DNA of 64,000 nt, from the NCBI GenBank assembly GCA_964035545.1, contig OZ037766.1, positions 13,816,722 to 13,880,721 of the forward strand. Direction: 5' to 3'. Below the pieces are notes generated by a model that searched no databases, was not told the origin of the DNA, and worked only from the letters and a program-made list of their open reading frames with translations. The stretch is from Bugula neritina. Its lineage: Eukaryota > Animalia > Bryozoa. Position numbers and translations under genes: made by a program. This document shows positions 1 through 64,000 of the stretch, piece by piece; the first letter of the stretch is position 1, and each line of letters begins with the position of its first letter.

Positions 1-174
1 TTTTGGGATGAAAATTAATACAAACTACTTAAAGTTAAAGAGAACGAGGAAAAAAATTCTATGTTAATTTTTATGCAGTTTTCACTTCAAAAAGAAACAA
101 GAAACTTGCATGAGGTTTTCTCATGGTTGAAAGCTATTTTAAAAGAGCTGTTATTCAAAATATAAATGATAAAT

Positions 175-592
175 AGTATATGCATAAAATATATGTATAT
201 ATTTGTCTAATACATGTATATAATATATGTGCGTGCGTGTGTGTGTGTATATATATTATATGTATACAATATATGCATTTATTATATGTATATGCGTGTA
301 ATATATGTATATATTTATATGTATATATTATATGTATACAATATATGTATTTATTATATGTATATGCGTGTAATATATGTATATAATATATGTATATATA
401 CTAATATGTATATATTATATGTATACAATATATGCATTTGTTATATGTATATATGTAATATATGTATATAATATATTTATATATGTGTGTAATACAATGT
501 ATATAATATATGTAGTATATAATATATGTATATAATATGTGTATATAATATATGTATATAATATATATGGTATATAATATATATGTATATAT
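175..592. repeat. Degenerate (TA)n/TATATG low-complexity microsatellite in an HGS intron
   Basis: Almost entirely TA/TG/CA dinucleotides with repeated ~60-nt blocks; source of spurious Y/I/C-rich ORFs. Confidence 0.9.
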
Positions 593-594
593 AC

Positions 595-3500
595 CTCCAG
601 TGGTTGGGTTCTGACTCTGGGTCAATGACTGTTTATAAAGAGGACTATTTAGATACTCTTGAGGCAGGCCAGACTCATCATCTGTTACCTCTGCCCCACC
701 TCTATAAATGACATACAGAGAAGTGTTCTACTATTGTAAACACCTTCTTATATATTACATAGTGATAATTAATATCACCACAGCTGTCTGACACAAAAAG
801 AGATCCACAAACCGCACAGAAACTACAGGACATTAATATGGGTTAGCTAAAAGAAATTTATGTATTGTATCTTATGAACTAGATTGTAACTCGTACATCA
901 ATTGCTATTAAAATGTCATAAATTCAAGTCAGTATTCAATTATTACCTTGTCTTATTCAGCTTAGCATAGCAGGCATCACAGACACGCACTTCCTTCTCA
1001 ATGCCAAACTTAGGAATGGTGCTGTTCTTGGATGAACACTTGGAACAAAAACTTTGTCCACAAGCTCTGCAGTGATGCTAAAAACACACATAATGTACAT
1101 CACTTTACACAACAAACAGAAATGAATGTAACTGGTGAATAATAGCGAGTTGCTCAAGCAGTATTATCTGCAGCTTTCAATGGAATCACTTAAATTTAAC
1201 TAAACCGATTGGCCCTTTCTGGTTTAAATTATCCACGTTTTATTGCACTTGCAACACTTGAAATTTGAATGGGCAACTAGACAGTGACCTTAATCTGAAC
1301 CTTAGTTGACCTTGACATAAATGCCTGCTCCTTACCCTTCTAGTCAGCATGCCAAAGTCATTTCTGCATGCAAAGCAGGATTCTTCTTCCTTCCACTGTG
1401 GAGGAACTTCAGAAGTGAACATTGCATCAGCCTCACGCAAAGTTGGAAATGACACACCTGAAATATTATTCAAAGAATTCTTTTAGGGAATCAAAACATT
1501 TCACTCAAATTCACAACACCTATTTAATTATTTAACGAGCAAATCAAATTCTCTAAGGCGCAAATGTTGACTGAAAAGAGCGATTGCTTACTTGAGGGTA
1601 AAATGAATACGCTTCACAACTAAAAAGTAACTTTGCAACAGGTGTCACAAAATTAATTAGCTATTAAGCCGAAAAAGCTGTTACAATTGGCGGAGAAAGT
1701 TGGTTATACAAGTTGTACTTTATTAATCATATTTGACCACTTAGATTTTAGGCTATGCCAGCCATTACAAAAATAAATTAATAGCAATTGTTGAACAGTT
1801 ATATTATTTCCAGGAGAATCACTCAGTATTTGTGACAGTTTTCTTGGCAAAATCTTTTATTCATTAATTGTTTTTTGTGAATTAAAAAAAGGTCAACATG
1901 AAGCTTCGTGCTTCATATATTATTTTAAAACTTTTGAATTGGATTGAAATTGGCGGGATTAAATATTTTCACTTACATTTTAACCAAAAATATGGTTACT
2001 TTTTTTACTTTTTCATCCTTTAGCTATACACCTAAAGTATTTCCATTTTCTGCCAAGATATCAATTACCCTCAATAATGGTAATAAATTGAAATTTCTAA
2101 GATTTTGGTCTCCTGGTGGATGATTAATTACCTGCCACCATGTAGTTTAATCAACTATCAACAGTATTTCCTTATGATGTGGATTTATGTATTATAAACT
2201 CCACATTATCATAATAATTTGAACATTTTTGAACAATGATTACTATTTCTCAACGAATTCACGCATTTATATTCTGATCACTGGATGCAAGAGAAACAAC
2301 AAACATTCATATCATACAGTGTAGCATTTATGTACTGACAGTCATTGCGAACTGTTTGAAAGTCAACAGAATGAGAGGACAAACAGACCTGTATTTTTCA
2401 TCTCATTAAAAGTATCGGTGACAACCTGGTATTCGCTATTATCTCGAAAGGCAAAAGCCCAGCACTGAATGAGCTCCAATATCTTAGCTTTGACACTATC
2501 CGTCTTCAGCTATAACATGCGTGACAAAAAATACGGCAATGAATCTGTATTTCAGTTAAACAAAAATATAGCTAGATGATGACTTTTCAACATGACAATA
2601 TGGATGCACAGAATTTCAACCAATGTTTGACTTGTCTTTTTATAGTATTATGTGAATATTTGGAATTCAATTGTTATGATTTGTTTAAAAGTTGTCTGCT
2701 TTATATTATCTATTGATATTGATAGACTTACAATGGGAAGTACCAATAAAGTTTCAAGATTAACAACAATTACCAACCAAATATCAAATATCTACAATTA
2801 ATTTTATAACAAAAACAATGAATGACTGCTCACACCCATACCTTTGATTGGTTTTTCATAAATTCCATGAATGACAAATTAGCCACTTCACTGTGTACTG
2901 CAGGTCCACAATTTTTGACAATTGATTCTAATATCTACCAAAAGAATAGCGAAATGCATGTAATCGCTCAAAATATGCCTCAAAATAAAACATTATGTTA
3001 AAAAATCTAAAAATTTTTCAACCCTATAACGCCTTGTATAAATATAATTTCACAACCAATATGCTATTAAGAATATAATATATGCACGTATAAATTGTGT
3101 GGGCAAAGTGTTCGGGAACGTATAAAGGAGCCAACTGTACACGATCACAACATCATATATATGTACTGTTGGTAGTGCAATCACTAACATATTATAACAC
3201 AATAATTTACACAAGGACAAAGTATAGGCTACCTGAAGAGCGTTTTTTGCTGAATTCTGGTTATCAAGCGAGATTTTTTTCATAATCCCATCAACAGCAT
3301 ACTTTGCTCTATAACAAATGATAAGTAAAATGCGCCCAGGTTTATAAAACAGTTTTAGATACACAAATGCTGTAGGAAAACAGTCTAGATAGTCAATGAT
3401 TTTTTATATATGCCCTGATAGTGTCCACCAAGCCTTCATGAAAGTAAATGTAATGAAATGTAGTGTAAATTAATATTACACTACACAGGACCACCTGTAT

Positions 3501-5133
3501 TCTAGGTCATGATCGTAACAAATTCAACACAGTCGAGCACAAAGATCTTTGAAAGCGTTTTTCACCAAAAGTTGTAATGCGCAGAGATCCGAAAATTTAT
3601 GCTTCCAAGACTTGGAAATTGTGCTCTTCCAACTGTGCCACAGGGATATAGTTATAGAAAGACAATTGACAATACCTCTAGAATTTACGAAACATAGCAG
3701 TCTACTTCTAAATAACAAACAATACTCAACAGAATTCTAACTCAAGATTACGCATTCATTTGTACACACAACAAGTAAATTTCTGTGTATTACCACTTAC
3801 TTGATTTCACCACTTCTTATTAAATCACAAATGAAAATAATTGCATCCCAATCAGGTTCTGTCAACTGAGGTGAAGTTCCTTTATCTAATCAATAGTAAC
3901 AAGAATAGCTAGTAAATATAATGCACCATTTAAGGTTACCAATTATGTAGATGATAAAACTTCCTACATCAACTACTACTAGTTCGGAAATTAACTATAA
4001 TATGGGTCATTTTATTTAATTTAATACACACTCAAAATTTCCAGTTTTTAGCTATTATTCACAATTTAGCTGCTAATGTATATGAGTTTTTGATCAAAAC
4101 TAACAAAAACAACTAAATAATCGAGTCATATAGGCCTACTAATTTACATACACATTTAAAACATTCTCAATATATAGGCTACCTATAAATTACATGTAGT
4201 CTGATTAATGATATTGTCAAAATATCAATATGAGAACATATTATTATTATTATTTAATGCTATTTATTTTGATCTTCCGCATATGGTGATTAAAACTAGA
4301 TACTTCTGCCTCCATTTAAAAATTTTGCACACACTATATTAATTATATTATCACTACTAATTTGTATTAAAATAAACTTCTGAACTGACCTGTTATGCTC
4401 ATTTACGTTTTTATGGCACATGATAAAAAATGCGCTATAATAAATTTAAATAACAATAAAAGTTGTTTATGATTATAAAAAGCTTAAGACAAATGACATT
4501 ACAAAAAAGGTCAAATACAAAAACAAATTAAATGAGCTTAAAAAACTAAATAATCGCTCTTCTTCATCAGCATGTATATTACGATGAGTCATTACATCCT
4601 ATAACTACAGACTTATGATAAGAATAGTAACTGATATTACTAATCAAATATTACTTAATAAATGCATAACCATACAGTGGTATAATAAAAATGAAATGAT
4701 TTAGACTCTGTTTTTAAAAAGACAATTATGTCCACAAGTCTTACAGTGATAATTTAAGCTATACAATACTTATACTTACACTGATAGCAATGAAAGTTTA
4801 AACTGAAACTGTGTTGCCAATGATCGACTTTACAGTTTAGAGCTTTAAGTTTTGCATCAATTGGAATAATCGTTATAATGATATGCCATATACTATTAGA
4901 TTTTTGCAATTTTTAACTAAACTTTTAATTATTTATTACTTTAAAATATTAAATTACAAGTAATGAAATATGAACATTAACTTCAACATGACTTAAACTT
5001 TTGGTTTACCTCAAAGGTTTGGTATCAACTCTGTAGAAGAAATTTAACTTTATTGCAAGTTTAACATTTTTTAAAAAAAGTTCTCACCTAAAGCTTTGTT
5101 AAAGCCACTTTTTCCAGTTCCATAATTTGCCAT
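595..5133 (-). CDS. HGS: Hepatocyte growth factor-regulated tyrosine kinase substrate (Hrs, ESCRT-0), 5' part: VHS + FYVE domains; gene continues beyond the left edge
   Basis: GT-AG coding exons (minus) 5088-5133, 3801-3885, 3233-3308, 2842-2934, 2389-2509, 1336-1457, 947-1077, 595-701 join in frame: MANYGTGKSGFNKALDKGTSPQLTEPDWDAIIFICDLIRSGEIK-AKYAVDGIMKKI...ILESIVKNCGPAVHSEVAN...KILELIQCWAFAFR...FPTLREADAMF...CFACRNDFGMLTRR-HHCRACGQSFCSKCSSKNSTIPKFGIEKEVRVCDACY...LPQEYLNSPL. This is the VHS and FYVE (RRHHCR, RVC) architecture of Hrs. Confidence 0.95.
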
Positions 5134-5775
5134 TTTTCTACAAAATGAATAATTATTTAATTTAAACAGCTTTCACCCTCAAACTCGCTGCCACTTGTTC
5201 CACTTCCTGCTTCCAGTTCCATCTACTCTTTATTTTAAATCAAATGACTAATCTTATACTAATGTAATTGTGAGTAATATTTATTACTATTACTATTACT
5301 ATTAGTATTACTATGTCTATTAGTATCACTGTAAGTATTAAGATTAATTACACTTGCACCAAGTAATTAGATTGAACTTTAGGTTGCTGTTGGTGTTACG
5401 TATACTTATATTTATACTTATACAGTTATAGTAAATAGTTATAAATGTACTTAATCTTATAGTTATTGTGTTAAACTTAAACTAGTAATACTAATAATAT
5501 TACTGTAATACTAATACTAATAGTAATAGTAATAGTAATACTAATGAGTAATGAGTAATACCAATAATGTATTAATTATAATATTAATAACACTAACAGT
5601 AACAGTAAATCATTTACTCATTAGTCATTACTGATTTAGTAAATGTAATAGTAATACTAAATCTAATAGTAATATTTAGTAATATTTCCAAGAAACTACT
5701 GTAAATGTAAGTTTACTATGCAACTACAATTCTCAATTCAAAATCAAAGGTAATGAAATTGCATTATAAACTCAC

Positions 5776-6000
5776 GTCAATGAAAAAGCTTGGAAGTTAT
5801 GAAGTGATTGTGTTTTTACTTGTCATACAGTTACGGTGACTCAGATTGAATTGATCCCGTGATAATTACGGGTAGCTGTGCATCCGGCTCAGTTAGAATA
5901 TGGCCTGGCTCTGCTTTTGGTACGATCTATACGCTTTTCAAAGCAGGCCTATTCTAGTGACACCATACAATCGACGCGAAAGTTGCATTACATTTACCGT
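5776..6000 (-). promoter_or_regulatory. Probable HGS non-coding first exon/promoter region
   Basis: Minus-strand donor gtgag at 5775-5771; local CpG enrichment at 5830-6000; the ATG exon (5133) has an acceptor just upstream, so a 5' UTR exon is required. Confidence 0.5.
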
Positions 6001-6838
6001 GATTTTATCCCAACACACAGAGAGAACTATCTCTGTGATTTAGACAAGACTTTAAAGTTTAAACCATTATAAAAAGCTTTAGTTTCAACGAGCGTGATAC
6101 ATATGCCCTATAAACCTTTGGTTTTAGCTAAGGTCTGTAAGGACTTGTGAGTTATGACTCTAGTTCATGCTATCTCTTCATCAAAATCTAAAACGTGTAG
6201 ATCCAACTCGATAGGAAGGATAACTCTTTATGATTGAAGTAATCTATGTGACTAATAATATTAGTTTTTCTGTACTCTATAGCAGTGGTTCCCAAACAAC
6301 TTTATAACTATACCATTCTCCGTTCATAAACTTCTAGCCTACTATTCATTTCCCTTTTTCTAAAATTGCAATTCATATAATATGTTATGTATAACGCTAT
6401 AATAATTATCTATATGTAATATTAGCCCAACTTACTAGGTTTACACCAGAATCGTAGTGGGTCTCCAGCATGTGCATTCGATTCTCAGCTCTCGCCAAAC
6501 TTTTCATCTGTACTAAAATCTATGATATCATAACTCCAATCACAATAGAACTATAATCCTACACTTCATATTTTGTTTTTGAATTTATCCTTCATGTTAA
6601 ATCATTCTTCAGTAAAAGTAAAAATATATATCCTATGGTGAGAATGAAGTACATGCCATTGATGAGATTTGAATCCTTTCAGCACTTCAATGTGACGGAA
6701 AAGTTTGAATTTTGAAGAGTAATTTGTGGAAATACGAGTTTATTTCTTATATGACCCATGTATAACTGTTCTGTGTATGACATCATGTCGCGTTTTATGT
6801 TCCACAAGTTTCTAACCTCCTTAGCATAATATAATTAT

Positions 6839-7715
<877 letters not shown>

Positions 7716-8132
7716 ATGCTACATTAGTATAGCTTATAAGTGCTTATGTAGAATCATTTAGCATTACAGTTATATCTTATTAGGTACGAGAATATAATAT
7801 ATTCTTATACTGCAATATATTAATCAATGGTGTGCTTTTACTTTCTTTATATAGTATTATAATAATTTTTTTAAAAATATTTCTTCTTTTTGATGAAAAA
7901 TTTATTTGCAAAGCCTAAATTTAGGATTCTGAATTTAAAACTAGTTTTGAACTATTAATTTACTAGAATTTTTGGGTGCTTCTTGTATTAAACAATATGG
8001 GAAAGTAATTTAGTGCCAAGACTTTAAGGCATAGAGTTGTCTTCTCAGTGTCCGATGTTGACGACCAGATATAGGGGAGTGACGTTACATTCTCTTCGCC
8101 TACACTCTACAGTCTACACTCTACTCAGTGAA

Positions 8133-8145
8133 GTCGCTAAGCAAC
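8133..8145. promoter_or_regulatory. Candidate RFX X-box (GTCGCTAAGCAAC), possible ARL16 promoter
   Basis: Resembles the X-box GTNRCY-N0-3-RGYAAC; lies in a CpG-containing patch upstream of ARL16, a cilia-associated GTPase. Confidence 0.35.
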
Positions 8146-8809
8146 TCATCACTATAATATTATTGTTCACTTTGAAAATCGCTTGGTGGTCACCAAGTGC
8201 GATGGTTTGGGGGCCTAGAGTTTAGAGTTCAGACAATGATGTGCATACAGATTCTATCTTTAGTCATCCCAACTAGGGGCTGCTTCTAGCGATATTATTT
8301 CATTTTCATTTAATTTAGATGATTTTTTGCTTACATCGCATTAACTTTAAGTTTATAAGCATGATCCCGGTTGCCATGTGTATTAATTTTTTCTTTAAAT
8401 AATATGGTGCCCGTTAATATTACGGTTTAATAAGGACAATTTGATAAGATATTTTCACACTTTGATGAGTAAATGTTAAAAATAAATTTAATTAGACAGT
8501 GAAGTTCCTTTTCAAGTTCACCTTGAAGATGCAATACAATTTTATTTTTAATTAATAATTTACAAATTAAAATTAATATACTTCTACCTCTAAACTCTAG
8601 TTCTATCTAGTACTAGTAAAAGTAACCATAATGATAATTTTCACTGTTAGTGTTAGGTTAAGAATTTATTTTTATTCCTGGATTCACTTTAAGTTGAAGT
8701 TACTAGTTAGACTTAGTCTTACTCTTAGCAACCATATTCATATTCATATTGGGTTAATGCTAATACCTAATACTAATGGTAATAGTAATACCAATATTAA
8801 TAGTAATAG

Positions 8810-9215
8810 TGTAATGGATTTTGCATGTACTTGTTTCCGGTTGCCGAGATCGGCCGAAATACCGAAAATCGGCGTTTCGGGCTACCGAAAACCCGAAATG
8901 CCGAAGTTCGGTGTTTCGGACTACCGAAATGCCGAAACGCCGAAATTCGGCGTTTCGGATGCCCGAAATGCCGAAGTTCGGCGTTTCGGGCCTCCGATCT
9001 CGGCAACAATGACAAAGCACTGTATCTTGTTGTATATAAAAGCCAGCGAGCTCCAGTGTTAGTCAGTCTACTACTGGAGCTCACTGGCAGAGGACCTTTA
9101 ATATATTATATCATTCAATTAAATAAAGATTTCTTCACTTTTACAATACATCTTGTTCTCTCTAACAAAGAGTATGTTCAGGCACTAGTTCTATTCAACC
9201 CACAAAAATACAACA
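8810..9215 (+). repeat. 5' LTR (406 bp)
   Basis: Starts TGTAATGG and ends ACAACA; TATA box TATATAAA at 9033-9040; AATAAA at 9122-9127; direct repeat of 16446-16851. Confidence 0.97.
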
Positions 9216-9216
9216 T

Positions 9217-9240
9217 TGGTGGCAGCAGTGGGATTTCGAA
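9217..9240 (+). other. Primer binding site complementary to the tRNA-Leu 3' end
   Basis: TGGTGGCAGCAGTGGGATTTCGAA immediately after the LTR; near-complement of the tRNA-Leu end ...TTCGAATCCCAC(C/T)GCTGCCA-CCA. Confidence 0.8.
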
Positions 9241-9265
9241 TAACTAGTTGCCAAAGGGGAACGAG

Positions 9266-10180
9266 ATGGCTCCGCCAGGGGAAACAGCCCCTGGGGCAAC
9301 GGAGACGGAGACACCAACCCTCACAGTAGAGGCTTTGGTTGCAGCCCTCCAGGGATTGCGGGAGCCAAGTCAGGCGCCACCTGGTGACAGGTACCGCCTC
9401 AAGCTCCCGAATTTCGGAGGGGAGGAGGATGTGGAGCAGTTCATCCGCGAGTTCGAAGATGTGGCCACCATCGCTGAATGGCCAGCCCCGGTGCGCATAC
9501 TTCAACTCCGGTCCTGTCTGACAGGCCAGGCGAAGAGCTTTGCTCTTGGGCCTGATGAAGCCCACATCCTGCGGGCCCTCAGGGCCCGATTCGGCCGGAC
9601 AGCCGAAGAGGCTGTGGATCGGCTACAGGCACTGAGGCGAAACCGCAAGACGACGTTAGAAGAGCATGCCAACACCGTGGAACGGTTGGCCCAGGCTGCT
9701 TACAGCCACGCCACAGGTACAGAAAGGAAGCGCCTAGTATACAACGCATTCTTTAAAAGCGTCAACGACTCTGGCCTGCAGCGCTACTGGCTGGCCGCCA
9801 AAGTTCGCACCTTGGAAGAAGCCCTGGAGATGGGCAAGTCATATTTCCAGGTGGAAGGGCTCCAAGAGAGGAGCTTCACCGCACACCAGGTAGCCGAGGG
9901 GGACCCAGAGGACGCCACACCCGTAACTCCACAAGTGTCGGCAGCGACAACTCCGTCGCCAGAACAGGCGCAGTTCGCCGTGTTAGTGGACATGATGAAG
10001 GGTCTACAGGCTACGGTAACCGAACTACAACGGAACCAGGCGGACAGGCGGGCTCCCCGGATACGGGACGACTCTGTCCGCCCCTCACAGCTTACCTGCT
10101 GGGGATGTGGAGCGTCTGGGCATGTAAAGAGACATTGCCCCAAGGGTAGCTTGCCTTTAAACAACCGAGGCTCACGGTAA
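9266..10180 (+). CDS. gag: Gag (capsid-like region + CCHC zinc knuckle)
   Basis: ORF 9248-10180, first ATG at 9266; LPNFGGEEDVEQFIREFEDVA..W capsid-like start and C-terminal CWGCGASGHVKRHCP (CX2CX4HX4C). Confidence 0.93.
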   Translation: MAPPGETAPGATETETPTLTVEALVAALQGLREPSQAPPGDRYRLKLPNFGGEEDVEQFIREFEDVATIAEWPAPVRILQLRSCLTGQAKSFALGPDEAHILRALRARFGRTAEEAVDRLQALRRNRKTTLEEHANTVERLAQAAYSHATGTERKRLVYNAFFKSVNDSGLQRYWLAAKVRTLEEALEMGKSYFQVEGLQERSFTAHQVAEGDPEDATPVTPQVSAATTPSPEQAQFAVLVDMMKGLQATVTELQRNQADRRAPRIRDDSVRPSQLTCWGCGASGHVKRHCPKGSLPLNNRGSR

Positions 10181-10224
10181 CTTCCGCCGACCGTGGGCCC
10201 CCAGCCAACCCCATCCGGGGGAGG
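10156..10224 (+). promoter_or_regulatory. -1 programmed ribosomal frameshift signal (U UUA AAC + predicted H-type pseudoknot)
   Basis: TTTAAAC at 10156-10162 is correctly phased in gag; the -1 frame is open into pol; 6-nt spacer; stem 10169-10178/10190-10199; loop 10181-10189 can pair with 10216-10224. Confidence 0.85.
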
Positions 10225-10233
10225 GGTCAGGGA

Positions 10234-13200
10234 ATGACCAAGAAGACCCCTACAGCGTCTGACGAGATGGGATGGCAGACACCTCGGAGATCTCGGAAAC
10301 CGAAAGGTTTACCCGATCCTCCGGTCATGCCACTCAACACCCGGATGGAGTCAGAAGACGTAGGATGGCAGGCACCTCGGAGATCTCGGAGACCGCAAGG
10401 TCTACCCGATCCTCCGGCCTGGCCACTCCAGAACCGGTTCGCGGGGTTACCCGAGGAAGTCGTGGAGGAGGACTCAGCTTACTCGCAAGAGTACCCCAAG
10501 CTGCCCTCCCGACCTCAGAAAACCCCCGTTGTCTCTAAGACGATGAGGAGGCCCGCTGTGCGGACCCAAGTTGTGTCTCCCCCAGAGACTAACCGCTCCA
10601 GGAGCACCCAACCATATGGAAGCAGCTACTTCCTACCCGGAAAAATTTCGGGTAAAGCTGCCACATTCCTACTGGACACTGGGTGCACTACAAACCTGCT
10701 GAGTAGGCGTCTCTTTGACACTCTTGGTGCCCGAGAGCGGGCGAGCCTCGAGCCGTATGAGGGTGCGCATGGTACGTTGGCGGACGGATCATGCATTCCC
10801 TTCTACGGCATCCTTTCACTGCCTGGACGCATCCGTGATCAAGCAATTCACGAGACATTCATAGTCAGCCAGCTGAAGGAGGACGCCATCCTGGGAATGC
10901 CGTTTCTGGAGAAACACCAGTGTCACATGGATTTCCAGAAGTCAGTGGTGGTGATGGCTGGGAAAGAACTTGTCTGTGTTGACAAGTTCGGCAGGCCCTT
11001 GGTGGGCGGAGTCCAGGTAGTGCGGGACTGCACAGTTCCGGGAAGATCCCAGGCAACTCTTCGCTGCAGGGTCAACTGCAGGGAGATTGCTGACCTAGGG
11101 GTGGTTGAGGGAACGCACGGAGCGATCCGACTAGCAAACAGCCTGAATCGGCTAGATTGTCGGCAAGAGCTTCTCGTGCAGTGTATCAACCCCTTCACGG
11201 AACCTGTCCGATTATCGGCCGGAGCGCTAGTGGGGAAGTACCACTCCATCCAGGACGCGGATGTGGGTCCGGCACTGGAAACAGTGGCCGATACCCAGGG
11301 AAACCCCCCTCGCACCAGCCGAAGAGCAGTCCCGGAGCATATGGCTGACCTGTACGATGGAGCGTGCGGCAACTGTACGAGTAGTACTGAACGCCAAGTA
11401 CTGGCTCAACTACTCGCGGAGTACAGTGATGTCTTCAGTCGTGGTGATGAAGACATGGGGCTGACTAAGGTTATCTCTCACGAGATACCCCTGGCAGCCG
11501 GCACCACTCCCATCAGGCAGCCCACCCGGCGTCTAGGCCCGGAGAAAGAGAAGGAGGTGAGCCGACAGGTGCAATATCTTCTCAACCGGGATCTGATTGA
11601 GCCTGCCCACGGTGCGTGGAGCTCTCCAGTAGTCCTGGTCAAGAAGAAAGATGGTAGCTGGAGGTTCTGTGTGGACTACCGCAGACTCAACAGCGTTACC
11701 ATCCAAGACGCCTACCCTCTCCCACGGATAGATGAGTCTCTGGATGCCCTCGCGGGTAGCAAGTACTTCAGTACTTTGGATCTGCTTAGCGGGTACTGGC
11801 AAGTGCCCCTCAGTCCTGATGCCCAGGACAAAGCAGCATTCATTACTCGCGATGGGCTCTGGAAGTGGAAAGTACTGCCATTTGGACTAACGTCCGCCCC
11901 GGCAACTTTCCAACGGCTCATGGAGCAGGTCCTCAGTGGACTACACTGGAAGACCCTTCTCATCTATCTGGACGACGTCATTGTCATCTCTCCAGACTTC
12001 TCGACTCATGTCAGTCGTCTGCGGGAGGTCTTTGACCGTCTCCGGGCAGCTGGACTCAAGCTGAAGCCCTCCAAGTGTGCACTCTTGCAGCCGGAAGTCA
12101 CGTACCTGGGCCATGTGGTGGGCCGTGATGGGGTCGCTACCGACCCGGAGAAGGTACAGGCTGTGAAGGAGTGGACTGTCCCCCGTGACCTCCCTGAGTT
12201 GCGCGCATTCCTGGGCCTAGTAGGGTACTACCGGCAGTACATACCTGGCTTCGCAGGAGTGGCTCAGCCGTTAAATCGGCTGACCGCAAAAGGGGTCCGG
12301 TGGCAGTGGACGCAGGAGGAGCAGCAGGCATTCGACCACCTCAAGCAACGGCTAATGGAGGCGCCAATTCTGGCGTATCCTGATCCAGCCAAGGAGTACA
12401 TCCTGGACACCGACGCCAGTGACCACAGCGTGGGAGCTGTCCTGTCTCAAGTCCAGGGTGGAAGCGAGGTGGTCGTGGCTTACTACAGCAAGACTCTCGC
12501 GGCCGCCGAGAAGAACTACTGCACCACTAGGAAGGAACTCCTAGCAGTAGTCAAGGCGGTCAAGCACTTTCGGCCATATCTGTATGGGAGAACGTTCCGT
12601 TTGCGAACAGACCATGCATCACTGATATGGTTGTGTAAACGTGCGGAGCCCTCGAGCCAGGTAGCTCGTTGGCTAGAGATTCTTGCCGAGTTCTCTTACC
12701 GGATAGAGCACCGTGCTGGCCGGAAGCACGGGAACGCCGACGGCATGAGCCGCCGGCCGGTAGAGGACTGTAAGCAATGCCTGCACATTGAAAAGCGGGA
12801 CGGGGGACCCGCTCGCCTTGACGTGGAAACAGAGTTAGGGGAAGGCGCCGTCTATCGGTGGGAGCACGGCCATCTTCGGACCGAAACCCACTCAGACGAC
12901 GTCCAGGCGCTCCGCGCCAACCCCACTCTGTACCAGAATGTCAAGGAGCTGTGCCGACTCCAGGAGACGCTACCCGGCGCGGTAGCGGACATTTTCCGGG
13001 CCAAGAAGGAGGGCCGACGACCTAGCGAGGAACAGCAGCGGCAGGGGGACGTTGAGTTCCAACTCCTCTGTCGTCGCTGGGATGCCCTCAAGGTCAGTCC
13101 TGATGGCCTCCTGATGATAACGTTAGCAGCAGACAACCGTCAGCAGGAGAGGGACCGCGTCGTCTGTCCACGCGCCCTCCGACGGGAACTGATCTGGGAC

Positions 13201-16119
13201 ACCCATAAGCAGGCTCATTCTGGAGTCAGTCGGGTCATCAGGTGTCTGCGGCTGCGTTGGTATTGGCCCGGAATGACTCGGGACGTACGACTGCGGGTAC
13301 GGCAATGCGAGGTCTGCCAAGCTAGCAAGCATGGCCGCCCCACGGAAACCACTGGTCGACGCCGGCTATACGCTGGTCGACCGTGGCAAGTAGTGGCGGT
13401 AGACCTCGTCGGGCCTATGCCGTTATCCGCCAGAGGGAACACCTGGATACTGGTGCTCACGGACCACTTTACCCGGTGGGCAGATGCTCTGGCTATTCCA
13501 GACGCAACAGCCCCCACGGTGGCCCGGGCCCTGGACCAACATGTATTCTGTTACCTCGGTTTACCCGAGCAGATACATACGGACCAGGGTGCCCAGTTTC
13601 AGTCCCAGCTCATGGGAGACCTCTGCCGGATATGGGGGGTGAACCAGAGTCGGACCACCCCATATCACCCGCAAGGGAACGGAGTCGTCGAGCGGAACAA
13701 CAGGATGTTGGGTGACGCCCTCAGGAGCCTGCTCCTTGGTCGAGGTCAGGAAGAATGGGACGTGGTGCTGCCGCAAATCATGCGGGCCTACCGCAGCACA
13801 CCACACTCCGCCACGCAGGAGACCCCAAACTTCCTGATGCTAGGCCGAGAGACGCGGGTTCCGGAACACCTGACCTACCATGTTCCTGCCCCCGAGTCAC
13901 CGGTACACGAGTATGTGGAGGGTCTGATAGATATCATGGGCAAAGCTCATGATGCGCTGCGTACCCAGCAGTGGCAGACTCGCACAGAGGACTCGGAAGA
14001 GCCCCCGTTGTACCAGGTGGGGGACTGGGTCTGGATGGTGAGCTATCGTAGGCGACGCGGACAGTCGGCTAAGCTTCAGCCCAAGTTCGTCGGTCCCTAC
14101 TGTGTAGTGGAGGTGCTGCCCAACCACACGTACCGTGTGGAGCGCTCTGGCCAGGTCTCGGTCCAGAGCGAGCAGCGCCTGAAACCTTACCATGCCAGCC
14201 CAGACGCAGTGGGTCAGGCACCACCCTTCTTGGAGCCCAACCGCCAGCCCAACCAGCGAGGGAGAATTACCCAACCCAGAGAGGTGGAAATCATCGTTCA
14301 GAGAGAGGCAGCACGTGAACAGGCCGCCCTACGAGAACAATTAGAGCGGCAACAAAGACAGGGGCAACAATTACCACCATCACAAGCTTCGGAGATACCG
14401 CCCCAACCAGAAGGAAGCGTCCCCACCCATCACACTGATGACAACAGGACCCCTCCTGTTACAGTAGTCGAAGAATCACAAGCCCTGACAGAACCCATCC
14501 AACTCGAGAGAAGCCAGAGAGACAGAAGACCCCCCAGATACTTAGCAGATTATGCAGTAGGACGCCTTGAAGTACCTCCTCGTAGTCTTAGTCCTTATAT
14601 TCCCATATACTATCCTACCTTGAGTGACAATTCTCTCAAAGACTCACAAAAATTTCATGAACAGAAGAAAAACTCAGACCGAAATTCGGTGGGCACGCGA
14701 TTACCTGAGTTATCATTTCAAAATTGGATGGAAATTCCCACGAGTCACGTGGCCATCGCCGCTGTAGGTAAAAATTTTAAAACACGAGGCTCGGCCATTA
14801 TTACTACAGCCATCGCACAAGCAACACGCAATTTAGAAATTAAAATACAAAATTTAAATTTTGATTTTAAACTACAATCGAATTCTAACTCAAACATGGA
14901 CTCCACACTCGTCGAATCTACTAACATCACCTCAGGTATTCCCTTACGATTAGAACCTCCACAAACGGAGTCTAATCAAATTAATGTTGATTGGGGTTTG
15001 TTAGATTCTTTAGAATCTGACTTATTAGAGCCAGATACCGAGATGGGTCTGGAAGGTGACCCTGTCCACGATTTCTTGTTGGACCAAGACGTGGGCTCGG
15101 TCACACTTTCAGACTCATCTCGGCCCCCAGTATGTAGTTTAGTGCCTTATAAAAGTATGCCGAAATTCGGCGATAGAGAGATCGGCTTCTCACAGCCTCT
15201 CCTATCTGTTGTAGGAAATAGTATGGATATAGATGAGGTCGGGTCGAGTTGTACCAACTCCCCCCCTCCCCCGGCCCCTGTCCCGGCTCCCAGCAGCCAA
15301 CAGGGCGCCACTCCACCGACAGGGGTGCCTCCCACCATCATCAGTGCCCCTGTGTCTAACCCGGTCGAGCTCCAACTCTCGGCCGGGGAAGAGCAGGGCA
15401 TACTGCTCGGTGGGGAACCCACGGAGAGAGATGATGACTCCCAGATACTGGCCTTGCCTCGGGCCTTGGTCGCCCGCCAGTACTGGGTCTCTCGAGAGAC
15501 CAACTTAAAAATTAGTCAAACGTGCGGCGAGCCGGGCAACCGCATCTGCCAGCAGTGTCGGAGGAAGTTTTCCTCCACACGGCGGCTGCGAGTTCACGCC
15601 CCGCAGCACTACATTAACGTGTTCTGCCCGTGTGGCGAGTTTTCCTACCAACGCGATTACGTGCTGAGGCACCAACGCATCGCACGCTGCCACACGGGCC
15701 ACACGTTTGCAGTGGACCAGGCCAGTTTCCCCGAATTCCGGGACCTGGTGCTGCCCCACGTTGCGGACCCCCGCAAATGGGCTACCCTTGCCCAAGGGTT
15801 TCCCGCATGCCGCCCAATCAGGGAGGTAGAGGAGGAGCCCGTCGCCACGCCTCAACCAGCGGCCACCCAGCCACTTCGGGTCGTGCTGGCACGGGTCGAA
15901 GGCGGCAGGTCCGGGTCCCCGGGCCTGAGCCAGCGACCCTCGGCGACGGGAAGAAGAAGACGGCCCCAGCGTAGCGCCACCAGCCACGCTGCATCCCTGC
16001 CACTGGAGGAGGAGGTCCGGTCCCTGCGCCGGCGCCTGAGACGATACGAGGACGAGCTGGGAGAGCTGAGACGACGAGTGAGCCGTTTGGAGCGGGCACG
16101 CGATACCGACCAACAATAG
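10234..16119 (+). CDS. pol: Pol polyprotein (protease, RT, RNase H, integrase) with ~520-aa C-terminal extension carrying 2 zinc fingers and a leucine zipper
   Basis: LLDTGCT (protease); YLDD (RT); ILDTDASD (RNase H); HKQAH...CEVC plus VAVD/TDQG/VERNN (integrase HHCC and DDE); KFVGPY (GPY/F); typical IN tail ERSQRDRRPPRYLADY ending ~14553; ORF stays open to 16119. Probably made as Gag-Pol through the frameshift at 10156. Confidence 0.96.
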   Translation: MTKKTPTASDEMGWQTPRRSRKPKGLPDPPVMPLNTRMESEDVGWQAPRRSRRPQGLPDPPAWPLQNRFAGLPEEVVEEDSAYSQEYPKLPSRPQKTPVVSKTMRRPAVRTQVVSPPETNRSRSTQPYGSSYFLPGKISGKAATFLLDTGCTTNLLSRRLFDTLGARERASLEPYEGAHGTLADGSCIPFYGILSLPGRIRDQAIHETFIVSQLKEDAILGMPFLEKHQCHMDFQKSVVVMAGKELVCVDKFGRPLVGGVQVVRDCTVPGRSQATLRCRVNCREIADLGVVEGTHGAIRLANSLNRLDCRQELLVQCINPFTEPVRLSAGALVGKYHSIQDADVGPALETVADTQGNPPRTSRRAVPEHMADLYDGACGNCTSSTERQVLAQLLAEYSDVFSRGDEDMGLTKVISHEIPLAAGTTPIRQPTRRLGPEKEKEVSRQVQYLLNRDLIEPAHGAWSSPVVLVKKKDGSWRFCVDYRRLNSVTIQDAYPLPRIDESLDALAGSKYFSTLDLLSGYWQVPLSPDAQDKAAFITRDGLWKWKVLPFGLTSAPATFQRLMEQVLSGLHWKTLLIYLDDVIVISPDFSTHVSRLREVFDRLRAAGLKLKPSKCALLQPEVTYLGHVVGRDGVATDPEKVQAVKEWTVPRDLPELRAFLGLVGYYRQYIPGFAGVAQPLNRLTAKGVRWQWTQEEQQAFDHLKQRLMEAPILAYPDPAKEYILDTDASDHSVGAVLSQVQGGSEVVVAYYSKTLAAAEKNYCTTRKELLAVVKAVKHFRPYLYGRTFRLRTDHASLIWLCKRAEPSSQVARWLEILAEFSYRIEHRAGRKHGNADGMSRRPVEDCKQCLHIEKRDGGPARLDVETELGEGAVYRWEHGHLRTETHSDDVQALRANPTLYQNVKELCRLQETLPGAVADIFRAKKEGRRPSEEQQRQGDVEFQLLCRRWDALKVSPDGLLMITLAADNRQQERDRVVCPRALRRELIWDTHKQAHSGVSRVIRCLRLRWYWPGMTRDVRLRVRQCEVCQASKHGRPTETTGRRRLYAGRPWQVVAVDLVGPMPLSARGNTWILVLTDHFTRWADALAIPDATAPTVARALDQHVFCYLGLPEQIHTDQGAQFQSQLMGDLCRIWGVNQSRTTPYHPQGNGVVERNNRMLGDALRSLLLGRGQEEWDVVLPQIMRAYRSTPHSATQETPNFLMLGRETRVPEHLTYHVPAPESPVHEYVEGLIDIMGKAHDALRTQQWQTRTEDSEEPPLYQVGDWVWMVSYRRRRGQSAKLQPKFVGPYCVVEVLPNHTYRVERSGQVSVQSEQRLKPYHASPDAVGQAPPFLEPNRQPNQRGRITQPREVEIIVQREAAREQAALREQLERQQRQGQQLPPSQASEIPPQPEGSVPTHHTDDNRTPPVTVVEESQALTEPIQLERSQRDRRPPRYLADYAVGRLEVPPRSLSPYIPIYYPTLSDNSLKDSQKFHEQKKNSDRNSVGTRLPELSFQNWMEIPTSHVAIAAVGKNFKTRGSAIITTAIAQATRNLEIKIQNLNFDFKLQSNSNSNMDSTLVESTNITSGIPLRLEPPQTESNQINVDWGLLDSLESDLLEPDTEMGLEGDPVHDFLLDQDVGSVTLSDSSRPPVCSLVPYKSMPKFGDREIGFSQPLLSVVGNSMDIDEVGSSCTNSPPPPAPVPAPSSQQGATPPTGVPPTIISAPVSNPVELQLSAGEEQGILLGGEPTERDDDSQILALPRALVARQYWVSRETNLKISQTCGEPGNRICQQCRRKFSSTRRLRVHAPQHYINVFCPCGEFSYQRDYVLRHQRIARCHTGHTFAVDQASFPEFRDLVLPHVADPRKWATLAQGFPACRPIREVEEEPVATPQPAATQPLRVVLARVEGGRSGSPGLSQRPSATGRRRRPQRSATSHAASLPLEEEVRSLRRRLRRYEDELGELRRRVSRLERARDTDQQ

Positions 16120-16159
16120 GGCCACTCTTTATATTGACACTGGTGGAGGGAGCATGTTT

Positions 16160-16295
16160 ATTTTATTGCTTTGCATGATACTACTTTTGTTTATTGTTTT
16201 GCATGATATTACTTATTTTATTGCTTTGCATGATATTGCTTTTGTTATTGTTTTGCATGATGTTACTTTGTTTACTACTTACATGATATAGCTTA
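16160..16295 (+). repeat. ~27-bp tandem repeat (5 copies, TTATTGYTTTGCATGAT core) in the retrotransposon 3' UTR
   Basis: GCATGAT/ACATGAT cores at ~16173, 16201, 16228, 16255 and 16281. Confidence 0.85.
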
Positions 16296-16445
16296 TGTGT
16301 CGCATGCTGTTGATTGTTTTTTTTTTTTTTTTTTTACCCACCATATTATTTCTTGTGTTGTCCCCCACGCTGTTTCATTTTTGTTGTTGTTGCGCAAATC
16401 CACATTTCCTCTTATCGGAAAGTATGCTTTCCGATGGGGGGTGTG

Positions 16446-16851
16446 TGTAATGGATTTTGCATGTACTTGTTTCCGGTTGCCGAGATCGGCCGAAATACCG
16501 AAAATCGGCGTTTCGGGCTACCGAAAACCCGAAATGCCGAAGTTCGGTGTTTCGGACTACCGAAATGCCGAAACGCCGAAATTCGGCGTTTCGGATGCCC
16601 GAAATGCCGAAGTTCGGCGTTTCGGGCCTCCGATCTCGGCAACAATGACAAAGCACTGTATCTTGTTGTATATAAAAGCCAGCGAGCTCCAGTGTTAGTC
16701 AGTCTACTACTGGAGCTCACTGGCAGAGGACCTTTAATATATTATATCATTCAATTAAATAAAGATTTCTTCACTTTTACAATACATCTTGTTCTCTCTA
16801 ACAAAGAGTATGTTCAGGCACTAGTTCTATTCAACCCACAAAAATACAACA
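16446..16851 (+). repeat. 3' LTR (406 bp)
   Basis: Matches 8810-9215 at offset 7636; preceded by a G-rich PPT and followed by the TSD ATAG. Confidence 0.97.
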
Positions 16852-17083
16852 ATAGTAATACTCAGTATCACTATCAGTATGAGTAGGATTTTTGCTATGT
16901 CTATTAGTATTACTATTAGGCATTAGCATTGAGTACTGCTGGAGTTTAACCCAATATTAATAATAATAATTAGTAATAATAATAGTTAATACTAACATCA
17001 AGTATGACTACTACTACTATAACTACTACTGCTGCTACTATTACTACTTCTGCTACCAGTATAACTACTAGTATTGTTGTATT

Positions 17084-17579
17084 GGTGTCATCCCAGATAG
17101 GCGATTCCCAGTTAGACGTTCGACGTTATATATTGTATGTGCAATTTATTTGAATATATATGTATATTTAAATAAAGCACATATTGAGCACATAAATAAA
17201 TTTCTTTGATCTGCATTAACATATTAATTTTACATATTTTTTGCTTCGTGTTTAAACAGATATTTTGTTAATGAGTATTGACGAATTGAAAATAATGTTT
17301 ATTATTAAAATATTACTGTTTTTTGTCCCACACAAATCTATGAAAATTAGAATATTATTCCAGATAATTCGTGTTAGCTATTATAGCTATTAGCATTTAA
17401 GCTATTTAGCAATTAACGCAACAGTTATATAGGTATATTACTATAAATTTATATAACACCAAAATAATAAATATCATCTAAATGGGAATCGTCCAAGTGG
17501 GAATCGTTTAAGTAGGAATCGTCTAAGTGAGCAATTTAGCCTATCATCTAACTGGGAATCGTCTATCTGGGATAAAACC
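17084..17579. mobile_element. Non-autonomous DNA transposon (MITE) inserted in the 5' LTR of the Mag-like element
   Basis: ~35-bp TIRs GGTGTCATCCCAGATAGGCGATTCCCAGTTAGACG / (rc) GGTTTTATCCCAGATAGACGATTCCCAGTTAGATG; 8-bp TSD GTTGTATT (17076-17083 / 17580-17587); 15-bp subterminal repeats GGGAATCGTCTAAGT. Confidence 0.9.
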
Positions 17580-17795
17580 GTTGTATTATACTTGAATTAC
17601 CGCACACGCTGAATTACTTTACTGTTATGTTTTATTCGTATGCGTTGTTATAGTTCGTATGCTTCTTCTCAAAATACATTCTCTTGGTATTAACACAACA
17701 TGGTGGTCAGTACAAAGTTTTAAGTTTATCGTGTTTAATCCGTGCCATCTGCTGTCCTTGGTTTCTTTTGCTGGCGTTATTGACGATTTACTGCT

Positions 17796-20717
17796 ATGGC
17801 AAAGTTTAATCCACCTCCTGAGTTTGACTTTATGCCAGAGAAATGGGCAGAGTGGGCCAAGAGATGGAGTAGATATAGACAGTTTCAAAGTTAGATAAAG
17901 AGGAGGAAGAAATACAAATAAATAGTTTCCTGTATTTTATGGGACCTACAAGTGAAAGCATCTTTATCGGCCTAGGTCTCTCCAAAAAAAAATAAAAATA
18001 AATACAATGAGGTGCTAGCTGGATTTGAGAACTACTTCTCACCCAAGAAATATGTCATCTATGAAAGAGCAAAGTTTTTCAAGCATGACCAGCAGCAAGC
18101 CGAATCAGTAGAACATTATATTCGTGCTTTAAACAAGTTGGCAGACAAATGTGACTTTGGAGATAAGCGAAAGGAGTTTCCTAGTCTTTTTCTGGCCTAG
18201 GTAAAATGAGCCAGGAGGCAGAGATTCAAGTAAACACTGGTTTCCTTCCCCCCTATGCTATTTGTGTTCCACATTGTGCCGTATCCATTATTAAATAAGG
18301 TGAAGGCTGAGTTAGATGAAATGGTAGAGTTAGGAGTCATCTTCCCTGTTTGTGAACCAACTGATTGGTGCTCACCCATGGTTACAGTCCCCAAAGCAAG
18401 TGGTCGTATTCATATATGTGGAGACTACACTCAGTTGAATAAAGTACTCAGGAGGGAGGTATGCCCGATGGCCCATGTCGACTCTAGTCTAACTAAATTA
18501 GGTAATGGGAAAGTTTTCAGCAAGTTGGATGCGAACTCTGGGTTTTATCAGATACCCCTGTCCAAGTCTAGTAAACTCCTTACTACATTTTTGACCCTGT
18601 TTGGTCGGTTTGCTTATCATAGGTTGCCGTTTGGGCTGTCATCTTGCCCAGAGATCTATGCCAAAGTTGTGTCACAGGTTCTTTGTGGTCTAGAAAGAGT
18701 TAATGTCTATAAGGATGATGTTTGTGTCTGGGGCAATACTGTGGAAGAACACGATGCTAGAGTTCGTGCTGTCCTCAGACGCATGTCTGATGCAGGAATG
18801 ACTATGAACAGTTCCAAATGTGAATTTTCTAAAAGTTTGATCAAGTTTCTAGAACATTCAATTTCTGATAAAAACATTCAAGCCAACCTTGAGGCAGTTC
18901 AGGGGATTAGAGGTTTCAGAACTCCTCGGTGTGTCTCAGATGTTTGTAGCTTCTTGGGTATGGCAAATCAGTTGAGTAAGTTTACCCCCAAATTGGCGGA
19001 GCTATCTAAGCCTCTCAGGGATTTTTTGTGTAAGACTTCTCCTTGGTTCTGGGGCGAGGCTCAGTCTATAGCCTTTGCCCAAATCAAAGAGGAGCTGTCG
19101 AGAAATTTCGTTCTTGCGGCTTATGACCCGAAGGCTGAGACCATTACACAGACTGATGCATGCCGGAATGGCATTTGTGCTGTATTGCTGCAGCTTCAGC
19201 TTCTCGTGCTTTGACCGATATTGAGAAGAGGTATGCAACCATCGAACAGGAGGCACTTGGGGTTGTGTGGGCATGTACTAAGTTTAGAAACTACATTACA
19301 GGTATCACAGTCAAGATACAGGCTGATCACAAGCCTTTGATCCCATTACTGAATGAAATCAAACTGGATAAACTGACTGTTCGCATTCAGCGTTTCAGGA
19401 TGAGGCTTATGAGGTTTGCGTATGTCGTTGAACACACTGCTGGTAAGGATAATGTGCTTACTGATGCATTATCTCGCTCACAGGCTTCACTCAGTGTGGA
19501 TGAAGTGGCTTTTGTGGAGGAGGTAGAGTTGGCCGTGAAGAAGAATCATAAGTCGTTTGCTTCTAGTCAGAGGCTCGTGCAGTTAGCAAAGTTACAAAGA
19601 GCTGATGAAGTCTTGGCCCAAGTTATTGAGTTTGTTAAGACCTCATGGCCGGAGTACCTTATCAATCAGGATATACTTCTTTGCCCTTATTTTGAGTCAA
19701 GATCGTTCATTTCTATTCAAGATGGGTTGTTGGCGCTTAGGAACCGCATTGTTATTCCACAAGTTGAGAGATTGGAAGTTCTTCGGACTTTTCATCAAAG
19801 TCATTTATGGTGACCAAGTGCCGTGCTCGGGCCAGGCAGTATGTTTGGTGGTCGGGTTTATCTCAGCAGATTGCTGACATAGTACGCCAGTGTTCCAGAT
19901 GTGTTGGTTTCAGACAATGGTCCCCAGTACGCCAGCCATGAGTTTGAATTGTTTGTTTCTTCTTACCAGTTTGCCCATGTCACTAGTTCACCAAAGCCTC
20001 CTCAGGCTAATGGAGAGGCTGAGATGGCAGTGCAAACAGTCAAGTCCCTGCTCAAGAAAGAGGCAGATCCATACCTTGTACTGTTGGCCTATCGATCTCC
20101 TCTGGAGAATGGCTTGTCTCCTGCTGAGCTGTTGATGGGCCGAAAGCTGAAGACTACTGTTCCCGCGCTTCCTAAGCTGTTAGTCCCTCAGCCTGTAGAG
20201 AGATTGGCAGTTCAGGAGAAAGAAGAGTTGAAGCGAAGTCAAGTGAGAGAGGATTTTGATATTAGCCATAAAGTTGCACCACTTCCTCCGTTGAAACGAG
20301 GCGGCAGTGTGAGAATTAGAGATTTGAACAGGGACGCAGTAGTTATCCAACAGTGCGCACGGAGATCTTGCACTTTTCAAGACACAGGTGGTACTGGGTT
20401 AAGACGCAACCGTAGAAGTCTCACACCAACCCACTCATCTGAGTTGAGCAAGTAGCGTAGCTGTTCAGTTCAAGGACCAACCAATTCATAGTAGTCCCAG
20501 ACAGACCGCTGTATTTGGTACTGAAGCCCAACAATTCTCATCAGATGTTAGGTTGGATGTTCAGCCCCGAGAAAAGCCAGTTCAGGTTAGCCCCTACCAG
20601 GTAGTTGTTCTTCTAGATAGGGCCAAACAAACCCACTCAGTTTCTAGCTCTGCTGTTCGTTTGTTCAAAACTAAGTCTGGTCGCGAAATCCGCGCTCCGC
20701 TAAAGCTTGACCTTTAG
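17796..20717 (+). pseudogene. Disrupted gag-pol of the Mag-like element
   Basis: gag start MAKFNPPPEFDF..PEKWAEW with frameshifts and stops; RT fragment 18255-19214 (WCSPMVTVPK, KLDANSGFYQI, YKDD); RH fragment 19160-19813; IN fragment 19901-20455 (SDNGPQY, NGEAEMAVQTVK); tail KTKSGREIRAPLKLDL*. Protease and part of IN are deleted. Confidence 0.9.
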
Positions 20718-21250
20718 CCTCCTGTCTCGTGCCCTGTTATATTCTGATATCATATTCCGATGTTATATTCTGATATTATAATCTGGTATTATGTTCTCAT
20801 AATGTTTAACATGTTTGTAATTTTATTCTTATTAGCCTATTAATACTTGCTAAATTCATTTATACGCTTTGTATCACTTTTCGTATATCACTCGTGTTTA
20901 CATTTCAGTTGTGTTTGTTTTAGAAAGAGAGGTGTTGTATTATACTCGAATTACCGCACACGCGGAATTACTTTACTGTTTTGTTTTATTCGTATGCGTT
21001 GTTATAGTATGTATGCTTCTTCTAAAAATACATCCTCTTGGTATTAACACAGCAAGTATTACTACTAGTACTACTGCTGCTGCTACTAGCTACTGTAAGA
21101 CTAAGAGTATAAGTGTAGCTACTACCAGTTCTAAAAACGAGTGAAGCAAATACGAAAGTGTAACTAAGAAGTTTTTGTAAAACCAGTAGTAGTAGTAACT
21201 GCAAATAACTTTCTTTTCATTTTTTTATTTTCAGTATGATGTTGCTATTT

Positions 21251-21412
21251 GGATTTTAGGTAAAATTGGGACAGGTAAAAATGGCACAGTAAAAGTCGCA
21301 CAGGTAATAATGGCACAAATGAGAAAATAGTACAGTGTGCTATTTTTACCTGCTTTGCCATTTGTGCCATTATTGCCTGTGCCATTTTTACTTTTTTTTT
21401 TTACCTGACACC
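21251..21412. mobile_element. Small palindromic MITE built of 15-bp CAGGTAAAAATGGCA units
   Basis: Direct units on the left and inverted units (TGCCATTTTTAC/TGCCATTATTGCCTG) on the right; GG...CC ends; flanks TGCTATTT/AACTATTT resemble a decayed 8-bp TSD. Confidence 0.65.
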
Positions 21413-22069
21413 AACTATTTGTTACTGTTGGTGTCACACTCACTGCCAGAGCCATTATCATTTTTAAGAATTTTATAATTAGCATAACATTTAATATGCA
21501 TTGCATGACCAAATTTTTAATTGTCTGATAAATTACCTAGTAAATTAGCTATAGCCTGACAATGATCATAACAAATCTAGCTAAGCTACTATTATTTGTA
21601 GGTAATTGGACCCCCCCCCTCCCCCACTCAGTAGAATTGGGTCAAGTTATAGTGTTTTTAGTAAGATGACTTGTAACTTTTGAATAAATGTATGTATGGA
21701 ACATAGCTTATACATGTTAATATGTTTCAATTTAAATTGATATATTGATTTCGTAACAACATTGATAACAATTTTGATGGAAATTTCATGAAAGCCAGTT
21801 TGGCTCGTTATTTAAATAAACTGTTCTTCAGTTTGACATTGTCTAATGTGTTACCTTTAAGCTTTAATAGACTAAAAGTTGCCTTTGTTTCATTTGAGGT
21901 TTCTGCAAGCTGACTTTAATGTCCTAGGGTTAAGCTTTCTCTTTAGCAAAGAATAATAATAAAGGTAACAAATAGCATGTCACTAAATTTACTAGTAATA
22001 GTTTGTTTTACTAGGTTTGGAATCAAATGTTATAGAAGATAGAGAAATGGTTGTTATATCTACATTACT

Positions 22070-24506
22070 ATGATACTACTAGTTGGTTCTACCTCATCAG
22101 GCAAGACACTATTTGCAAAGCAACTGCAAGGTTAGTGCTTATTCAAATGTTGATTTTTTAGAATAATTCATTAAGCTGAAAGCTATCTAACTTGTGATGT
22201 TTGAGCTTTTAATGTTAAGACATTTTTTCTCAGTTTGCCTACCAGTACTTAAAAGATGTGGCTTACTTTCTGAATGATTATGAAACTTTAAAACATGCAT
22301 TCTTTTTCACCACTGCATTTAATGAAGTTATTTACTGCCAGTTATTATAGTATAATTTTATAATGTATGATATATCAAATATATGTATATGATATTTAAT
22401 TTATAAGTTTTTTTTTGGTGTGCTTTTACTCTTTTTTATACATAATGATTCTTTAAAATGCTACCCTTCAATTTAACTAAAATGTATTATGAAACACTGA
22501 TTGTGAAACATGTATTGTTGAATGCGTTTTAGAATATGTTACCAAAGGGAATGTACTTCCTGAATCTGATATACTGACAACAATTCCTACGGTAAGAAAG
22601 GTTTCCTAAGCACCATCAGTTCATTCATATCCATACTTAAAACTGTTTTGCAATACATGCATCTGGTAATGATTGATACATGCATATTAGAGCCTAAAAT
22701 AAAGCTTACTGCCAAAAGTATTTTTGGAATACTAGGTGTTTAATGTTCTATGGTTTAGCTAGTAACATGTGTGTGCTGCCATACATGTTTATTTGGGTAT
22801 TTTCTAATAAGCATCATTTAAAACGCAGCAATAATGGGCAATTTATCTCCATATAAGATTTACATAAACTGCAGGGAAATAATATTGTAAGTTCTGACAG
22901 TGTTTGTTTCATTCTAATTGTTCATTCTTCTATGTCTAGTTATTGCTTGAAAGTCGTGAATAGCAAAACTATATTTCGTTTGTCAGAATTTATGTTGATT
23001 CAGATTACAGTGAATGAGTTTTTAAAGTCAACTTCTATTCATATTTTAGTTTATATCACTAATAAAAGTGAAATTATTTGGTAATATATCTCTACCAAAT
23101 CAGCATATTAGAAACTACCACTCTGTTTGTTATTGTTAATGCTAGGTGGGAACTAACATGTCAGCGTTACAAATTTCCAGAAAGGATGCCGTTGATATCC
23201 GTGAACTGGGAGGCAGCATGGCTCCTATTTGGAGGAAATACTATAAGAATGCTGACGCTGTTGTTGTAAGTTAATAACATAATTGTAGCTCATGAAATTT
23301 AATGTTTCATAATTAGTAAGTTGATATATATATATATAACATATGCACTAATGCTGTTAGTATTTGTTAAATTTGCACAAATTAATTGAAAATGACATTC
23401 TTTACATTTTGCGTTTTACAAAACATGTTGTGCATTTTTTCAGATTGTACAATGTTATAGAACTATGATAAATACCTTTTATCGTGCAATACATGATAGA
23501 TAGTTGAGTAGCGCAGAAAGAGTGAACAGTAACAATGCTATAACACAACAAGTGTGACAATCGCTTGTTATTTTATAGTTTCTAATTGATAAAAGTAACC
23601 CACAGCAGCTATCTGCAGCATCTATCTTGCTCTTTGACATGCTGACAGATCAACTTCTCACAGATGTCCCCTTTCTTGTGGTGTGGAACAAAATGTAAGT
23701 CAAATAATTTAATAGTTAAGATGTTTTGGGTCATTGCATTACTTTATTAATTGCTTACCATGCCCTTCCATCAGATATATAAGCATAAAACAAAAAATGC
23801 AAGGCTTAGCTTTTTGGTTTCAATGAATTATATACTATTTCATATAGAACTACTCTTAATTCTCTGTAACTCATAGGATGATTGACATGGCTTTTTAAAC
23901 AAATATCCCTCCCCAGTTTTTTTTCTCTCAAACTAATATAATCATCTTTAAATAACTATGTTGATTTAAAGATTAGCCATTGAAGTTTTAAAAAAATTGA
24001 TGTAATATTTTTGCCGTGGAACCTATAATGATCATGCATACAATACGGTTGGACCTTTCTTTGACCAGCATAGGTTGTGTTTTTTTATCAGATTCTACTT
24101 TCATGTAACCTTAAACTTGAACATGGTTTTTTTTCTACAACTTGTAAGTAGTTTAACAACTGTAAGCTAAACATATTTGCAGGAAATGATATCAACATTT
24201 AGTTATCTCACGCCCCTTTTCTCTTTGAGCTCAACATGCTTCTTATTTACTACTTAATTATGTCTACTGATTTTTATTTGTATATATTTTATATATAGCT
24301 ATAGAGACTCACACAGTATTATATATATTTATATATGTATATTTTACAGTGATAGCAGGAACTGTATGCCATCAGGGTACATCAAAAACATCTTAGATTT
24401 GGATCTTATCAAAAATTATGCTAGTCAGAAGATATATTCAGTAGACTGTAGCAGTGTCACAGGTGAAGGGTTTGGCAGCATTGTGACATGGCTAAAACAG
24501 CTGTGA
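22070..24506 (+). CDS. ARL16: ADP-ribosylation factor-like protein 16 (ciliary small GTPase)
   Basis: Exons 22070-22130, 22533-22591, 23146-23265, 23579-23694, 24350-24506: MILLVGSTSSGKTLFAKQLQE...TIPT-VGTNM...IRELGGSMAPIWRKYY...FLIDKSNPQQLSAA...VWNKID...SSVTGEGFGSIVTWL*. The P-loop, PTVGTN, RELGGxMxPIW and QLSA motifs are characteristic of ARL16; no N-terminal myristoylation helix. Confidence 0.93.
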
Positions 24507-25568
24507 TGTCGGCCGGTTATGAACATAAGTTAAAGCCAAGGTTGACATAAACGTTAGATCTCGTGCTTCATTTTTATGTGTAAATTATTATTGTTTTCCT
24601 TTTGAGAGTTCAGCTGTTTTAGTCGGTTTATAAAAATATTTCAAGATGCTGTGAATGGAACAATTAAGTATATTTTGGAACTAGCTATTATTATTTTCAA
24701 CTGTGCTAAGCATAAAAGTAAGACAATTGTTATAAGTATAGTTAGTTATACTTGAATTTAGGCCAACTAAAGTTAAATTGAGAAATTGACTGAAGATTTA
24801 CATAATGTTTTAGTATAATTTCAGATTTCTATTTTGATAACTTGAGTGCAAACAATTTGCATCAATTAATAGTGTCGAGTAATAATCATATATTTTTTGC
24901 TTCGCAATTCATTAGGTGTTTTATTGGTAATAGCAATTCAGTTACTGTTTTGTGTAAATATATTTTGTATTTTTAATGGTCTCACATCTGCTGCATATAC
25001 ATGTAGTATAAATTGTTCTTTTGAAATCGTTATATCTTTAATATAAAATTCAGTTACCACATTGGTAATTAAACCGTCCTTTTAACAATACAAATTTAAA
25101 GCCAAAACATATAGTACACTAACAGTGAATTAATAATTTCATTTAATAGTTAATTTTCTATATTCATAGCTGTGAATAGAAACTTAAGAATTTAAAGCAC
25201 CATAATCTGCTGCAGAAGTAGTAATTAATTACAACTCGAAATACAGGCATGCAGGGTGAAGTTCATTACTGAAGAAAACTTTTCAGGGTGGGCAATAGAA
25301 AAATAAATAATGATAAATAAAATACTTAGAATTCTTTCTGAAGGCATCATGATAATCATAGAATTGTAACTGAATAAAATAAACAACATGTGCATTATAT
25401 TGATAGAATAGGCTATACAGTGACATTTATAGCTGTGTGTAGTACATGTAGCATGGGATAGTGATGGTGAGAAACACAGGCTATTTATAGCTGTGTGTAG
25501 CATGGGAGATTGTTGTCAAGGCACACATTGACTATTAGGGAAGGAAGAAAGAAAGCAAACTCTCTTGT

Positions 25569-35400
<9,832 letters not shown>

Positions 35401-38094
35401 TTATAGCTAGTAGTATGCAGCACTTAAGTATTTGAACAAAAATGTATGATCATTCATCTATATCCCATTCATCACGGTAATCATCTCATAGTCAAAGTAT
35501 TAGGTTATTAACTATATTGTCTACATGCTGTCATTTGAAGAGGATGTATTAAAATTTTTGGCTGCATTATAATGTTGTAGACGACTCAAAACATTACAAA
35601 CATAAACAATTTCACAGCTAAATTCAAATACCTTCAACTTTGTCTAGGGAGTTCTAATTTTTTATGTACTTAAATTGGCAATATCTCATTAACACAAACT
35701 TTAGCTATTCACATCGCACATTTGCTGATCTACTTCATCACCATCTATTTTATTATGGTAATCACTTAGCTTCTAGACTTGGCACATTTCAGGGACTATA
35801 TTATTTCTAGAGCATATTATTCAGAGATGCTGAAATCTTTCTCCACTACACTATTGTTAAACACTGCACCGTTTCTAGATATTACATAATTTTTAGATTA
35901 CACGACTTTTTACTTATATTTAGCATACAAGATTTGAGAGATCAAATGAAGAGCTTAAACCGACATCCAATAATCTTATACAACAATTGGGTGTATAACT
36001 CAAGAACTTCCCCCCCCCCCCAAATTCATCACTAAGAAAATATTTAAATTAATTGAAAATATATATACTACTTTAAACTAAAACATAATTATTAACTTTT
36101 TAACACCTTGTATAGTTCCAAGTAGTATTGCACTATGTTTAAAAAACAGCATTTACAACTCTACACTCTGAAAGAATTAATACATAGAATATTGGTGCTA
36201 GTTACTCAAGAAAAGTTTTGTTAAAAAAATAAAATTAAAGCACAATGTTCCCTTTTTTAGCCAAAGTGTTCGGATAAGCTTTGTAAACAGCAGCAAAAAG
36301 ATTGTCTATTTTATTTCCCTAAAGAAACTCAAATTATGATAAATAATTTTGCAACCCTGCTAAAGACTGAGCACTTCAAGATTTGCGTCAGCAGAAAATT
36401 TGGCAATTATTTATGCATCAAATGCATTTATTGTTTTCCAATTCCCACACCCGTACTATTTATGAGAGCAGTATGTGTATATAAATATAGCAGGATGAAT
36501 ATTTAGCAAATGAAACCAATTTATTTCCATTCTACACTAGTAGTGGATTTAGAATATGGTATAACAAGCAATTCATATAAATTCAGAGAGCAAAGCCACC
36601 GGTACAATATATAATTGTATAAGATATATAGGTGTTCACAGTTGCACGTTACAGAGAAATCAAGTGTATATATTATCTGTTTATATGAATACCTTTAAAA
36701 CCAGATGTAGGATTTTGAAACCTACTAACAACCATATTTCAAGATGCTGCACACAACTGTATAATTTGCATAGGCCACATTGTTGTTTCCTGCTCAAAAA
36801 TCTTTATGTTAGAAATAGTGAGTGCACATTGGCTGGTGTAGCTAATATTGGGCTATACTACATCAAATCAAACAAATGTATGCTTTGTTTCCACAATATT
36901 AGCCTGATTAATAAAATGAAAAGGCACAACCTCTTTCCGCTTAAAGCTAGTTTGGAGCGTGTCACTTTACTGTAATTAAGCCATCTTATATATGAAAACA
37001 TTGATGGTTTTTAAAATTCTATAATAAAGTAGCTTTGTTACTTAGATTAATAAAGTGTGAGAGAAAATTAACTGTAAGGTAGTCACGCTGGATTATTAGT
37101 ATCTTCAGTAGGCTGCAGCAGGCAAGCTTCATGTACTCATCAAATTCACATCATCAATGGTGCTGACAAAAATAGTTAGTTTTTCCTACCAGAATGTAAT
37201 ATGCTGTCAGTAGGCAGCAGCTTCATTAGATTATTTGATTTGCATAAAACCCCAAGGCTATTGCAGGAAATTAAATCAATGTTCACCTTGTAGACCGATG
37301 CTGCTATTATAACAATAATTATTATACTCGTATTTGTGTAGCGCAGTGGAGTAAGTCAATGCCTACTCACTACTCCGTACTCTACAGTCTACACCCCATC
37401 AGTTGCATAACATGATGAAGCCAGTGCCTACTTGTAGGCATCTGTATTTGCAGATGTAATTAGTGCAGTCTACAGCGTAATGTAAGCCGTAAAGTGCTAT
37501 CCCTGTGAATGTAGTACAACCAGTAGTAGGTCTAATGTTCATCATTGCATAGAGCTAGAAATGGGCAAGACTAAATGGACATTTTGAGCTAAAATAGTAC
37601 TAGCCCCCCCCCCCACATAGCTATCTTAGAAATGGTCACTCATGCTATACAGCCAAAATAAAGCTCTACATACAATTATGTTAGGACACTTGGTATTAAT
37701 GCAGTGGAATTATGTACTCTAATCAAACGAATTATTCTAACAAATTTATATAATTATTATAATAGCTCCATTTAAAATTATGCTTTTAGTCACTTTTGTT
37801 GAATATTGCTGACAAGTTAATAGCATCAAATACCTTGGTAATAATTTAAACTGAAATCATGACTGGTTTGCCTTGAATAGAGAAATCAATACTTTATTAG
37901 GGCTGAGCTTTTTTCTGCCTCGGCACCTTTGGGTATTTGAAAACTGTTAACATAATATGTAAAAGATATAGATTTGTATCCTTGAATCCAAAATAATTTT
38001 GCATGAATATCTTTTCTAGTTGTAAGTTGGGAACACAGCAATTCTTATATGACTTTAAAAACTCTTTCAATAAGTTCTGTGCATTTATATCAAT

Positions 38095-38235
38095 TCAGGC
38101 TTAGTAAGCGCAGAGCAATGGGTTTGAATTCCAGTAAAGTTCGTTGATGAAGGGCATTTGGTCATAATTGCTCCTGTGTCACAATAGAAAACAAGTCCTT
38201 AATTTGCTTATAAAGCCCTTGCTATTAGGGGGTTC
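38095..38235 (+). mobile_element. Degenerate tRNA-derived SINE fragment
   Basis: B-box-like GGGTTTGAATTCC followed by GAAGGGCATTTGGTCATAATTGCTCC, resembling the GAAGGGCATCCGG core of invertebrate SINEs. Confidence 0.35.
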
Positions 38236-38489
38236 TCACAAATATATATTTAAGGTTTCGGAAATGTTGTTGGCATGTCTGACACATCTTACACTTTATA
38301 CAGTTTACACAGAAGTTACTAAATATATGAAACTTGTAATTTAATGTTTTAGAGTTTGCATACAAACCGAAAGCAGTTGGCATTTAGAAAAAGTATTGTA
38401 ATTGCTATTGGAATAAATTATTGAAAAGTTCTATGTTATAGCAACTTTGTTAAAATAGGTAGGCTACTGCATAGTATGTCATATAATGT

Positions 38490-39001
38490 GCAGAGTGCAG
38501 TGTGTAGTAGAGAATGTAGTATAGTGTGTTATAGTACAGTATGTGGTACAGTGTTTGGTACAGTGTGTAGTACAGTGTGCAGTACAGTGTGTAGTACAGT
38601 GTGTGGTACAGTGTTCGGTACAGTGTGTTCTACAGTGTGTAGTACAGTTTGTGGTACAATGCGTAGTACAGTATGTAGTACAGTGTTTGGTACAGTGTGT
38701 AGTACAGTGTGCGGTACAGTGTGTAGTACAGTGTGTGGTACAGTGTTCGGTACAGTGTGTTCTACAGTGTGTAGTACAGTTTGTGGTACAATGTGTAGTA
38801 CAGTGTGTAGTACAGTGTGTAGTGCAGTGTGTAGTACAGTGTGTAGTACAGTGTGCAGTAGAGTGTGTTGTACAGTGTGTAGTACAGTGTGTAGTACAGT
38901 GTGTAGTACAGTGTGTAGTACAGTGTGTAGTACAGTGTGTAGTACAGTGTGTAGTACAGTGTGTAGTACAGTGTGTTGTACAGTGTGTAGTACAGTGTGT
39001 G
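38490..39001. repeat. 12-bp minisatellite (GTACAGTGTGTA)n with a 132-bp higher-order duplication
   Basis: About 42 units; variant pattern starting at 38541 recurs at 38673. Confidence 0.95.
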
Positions 39002-42000
39002 ACTAAAGCAAATCAATTAAGTATGGTGAGAAAGTTACTGTAAACAATGATTGGAATAAAAGACATTAAATTGAAGAAATCAGATTCAATATAAATGGTA
39101 TGAATAACAAACCTGGTGAATGCAGGTTCCCTTGCACCAGTTGTGAAGAAATGAGCTTATATTATATCCATAGCAAGTAAAGACTGAACTGCCAGTGAAT
39201 CCCTCCCACTAGAATTACTCTGCCTTATACTTCTTCTGTATAAAGAAATAGTGAATATCCTCTCACAGTTATATATTCAATAGACAAGAGCCTCGCTTGG
39301 TAAAGTTGATCGCATTAACTAAGTATACTGTATATCTCTTTCACAAGTTTCACCATGCGTTGCTTGCAACAGAAATCAATATCATTATGGAAAAAATAAA
39401 GTATAATGTTAATAACATGTTATAAAGCATTTATGCTGATTGATTTGGTTCTTAATAGGCATCATCCTTTGCTATAGGGCTCATCTAAAGGCTCCACTAT
39501 CTATATAACAAAACAATTATGACACTGTCATCAGTATTATAAGTGATTCTCATTAATGTAGATTGTAGCTTACTATACCACTAATAGTTTACTAGATGGA
39601 AAAATCCAGCAAGTCTAAAATAAGATAATTCTATTTTTCAAAGTAGAGCTTATAAAACTAATACATAATAATCATTATTTATATTATAATATATAAATAA
39701 TGATTATGATGTATATTAGTTTTTAATACATTATATTATCTTGCATTACATTACATTTATATAAAACTTCTAATTATATAATTTCTAAATCTTAAAGTTA
39801 AAGACTCAAACCAACGAGAATCTTATCTCAGCAAAGCATTAAAACTAAAAAATAGCTTTCCTTTCAATACACGTCATCAAAGCAATAATCTATAAACCAG
39901 TTGAAAATAAATAGTACACTGGTGTTGCCCAAGGGTATATTCATACTGGCTTGTGGTATTTGAGAAAAGTCACAATGCTTAACCAGACTGTAAACATGAA
40001 TAAGTATTTGAAGCAAGTTGCCAAGTAATGACATTAAGCTGCAGCACCAAGTGTCAGTAGGCCACCCTTTTTACTTTCTCAGTAACCAGTAGTCACTGCA
40101 TGTAGTTTTACCAGCAAAAGAAAAAACCAATATTTTACTAAATTAAATTTATCTAAATATTTTCAGGGATTCAACCAACTAGCAATTGAATAGTGAGAGT
40201 TTAAAGATCAAATTGCATTTTAAATGCAGCTTTACAAAGAGTAGTTGCCCAGAAGCAATATCATTATCAGACATATCCACCTAAATAGTAAACTCTTTCT
40301 CGAGACACTAGCAGTATGAGTATGAGTAACTATTCAACAGTAACTGACAAGTGACTAAGAGTTACACGTCTAGTACTAGTGCCGTGATACTTACACCATA
40401 TATTAGTCACTAGTAGTACTCCAACCCTCACTTATAATAGTTTACTAACGGGTACTAAAGCTAAGAAACTCGTGTGACAAATCTTTCCTACTAGAACCTT
40501 CTACTAACCACTCACACTCACTCAGTGCACGAGATCTAACACTGTGTTGATTACAGCAAACAGCATAATGTCGTGACCTTTGGTAGCCCATTTGCAGCTA
40601 CGCTACATTATAATACAGTAATATTTGTGGCTGTGTTTTTCATCCAATACTGTATAGTGTATAGAGTAGAGCTAATTGGATGGTTATGTTAATGGAATTA
40701 GATTGATAAACCTTTCTGCTATGGGCTTGTCTCCACATATAAGTTACTGTTAGTTTGATGTAAACATTTCTGCGGGCTACGCAGCTTTAGGGCTAGCTAA
40801 AACACTGAACTAGAAATAATAACTTTTCCAGTTCATGGAGCTAGAGATTTCTTGTATACCTATTGCTTTTTGTTATAGCAGGAAATTTTTAGTGTTTCCC
40901 TTAGCAACAGAAGCGCTTTTGAAAGTTGCCAATCACAAATATTATGAAAGTTGACACTAGTGGTTGATATAGATATTGTAATAATAATTGACTGAAACTA
41001 GTAAATAATTAGGTACAGGAAGTGTCTGAAAAAGTCATGTTTTGCTGAAAAATTCTGCCGGATAAAGTTATGCAAAATTTATGACATTTCTCTGTCTCAA
41101 ACAAAAAATTGCACGTAATCATATTATGTATAAATTAAATCAACCTAGCCTAAGAAAGTTCTTTACAACAGCAGATTGATTTGGTAAAACCATTTTAGTC
41201 CCAGATTAAGGTGAATCTTGAAAGACCTTCTGTTATAAAGTTAATAAAAACAAGCTGATTTGATGCAATAACTAATTATGATTATCCATATATGGCTGCC
41301 TTGCCAGCATGCTAATAATGCATAGAATAGGCAGCCAGCTTTAGTGTAAATGTTGATACTATGCAATACTATTTCCTATTGCCTATGCATTTTATATACA
41401 ATAGTAGCTACTTTACTGGTGTGATCTAATTATATTATAATTCTATAGTTTAGCTATTGTCCTTCCAAAAGATTCTACAAACTCGCATGAAGGAATAATA
41501 ACAAATCTTTTAAAGAAGCTATAAAATTCTAAATTATTATACTTTTATATTTTACAATACATTTACCAAACCAAGAAACTAACAAAGCTGTTTTAAAGAC
41601 ATTCAAATAAATTTCTTTTTCAGCAATTAGGAACCAGTAAAGGTTTTATATTCTCCAAAAATTATACTATTCTACTCAAGTGGCAAGAGTCATGTTTTGT
41701 TTCACAAATACATTTAATTTCCTTTGGTTCTAAGCTTTTTATTCTAAAAAATTACTCTTGCATAGGGTACAGAGCAGAAAATTTGTATAGCAGCAATTAT
41801 GTGGTGTCAAGTTTTTTATTACCTACTACTCAAGAGGCATCACTTTTCTAGCAGCTATTATTTTATAACTGATAAAGGGCTAGCAGTGATTCTTACAACA
41901 TAATTTCTGTTTCACAAATTGGTGTCAAGCCATTGCATTTTACTAACCAGATGCTCATTTTGATCAAATATTACTATTCCTGTTCAATTATTAGTTTTAC

Positions 42001-43602
42001 CACAGCTAAGTTGATTATTTTTCACCACATGAAGTAATGAAAAAATTTCCTTGCCAGTCAAAAATATGATTATTTATAACATTCCATGGTATTTTAATAA
42101 GTTTATTCGTCAATTATCAAGAATTACATAGTAGTTTACCAACACATGTGAACAAATTTTCTGATATGTAACATGCATTTTCTACAGCTCCAAAAATCAC
42201 AATGTGCCCATTATCAAATTTCAATTTTGTTTTCCAGCTGATGTTTTATGTTATGCTAAAACCAAAGACAATTATGTAACTAAGCACATTGGTATAATAG
42301 CAATTTGTGGGCAACTTGCAAAAAATTCTGCAAAATATCAGAATAAAAGTACAGATGTAGGAAACTGCTGAAAAAATTAGCAAGCCTTACAATCATAATA
42401 AATGCGCTTGTACGTTAATACCAAAAAAAATATAGATACAGAATAAATATAAAGATTGAAGTAAAACCAGAGTTTTCCATTATAAAACTGAATGATCACA
42501 AAACATTAATGAAAATGAATAATTTGTACACAAATAGAAAAAACATTTAACACAAAAATTTATTTTATACACACACTTTATTAGAGTATAATAATGTAAT
42601 ATTATATTATATTTATATATCATTATATATTAATTTGACAAGAATAACAGATTGAAATTCAGATCATGTTAAAACACGGAGAGTCGCATAAGCAAATAAC
42701 ATTCTTTCAGCTAAAACAGATTTAGAATGTAGGCATGAATCCTCAAAAAGCATATTAATTGCGTAAATGATCATTTGATCATTACCAAGTTGATTATAAA
42801 ATGCAGAGTATGAAAAGAATGATTTTCAAAAAACAGCTAATAAGTTTTTACAATGCAGTAGTTGGGTTCAAACAAGAAAAAAAATTCTTGCAGCTTCTAG
42901 TCATACAACTTGTTGCAGGATTGATCAATATTTAGCAAATTTATAACAAATTAATTATGCAGAGATGAAACAAGTAATGCAAAAATGCTAAAACAGCTTT
43001 ACAATATTAGATTTATATACTTTGCAAAATACTAAATCAATTAGCCACATCACAAGGCACTACACCCTATCAAGTTGAAACTCACTTCACTCATCGGCTA
43101 TATTATAGTATGATAAACAGACTTGACAAATTAATTAACTAGTCTTGCTGCCAATTCTACCTATGTACAACATGCATGCACGATTAGTTCAAGTCTAGCT
43201 CTATGCCATGCTATAGTTCATACTCTGGAACACAACCCCCTCTTTTCTCTATTAACTTGAAGTGGAGAACGCAGAAGCTAAGTCATGGTTACGGTAGGTA
43301 TATAAGGCTGCCTTATTGTTTTAGTACATAGTAGTAACTTAGGTATAACTTACTAAGTTATGAAGTGATTGGAAGATTTCAATAAGATTTCAATTTTTCA
43401 TTCAAAGATCCAACAACTAGGTAGGCTTTGGAAAAGAGTAAACTCTTGTAAATGTTGGAGTTGTCGAAGCAACACTTCACATAAGCATGCGAGTGTGTAA
43501 ACTCATCTACATTTCCACAAACTAGACCCGATAGTCAAGATTACTAAATTAATGGGAAGCAGTTTATAACAATTTCTTTTTAAATCCTAACATTGCGGAT
43601 GG

Positions 43603-46600
43603 TTACATCGGGGTATCTTTTTCATTTTCACTTGCTGATTTCATAGAACATGACGGCCTTTGCAGATTACTCTGCGATTCAGTAGCGCTTCCTTCTGACA
43701 ACTCATTTCCAGATCCAAGTTTGGAGAGACCGGAGGCAATGCTTGTGATGTAGCCCGGGGTGTAGTTCCTGTTCCATTGAATTTGTACGCTGTCACCATC
43801 TGCGCTGAGTATGTTAGAATAGTGCACTGAACCTACAGGTCTGTTTGAGGCCTCTGCAGGACCCCATCCAGCTAGTGGCATCATGTTGATCCTTAGGATC
43901 TATAAAGTTTAATGGTGTTTCTTTATTCACAAGTATTGGAGTTATCTTATCTACATAATTATGTGCGCTACATATTCTTTCTACATTATAAGCATACAAA
44001 TACATGGCAGAATGTCAACAACAAAAGAAAATAGTAAAATAATATTTCTTTGCCTTTACTTTGCAAAACCTTTAATCAAAAGAAGTTAAACTCAAATGAT
44101 GAATCATTTTTTTAGAAATGCTTCCTATAAATATGCATTCTCAAACTAAAAGAAACAATTTAAAAACGGGTGAGCCTGGATTATCATATACACCATAATA
44201 TTATATTTATCAGCATAAGTAGCATACAAAGCATACATACATCATAACCACCATGTCGACAATAGTAATACAGAAACCACCCAGGGATCCACATGATTGG
44301 AAACAGAGCTATGCACCAGCCAAGAGAAATATGAGATGGTGGATATACTAGGCCTGTAGTATACTCTGGCTTTTCGAGAAGTACACAGTTAGCTATGATG
44401 ACCAGCTACAAGAATAAACAAATTATATAATTATTTTGTCAGATGAATATACAGTATAAGAGACAGTGTAACTGCAATATATCATATGTATTTAGAGAAC
44501 AAAATTGAATTTCATCACAAAGTAAAAACAGGCAACTGGTCAACTAATGGCCAGCTGTAGTATCTTCTTGTATTAAAACTAATAGCTTATATACTAGTCT
44601 TGGGGACACAAGTTGAAACAGAATGTATCCCATCTTATTGTCTATTCATTTTCAACTTTTCAGAAGAAATCTACCAAACATGCCTACCACATGCTCCATC
44701 ATTATAATTGTACATTGCACATGTAAAATCACAAGTGATCAACAAATGTCTTTGCTGGAGTCTGCTAAACTCTTGGCAAGCCTCCAAAATATTATTTTTC
44801 ATCTGACTTATTTTGTTGCCTATGTTATGACTTAATCAAATTTGTTTCTTCATTATTCACCAGAAATTAAGTTGGTGTAAATAACCTAAGCCACAAGGTA
44901 ACAAACAGCACTTTAACATTTAGGGTCAACATAAATTCTAGATTCCAGTAAAAAAGATGCCTAAAGAAGATCTTCTTATGCTTTTATATAACCTTGTTTA
45001 ATGTTTTCATAGCGTTTTATTACACAACTACACTGTCTTTGATGTAAGAACACAAAAATGCCTTGAAAGTTATTTTTATGATATCATTTTTTTATACTTT
45101 GCAATTAAACCACACTTTTTTATTACATCTTGAAAGTCATTTTCTTGATGCCCTTATTTTCATACTGAATATCAGTAAATTTAAGATTTGCATGATGTAA
45201 AACATAAAATGCTACAGAAGCTCCATTAAAAATTGCTAAAATAGAGTTGAAGTAGAACTTACACCAACAACAAGAGGAGAGATTCCGAGCCAGCACACCA
45301 TCCAGTAAACATTAGGTTTGAATCCAAGCATCATTTTGATGTCTTCTGAAAATCGTGGGTAGCCATATATGTAGCTGATTGCAATAAGCTCAAGAAGAGC
45401 CACAAACAGAAGGGGGAAACCAGATACACTGTAGTCAACCAAGTTCAACAAATGAATTCCACCCTAGAAACAAAGATACAAAAGTTTTGTAGAATATTGT
45501 GGTACAGAATTCTTTTGTAGAACACATTGCAGAGTAACATCTGGTAAAACTAAACTGCCTCCAACAAGACTTGTGGCACCTAAAGCTTCGCTTCTAGTCA
45601 AAATGTCAGAAATACTTTGGGGCAATACTTCCAAGTTCGTGGCTTCTACATAGCTCAAACTTTCCAGGCCAATAGTTTAGTTGAACTACTATCTCAGTTT
45701 TCCATGACTCAGTTAGATGCTTAATGTTGATAATTCTGACTATTGTTATTCAACTAATACATGTATGTCATGATAAGTTCAGGAACAGTTAAATGGACAG
45801 GTTAATCTTGATAACACTACCAGTGGTACTATGTCTTCCACGGTACAGAAAATAACCTCTGGAGTTACAGTGGATGTGAACTGACCAGCTAGAAACCAAA
45901 TCAGATTGAGGATTTACGCGGTATAACAGATTTTCATTTCCCTATCGAGAAAATAGGTGGTGTAACTCTAGCATATAATAAATACACCATAGAGTTGACA
46001 TTAATATTGACAGCAAGATCAGTTGATAACAGTTGCTTTAGTCACCTTACTGGGCCAAACCCCCTCTTGTCCAATTTGTCTATGCCTCACAATGAATGGG
46101 ATGAACATAAAGTGTGTAGTATTAGACAATTGGTGACAGCAATGCACCAAAACATAGTCACTCAACATACCTGGCTAACCATGGGGAGTCCAAGCAGAAA
46201 CATGAGGAAGCAGAAAGATATTCTGAAAATAATATTGTTCTTTTTTGGTGACAGCCACTCAGAAAACTCGTCTGTCAATGCACTGAGCACGCACTCAACG
46301 ATGGAGAATTGAGATCCAAACCCAAGTGTAGCCATCATAATGAAGAAAAAAACAGACCAAAGAGGAGCAACTGGCATCTTTGATAAAGCTTCTGGGTAAA
46401 CAATAAAAGCTAGACCAGGACCTAAAAAACCAAGAGTAAATTGAAAGAGAAGTAAAGCTACTAAAATTAAAAAAATTAGTTTTAAAAAGTCATTTTTTGG
46501 CATAACAAGATAAACTCTATATTTATCTTTTTGGTATTTGGAGAAAAGTTTAGCATAAAGCTTGCCATTTTTAAGGGTTTATGTCATGTAGTCCACTTTT

Positions 46601-49600
46601 TCATGTAAAAATAAATGCAAAATTAACCTAGCATAAACTTTTTTTCTAGAGCCTTATAGGCTACAAGCTTCATTGCTTTTAAAAGTGAGTGTATTTAATG
46701 CATGTTTCTATAATCAGGTCTGCTTACCTCCTTTGACTACTGATTCAATGTCCACACCTTTCTCTTCTGCCATATATCCAAGTACTGAAAATATAACAAG
46801 GCCGGCAAAAACACTGGTTCCACAGTTGATGAGAGACACGATCAGTGAATCCCTACAATATACGCAGGTCTTGCTAATAACTGGAAGTTGTATAACATTT
46901 TTACTTTTGAAGGAAATCAACTTAATTTTTTATAAACATTATATGCATGTACTAAGAAATATTAATTTAATTTATGCTGGTTTTTCTTTAATGTTTTCTA
47001 TTACACAAAGTTATGAGTTCTTAAGTACGTAGTTTCATTATAGCCACTAGATGTTTTTAAATAGCGTTTGGAGGCTATACTGGACTGCAAAACTGTTTAC
47101 CATACCTTATTAGTTGGTAATTTTTGTAATCACTGGCAGTTGTTTAAGTATGTCAATAGTCAAACAACGATATATGTAAGAAAAGCTCTAAAAAACACTG
47201 CATAAATGTTATTTCTATAGCGTTTGGTGGTTATCAACGTACAATAATTAGTAATCAAGCACCCAGTGACACAATATTCTACAGATATATGGTCAAGCAA
47301 AGACAACTTCCCAAAATAACTCAATCAGCTATCAACATGGATGTAACTTTATTTCCTAAAACCAACTTATTAAAGAATGTAGCAAACCTGTAACAGTTGT
47401 TGTTAAACTTGTTGTAACTGGACATTGCTATCAGTCCTCCAGAGCAAGCGCTGAGGGAGTAGAAGATCTGAGTGGCAGCGTCAGACCAGACTCTGGCATT
47501 CTTCAGCTCTTCAAACCTACATACAGAGCTCAGTGATGTATCAGGACATAAGCTTATATTATTAGGCTTTTTATTATAGTACAGTTCTCCCTTCATCTCA
47601 TGGATCCATTTCTTACAAAGTTGCATAAGCCATTAGAACGACTTGGACCCCCATTTTTGTGGCTTATCGAGATAAAATGGCCGGGTTCAACAGATGCATG
47701 AGTTAAATAATATGGTATCCTAACATGTCTCAAATTGAGGCTTTGTGATCTGCAGCTTAGTGAGATGCGGAGGAAGCACTGTATATTGCTAGGCCACACG
47801 GTGGCTAGTCAATATTGGTCCAAAAGTCCACTGGTCTGAATGAAGTTGCATGTTTAATAAAAGAAAACTATTATTACTTGCATTGTGGAGGCCTGTGTGT
47901 ATTGTAGGTCTAATAGTTTTCAGGTTAAAACCCCATATCCCAAACCCTTAACAATGGCTTGTCATGTGTACTAGGCAAATATTTTTGGACCAATGGACCT
48001 TCGGACCAACAGTCCTTCAGAATATTGACCCGTCCCCGATTATCCTACCTTATAATATATAATGTAAAAACATAATAGTATATTATAATTCACAGGCATA
48101 TTAATTTAATAAACTAATATGTATATATATTGGTTCTAAACAGAAGAATATCATATATTTACACAAAAATCAAATGAAAAAAAAAACATGTGAAGCATAC
48201 CTAGGAGTTAAATAGTACAAGATGCCTTTTGCGGGTCCAGGACCAGGAAGGGTAACTCCACGAATCAATAGAATAAATAGCATGACGTATGGGAATATGG
48301 CAGTGAAGTAGACAATCTAAAAATAATAAAGGAAGTATAGCATAATTTCAATATGTAAACAGATTCACATGTGTAAGATTATCATAGACAAGACATAATG
48401 TCAATATATATTCAGCCATCGTATAGCATATATTCCGGAAAACCAACCGCCACTCCTGTCATTTGATCGCCTGGCAATGTGAAACATACACTTCAAAACA
48501 AAACTTAGAAGTGGGTTTTTCTTTACATAAAGTTGTGGATTACATCGGATCATTCTGTTGAAGAACAATACTTTTGGTGAAATACAAACTTTTGGGAACT
48601 TATTAAATTTAGATGAGATGCATGACATGGCAGAAAAATTTTCTTTCTTTTAAACAAGGTGACCACAGACCTACTCAAGTGACATATTATTTGTCAAGAG
48701 TGTATTACTTGTGTCACTATGAATACTATGCAGTATAGCTCTAATTAAATATGAATGTAATCAGGTTTTACGTTGTACAACCTGCAAGCAAAAATTATCA
48801 TCCACTTGATGCTTTGTAATATTGTTAACTCCTAGCAAATAAAAGTTTTTAATCCAGCTGAGTTGTTCCCTTTATTGGTATAAACACAATCTAGTTGGTT
48901 AACTTGAAATAGTTCATTATTATAGCAAGGTTATTACGTTTTTATTAAACAGTCTAAAAGTTTAATGAAAATGTTATTTGCTATGTAAATTTTTCTCCGT
49001 TACTAACAGAGCTAGCAAAAATAAAACTCGCTGACAAAATTTTCAGTTCTAAGATATTAAATCAGTAAACATAATAAAAATAATTTCTACTCTAGACACA
49101 TTCAACCACCTTTACAATTACATGATAAGACACTTTGTCCCAGTTGAAAGTTGGCCAGCCTAGCCTAATCTTATGTTCTTGGACTTTAACTTGAAATAGC
49201 AACTTATATTACGACTATAGCCAGTAAGGTGGTGTATTCTACTAGCAATAAACATCAGCATAATTCATATCTTCTGATCAATATATAAATTATTCTCTAC
49301 TGAGAGTTTGTGCACTTCATTAGCTCACAACATTATTGATTCTCTACTTAACAGCTAATAAGTAACCATTTTGTCCAACAGTTTCTGCTGTACTACAATA
49401 ACATCACTAGTATAGCAAGCAGTACGGAGAAATAACAGAGCCTTGGTACAAACTAACTCAGTAAGGAGATTCAGCTCTCGGACTAATGGGATTAGAAATT
49501 TTCTATAATGGAAAGATTGCATTTATATGTAAACATTGGAAGTAAATCTTTGGCACAAAGCCAGTAAAGAAAAACTCTGCAACAGCTATGCTGTTATATA

Positions 49601-52203
49601 ACTGTGTGCTCTGTTATTTAATTATGTTTGTACAAAATTGTATTAAATTTCCAAACACCTTAACTGCTGTTCAGTTGCAAGATAATTAAACAGAGGGTAA
49701 TGTTCTGTATCTCTAAAATTGTCTAAAAATTCCATTCACAATTTTTTGCTCTTCTTGTAGCTTTAGCAGCTTATTCTAACCTGCGTCGATTCATTTAACC
49801 TTCTTTAGAGCAATAACATTGCTGTGTGGACAGGCAGTCAAGCCTGTGATATTTTCACCTGAATCTAAATGCTTGCTTTGAAGTTGCTGACCAGTTACAA
49901 TTCTCTCACAGAAATGGGATGCTTGCTCTAATTACTTATTGTTTTGTAAAAGTTGTGACCCCATACTGCCATTGATACTGTTAAACACAGTAATTAAATT
50001 TAGATACATGTATAATAAAATATGCCAGACTTGGGCAATTTTGAGTCTGCAATTCGCAAGTATTTTATGAAATGTCAAAAATGAGTAGATGGTAGTGGAA
50101 TCAAATATCACGTGTCTGCCACTGTTGGGTCGGCAACTGGTGGCAGCCACGAAAGCAGTTGGACCTTCATGACCAACAATAGCCTACCACTAACCCAAGG
50201 AATCAACATGTTAGTTATACAAATAATATTGGAAATACCACTACAACTTATTTGTTGGCATTGGTATTTCTAGGATTACCAGTTTCCATAGCAATGGGTG
50301 CAAAACTATATAGTTGACTATGCCAGGGTTCAAAACACTAATTTAAGTTTTAAAGTTAATTAAACTTGTAGTTCTCGAATAAGTTTTGTACAAAAATATC
50401 AGCATTTGGCACTTTGCTATTTTCTGAATTGTTTTGTCGTTACATTTACATAAAATAGCTACTTTCTGCTTACACTTCAATAATAGACCTGCAGTTATAG
50501 TAATTGAGTAATCAATACCATTTCATATATATATTAAGTTTTACACAATGTACCTAACTCTTAATAAATTAAAACCTATACATTCAGTTTAACAAATACA
50601 AATGGTAGTAAAGTTGGTCATCATGATCTTAACATGAAGCTTATACTTGGAACACATCTGTTGAAAATACACAAAAGTGAGGGAAGATATTGAACTGTTG
50701 TTGGATTGGTACTGAAGTATTTATACTTTTGCTTTTTAAACTGTTAGTTTGTGAACTAGAATTTCTTTAATGTTTTAAATAGATTATTACGTCATAAGTC
50801 TGCACATGTGTATTTATTTTATTTGTAAACCATTTGATATTTTGGTATGCCCTTTAAAACATTGATAATTATGTTAATCTCAACATCTCCCAACTTGGTA
50901 AAAAGATTTGGAACTATACTTGTATAAACAATGATTTACAGAGCTTTTGGGCAAGCTATTACTGTGTGTTAAATCATATTGAATGCAGAGATTTTATAGT
51001 GATCAAAATAATGAATGGAGTAACTGTAAGAGTTACTCTTCCCAACAGTTGTACACTTTATATTTCAGAGATTTTAGTATTTTGAAAAGCAAGCTTGACT
51101 TGAACAAAGTGAAGACGAGTCGGAATTCTGTCAGAGTATAAACAAACTAAAACTCAACAGAATCCCTCAGTACATAAGCTAATGTGACTCAGTATTCATA
51201 AAAACTTTGATGTATGCAGATTGGATTTGTTGAGAATTTGGTCCTTAGTAATTATCTACGAAGATAAATTGCAAGAAATTTAAAAAATTGTCATTTTCTT
51301 CTTGATGTAAGCATAAATGTGCAACTATGAGTCAACTCAGACTCAGAATTAGTTATACTTGCCAGTTTTACCCTGCATTTTCTTGGGGAGAAAAATATTT
51401 TCAATAAATTTGCATATTTTCTAAATTTACCTTGCCTAGAGATGAAATGCCTTTTATGAGTACCAAGCATACAAACAGCCAAGCAATAAACAGGGTGATT
51501 GTTAGTTTCCATGAGACTCCGCCCATTATTTCCGGGAAGTCAGATTGGTTGAGCACATAGTTGTAGTAGTAATCTTCTGAGGGAGTGACGGAGGGAATAA
51601 GTATGCAGGATCCATTGACCAAGGTGTGAGTAACATTGCAGGGCTGACCCTCTGGTATCAATGTAATGTTTGCTGTAAAAACACATTGAAAATTTGAAAT
51701 GTTTCTTTATACAACTTAATTTTCAATTTCATTTACTTATTGAGTATATGTATTACTTTATAGCTTTGATCATTTGCAAGTTCTGAAGCTGAATTGACTA
51801 CAAAAACAATAAAAAGACTCTTATTGCAAAGAATTCATTATAATATATCATTTGATTTGATTTTATCTGTGAACTAGAGCAAACCTAATTTGGAGAACTG
51901 GTTGAATACATGAAATATTAGATATAAGCCACTGCACCTGAGAAGTTGCCGTTGTAGATTGGTGGTTTACAGTTTGGCGCACTCCATTCATGGTCACAGT
52001 GCACCCATGGCAGTTGTTTGGTAAATGAGGCACCCAGATAAAAGAGCACATGTGCGATGATAACGTTATAGTACAAGGCGATAAGCCAAGATACACACAC
52101 TGAGCAAAACCCAAGACCTGCAAATATAAAATATGCATACATAAGTTATGTTGTAAGACAAGCAATAATAAGTATACATACGTACGCGCGCACACACACA
52201 CAC

Positions 52204-52234
<31 letters not shown>

Positions 52235-53324
52235 CATATAATGTGTTTACCAATTCCATAATTTGTATTTATAAAACTTATCAAAATAAATAAACAACTA
52301 AATATAAAGACAGTATACTATAACATACAAACCAAGTTGTTTGTGGGGGGGGGGAGGGGAAACTTTCTTAAAACAAAGTGTGTACTGTATATCTACAGAT
52401 CTACCTTTCCACAGCAGTTATGCAAATGTGTAGATTACTAAAAATGCCCAGCTTGCTGTCTAACTCATCGAAGGTAACAAACATTAACTGTTATTAGTTA
52501 ATCTGCTGAATTGGGTAATTACTGCTGAAGCTGAATAAAATTTTTAGCATAAAACAAATTTGAAACGGTTTTTTTTTTCTATTTTCATTGCAAATGGCTA
52601 CACTTTTACAGCAATGGCTATAAAGTTGTCAAAACTTGCCTTTAAATAGAGGGTTGATTTTCCACACTGTAATTGGGCCTAGGGAGGCGAACTGACCAAA
52701 GGCGAGCTCCATGAAGAACAGTGGTAAACCAACAGTAGCCAGCATGATAATGTACGGCAGTAAAAAAGCACCTGTAATATAATAGATATTAGTCCTAGTC
52801 ATTTAAACTGAACAGACTAGCAAACATTTTATGTAAGAAGCAGAAAACAGCTAAAGCTAAAACAGTAATTAGTGGTTCACAGTTTGTTTGATTAGCCTTT
52901 GAAATAACTTTTTATCATTTCAAGATGCTAAGAATGCCACAATTTTGCCACCAACTGCTACCATCATTAGCACATATCATTAGCTGGTGCACTTGGCTGT
53001 GGTACCAAAAGTTTAGAGATACATAATATTAATCAATTATTTAAAACATATTAAAAAACTAACTCTCAAATGCTCATTGCTCCACACTAACCACCGGCAT
53101 TGAGCATGAAATTATGGCAAGTAGTGTAATTTAGCAGCGAACTGCTACTGTTTCATACCTCCTCCATTTCTATAAGCCAAATAAGGAAATCTCCAGACAT
53201 TCCCCAACCCAACAGCATAGCCTACACAGGTTAGAATAAACTCTAGCTGTCCACCCCACTGTTGCCTGTTGTTGCCATCTTGCTCGCCATTTTCAGCAGT
53301 TCCATTATCTCGGTCTAACTTTTT
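43603..53324 (-). CDS. SLC6 Na+/Cl- dependent amino-acid transporter (GlyT/PROT subfamily); start codon exon not resolved
   Basis: Exons (minus) 53159-53324, 52640-52771, 51938-52117, 51431-51672, 48201-48316, 47388-47516, 46728-46852, 46171-46421, 45263-45463, 44241-44405, 43603-43899: [43 protein letters not shown]...[17 protein letters not shown]...[13 protein letters not shown]...[13 protein letters not shown]...WGP. NSS family signatures, 12-TM layout. Confidence 0.93.
47799..48038. mobile_element. Degenerate MITE with 15-16-bp subterminal repeats in an SLC6 intron
   Basis: Left GTCAATATTGGTCCAAAAGTCCACTGGTCTGAA is roughly inverted at right (TTTTGGACCAATGGACCTTCGGACCAACAGTCCTTCAGAATATTGACCCGTCCCCG). 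Confidence 0.45.
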
Positions 53325-56300
53325 CTATAATGTTGAAACAATTGAAAATTAGTCTCTACATGTTACATTGTCACCCCTTTTAGAGCTTGTATTTTGCTGT
53401 ATTACATAACATTTCAGTAAACTACAACAATAAGTTGCACTAAGTTCCACTGAATAAAATAATATTGGTTTACATATTCCTTATGCTTATAACTAAAGCC
53501 TCCAAGTTAATTGCATTGACCAAGTAAGAAACGGTTTTAAAAGTTTTGAATGCTACCAAAACCCATAACTTCACAGCTTCATTTTACTTGCAATGACTTC
53601 TACTTCATGATTTACTGGCAAATCATTATTGATCGAATACAATATAATTTCCCTAACCAGATACAATGTAACATTAGTAGAACAAAATTTATGGAAAATT
53701 CCCCTTCTTGTGAAAACAGAAACAAGGGTTGGGCCCTTATTGTGTAAATTATATACCCAACAGTGTCATTATGTCCTTTATTATAGCTTACTGTTGATAT
53801 GGTTAACATATAATAAAGAAGGAAAGCCGTTGGAATCCTTTGGAACATGGTACAGGGACTGCCCTCTTGATTATCAACTATTAGTCTGCCCTAATTGGTG
53901 AGAAAATTTGTCCTGAGAAGTTGTACAATCATATTATTTATACCATTATAATTATGAGAGAGTGTGAAGTTATTTGTTATTCTGTTACAACATTCGTAGT
54001 AGGGCCACTAGTCCAGACTAAAGATAACAACATATAATAACCTTTAATTTATGGGTATGGCAAGGACACTTACTGTGTTTAGAGGTGAGGTGGAGGAAAG
54101 AGTCTCATTTATATCTAGAGACAAATCACTGCTTAGTTGAGTGGACATCTTCTCCAAAGTACTCTAAGGAACAACATCTTATATATTATACAGATAACAT
54201 ACTAGGGACTAGAAACATCAAAGCTGAACAGAAATTTGATGACCTATGTCTGTCAGACACGGCCATTTACTAATTATCTTACTATTAACAAGGCCATAAA
54301 AATATGTACAAACTTTATTTTCTAGTGCAAATTTTATGCAGCAGTGCAATTTTTTTTCTTTTATTTGTTGTTGGACATAATTATCACTACTTTAATTACT
54401 TTCTTTCCTAGATCTACACTCTACAGTGTAGGGTAAAAGATATACCTAGATTCTACAAAATCAAAAAGTGATTTGGTTGACCAAAAATGGTTACTGTTGG
54501 TTTTGCTTATCAGCACAAGATAATTAACTATACTGCCAGTGAATGGTGCACTTGGTGTAAAGCATATTTTAAATTAAAAAACAGCAGGGCCATTAATGAT
54601 CAAAATGTGAAATAATATAAACTCCAGAGTGCAATTGAGGTTACTAGTAGGTTTCTACTGATGAATTAATAATGATTTCCGATATAAGTATCACCTCTGT
54701 GCATTAAAATCTTGATTTGTTTACATATATTTTTTTTCAAAATAAAGCGTGCTGCAATCATATAAAAAATTTAGGTAGTTGAACCAATCTAAATATTTGC
54801 CCTTTAGCAATTATAGACTCAACAAAGTTATTTGAAGCAGTTTTCAGGGTAGCTATTCAATCTAAGCTATGTAATCATTTAGTTTACTGTAACTTTGGTG
54901 ACCTTCACAGTGATTGGTTATTAGAGCAAGCATTGCTATTATTAGCTACTGTTTGCAAGCTATTTCCCCACCATTATATAACTAGGCCATTATACGAAAG
55001 CTGAAACAACAATGGAAGACAAAAGGTGGTTTTCTATTCCAATCGAAGTTAACAACAATTTAGCTTGTAAATATTATTTGAACTAAATTTCCGGCTTATC
55101 CAACACTGTTAAGGTAATTTTACAATAAATATCAGCAAAAATCTGTCCCGACAGAAAACCCAGATGCTCTATTGTTTGGCTTTTAATAATCTAGCTAATT
55201 TTGATTAGACAAAACCATGAAAAATTTTAAATTTAAACAATTTACAAGATATGCTGCAAGAGTAAAATAAGTTTTCGAAAATTCTGTCATGGTCTATAAA
55301 AACACTTCAGGTTAAAATAAACAGAAACTACTGAAACTAAGAACTTTTTCATTATTTATAGTAAGTACAGTGTAGGAGTTTATATTAATCAGTTCAAAAG
55401 GTTTACATCAATATCAATATCAATATGTTTGAAATTGTACACCTGTATATAGTAATTGTAAGTATTACTATTCTACATTGCTCTTGCTTGCAAGAGTATG
55501 TTTGTACTTGTACATGTTGATGTTGCGTAAAACTAGAAGTAGAAGCATATAGGTTAGCACAGACTTGCAATATATGCATTCCACAAACCTGCTAAACATC
55601 CAGTTTCAATTTATGTAGTCTAATTTACCTTATTACCTCTCTATTAGGCTTTAGCACTCACCTTTCTTTACTATTAGCTGTCTAATTAGTGCTGATGTTG
55701 GGAACTTGTGAACTAATAATCATCAGCTAATACTCTTCTGCCTACTGACTGTCCAGGATAGAGTAGACTAATGCTGGTTTCTAAGAACTGGAAGCTCCTT
55801 ATTCATGAATTGATGTTGTAGTTGAGAAGAGGCTATGGTAGGCAAACCAGTATGCCAGCAAAGAGTGCAAGTGTAGAGTGATGGGCCGGCTGTTAAAACC
55901 AGTGCCTATGTATGATTATGTCAACCAATCAAATGACACAATGTTGGTTTAGACGCAAACGGATATACAAGGATATGTAATTAAATGAAGATACAAAATA
56001 TATAGAATAAACATTATATGGGAAGGGTATAACATGCTGACATAAATGCTAATATTTAATAGTAATTAAAAGAAACTAAAGTGAAGTTTAATACCACAGA
56101 ATTGTGAAAAACATCTCTATCAACAGCAATTTACTTGTTTGTGTCAAAGTGGTTTTATTGCTATGAAAGTCATAGTCAATTGAGAGCGTGCCAGTGTGTG
56201 AGCTGATTACATTCGATTCAAAGGCGCAATGGTGTATTTTGGCTCTCCATTAATTGACATAACCTAGACATTGCCGTATTATGGCAAAATGTATTTATCT

Positions 56301-57072
56301 AGACAAAATAGTCAAGGCTCTTAGTATATGAATGAATAATAATACATTGGCTACAAGGGCCCAGCATGTTTAAAACTCGAATAGTGCAGTTACTAAATGA
56401 TACTAACCAAAAGTTGCTATCTATTTTTATAATAAATTGCTGTGCAGCCATGACAATTTTATCTCTATTTTAATGTGCTATTTCTAGAGCAATTATTCGA
56501 AGCACTTGGCATGAAATTGTAACTTTGATTGCTAAACTTAAAAGTAAATGTAATGTTGCCAAAACAGACATTTTTTATAACTGTTGACATCAGGCACAAC
56601 GGCATTTTGTCAAATGAACAGCAATTTTGTCAAACTAAACAAGTTGCTAGAGAATTGTTTATTTATAATGGTTCACTTACCCAGAGGTACCAGTTTTAAA
56701 ACTCTAAATCCTACCACTTATAGATCGGTTACTAACAGTAAAGCATTCAACTAATGGCAAATTGCCAGCTACTAACAGTTCCAACTAACACGGTCGTTTC
56801 TATTGCAAGAGCGAATCAATGAATATATTGATTAACAGTGTGGGAATAATGTTTATACAGCATTGTTTTTGAACAGCCAACCAATGCTTACTAGTTAGCA
56901 ATCATAATGGCCTCTTAAACAGAAAAACAGAGATTTAATATGCTGCATTATAGTCTCTTTGTCTCCATACGTTATAAAGTAATGCTCCATTCACGTAAAA
57001 CTTAATTGTTTGGATAGTACGCCGATAGGAAAATGCGTAGTTGGCCAATTGGTAGAGCACAGGCTAGAGTTG

Positions 57073-57087
57073 GTTGCTCTTAGCAAC
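57073..57087. promoter_or_regulatory. RFX X-box upstream of CCDC60
   Basis: Perfect palindrome GTTGCT-CTT-AGCAAC ~600 bp upstream of the ATG; a second, weaker site GTCTCATTTAGCAAC at 57392-57406. Confidence 0.65.
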
Positions 57088-57685
57088 TACAAGCGAATCA
57101 AACGTGGTTTAGAACTATTGTACAAATATAGTATAGTAATCATTATTGCTATAAGAAAATACAAGACTATTGTCAATTACTATTACAGTGTGTAGTCATT
57201 TGGTGACTGAGCTAACTAACTAATGCATTGCTTTTGGAATAGTGTAAGTAGCAACTATATTTATGTGCGAAGTGTTATCATCATTATTAGTACACAACTG
57301 ATATTTTATTTTGCAGCTGAACAATATAGGTACATTTGAAAGTGTCTCTCTAATAGATTATCATAATCATTGTCAATGTGAATGTAACGCAGTCTCATTT
57401 AGCAACGTGCTGGTTTATAAAGCAATGTTATTTAAAAGTTGTGACACTATCCTGTTCATGATCTTTGAACTGGTGGTAACCCACCAGCACCAAGTGCTGT
57501 AGTAGAGTCTGAGTTTACATTATCAGAATGTCACAAACTTTATATTAATTTTGTGTTTTACAGAGTGGGACCTTCAGGCTGAGGTAGAAAGGAAAGGGTG
57601 CAATAAAACTCTGGCATGTTGGGGATGTGAATACTCTAATTTAAACTGCCAATTACTTTGCTATATCAGTTATACAGTGAAAGTA

Positions 57686-60600
57686 ATGTTTAATTTTGGT
57701 AAAATTGATTACTGGGGTGATGCGATACCTCACCGCCCCGCAGAATTGTCATATATTAAACAGGTAAGGGCTAAGCTATAAAACAAACTAGTCATAAACT
57801 TATCCCCTTATTCAATATATGTCTGCTTATTCAACCAATTGTTTTTTAAGTCGAAGATAGACCGTCATATAAAAATCATTCCTTCGTTGTTACAATGAAT
57901 CAGGGTACTATGCATTCATATTAATATATGTATCACATTTCGAATAAACCTTTTTCAAGATTCCCCTACCAATAGAGAGTATTCCTCGCAGAGCCAAGAT
58001 TAACGCCAGATGTATTGACAAGATGACTATATTGCAACCTTCATTGCCAACCAGAAAACAGGTGATTGAGTATACTCTAACAGTCTAACTTAGCATTCAG
58101 ATTGTTATTGAGTTACAGTGTGCTATTGCATATATATTCAGCTTTAAAAGGCAAGTTAGGCATGTAAGTTAAATATTCTTATTAACAAAGTTCTATAAGC
58201 TTTATTTCAATGACATTAATGCAGTAAGCTAGTCTATTTGCTTTTATCCTGACAGTTGCTGCCAAACACAACATTTAACAAAGATGGAATGTGATAGTCA
58301 TTATTATCTTGCACCACATCAGAATGTGTATTTTGTGGTTTTATTTTCAAGTACCAGCATGTTTTGACATTGATTCATTACATGCCAGTCGCTTTGTCTG
58401 TTCTGTTCAATAGACCTGATCAGGTAAACACTTGTCAAGCTGAGATTTGATTAGTTTAATTTTACATTCAATTAGAAATACATTTAATGATTAATGGCTG
58501 CATATATTTAAGGAGCCTTTAAATTTTGTGTGAAAGCCTTCTACTATTACACAAATGTTCATGATTTTTTAATAATAAATTGTGCTACCAACATAACCGC
58601 AAAATATTATATAGATGAAATTAAAGGATATATTGCTCTTATATCAAAGGTGATTATAAAAAATTTAAGAGGACACAGTAAAGAATACCTACATCTGTTA
58701 TCATTAAATTGTTATTAGATTTTTTCAAAGCTAGTATTGCATTCAATGTAAGTTTTAAATCAATTTAGACATAATATCAGCTGAAAGCATTCAGACAATA
58801 AGAATTGTATAATCTATTGAATTTAAATCATTTTACATGCTCTTGTTAGCCAATACTTCTTGATTATATTCTTACTTGAAAAATGATATTAAGGCGAGTT
58901 TGCTAAAAAGTGAGAGTTAATTTAGATTTCAACCAAAATAATAGTAAAAAAAGTTTAAATTAAAATGTTTAGCACTACCTCATGGTAAAATATTTTGTGT
59001 CTTTTTCATTGGAAATTCTGTCATAATCGTATATCCACTTTCTTCAAAGTATTATTTATTATACGATTTGCTATATCAGTCATATAATGTATTTATGCTT
59101 TGATTCAGATAAGGGAGAGTAACTACATTAGAAGGACAGATCAGATACATAATCAGGGGTTTGTGAGCTCCAATGAGCAGCCTTACAAAGAAATAGGTCA
59201 CCCGGTGTACCTGGAGAATAGAAAACTTATTAGCGACGCCCTAGGACTTCCTGTTCAGGTATGAACAACTTTCCCCAAAGTTGTGTCATAGTTACCACAA
59301 CATAGCCAACTTTTCTGTGCTCTTTGGCGTCTTATTGAAACATTACTATAATACCTAATGTATAGAAAAAGGACAAAAAGTTGTTGTAAGCCATAGTTTT
59401 CGTGAATAGCACTTGTTATTCTTTAATAGTTCACATATCTAATATTATAAAAACAAATATTCTTTTCAAATTTTTATTAGAATAATAAATGTTATTTTCT
59501 ACTTTACAGTGCATGTTAGTCTAACTATTGAAACAAATTGATCAAAAATTCCTTTTAATAAAGATAATATTAATTTATGACTAAGGAGAGTGAAGAACAT
59601 CAAGATAAACCATCAACGCCCTCGTCTACCATAGATGATGGCCACGGGGAGTCTTCACCGTACATGATGAGAAGATCAAGGAAACAGCTGAACACACTGC
59701 GCAAAGAGATGGAGCGGGGAAGGTTGTATTACCATACAATACTTTACAACTTTATCCTTTTAGTGTTGAGATTGCTCAGTAGCTGCATAGTGTAATGGGT
59801 AGCCTGCTACCTTGTAAGTTAGAAGTCTGGGGTTCGATTCCTGTCGGGGGGGGGGAGTTATTTTACAGGCCTGTAATAAGATAATATATTATTATAACTA
59901 TGTAGTCTTAAAATATATAATTCATAGTATTTCAAATATATATCATTTTTAGGAATTTACTGCGGAATGTCAAGCTGGGACATGGACTTTTCAAAGTGCT
60001 GCAGGATGAAAGAAAGAAACTAGTGAGTACATTTAACAGCTGCTATTACTTCTAATGCATGATTATAATGCTGTCATTACTACTGCACATACTACAATAA
60101 TATAAAACTACTAATTTAACATGAGTTACTTTTAGTGTTCCCAATATTTACCTATTGCACTACAAGTACTAGTATCAGTACTGATGCATACCTCACTATT
60201 AGTATTAGTATGCATGTTAATACTACTATCACTGTTAGTGTGACTTTGACTAAATGACTAACACTTGCACTGATACATATAAATAATCTACAATATTATA
60301 TTATATGAGTTTCCCTAATAGTGGACACTAATTTTTACAAGCATATGTTTTCTCTAATATTATTAAGATACATAGTATGCATAATCATTTGACATCATTG
60401 TCAGCACATGGTGATCTATGGTTTGAAGGTGTAGATTTTGGGATCATTTTAGCAAACCTTACTGACTTAGGTCTCAGAAATATAGTTTTACAAGTGGAAC
60501 TTGATTTACTGTAGTCACTTTTTACCTTCATCATTTAGATATCTAGAAGAGAAATGGACGAGGCTTTGGCGAAGCAAAGAGCCATGATGAATTGGCAAGC

Positions 60601-63600
60601 AGCTCACACAGGAAGTGATTCCGAGTCGAGCTCAGATGACGAGATTGGCGTTGAATTCGATATAACAAAGTCAGTTTTTAAATAATTTTCTGAAGCATTT
60701 GATATTTTTGATATAAAACCTACATAAAATTGGATATAATGATTATGTATCTTGCACTCAACATAAATATTATAGGAGTACAATGCATTAATTTACAATT
60801 ACTACACTTCCCATATCATCACAAAGTTAGTATTTTCTCAAACTAATATGAGTCATAAATTTAAACAATCTATCAATACTTAAGCATTATCAACTCGCAG
60901 TATGTTTAGAGTTATGTGGGTTAGCTTATTTAGTGCGTGCATGCATACATGCATGTGTGTGCGTGTGTGTGTGTGTGTGTATGCGTACGTGTGTGTGTGT
61001 GTGTGCGTGTGCGTGTGCGTGTGCGTGTGCGTGTGCGTGTGCGTGTGCGTGTGCGTGTGCGTGTGCGTGTGCGTGTGCGTGTGCGTGTGCGTGTGCGTGT
61101 GCGTGTGCGTGTGCGTGTGCGTGTGCGTGTGCGTGTGCGTGTGCGTGTGCGTGTGCGTGTGCGTGTGCGTGTGCGTGTGCGTGTGCGTGTGCGTGTGCGT
61201 GTGCGTGTGCGTGTGCGTGTGCGTGTGCGTGTGCGTGTGCGTGTGCGTGTGCGTGTGCGTGTGCGTGTGCGTGTGCGTGTGCGTGTGCGTGTGCGTGTGC
61301 GTGTGCGTGTGCGTGTGCGTGTGCGTGTGCGTGTGCGTGTGCGTGTGCGTGTGCGTGTGCGTGTGCGTGTGCGTGTGCGTGTGCGTGTGTGTGCGTATGC
61401 GTATGTGTGTGTTCAAGTGCGCGAGGACTTGAGAAAATGCTTATATCCTTTTTTTATGTTTATTAGTTTATTATTAAAATGTAGCAATTGGTATAACCTC
61501 ACCCTACAATATTTATACAAAAAGTACAATTTTCTTAGGGAGTTTGTGCATATAGATGTCCCAGAATATGGAGAGCGGGAAGAGATAAGCACAGACGATG
61601 TAGAGCATGTGAAGTTTCAACAACGACCTGAGACACATATTGGCTATACTTCACCTGCAAATACTGACAGGTAAGCTGTCAAGCTTCTTCTAAATCATGT
61701 TGCAAAATTATAAACTAGCTTAGATGCAAACAAAGACGCAAAAGATGGAGACTTTTCATGCAATCAGCTTTTGATCTTTGTTACTGCTCTAATACATTAC
61801 TGTAATTGTAATTGTATCTATTTTTTTAATCTAACATAAAGATATTTTTTATGACACCAAATATGCGAAGTAAAGATGTTGTGTCTGAACCAATATTTTA
61901 CATTTTGGTTACATCTGCAGACAAGTTATGTGGGGCTGTATAAATCTTTTGCACTTTGTTCCTCAAATTAAACAGCTGCGACATTCTGCACAAGTCTATT
62001 AGAATGCTGCTATGTGCACTATATGCGCTTTTGTAGAAATGACGTTGTTCAACGTAGAACAGCCTCGCCTCTGGCTATACGAAGAAAGAAATGCAATATT
62101 CCCAGGCCATTTACGCCACTGAACAATAACATTAGTCAAAAGAAACAAACCGCTGCTAGTTTTCTTGGGTCAGTTCAACAAGTGCTCTTTATCCTCGTCA
62201 TGTGATTATTTCAAAAATTACAGTTTAATTCATTTTACTTTAATGAGTTCAATAGTTTTCAATTGAACAATAGCTTTCAGTATTTGCAGGAATGTTTCTA
62301 TACATTAATAGCATTGCTTAATTGTGGTTTTGACTAAGAATGTTGTTCTTTTGAAGAGTAGTATATACATTTTCTGAGAAAATTGTAAAGTTTCAGCAGT
62401 TTTCCAATTTTATAGCCACTTGTAAGAATCACTTTAACGCCAAATATTATCTTCTAATAACAATATATAACTCACCTAATCATTACCTGCCGTCTTTGGA
62501 AAAGGTATAATGCATCAGTAAAGTAAACTGCATAAAAGAAATAATAAGAATAATAACTAATAGGATCACACAGTTCATAGCTTTTACGTCTTAAATTGAT
62601 GAAGTTTTATGTAATGGTCTTTGAGTAAGTCATTCAAGATAGAAAGTAATAGTTGAATATTCAATGCTGAAATATTAGTAATTCTCTTGGAATTCAGACT
62701 CAAGTTATCACAAGACAATAAGTTAGACAGTTTACTTTTGTAATGCAAGAAAACTTGGTGGATAAATTGCTCCCTTAGCCAAATTAACTCTTTGACGGAA
62801 AGGAGTGAAAGTATAAAATTCTCATTTACACATGGAGTGCATAAGGTATGCATTTGGTAATTTGATTGCAGAGAAAGTTTGTTCAAGCAGCTGTGCTGCC
62901 TGCACTGGCTGCTGAAGTCAATGGATCTTCCGGACGTTGCCACTATGACCCCAATCATCACATGCTGGCAGATGAAGTAGGTTACTGTGTGTTTAATGCC
63001 TTGAATGAAAACTTCAAAGGTTAAGTGCAGTTTGTTTCTTATTGATCTATTAAAGTTACTAGAAGTTATGGTTTTGTGATTTAGTGCTGATAAAATGGGA
63101 GGCATAGAGATCAACAAGAAGGCAGCGGAAGACAAGAAACAGCGAGACCAGCAAAGGTATGACAACTTATTCAAAGTTCCAAGACAAAAAGAAATCCGTA
63201 AACTTAAACCGAGGAGTGAAAAGCGCAGGTCTACATTTTTCCCAACTCGGCTTAGCAGGTAATTTATGAAATGCAGGTAGAGCTAGCTTGTTCTCTTCTT
63301 GAAACTCCTGATGCACATTTTATTTGTGTAATATTAGACTGTTGAATACATTTAACTTAGAATTTACGCCTATGTTGCTTTTGCGTCATTCACTTTCTAT
63401 TTTGCATGTTTAATGTTTGAGCTAAAATTAATAAAGAATATAAAATATGCTTGTCAACCAATTTGTAAACTATCAACCGCGTGAGCTGCATAGAATTCAT
63501 AGGATGTTTTCAATATAATAATCTTGGTTGCTACTGTAGCTGTGACAAATTTTATTTAACTTTATTCCATCATCAATTCAATTCAAAGAAAATATCTTTA

Positions 63601-63989
63601 CATTTTTATACTTTATTTAACAATTTTATAAAAATATTTTCTCATCATCTGCAACAATAATTTAAAAGAAAAACTTTAAGGCAAACTTTCAAAATAGTTT
63701 TAAAAACAGTACTGATAACAAAATAGACTAAGACGACTTAGATTAAAAGTATCATAAAGGTACTGCTGGTTACTATTTTTAGAATGTGATTGCAACAAGT
63801 TTTTTTTCAAGAGCTGGTTTAATGATTGCTGTTGTAGAGATGGTTCTATTGTGCAATCTACAAGGAGCCGTTCTGGGTCCTTAGCTCATAGCCAAACAAG
63901 TGAAGTCATGTCCTCAATTAATGACGGTACCTTATTAGCATTAGACGACTCCAGATTAGTTATCCCGGAAACCAGTATGGCAGCAGAAG
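57686..63989 (+). CDS. CCDC60: Coiled-coil domain-containing protein 60 (DUF4698), 5' part; continues past the right edge
   Basis: Exons 57686-57763, 57960-58061, 59109-59258, 59586-59722, 59953-60022, 60539-60669, 61539-61670, 62037-62168, 62872-62976, 63085-63258, 63838-63989 join in phase. KQLNTLRKEMERGRNLLRNVKLGHGLFKVLQDE, RPFTP and LFKQLCCLHWLLKSM..MTPIITCW match recalled CCDC60 motifs (RPFTP, LFRQLCALHWLL, MKPVITCW). The first exon/ATG is less certain. Confidence 0.88.
59781..59856 (+). mobile_element. tRNA-derived SINE head / tRNA pseudogene in a CCDC60 intron
   Basis: A-box TAGTGTAATGGGT and B-box GGTTCGATTCC at tRNA-like spacing, ending in a G run; no intact acceptor stem. Confidence 0.55.
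60955..61411. repeat. (GTGTGC)n hexanucleotide microsatellite with (GT)n flanks in a CCDC60 intron
   Basis: About 63 perfect GTGTGC units at ~61001-61385. Confidence 0.97.
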
Positions 63990-64000
63990 GTAAAATAATG

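Follow-up and report, generated by a model that had tools for sequence, protein, structure and literature searches.

A palindromic U3 array and a candidate self-encoded regulator in a Ty3/gypsy retrotransposon of the bryozoan Bugula neritina

Transcription of LTR retrotransposons is thought to depend on host factors, and DNA-binding activators made by the element itself are known from complex retroviruses and from plant DNA transposons. In the 64-kb stretch of Bugula neritina DNA analyzed here (the window), an LTR retrotransposon carries a dense palindromic array in its U3 region, and the pol gene of the same element ends in a zinc-finger tail. What purpose does the array serve, and is the tail its binder? 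The initial annotation took the array for a candidate operator of the element's own zinc-finger/zipper protein or, alternatively, for a folded RNA or a DNA cruciform. We find that the array is real and non-random, and that it is probably functional. To judge from its sequence, it is likely a cluster of DNA-binding sites in the U3 enhancer, and the zinc-finger/zipper tail of the element is likely its predicted binder. Our best explanation goes further and is tentative, possible rather than probable: the tail protein would bind the dyad sites and regulate transcription of the element, as Tas does in foamy viruses.

An intact element and the layout of its U3 array

The element (8810-16851) is an intact Ty3/gypsy LTR retrotransposon, with the LTR ends, target duplication, primer-binding site, polypurine tract and order of gag-pol domains of this group. 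Except for the palindromic features, which are given without strand, all parts of the element described here as genes or signals lie on the forward strand. Its 5′ LTR (8810..9215, 406 bp, TG...CA) and 3′ LTR (16446..16851) are identical at 406 of 406 positions, and the insertion is therefore very recent. A 4-bp target duplication, ATAG, flanks both LTRs (8806-8809 and 16852-16855). The primer-binding site at 9217..9234 is one that we take to be of the tRNA-Leu type, and a short, G-rich run resembling a polypurine tract lies at 16433-16441. A gag open reading frame (ORF) with a zinc knuckle (9248..10180; its zf-CCHC match in a Pfam scan, E 0.029, misses the cut-off that the pol domains pass) is joined to the pol ORF (10150..16119, 1989 codons) at a TTTAAAC slippery-type heptamer in a −1 arrangement (10156-10162), which suggests passage from gag to pol by a −1 frameshift. 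The pol ORF encodes protease, RT, RNase H and integrase, followed in frame by a tail of ∼510 residues. At the start of pol, 5′ of the protease, lies a 93-bp tandem duplication with copies that are 81% alike (10243-10428), and the 3′ untranslated region contains four 27-bp U-rich repeats (16158..16280). The hexamer TGCATG, which we take to match the RBFOX RNA element, occurs three or four times in these repeats and once in each LTR, giving six in the element.

Within the LTR, a TATA box assigned by consensus (9033..9039) and an AATAAA poly(A) signal (9122..9127) set the presumed borders of U3, R and U5, and thereby place the array in U3. The array (8840..9007, with a second copy at 16476-16643 in the 3′ LTR) comprises 22 CCGA half-sites, four 27-bp dyad units and a closing 14-bp inverted repeat. 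This inverted repeat is exact, as described in the initial annotation, positions 8840-8853 being the reverse complement of 8994-9007 with no outward extension. The four units of about 27 bp are likewise all real and dyad, although the coordinates first given for two of them were one base off. Unit 1 (8854..8880) has its core at 8861-8873, with one mismatch to the 13-bp core dyad RCCGAANTTCGGY; unit 2 (8893..8919) has its core at 8900-8912; unit 3 (8932..8958, core 8939-8951) is a perfect dyad; and unit 4 (8963..8989) has its core at 8970-8982. Two extra unpaired half-sites, which had gone unmentioned, stand in front of unit 2 (8885) and unit 3 (8924), and both 14-bp arms are degenerate CCGA..TCGG cores in their own right. 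In all, 12 forward and 10 reverse half-sites follow an 8-base rhythm, with direct, inverted and everted spacings. The high CpG density noted at the outset was borne out (26 CpG in 168 bp, observed/expected 1.94 versus 0.48 and 0.43 in two host flanks), as was the short distance to the TATA box, which begins 25 bp behind the array.

Sequence variation within the array is uneven. The CCGA half-sites are intact in 22 of 22 cases, whereas the two-base spacers beside the outer half-sites differ from CG in 6 of 10. Two of the 40 LTR variants listed (there are 210 further ones) fall in the array, both in spacers (8891 and 8952), and were not weighed. In three of the four units the dyad symmetry extends to a one-base center, which a hairpin could not use and which therefore counts in favor of DNA sites. 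The units recur with periods of 39, 39 and 31 bp, which show recent duplication. Because the half-sites arose by duplication, they are not independent of one another.

Copies of the core and folding of the array

A search of the window for RCCGAANTTCGGY with no more than one mismatch returned 10 matches, where 0.07 are expected and none of 100 shuffles did as well. Four lie in each LTR and two, both perfect, in the tail region of pol, while the 56 kb of host DNA in the window contain none. Since the motif was defined from the LTR, the internal copies, which the initial annotation did not mention, constitute an independent test. The first (14678..14690) is located in the AT-rich linker behind integrase. 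The second (15159..15171), which has 14 of 14 bases in common with LTR unit 3, begins 4 bp behind an internal TATA-like box, and the two are in different reading frames. An 11-bp version of the core is also present in gag (9407-9417), where it codes for an LPxFxG-like motif and fails the 13-bp core. Three internal copies of the 11-bp core arose in 6 of 5000 synonymous recodings; 3000 codon shuffles and 1500 Markov runs never produced that many. Taken singly, the copy at 14679 is rare among recodings (14 of 5000). The copies at 15160 and in gag at 9407 arise in 688 and 685 of 5000 same-protein recodings (∼14% each), and, being this common, may be by-products of peptide motifs; for the gag copy this is probably so.

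The array might instead act as a structure, either as a stably folded 3′ end of the genomic RNA (with a role in stability, export, packaging, strand transfer or as a source of small RNAs) or as a DNA cruciform, and we consider this improbable. Its predicted RNA fold has a z score of −14.3, with 0 of 200 shuffles as good, and the terminal 14-bp stem forms with a pairing probability of 0.95. The sense strand folds better than the antisense strand (−117.1 versus −109.3 kcal/mol), and four of five spacer mismatches could form G-U pairs in the sense strand, although chance would give this about one time in five. Contigs of runs X11 and X12 (two studies; guessed to be RNA runs) cover the 3′ LTR bin. 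However, any cluster of palindromes folds, and here several folds compete without the regular one being preferred. The multibranch RNA of four hairpins proposed in the initial annotation reaches −98.2 kcal/mol, 19 kcal/mol worse than the best fold of the sense strand, in which unit 1 pairs with unit 2. Pairing probabilities for the units' own hairpins are 0.0 for units 1 and 2 and 0.66-0.73 for units 3 and 4. Nor does each unit form the stem of about 13 bp once ascribed to it, the maximum for an isolated unit being 12 bp, with a mismatch in unit 1. Moreover, a structural role leaves unexplained the invariant cores, the unpaired extra half-sites and the lone internal 13-bp copies, which fold weakly with their flanks (−5.8 and −7.1 kcal/mol). 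A comparison with Rfam gave 13 weak matches, all far below gathering scores. A second hairpin (9042..9088 and 16678-16724, forward strand, −31.8 kcal/mol), separate from the array, is located directly 3′ of the LTR TATA box and spans the likely transcription start. On balance, clustered dyad DNA sites describe the array better than a four-hairpin RNA does.

A related protein permits a further comparison. P0028 is 71% identical to the tail over its finger end, and its ORF reads through into the LTR of its own element, such that its last 55 residues match the translated array and TATA region of the window (best E 1e-6). These residues would allow for at least three cores, in an arrangement that differs from that of the window's array, which also argues against a structural role. 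Contigs of runs X1, X2 and X3 (two studies; 3 of 3 deep runs not labeled as RNA) cover all bins of the array at 80% likeness, and contigs of the RNA run X19 cover its distal part, in each case as a sign of presence only. The element family is highly multi-copy and diverse. No metagenome, genome or viral contig matched the array pattern, and protein-based scans for the DNA of relatives confirmed 0 of 47, 0 of 297, 0 of 21 and 0 of 28 candidates. Eight viral loci matched a looser form of the array pattern and were rejected, as none has gag or pol similarity.

These observations bear on whether the array has any function at all. It could have been built by template switching and slippage during reverse transcription, or descend from a small DNA transposon that entered the LTR. 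The recent duplication evident from the 39-, 39- and 31-bp periods would fit such an origin, and in so young an element decay would not yet be visible. Nevertheless, we regard the absence of function as very improbable. The flanks of the 14-bp arms share no direct repeat and thus provide no target-site duplication, and a MITE or other non-autonomous DNA transposon inside the LTR was rejected on this ground despite the inverted repeat. In addition, contigs resembling the array are present in all three of the deep runs just described, the relative with 71% tail identity keeps core sites, and the internal copies would be left without an explanation.

The zinc-finger tail of pol

Behind integrase, the tail opens with a 105-codon AT-rich linker. 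An acidic stretch comes next, and a proline-rich linker connects it to a zinc domain of 124 residues, behind which lie a basic patch and a helix of 38 residues. The acidic, hydrophobic stretch (14896..15222, residues 1583-1691, D+E 0.17, K+R 0.05) begins with an ATG at 14896 and is, by its sequence, a candidate activation region. The zinc domain (15457..15828) belongs to an unnamed family and combines a C2H2 finger with a CxC finger, wrapped by helices; the first finger fits Cx2-4Cx12Hx3-5H, and the CxC arrangement of the second is non-canonical. The basic patch (15949..15972) is a candidate nuclear localization signal, and the terminal helix (16003..16116) resembles a leucine zipper, with four heptads and alternating E/R at positions e and g.

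Both the finger domain and the zipper pattern are conserved. Among 1.84 billion cluster representatives, 160 are related to the zinc domain at E≤0.001, and the six metal ligands are invariant in all 79 members chosen for alignment. Pfam has no family for the window's own zinc domain; among the relatives, zf-C2H2_4 in 12 of 79 and zf-C2H2 in 7 of 79 are weak matches at E≤0.01. The structural model of the domain (pLDDT 94) has no match at E≤0.001 in Foldseek searches of the PDB and viral models. Its best neighbors in VIA-align are tandem DNA-binding fingers, with Kaiso at Z 3.9 (rmsd 2.6, 57 residues aligned), a weak likeness since no neighbor reaches Z≥5. The lack of a strong match by either method is not evidence of a new fold, and the best match in the ESM Atlas (0.91) is an unnamed C2H2 cluster. 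Two tandem fingers of Kaiso, ZNF524 and SALL4 align with the domain over 51-57 residues (rmsd 2.5-3.7). Unlike these proteins, the tail has a CxC second finger, no TGEKP linker and extra wrapping helices, and Z values stay below 4.

Leucine occupies the four d positions of the zipper in 21, 32, 31 and 27 of 37 aligned rows, with the E/R alternation mostly kept, and the window's helix has leucine at four of five d positions. A homodimer prediction for the zipper, run without an alignment, scored 0.11 (mark 0.32) and was not weighed either way. The tail protein is not a bZIP protein, because a disordered linker (coil with pLDDT under 50, plus a proline) parts the basic patch from the helix; Pfam likewise reported no bZIP family.

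The fusion of the tail to pol looks real from the reading frames. The frame of the 105-codon linker is free of stops in only 15 of 20000 shuffles, and the other frames contain 4 and 11 stops. In P0151 a single ORF contains the integrase-end motif and the finger, with the same junction as in the element, and P0167 has a protease joined to the finger in one ORF. Database searches found no long fused proteins, a weak negative by the method's own warning. P0167 and P0175, which are distant, each encode in a single ORF a protease of the retroviral type, a long spacer, the finger and a coiled coil, and neither has RT or integrase; they possibly represent a non-autonomous element that retains the regulator.

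An open linker frame fits an extension of integrase as well as a free regulator. The tail could therefore stay on integrase and bind the array in order to load the element's own cDNA, with no role in transcription. Finger domains of transposases use subterminal repeats, and 30 bp lie between the U3 end and the start of the array. The frame that stays open from integrase into the tail is compatible with such a tether, as are the junctions in P0151 and P0167, and C-terminal tethers are described in other gypsy elements (PMC11302176). A tether nonetheless fails to account for the acidic stretch or for the internal core sites, which are taken as lying 0.9 and 1.4 kb inside the element, one of them beside the TATA-like box, and the failure to find long fused proteins argues weakly against it. 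We consider a tether without transcriptional function quite improbable.

A protein of the host, from the same finger family or an unrelated one, might also bind the array as an enhancer while the tail does another job, and we regard this as unlikely but less so than the alternatives above. The sequence evidence for DNA sites would fit any binder, and binding sites for host factors are generally clustered in the U3 of LTR elements. Of 10 proteins looked up, the only relative with a name comes from another bryozoan, Watersipora subatra, in which a gene (XP_067940964.1/XP_067940963.1; P0031/P0169) encodes two of these finger domains and a C-terminal coiled coil, with XP_067940964.1 39% identical to the tail. 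A host gene that has the domain twice means that a host protein could be the binder. The gene may be a domesticated tail; alternatively, the tail may derive from it. Conversely, the core is absent from the 56 kb of host DNA in the window, a small sample that includes a host gene; its sole extra copies are located at the element's own finger gene; and the spacing of the repeats departs from the usual consensus for IRF, HSF or STAT sites.

A candidate self-regulatory circuit and known systems

We therefore return to the tail protein as the candidate binder of the array. The operator proposal of the initial annotation gains from the recurrence of the core dyad in the tail region and nowhere in host DNA, from cores that stay invariant as spacers vary, and from the conserved fingers and zipper; its leucine-zipper protein is not of the bZIP type, and its four-hairpin fold is not predicted. 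In our model, two tail molecules would join through the zipper, each two-finger domain would read one CCGAA half-site, and a long flexible linker would let the dimer use direct, inverted and everted spacings alike. The acidic stretch might then activate the LTR TATA promoter 25 bp away, or prevent methylation of the CpG-dense U3. Translation of Gag-Pol would yield the tail at its C terminus; an internal promoter, at which a site 4 bp behind the TATA-like box could provide feedback control, might be a second source.

The putative internal promoter centers on this box (15148..15154). Only three matches to TATA[AT]A[AT] occur in the element, one in each LTR and this single internal one, and its position 4 bp before an internal core has a rough chance of 0.006. 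Candidate start codons are located at 14896, before the box, and at 15223, after the second dyad; methionine is kept at 15223 in 18 of 36 aligned rows of relatives and at 14896 in 4 of 8, figures that are inflated by gene-caller starts. The box encodes the Tyr-Lys of a conserved PYK, which may be a motif of the protein rather than a TATA box. PYK is kept in 12 relatives, of which six, all more distant, lack the dyad peptide (P0032, P0042, P0043, P0050, P0062 and P0091). The peptide encoded by the second dyad is matched by 11 relatives among the 176 proteins collected, with Asn or Lys at the free center codon in 11 of 11 and P[NK]FG in 8 of 11. Contigs of runs X11, X12 and X20, at 88% likeness, cover pol and hardly the tail, although gaps between contigs are uninformative, and no RNA joint for an internal transcript appears in the contig matches listed.

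Foamy-virus Tas, the closest working model for what we propose by analogy, binds DNA in the LTR and the internal promoter and needs dimerization (PMC4929722). As in that system, an element-encoded protein lies at the 3′ end of the genome, and the same dyad is found in U3 and before the finger domain (four per LTR, two in the tail region, 0 elsewhere). The element itself is no foamy virus. It is a Ty3/gypsy element with no env-capable ORF between pol and the 3′ LTR, its candidate regulator is in frame with pol instead of being a separate ORF, and the zinc-finger/zipper tail has no detected similarity to Tas. A broader proposal, more doubtful than the circuit in this one element, is that of an animal Ty3/gypsy lineage with its own transcription factor at the end of pol and its operator in the U3 array and beside an internal TATA box. 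Such a lineage would possess an env-less, foamy-virus-like two-promoter switch, with finger and operator free to co-evolve in each family and with the domain shared by host genes.

A second parallel is VANC of the Arabidopsis VANDAL transposons, which binds motif arrays of its own elements and removes methylation (PMC5735166). There, too, short motifs amass by tandem repeats in non-coding element DNA. However, VANDALs are plant DNA transposons whose VANC motifs have one orientation, whereas the window's array consists of dyads, is CpG-dense in a CpG-depleted host and is paired with other protein domains. Additional coding capacity between integrase and the 3′ LTR is also reported for Retand, whose TRP28 is antisense and is proposed to have a regulatory role through DNA binding, with no target named (PMC11963269), for rotifer gypsy elements, whose ORF3s encode other kinds of protein (PMC5408684), and for the CR domain, an integrase tether of gypsy elements (PMC11302176). 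In the portions available, these accounts describe neither a C2H2-type or zipper tail nor a matching LTR site. The available text of a preprint on transposases as activators makes no mention of retrotransposons (10.64898/2026.08.24.746577), and U3 is described as the most variable part of LTRs (PMC3601003). Our literature search, which covered openly available articles other than repeat-library reports, and these in part, brought up no paper on a gypsy element that combines such a tail with corresponding sites in the LTR; an earlier description of the tail elsewhere is possible.

If binding holds, gene control of the complex-retrovirus kind would reach into simple elements, through a gypsy element that encodes a regulator and carries the operator for it. 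The pairing is directly testable with the 124-residue domain and the 13-bp site. Furthermore, at least 160 unnamed protein clusters contain the zinc domain and might provide natural finger/site pairs.

The surroundings of the element yielded several minor observations. Its insertion site is a simple-repeat tract of the TAGTAA/TAC type (8760-8809 and 16852-17070), and like tracts occur at 5270-5700 and behind a second, decayed gypsy-type element at 17580-21054, which has 121-bp LTRs (93% alike) and a broken pol. In this decayed element, a one-case contrast, the finger tail was not found by tblastn and the palindrome array is absent. On the reverse strand, an exon of a host gene with MORN repeats, presumably resembling junctophilin, is located at 34945-35400, probably together with 27512-28006 and 26405-27364. 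The retrotransposon lies on the downstream side of this gene or in a late intron.

Follow-up and report, generated by a model that had tools for sequence, protein, structure and literature searches.

Complex retroviruses are defined by the transcriptional regulators that they themselves encode. In foamy viruses, Tas (Bel1) is a nuclear activator produced from an internal promoter; it binds both this promoter and the LTR, and it carries an acidic activation domain (PMC517496). In the literature that we searched, one Gypsy accessory regulator has been tested, CERV of the C. elegans element Cer1, a nuclear, Cys-rich and zipper-bearing protein that is made from a spliced RNA and required for genomic RNA export; that study reports no homology outside nematodes (PMC10309623). 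Other Gypsy elements, the chromoviruses, carry a chromodomain added to the C-terminal end of Pol (PMC12440569). No description of an element such as the one analysed here was found in the literature searched.

A Gypsy element with an extended pol frame

In the window (the whole 64 kb stretch of DNA analysed), we found a complete and young Gypsy element, probably of a bryozoan, with all features on the + strand. Its two LTRs of 406 nt (TG...CA; 8810..9215 and 16446..16851) are identical, and a 4-bp target-site duplication, ATAG, flanks the element (8806-8809 and 16852-16855). The TATA box of the LTR, TATATAAAAG, lies at 9033..9042. The primer-binding site, TGGTGGCAGCAGTGGGAT (9217..9234), which we take to be of the tRNA-Leu type, differs by one base in L020, a distant element presented below. 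A polypurine tract (PPT) is found at 16433..16445. These features, together with a gag gene encoding a CCHC knuckle (9266..10180) followed by protease, RT, RNase H and integrase in Pfam, are those of Ty3/Gypsy elements (Metaviridae). Passage from gag to pol would occur by a -1 frameshift at the slippery heptamer TTTAAAC (10156-10162, in the gag frame); a hairpin 3' of this site was not beyond shuffles (z -1.2).

A single open frame of 1989 aa (10150-16119) contains every motif quoted in the earlier note, each where that note had put it. The pol part (10150..14553) encodes the protease, RT, RNase H and integrase domains (H2C2, rve and SH3), the last Pfam domain ending at residue ~1334, and closes on the integrase-end motif ERSQRDRRPPRYLADY (14506-14553). 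As had been claimed, the frame then stays open, for 521 codons. Across 14300-16400 the other two + frames contain 24 and 23 stops, and none of 2000 shuffled tails remained open. Pfam gave no match above cut-off on the tail. The DNA differences listed for the tail number 42 (17 synonymous, 25 non-synonymous and 0 stops); the synonymous share is near the 35% expected for transitions, and they gave no selection signal.

Several parts of the tail had been described from the letters alone. The acidic/hydrophobic stretch was found, with DWGLLDS at 14989; this block (14989..15093; net charge -11 in 30 aa) is a candidate activation region that one subfamily (P0005, P0116, P0165) has deleted and most near relatives keep. 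The Arg cluster GRRRRPQR is also present, in frame (15949..15972), and is likely a nuclear localisation signal. The heptad zipper at 16003..16092 reads LLYLL and VLLV in its two columns, and is predicted to be a C-terminal coiled coil and dimerisation element; the homodimer prediction scored 0.11 against a mark of 0.32. The bZIP basic region follows the pattern N-x7-R/K-x9-L. This spacing is absent in register with the zipper, so that of the proposed basic patch and zipper the heptad coil stands but the bZIP factor was rejected. Two other candidates were set aside, in agreement with the earlier note. The maximum 19-residue hydropathy (KD19) in the tail is only 0.69, so that it has no TM segment; an Env-bearing Gypsy element (errantivirus), for which a signal peptide and a TM glycoprotein ORF are needed, was rejected. 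No chromodomain appears among the Pfam matches to E=1, and the conserved core of the tail is a zinc-finger domain, so that a chromovirus was rejected as well.

The two-finger core and its relatives

The conserved core of the tail (~120 aa, 15454..15826) holds both fingers and their flanking helices, and was modelled by AlphaFold with a pLDDT of 95 and a pTM of 0.86. The two fingers expected from the letters were thus predicted, not as two separate modules but inside one domain. Finger 1 (15547-15609, from CQQC to HAPQH) lies as previously placed; it is a canonical C2H2 finger (C-x2-C-x12-H-x3-H) and aligns by profile with such fingers. Finger 2 is atypical (C-x-C-x12-H-x5-C, 15625-15690). Its CPC at 15625 and HQRIARCH, running to 15693, are as described, but the terminal His is not the probable ligand: within 'RCH' the Cys is kept in 45 of the 55 aligned relatives and the following His in 17, and the finger therefore likely ends in Cys. 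Each of the seven other zinc ligands is retained by 50-55 of these 55 relatives.

In structural comparison, the top-ranking matches are tandem C2H2 pairs that bind DNA, all weak with Z under 4 (Kaiso: Z 3.8, rmsd 2.7 over 57 residues; SALL4: Z 3.4, rmsd 2.6 over 51 residues). The methyl-CpG readers Kaiso and ZBTB38 are among the top rows, tied with others. Foldseek returned nothing at E<=0.001 against the PDB and viral models, the ESM Atlas gave generic C2H2 or unnamed clusters only, and the VIA search with the full tail was filled by generic coiled coils.

Among 7047 candidates, 34 relatives of the tail share 35-78% identity with it, and the family comprises 313 clusters (50% identity) at E<=0.001 and 144 at 1e-10. 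The two-finger domain is common to the whole family and the terminal coiled coil to most of it. By our own coil score, and with near-copies counted among the matches, the heptad coil exceeded all 20 shuffles in 67 of the 91 core-domain matches with >=60 aa downstream, 61 of these coils lying no more than 40 aa from the C-terminus. Five further proteins (P0184, P0185, P0165, P0163 and P0116, the last aligning from 'LADY' onward) are likewise fused in frame across the integrase-end motif, and the spacer between integrase and tail aligns as protein (23-66% identity per block). Two others, P0152 and P0178, combine a protease with the tail and have no RT or IN match; the tail therefore persists without integrase. 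A scan of 2237 candidates yielded no fused Pol of near-complete length (1093-3481 aa), a weak result as most records are short contigs. Related loci were confirmed neither among 193 pattern matches in metagenomes nor among 153 in viral contigs (nor among the 9 obtained there with an RT query), and phage records gave no match.

Of 31 pattern loci, the core profile matched L020, L021 and L025 only, and gag/pol matches occurred in L020 alone. This distant element (cores 41% and gags 34% identical to those of the window) has the same tail ORF immediately before its PPT and LTR. The helix at its C-terminus scored no better than some of the shuffles, and its contig contains no integrase end. The tail might have been absent or broken in sister copies, an outcome that the earlier note had named as fatal; it is instead conserved across many diverged lineages, fused in frame in the five proteins above and placed before the PPT and LTR in L020.

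The same domain also occurs in host-annotated genes of Watersipora subatra and Bugula neritina. These uncharacterised bryozoan genes (XP_067940963/4, XP_067944745, KAF6040922/3) are true homologues of the core; XP_067940963/4 and KAF6040922 end in a coil, like the tail, whereas some of these host genes have two cores or share a distinct N-terminus. In a core tree of 108 rows and 127 columns, built by a quick method with 50 of 105 forks open, host genes fall in two places, which gives no direction of transfer.

Candidate internal starts, LTR array and possible functions

An AT-rich in-frame spacer (14554..14895), a candidate internal promoter or leader, separates the integrase end from a 407-aa accessory protein (14896..16119) predicted as an independent product, whose Met lies in a Kozak context (AAAC ATG G). 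The spacer contains the palindrome CCGAAATTCGG at 14679, and a block near 14770-14840 is covered better by diverged copies than its flanks. Read from protein rather than DNA, in 21 hand-picked and mutually related rows of 186, Met 14896 is present in 14/14 rows filled at this column and in 7/7 rows extending upstream, while the 22 columns before it match in 0-3 of these 7; D/G/E (G at +4) follows in 14/14 rows, vs. 198/721 for all internal Mets; and a second Met, at 15223, 3' of the acidic block and giving a 298-aa form, is conserved in 14/21. A TATA motif at 15148, read as P-Y-K, is followed by CCGAAATTCGG at 15160 (15148..15170 together). TATA[AT]A matches nowhere else in the internal region, and P/L/S-Y-K/R, again a protein-level reading, occupies this position in 21 of the 23 relatives queried. 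This pattern suggests that, besides the Pol fusion, a free form of the tail is produced.

Directly 5' of the LTR TATA box, the U3 contains a candidate response element (8840..9007; 16476-16643 in the 3' LTR), in which 17 CCGAA/TTCGG half-sites form nested inverted repeats, including three CCGAA-N-TTCGG palindromes (8901, 8940, 8971). The 17 half-sites compare with 1.3 expected in the LTR (shuffle maximum 6); for the spacer as a whole, the figures (4 vs. 1.4, maximum 5) are not beyond shuffles. The two LTR tiles rank 1 and 2 of 159 window tiles. CCGA is the top 4-mer both in this LTR (z 10.8; null maximum 5.9) and in that of L020 (z 9.0; null maximum 4.8), which cannot be aligned with it. The 64 kb contain the palindrome three times per LTR and otherwise only at 14679, 15160 and 9407. 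At 15160 and 9407 it corresponds to in-frame P-K/N-F-G codons and may be a coding coincidence. Every half-site contains a CpG. As a source of the array, a MITE insertion, evoked by 14-nt perfect inverted arms (8840-8853 / 8994-9007), is disfavoured because no flanking duplication is visible and the word is arranged otherwise in L020. The array may also be read by a host factor, the comparison being of two LTRs that both belong to tail-bearing elements.

The earlier note had seen in the tail a dimeric DNA-binding activator or an integration-targeting domain. The first of these predicted roles gained support from the half-site array in the LTRs of both this element and L020, and we give a probability of roughly 45% to a dimeric autoregulator like foamy-virus Tas, which would bind the LTR palindromes and activate transcription. 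The zinc-finger and coiled-coil protein encoded after integrase, for which translation likely begins at an internal start, would be expressed from a subgenomic RNA initiated at an internal promoter near 14680-15170. The Arg cluster would direct nuclear import, the coiled coil would form a dimer, the two finger domains would read inverted CCGAA/TTCGG half-sites in the LTR, and the acidic block would activate transcription of the element. The Pol-fused copy would arise solely after the -1 frameshift, at a low level, and could deliver the regulator to newly inserted copies. In its logic, this scheme would match Tas while being built from unrelated parts.

Such an autoregulator explains the conserved in-frame fusion less well than integration targeting does, whereby the tail would be part of integrase and its fingers would anchor the integration complex on selected DNA or chromatin, or grip the U3 array so as to hold the cDNA ends. 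This alternative accounts for the fusion in the window and the five other proteins and for a spacer alignable as protein, and has the chromodomain as a precedent (PMC12440569). However, a fusion domain needs neither a conserved Kozak Met nor a TATA box, the tail is kept without integrase in P0152/P0178, and an acidic block and terminal coil would not be expected of a tether. The signs that the tail is translated on its own, besides being fused to Pol, weaken integration targeting, which we consider unlikely. Both U3 arrays fold as RNA into hairpins far stronger than those of shuffles (z -12.3 and -6.7), and a role at the RNA level therefore also fits: a Rev/Rex- or CERV-like regulator, equipped with the Arg cluster and the coil, could oligomerise on 3' U3 hairpins of the genomic RNA and drive the export or stability of unspliced RNA, as CERV illustrates (PMC10309623). 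But palindromes form hairpins regardless of their role, the stems of two unrelated LTRs are built from one word, CCGA, the array lies directly 5' of a TATA box, and the nearest folds, albeit weak, are DNA-binding finger pairs, which makes this role rather improbable.

The same DNA-binding protein could also act negatively, by repressing the LTR for copy-number control, or defensively, by shielding the CpG-rich U3 from host silencing. Met 15223 would provide a short form devoid of the acidic block, possibly a repressor, and one subfamily has lost this block; the CpG of the half-sites and the tied rows of Kaiso and ZBTB38 are also in line with such a role. As the acidic/hydrophobic block persists in most near relatives, we find such a negative or defensive role quite improbable. 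Finally, the host genes with the same domain and the near-neutral DNA differences would suit a captured host exon, a passenger without function for the element; the retention of ligands, terminal coil and pre-PPT position across elements as diverged as L020 makes this very improbable.

Comparison with known systems

Beyond the autoregulator, we tentatively advance a broader and possible, if somewhat doubtful, picture: invertebrate Gypsy elements would include a widespread lineage without a name that is 'complex' in the retroviral sense, each member encoding a dimeric sequence-specific transcription factor of a new zinc-finger family, with an internal promoter and activator and repressor isoforms, that reads the CCGA array of its own LTR, while bryozoan hosts would have the domain among their ordinary genes by capture or domestication. 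Should the tail prove to be an activator that binds DNA at a recognisable cognate site, LTR retrotransposons would have acquired autoregulatory circuits independently, and the element supplies a ready protein-site pair. Pfam has no family for the core, which uncharacterised bryozoan genes also contain; it would therefore be a case of transcription-factor exchange between host and transposon.

Like chromoviruses, the element has an extra C-terminal Pol domain, but the tail is 521 aa long, has its own conserved starts and contains no Pfam chromodomain. CERV, compared by description, is likewise a Gypsy-type accessory regulator with a Cys-rich region, a potential leucine zipper and an NLS; it differs in its spliced RNA sharing gag exons, its C4-type loop and its action on RNA export (PMC10309623). 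With tandem C2H2 factors (Kaiso, SALL4, ZBTB), the tail shares a canonical finger 1 and a finger pair that superposes with an rmsd of 2.3-2.7 over 50-57 residues (Z under 4), whereas its C-x-C...H-x5-C finger 2, its five-residue link and the packing of both fingers in a domain of ~120 aa set it apart. Neither in sequence nor in fold could Tas be linked to the tail, and Tas is not known as a zinc-finger/coiled-coil protein. Tas belongs to Retroviridae rather than to Gypsy/Metaviridae, and its ORF stands alone, 3' of env, rather than being joined to integrase. Candidate Tas-like traits of the element are the conserved Met, the TATA-like codons and the palindrome common to U3, 14679 and 15160 (possibly a coding coincidence). 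Tas would be the functional model for the tail, here known from sequence: an activator encoded by the retroelement, with an internal promoter and an acidic domain.

An intact Gypsy element with an extended pol frame

The pol tail belongs to a complete LTR retrotransposon (8810-16851), whose LTRs, an identical pair of 406 nt each (TG...CA), are flanked by the target duplication ATAG. The PBS lies at 9217 and the PPT at 16433. The gag gene (9266-10180) and pol (10150-16119) differ by a -1 shift of frame, and TTTAAAC at 10156 would allow -1 frameshifting. The Pfam domains of pol follow the Gypsy order PR, RT, RH, IN. As the LTRs are identical and the frames unbroken, these data indicate a very recent insertion. 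Diverged relatives are abundant, with 242, 282 and 168 contigs matching 14250-16450 in three public runs of one study.

Early in the pol frame, ahead of the protease, lie two tandem 93-nt copies (10243-10428; 81% alike), and joints in contigs of run X1 suggest that their number varies. A 21-nt inverted repeat (9042-9088), directly after the LTR TATA box, would fold into a hairpin close to the 5' end of the RNA. On the reverse strand, the window also holds a four-MORN-repeat exon (34945-35400), which we take to be junctophilin-like, further probable exons (26405-30119) and a sodium:neurotransmitter symporter exon (46162-46578; Pfam SNF).

After the motif that we, like the earlier note, assume to be the integrase end, the frame does stay open for 521 codons (14554-16119), whereas 0 of 2000 shuffles stay open. 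Every motif quoted in that note was found where it had been placed, and a hydropathy check agreed that the tail has no TM segment. The second finger is present, but its proposed His ending (HQRIARCH) was not retained: it likely ends in Cys, since 45 of 55 aligned relatives retain this Cys, against only 17 for the following His. The spacing of a bZIP is absent from the tail, and this reading of the zipper was rejected.

A conserved module associated with Gypsy elements

Searching with the last 298 aa retrieved 34 relatives (35-78% identity), none with a name or a Pfam domain, and a profile search gave 313 clusters (E<=0.001). They share a core of about 120 aa with two fingers (15454-15826), in which seven zinc ligands are each present in 50-55 of 55 rows. 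Its fold was predicted with a pLDDT of 95 and a pTM of 0.86; among solved structures, it most resembles pairs of DNA-binding C2H2 fingers in tandem, but weakly (Z 3.4-3.8). By a simple in-house score, and with near-copies included, the C-terminal heptad coil (16003-16092) exceeds all 20 shuffles in 67 of the 91 domain hits with enough sequence. Species were named for 4 of the 30 clusters looked up, all Watersipora subatra or Bugula neritina; going by these homologues, the element's host is probably a bryozoan. Judged from its sequence, the tail is a real, conserved protein module.

The tail also travels with Gypsy elements, a point that the earlier note had raised. Two homologous proteins (P0184, P0185) run in a single frame from the integrase-end motif through the fingers to the coil; P0165 and P0116 cross the same integrase-tail junction, as does P0163, a more distant protein (core 36%), and P0042 and P0186 continue into a translation resembling a PPT and LTR start. 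In the only DNA-level relative, locus L020, the core and a helix close an ORF no shorter than 726 aa; beyond it come a PPT, an LTR of about 717 nt, a PBS that is almost identical, gag (34%) and protease, an order that suggests assembly through a collapsed LTR. This linkage rests on these relatives rather than on the 313 clusters at large; a search of 2237 candidates (1093-3481 aa), most records being short contigs, yielded no fused Pol of nearly full length.

One ORF of 1145-1208 aa (P0152/P0178) combines a Gypsy protease with the tail domain, with no match to RT or integrase, and is possibly a non-autonomous derivative keeping the regulator. Short broken homologues of the second finger region occur at two other loci (L021:294-668; L025:76-536 and 1405-1920) with no gag or pol match nearby, those of L025 adjoining a protein-kinase-like ORF. 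Some core homologues (P0123, P0187, P0188, P0191) are annotated as bryozoan host genes. Two of these proteins have double cores, and an N-terminal Y-x-G-x3-L-Y-H motif without Pfam match is common to P0123, P0188 and P0191; two core-bearing Bugula genes have consecutive locus tags. Host genes may be either donor or domesticate of the core, and the tree does not separate the two.

Signs of separate expression and a candidate target

We aligned 21 related proteins (not DNA), picked from 186 for coverage of the spacer (14554-14895). A Met at 14896 is found in 14/14 rows filled at that column, among them all 7 that reach upstream; in the 22 columns ahead of it, 0-3 of these 7 agree with the window. 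Directly after this Met comes D, G or E in 14/14 (background 198/721), implying a G at +4, and the window itself reads AAAC ATG G. Seven rows have a gap at this column, three of them with the acidic block (14989-15093) deleted and, by eye, M-G retained just before the deletion. A second Met (15223) is kept in 14/21 rows. The element's interior has a single TATA[AT]A match (15148), which falls on codons P-Y-K, a pattern seen in 21/23 relatives queried, again as proteins. These are signs that the tail may also be expressed separately from Pol.

Directly upstream of the LTR TATA box, U3 carries 17 CCGAA/TTCGG half-sites (1.3 expected; shuffle maximum 6), whose inverted arrangement suits a dimer. 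The palindrome CCGAA-N-TTCGG occurs three times per LTR and at 9407, 14679 and 15160, and is absent from the other 56 kb; two internal copies coincide with P-x-F-G codons. An unbiased count of words puts CCGA at the top for the window LTR as well as for that of L020, and the two have no alignable sequence in common; this comparison covers two LTRs, both tail-bearing, with no tail-less control set. The palindromes are a concrete candidate binding site for the tail protein; the sample of two LTRs, the coding matches of two internal copies and the RNA folding of both U3 arrays speak against it. A degraded second Gypsy element (17580-21054; RT about 33% identical to the intact one, frames broken) is bounded by 121-nt repeats (17580-17700 and 20934-21054; 93% alike) containing no CCGA words.

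Possible functions and known systems

The most likely reading, to which we give a probability of about 0.45, is that the tail autoregulates its element as an activator. The protein would be made from the internal start, imported through the Arg cluster (15949-15972) and dimerised by the coil; the dimer would bind the CCGA palindromes of U3 and those close to the internal start, and the acidic block would activate. This block is lost in one subfamily. Integration targeting is an unlikely role; the element sits in an AT-rich trinucleotide-like repeat (8762-8809 and 16852-17071) recurring at 5270 and 60185, a context that bears on any targeting model. Somewhat less probable is a Rev-like control of RNA, with which the folding of both U3 arrays (window and L020) into RNA hairpins is consistent, and repression or anti-silencing seems slightly more doubtful still. 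That the tail is a passenger exon is very improbable. In favour of it, the 42 tail differences listed, the best-supported of several hundred and nearly all outside the fingers, look near neutral: they comprise 17 synonymous and 25 non-synonymous changes and 0 stops, a synonymous share near the neutral 35%.

No zinc-finger/coiled-coil module after a Gypsy integrase is described in the literature searched, although Repbase, Dfam and GyDB may already note such tails. The word "zinc" is absent from the main text of PMC13524379 and from the accessible portions of PMC6238403. The search included the accessible portions of PMC7828637, PMC8220671, PMC7264820 and PMC6338049 and of the papers on CERV of Cer1 (PMC10309623), foamy virus Tas (PMC517496) and the chromodomain precedent (PMC12440569). 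Beside these known systems, the tail is an apparently undescribed accessory module, of putative function, of a Gypsy lineage.

What the first reader, a model, noticed from the sequence alone, without database searches (positions are those of the whole stretch)
14590..15175. Putative internal promoter/second start inside pol, carrying the same CCGAAATTCGG palindrome as the LTR
Seen: after the IN end the GC-rich pol switches abruptly to AT-rich, UTR-like sequence yet has no in-frame stop. It contains ACCGAAATTCGGT (14678-14690) and GCCGAAATTCGGC (15159-15171), the same core as LTR unit 3. It also has a CACGTG E-box, three GCCAT YY1-like cores (14752, 14794, 14809), TATAAAAG (15148-15155) and an in-frame ATG in strong context (CAAACATGG, 14896) that would give a separate 407-aa protein. 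Known: foamy viruses express Tas from an internal promoter that Tas autoactivates. Inference: the accessory factor may be made independently of Gag-Pol and autoregulate.
Basis: partly seen in the sequence, partly recalled or inferred. Interest (0 to 1): 0.7.

Follow-up and report, generated by a model that had tools for sequence, protein, structure and literature searches.

The report
Jumping gene's hidden zinc-finger self-regulator
An intact Gypsy retrotransposon carries, fused to the end of its pol gene, a zinc-finger module, and just upstream of that module it repeats the palindrome found in its own terminal repeats, so it likely makes its own DNA-binding regulator from a predicted internal transcript, something best known from complex retroviruses.

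Summary
All listed motifs are at the stated places. They lie in an intact Ty3/Gypsy element (8810-16851, identical 406-bp LTRs) whose Pol runs 521 codons past the integrase tail into an acidic stretch, a two-finger C2H2-type domain (model pLDDT 96) and a coiled coil. The palindrome CCGA-N3-TCGG is real: 4 in coding sequence against 0.44 expected, and sister-copy matches begin at both internal sites. Met 14896 is kept in 18 of 21 homologs, always before a G-first codon. The TATAAAAG, E-box and GCCAT cores are not above chance. Relatives have no stop right after integrase: the fusion recurs in distant elements, so the stretch is coding and regulatory at once. In three other relatives the LTR's own repeated pentamer ranks 1 to 5 of 512 in its coding body. 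Best reading: an element-encoded, likely self-binding regulator, also made from a subgenomic RNA. No transcript, start site or binding was shown.

The parts
8810..9215 (+). 5' LTR, 406 bp, TG...CA, identical to the 3' LTR; U3 holds about 39-bp repeats with four CCGA-N3-TCGG sites (8862, 8901, 8940, 8971) and TATATAAAAG at 9033; 4-bp target duplication ATAG
9217..9235 (+). primer-binding site (tRNA-Leu type; assignment recalled, not tested)
   Evidence: sequence
9266..10180 (+). gag ORF with CCHC knuckle; contains one palindrome copy at 9407
   Evidence: (zf-CCHC E=0.029, below cut-off)
10156..10199 (+). predicted -1 frameshift: T TTA AAC in the gag frame followed by a stem at 10169-10199
   Evidence: stem present, z -0.9, not significant; function inferred
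10150..16119 (+). pol ORF, 1989 codons: PR-RT-RNaseH-IN-SH3, IN tail, then a 521-codon extension
14509..14553 (+). IN C-tail motif R..R..P..Y.DY, near which Pol ends in relatives that lack the module
14679..14689 (.). internal palindrome 1, CCGAAATTCGG; sister-copy matches begin 5-18 nt upstream
   Evidence: table 8 (records 3, 17, 18, 25-27)
14746..14751 (.). CACGTG E-box; chance-level, variable in sister copies
14766..14834 (+). block shared by sister families at the DNA level; holds a one-mismatch palindrome (14784) and two GCCAT; candidate core of the internal promoter
   Evidence: (loose ends before 14766 in 4 of 4 runs; pieces 14766/14785-14834/14870)
14896..14898 (+). conserved in-frame ATG (AACATGG), predicted start of a 407-aa product
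   Evidence: Met in 18 of 21, G-first next codon in 18 of 18
14936..15214 (+). candidate in-frame phase-1 intron, 279 nt: donor CAG|GTATTC is middling; acceptor is strong; it encodes the acidic stretch
   Evidence: splicing not observed
14990..15110 (+). acidic-hydrophobic stretch with conserved DFLLDQDVGSVTL motif; predicted activation domain, disordered in the model
15148..15155 (+). TATAAAAG; most likely just the codons of a conserved P-Y-K peptide
15160..15170 (.). internal palindrome 2, CCGAAATTCGG; sister-copy matches begin at 15155-15158; homolog peptides compatible with CCG ANN NTC GG in 29 of 40
15190..15214 (+). branch-point-like CTCAC, pyrimidine tract and TAG acceptor
   Evidence: rank 1 of 249; 35 of 40 homologs compatible, 16 residue pairs, top of 186 columns
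15223..15225 (+). second conserved in-frame ATG, 8 nt after the acceptor; would give 298 aa without the acidic stretch
   Evidence: Met in 37 of 47, G-first next codon in 32 of 37
15445..15825 (+). compact two-finger C2H2-type domain with flanking helices (W-x4-T ... CxxC..HxxxH, CxC..H..C/H, V-D)
15997..16113 (+). C-terminal 39-residue helix, predicted coiled coil
   Evidence: H368-406, pLDDT about 90
16446..16851 (+). 3' LTR, preceded by a G-rich tract at 16433-16441

Best explanation
The stretch is a protein-coding linker of Pol that likely doubles as the control region of a nested gene, whose product (acidic stretch, two C2H2-type fingers, coiled coil) is predicted to bind the element's own CCGA-N3-TCGG palindromes and so regulate the LTR and itself. 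SHOWN: intact element; open frame under selection; fusion of the module to Pol here and in distant relatives; excess of the palindrome; conserved Met 14896, acceptor 15214 and Met 15223; zinc-finger fold. INFERRED: (1) a subgenomic RNA starts between palindrome 1 and 14896 and gives the 407-aa form, while rare frameshifted Gag-Pol carries the same module as a tail; (2) the coiled coil dimerises two finger domains onto the two CCGA half-sites; (3) the acidic stretch activates transcription or counters silencing at the four U3 sites and the internal sites, a positive loop; (4) splicing into 15214 gives a 298- or 314-aa form without the acidic stretch that would compete as a repressor; (5) the frame may be kept open so that the genomic RNA has no long 3' untranslated region, or so that the factor is packaged with Gag-Pol.
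For: Palindrome excess under codon-preserving nulls, in two different reading frames. In sister-copy contigs (4 runs, at most 3 samples, 2 studies) matches start just before palindrome 1, at 14766, and at palindrome 2; none of the 40 listed differences (of 190) falls in either palindrome or in the acceptor AG. Met 14896 in 18 of 21 homologs, 8 of 11 where it is not the called N-terminus, followed by Gly, Glu or Asp, all G-first; no out-of-frame ATG between 14658 and 14983. Distant L014 has one in-frame ATG in its linker, in the same AACATGGA context. Acceptor rank 1 of 249; best linker acceptor also rank 1 of 240 in L005 and 2 of 295 in L010. Domain confidently folded, pTM 0.88; 13 of 51 members hit zf-C2H2_4; profile hits C2H2 proteins at E 6e-8. 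Own-LTR pentamer ranks 1 (L009, 56 vs 23.5), 2 (L010, 41 vs 21.7) and 3-5 (L002, 29 vs 16) of 512 in the element's own coding body; L002's LTR holds an 11-bp palindrome of the same shape, CCAA-N3-TTGG. Precedents: foamy Tas binds LTR and internal promoter as a dimer (PMC4929722 passages); Tor env is driven by an internal promoter (PMC4402516 passages); VANC targets form family-specific tandem repeats (PMC5735166 abstract).
Against: No start site, splice joint or binding was observed. TATAAAAG, E-box and GCCAT are chance-level; no other core promoter motif was identified. The window's own pentamer CCGAA is not enriched in its coding body (19 vs 15.7, rank 104 of 512); only the full palindrome is. 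The two elements without the module in Pol also show their LTR pentamer fairly high (ranks 13 and 20), and CCAAC ranks 8-12 in the window's body too, so the pentamer effect is not specific to finger-bearing elements. L002 has no CCAA-N3-TTGG in its extension, and its pentamer count includes tandem repeats. Best linker acceptors rank only 11 of 195, 37 of 298 and 13 of 230 in L002, L009 and L014. The donor at 14935 is ordinary (11 of 411 GT sites score higher and 44 tie). Most conservation of Met, acceptor and palindrome 2 is back-inferred from proteins of related, often decayed copies, and 10 of the 18 Mets are gene-caller N-termini. The supposed intron encodes the best-conserved peptide of the linker. 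Foldseek found no solved match at E<=0.001, so DNA binding rests on motif-level likeness.
Confidence: 0.47

Rival explanations
1. No internal promoter: the module is made as the tail of Gag-Pol (released by protease or left on integrase) and from an LTR-started RNA spliced to the 15214 acceptor; it still binds the element's palindromes, which act as enhancer or anti-silencing sites.
For: Fusion is kept in 5 of 24 close Pol proteins and in L001, L002, L005, L009; the acceptor is the strongest single signal; promoter hallmarks are chance-level; palindromes also sit in gag and PR-RT. Cer1 makes its regulator CERV from a spliced mRNA (PMC10309623 abstract).
Against: Does not explain the conserved +4 G at Met 14896 upstream of the acceptor, nor the AT-rich conserved block 14766-14834. 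A spliced-only product would lack the acidic stretch.
Confidence: 0.22
2. The finger module is a chromatin or target-site tether on integrase (in the place where chromoviruses carry a chromodomain), and the palindromes are sites for a host transcription factor.
For: Position at the C-terminus of IN; fusion conserved; LTR pentamers are also raised in elements without the module; a host gene in Watersipora carries two such domains (P0021).
Against: An acidic stretch precedes the fingers in all 8 fused proteins examined; the motif differs from family to family, which fits an element-encoded partner better than one host factor; conserved internal Met and acceptor are unexplained.
Confidence: 0.15
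3. The palindromes are RNA hairpins and the module is an RNA-binding export or packaging factor (Rev- or CERV-like).
For: U3 repeats fold very stably (z -11.7) and palindrome 2 forms a 5-bp hairpin in a region with z -2.2; some C2H2 fingers bind RNA (general knowledge).
Against: Palindrome 1 is not folded as a hairpin in the best structure; U3 of the 5' LTR is upstream of the TATA box, the usual place of DNA sites; an acidic stretch suits transcription.
Confidence: 0.09
4. A captured gene plus its old upstream DNA became fused to pol; the internal motifs are leftovers or chance.
For: E-box, GCCAT and TATAAA are chance-level; the module is missing or cut short in many clade members (9 of 31 rows carry it).
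Against: Palindrome excess and open frame are far from chance; module and fusion persist across elements only 41-56% alike in integrase.
Confidence: 0.07

Closest known systems
Foamy virus Tas/Bet with internal promoter
   Same: Regulator gene at the 3' end; the same DNA site would occur in the LTR and at an internal position; Tas has DNA-binding, dimerisation and activation domains and binds both promoters (PMC4929722 passages).
   Different: This is an env-less Ty3/Gypsy element; the module is in frame with Pol; the product has C2H2-type fingers; the promoter is not demonstrated.
Oikopleura Tor elements (env from an internal promoter)
   Same: Gypsy-type element with a third coding unit after pol driven by an internal promoter (PMC4402516 passages).
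   Different: There the third unit is Env and, in Tor4b, is spaced from pol; here it is a predicted nuclear zinc-finger protein fused to Pol.
Arabidopsis VANDAL VANC anti-silencing proteins
   Same: Element-encoded factor whose targets are family-specific short motifs amplified as tandem repeats (PMC5735166 abstract); here each family has its own repeated, mostly CC/GG-anchored LTR pentamer.
   Different: VANDALs are plant DNA transposons (recalled); no homology test was made; here the motifs lie in LTRs and coding sequence, and loss of methylation is untested.
Cer1 CERV
   Same: Regulatory protein of an LTR retrotransposon made from a spliced mRNA (PMC10309623 abstract).
   Different: CERV acts on RNA export; no similarity was tested; this module has zinc fingers and an acidic stretch.
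Ty3/Gypsy (Metaviridae) elements with accessory Pol C-terminal domains, e.g. chromodomain
   Same: PR-RT-RH-IN order with an optional domain after IN (accessory domains reviewed in PMC6338049, part 1 of 4 read).
   Different: The added module is about 520 residues, has no Pfam family above cut-off, and carries its own start and splice signals.

Membership tests
Ty3/Gypsy LTR retrotransposon | LTRs TG...CA with target duplication, PBS and PPT | tested here: met
Ty3/Gypsy LTR retrotransposon | gag, then PR-RT-RNaseH-IN order | tested here: met
Ty3/Gypsy LTR retrotransposon | placement in a named clade (Mag, CsRN1, MolGy, PolGy) | not tested
   no named references were held; the tree has only unnamed rows plus one salmonid protein outside the clade
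Foamy-virus Tas/internal promoter system | retrovirus with env, internal promoter between env and 3' LTR | tested here: not met
   no env ORF; Gypsy-type pol
Foamy-virus Tas/internal promoter system | regulator ORF separate from pol | tested here: not met
   in frame here and in relatives
Foamy-virus Tas/internal promoter system | same response element in LTR and internal site | tested here: met
   sequence level only
Foamy-virus Tas/internal promoter system | transcript start at the internal site, activated by the product | not testable with these tools
   only assembled contigs were available
C2H2 zinc-finger protein | CxxC-x12-HxxxH ligand spacing and finger fold | tested here: met
   finger 1: C218, C221, H234, H238 nearly invariant
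C2H2 zinc-finger protein | canonical tandem array with TGEKP-type linkers and a matching solved fold | tested here: not met
   finger 2 is CxC...H...C/H with a short linker; Foldseek best E 0.46
C2H2 zinc-finger protein | sequence-specific DNA binding | not testable with these tools
   inferred only
VANC-like anti-silencing system | family-specific motif in tandem repeats and spread along the element | tested here: inconclusive
   met in L009, L010, L002; only the full palindrome in the window; controls also raised
VANC-like anti-silencing system | product causes loss of silencing marks on its own family | not testable with these tools
   none

The most novel reading that the evidence does not exclude
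A whole clade of animal Gypsy retrotransposons encodes its own sequence-specific zinc-finger transcription factor, hidden as an in-frame tail of Pol, that co-evolves with a family-private LTR motif; an internal promoter makes the activator and splicing makes a repressor form, giving simple retrotransposons a complex-retrovirus-style on/off circuit and an animal counterpart of VANC anti-silencing.
Probability: 0.3. Interest if true: 0.85.

Novelty: new variant of a known kind. Interest (0 to 1): 0.62.

Why it matters
LTR retrotransposons are usually taken to rely on host transcription factors; self-encoded transactivators are the mark of complex retroviruses. A compact finger domain with no Pfam family above cut-off, present in 286 protein clusters, paired with family-specific LTR motifs, would show how such elements switch themselves on or escape silencing, and would give a natural series of protein-DNA pairs in which specificity changes can be tested directly. 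It also warns that accessory genes can hide inside a single long pol ORF.

Tried and rejected
RNA evidence: three RNA or probable-RNA runs (X11, X12, X19) have depth 0-0.6 over 14420-15184 against about 20-450 over RT-IN, and no splice joint is among the 15 joints shown of 134; none of the 5 joints matches 14935>15215. All are assembled contigs of diverged copies, so this shows neither presence nor absence of a subgenomic RNA. TATAAAAG as a TATA box: rejected (wrong side of the ATG, chance-level, not seen in the loose ends of X2 and X3). GCCAT as YY1 sites and the E-box: not above chance; His-Val is kept in 6 of 10 homologs, so the E-box is left open. Stop after IN in sisters: not found; L004 and L014 have one in-frame stop in mid-linker, which look like lesions (L004's near-identical sister L005 is open; the L014 stop lies after its candidate ATG). 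'Longer' protein search found no fused form, but one search did, so one search was a sensitivity failure. Scans for close relatives' DNA found nothing in metagenome, viral and genome contigs. No whole genome is held. Foldseek gave no significant match. The dimer prediction, the VIA-align search and the ESM Atlas were not available, so dimerisation is untested. Earlier findings: nothing. Literature searches (judged from titles and abstract starts) showed no description of this module; term searches in PMC13524379 and PMC8556966 found no 'zinc finger' or 'zinc'. Repbase and GyDB entries, subscription papers and all supplements were not seen and may already note it.
Full report
Setting. The finding lies in an intact LTR retrotransposon at 8810-16851: two identical 406-bp LTRs with TG...CA ends and a 4-bp target duplication, a gag ORF (9266-10180) and a 1989-codon pol ORF in the -1 frame with protease, RT, RNase H, integrase and SH3 in Ty3/Gypsy order. 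A slippery heptamer and stem at 10156-10199 suggest -1 frameshifting (inferred). After the integrase tail motif, which ends at 14553, the frame continues for 521 codons.

Observation. Only some exceed chance. CCGA-N3-TCGG has 12 copies in the window, all in the element: four in each LTR and four in coding sequence (9407, 11208, 14679, 15160). In 2000 shuffles that keep the protein and the codon counts the coding sequence holds 0.435 on average and never four; a shuffle within 14554-15214 gives p=0.002 for two. The two internal copies are read in different frames, so one peptide constraint cannot explain both. GCCAT x3, CACGTG and TATAAA give p of 0.10 to 0.66 in the same nulls. The GC fall is gradual. 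The frame is kept open against odds of 2.6e-6.

The downstream product. The 407-aa ORF from 14896 has 19 homologs among 7998 scored candidates; a profile finds 286 clusters at E<=0.001, of which 150 were listed. AlphaFold2 gives a disordered N-terminal half, a confident domain at residues 185-307 and a 39-residue C-terminal helix; the domain alone reaches pLDDT 96, pTM 0.88. It has one canonical C2H2 finger and a second CxC...H...C/H finger, packed between extra helices. 13 of 51 members hit zf-C2H2_4 at E<=0.05, the window's own domain none; the profile matches solved C2H2 proteins over the first finger only (best E 6e-8); Foldseek's top rows are C2H2-DNA complexes but none is significant. 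An acidic stretch precedes the domain in all 8 fused proteins examined. Ten distant members were looked up: seven are 'hypothetical' or 'uncharacterized', three unnamed; one is a Watersipora gene with two such domains.

Fusion is the rule. Two close homologs run in frame from the integrase tail into the fingers (P0005, P0009). Of 36 long Pol proteins found with the integrase end, 5 of the 24 close ones carry the same domain in frame, at 41-56% identity in the query region; many of the others end shortly after the tail motif. Of 114 fetched loci, 9 hit the domain: L001, L002, L005 and L009 are open from integrase to fingers, L004 and L014 have one mid-linker stop, L013 and L049 are decayed, and in L011 the finger ORF lies upstream of an element whose own Pol stops at the tail. 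On an integrase tree of 43 rows the 9 finger-bearing rows are scattered within a 31-row clade (100/100), no more clustered than shuffled labels: consistent with an old module often lost or broken, though 'absent' rows may be decayed or cut copies.

Signals under the code. 54 of 162 proteins aligned to the linker. A second Met 8 nt later is kept in 37 of 47. A donor at 14935 would close a 279-nt in-frame intron over the acidic stretch, but it is an ordinary site. At palindrome 2, 29 of 40 homolog peptides, of five kinds, fit CCG ANN NTC GG. These are inferences from proteins of related copies.

DNA of sister copies. Contigs of four runs (at most 3 samples, 2 studies; X1 may be the source) laid at 80% on 14560-15330 match in blocks that begin at 14661-14674, at 14766 (loose ends there in 4 of 4 runs) and at 15155-15158, that is at palindrome 1, at a block holding a one-mismatch palindrome, and at palindrome 2. 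None of the 40 differences shown (150 not shown) is in a palindrome or the acceptor AG, while 15215 and 15216 vary; with so few rows this is weak. Loose ends in X2 and X3 do not show TATAAA at 15148, and single contigs of X1 and X2 keep a YAG and the ATG 8 nt later. The region of Met 14896 is covered only in X1.

Family-private motifs. Relatives have different repeated LTR pentamers: CCGAA (window), CCAAC (L002, with one CCAA-N3-TTGG palindrome), CCGAC (L009), CTGGA (L010). In codon-preserving shuffles each element's own pentamer ranks 1, 2 and 3-5 of 512 in the coding body of L009, L010 and L002, but 104-116 in the window; L010's finger region is cut at the contig end (its sister L014 has the domain). 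The two controls without the module in Pol rank 13 and 20. The pattern is suggestive of an element-encoded binder, as with VANC targets (PMC5735166 abstract), but is not specific enough to prove it.

Mechanism. The best reading (0.47) is a nested regulatory gene: an internal start upstream of 14896 would give an activator (acidic stretch, fingers, coiled coil) that dimerises on the palindromes in U3 and at its own promoter; splicing into 15214 would give a short form without the acidic stretch; Gag-Pol carries the module too. Rivals: expression only by fusion and LTR-started splicing (0.22); integrase tether with host-factor sites (0.15); RNA hairpins and an export factor (0.09); relic (0.07). 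No RNA evidence bears on the choice, and dimerisation could not be modelled.

Comparison. It works like foamy Tas with its internal promoter (PMC4929722, passages) and like Tor env expression (PMC4402516, passages), but fails membership of the foamy system (no env, fused ORF). Cer1 CERV (PMC10309623, abstract and outline) is a precedent for a spliced regulator in an LTR retrotransposon. PMC6338049 (part 1 of 4) names chromodomain, exonuclease and helicase accessory domains in the part read. Five searches listed no paper describing this module, judged from titles and abstract starts; curated repeat databases and supplements were not seen. The tRNA-Leu assignment, splice and Kozak consensus, and activation-domain traits are recalled.

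Verdict. Observation partly confirmed; interpretation partly supported; new variant of a known kind; interest 0.62.

Noticed in passing
window 18234-20455, repeat pair 17580-17700 / 20934-21054: A second, broken Gypsy-type element (RT, RNase H and IN pieces in three ORFs, about 33% alike to the first Pol), flanked by a 121-nt direct repeat at 93%. No finger module hit there.
   Followed up: partly
window 16480-16629 and 8844-8993: The U3 repeats are nested inverted repeats that fold at -95.6 kcal/mol, z -11.7; on the genomic RNA they could form long double-stranded stems.
   Followed up: partly
window 10243-10428: Two 93-nt tandem copies (81%) at the start of pol, upstream of the protease.
   Followed up: no
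window 16158-16280: Four 27-28-nt T-rich repeats containing TTGCATGAT between the pol stop and the 3' LTR.
   Followed up: no
window 9042-9088 and 16678-16724: An inverted repeat just after the LTR TATA box (81% over 47 nt), a possible 5' hairpin of the transcript.
   Followed up: no
P0021 / P0162: An annotated Watersipora subatra gene on a 66-Mb chromosome carries two copies of the finger domain; a possibly domesticated form. P0052 also has two copies.
   Followed up: partly
P0176, P0167: Pol proteins that keep a C-terminal helix-like end after the IN tail but lack the acidic and finger parts; P0176 shares this end with P0180, which suggests an in-frame internal deletion.
   Followed up: partly
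L011 75-992: A free-standing ORF with the finger domain upstream of an element whose Pol lacks it.
   Followed up: partly
P0196: A distant Pol with a different 1164-residue tail that contains a C2H2-like pair, outside the clade studied.
   Followed up: no
window 6821-7730, 38400-39040, 60854-61470: Long CA/GT-type microsatellite arrays.
   Followed up: no
L083-L114: 32 Gypsy integrase hits lie in bacterial metagenome-assembled genomes, probably host contamination.
   Followed up: no
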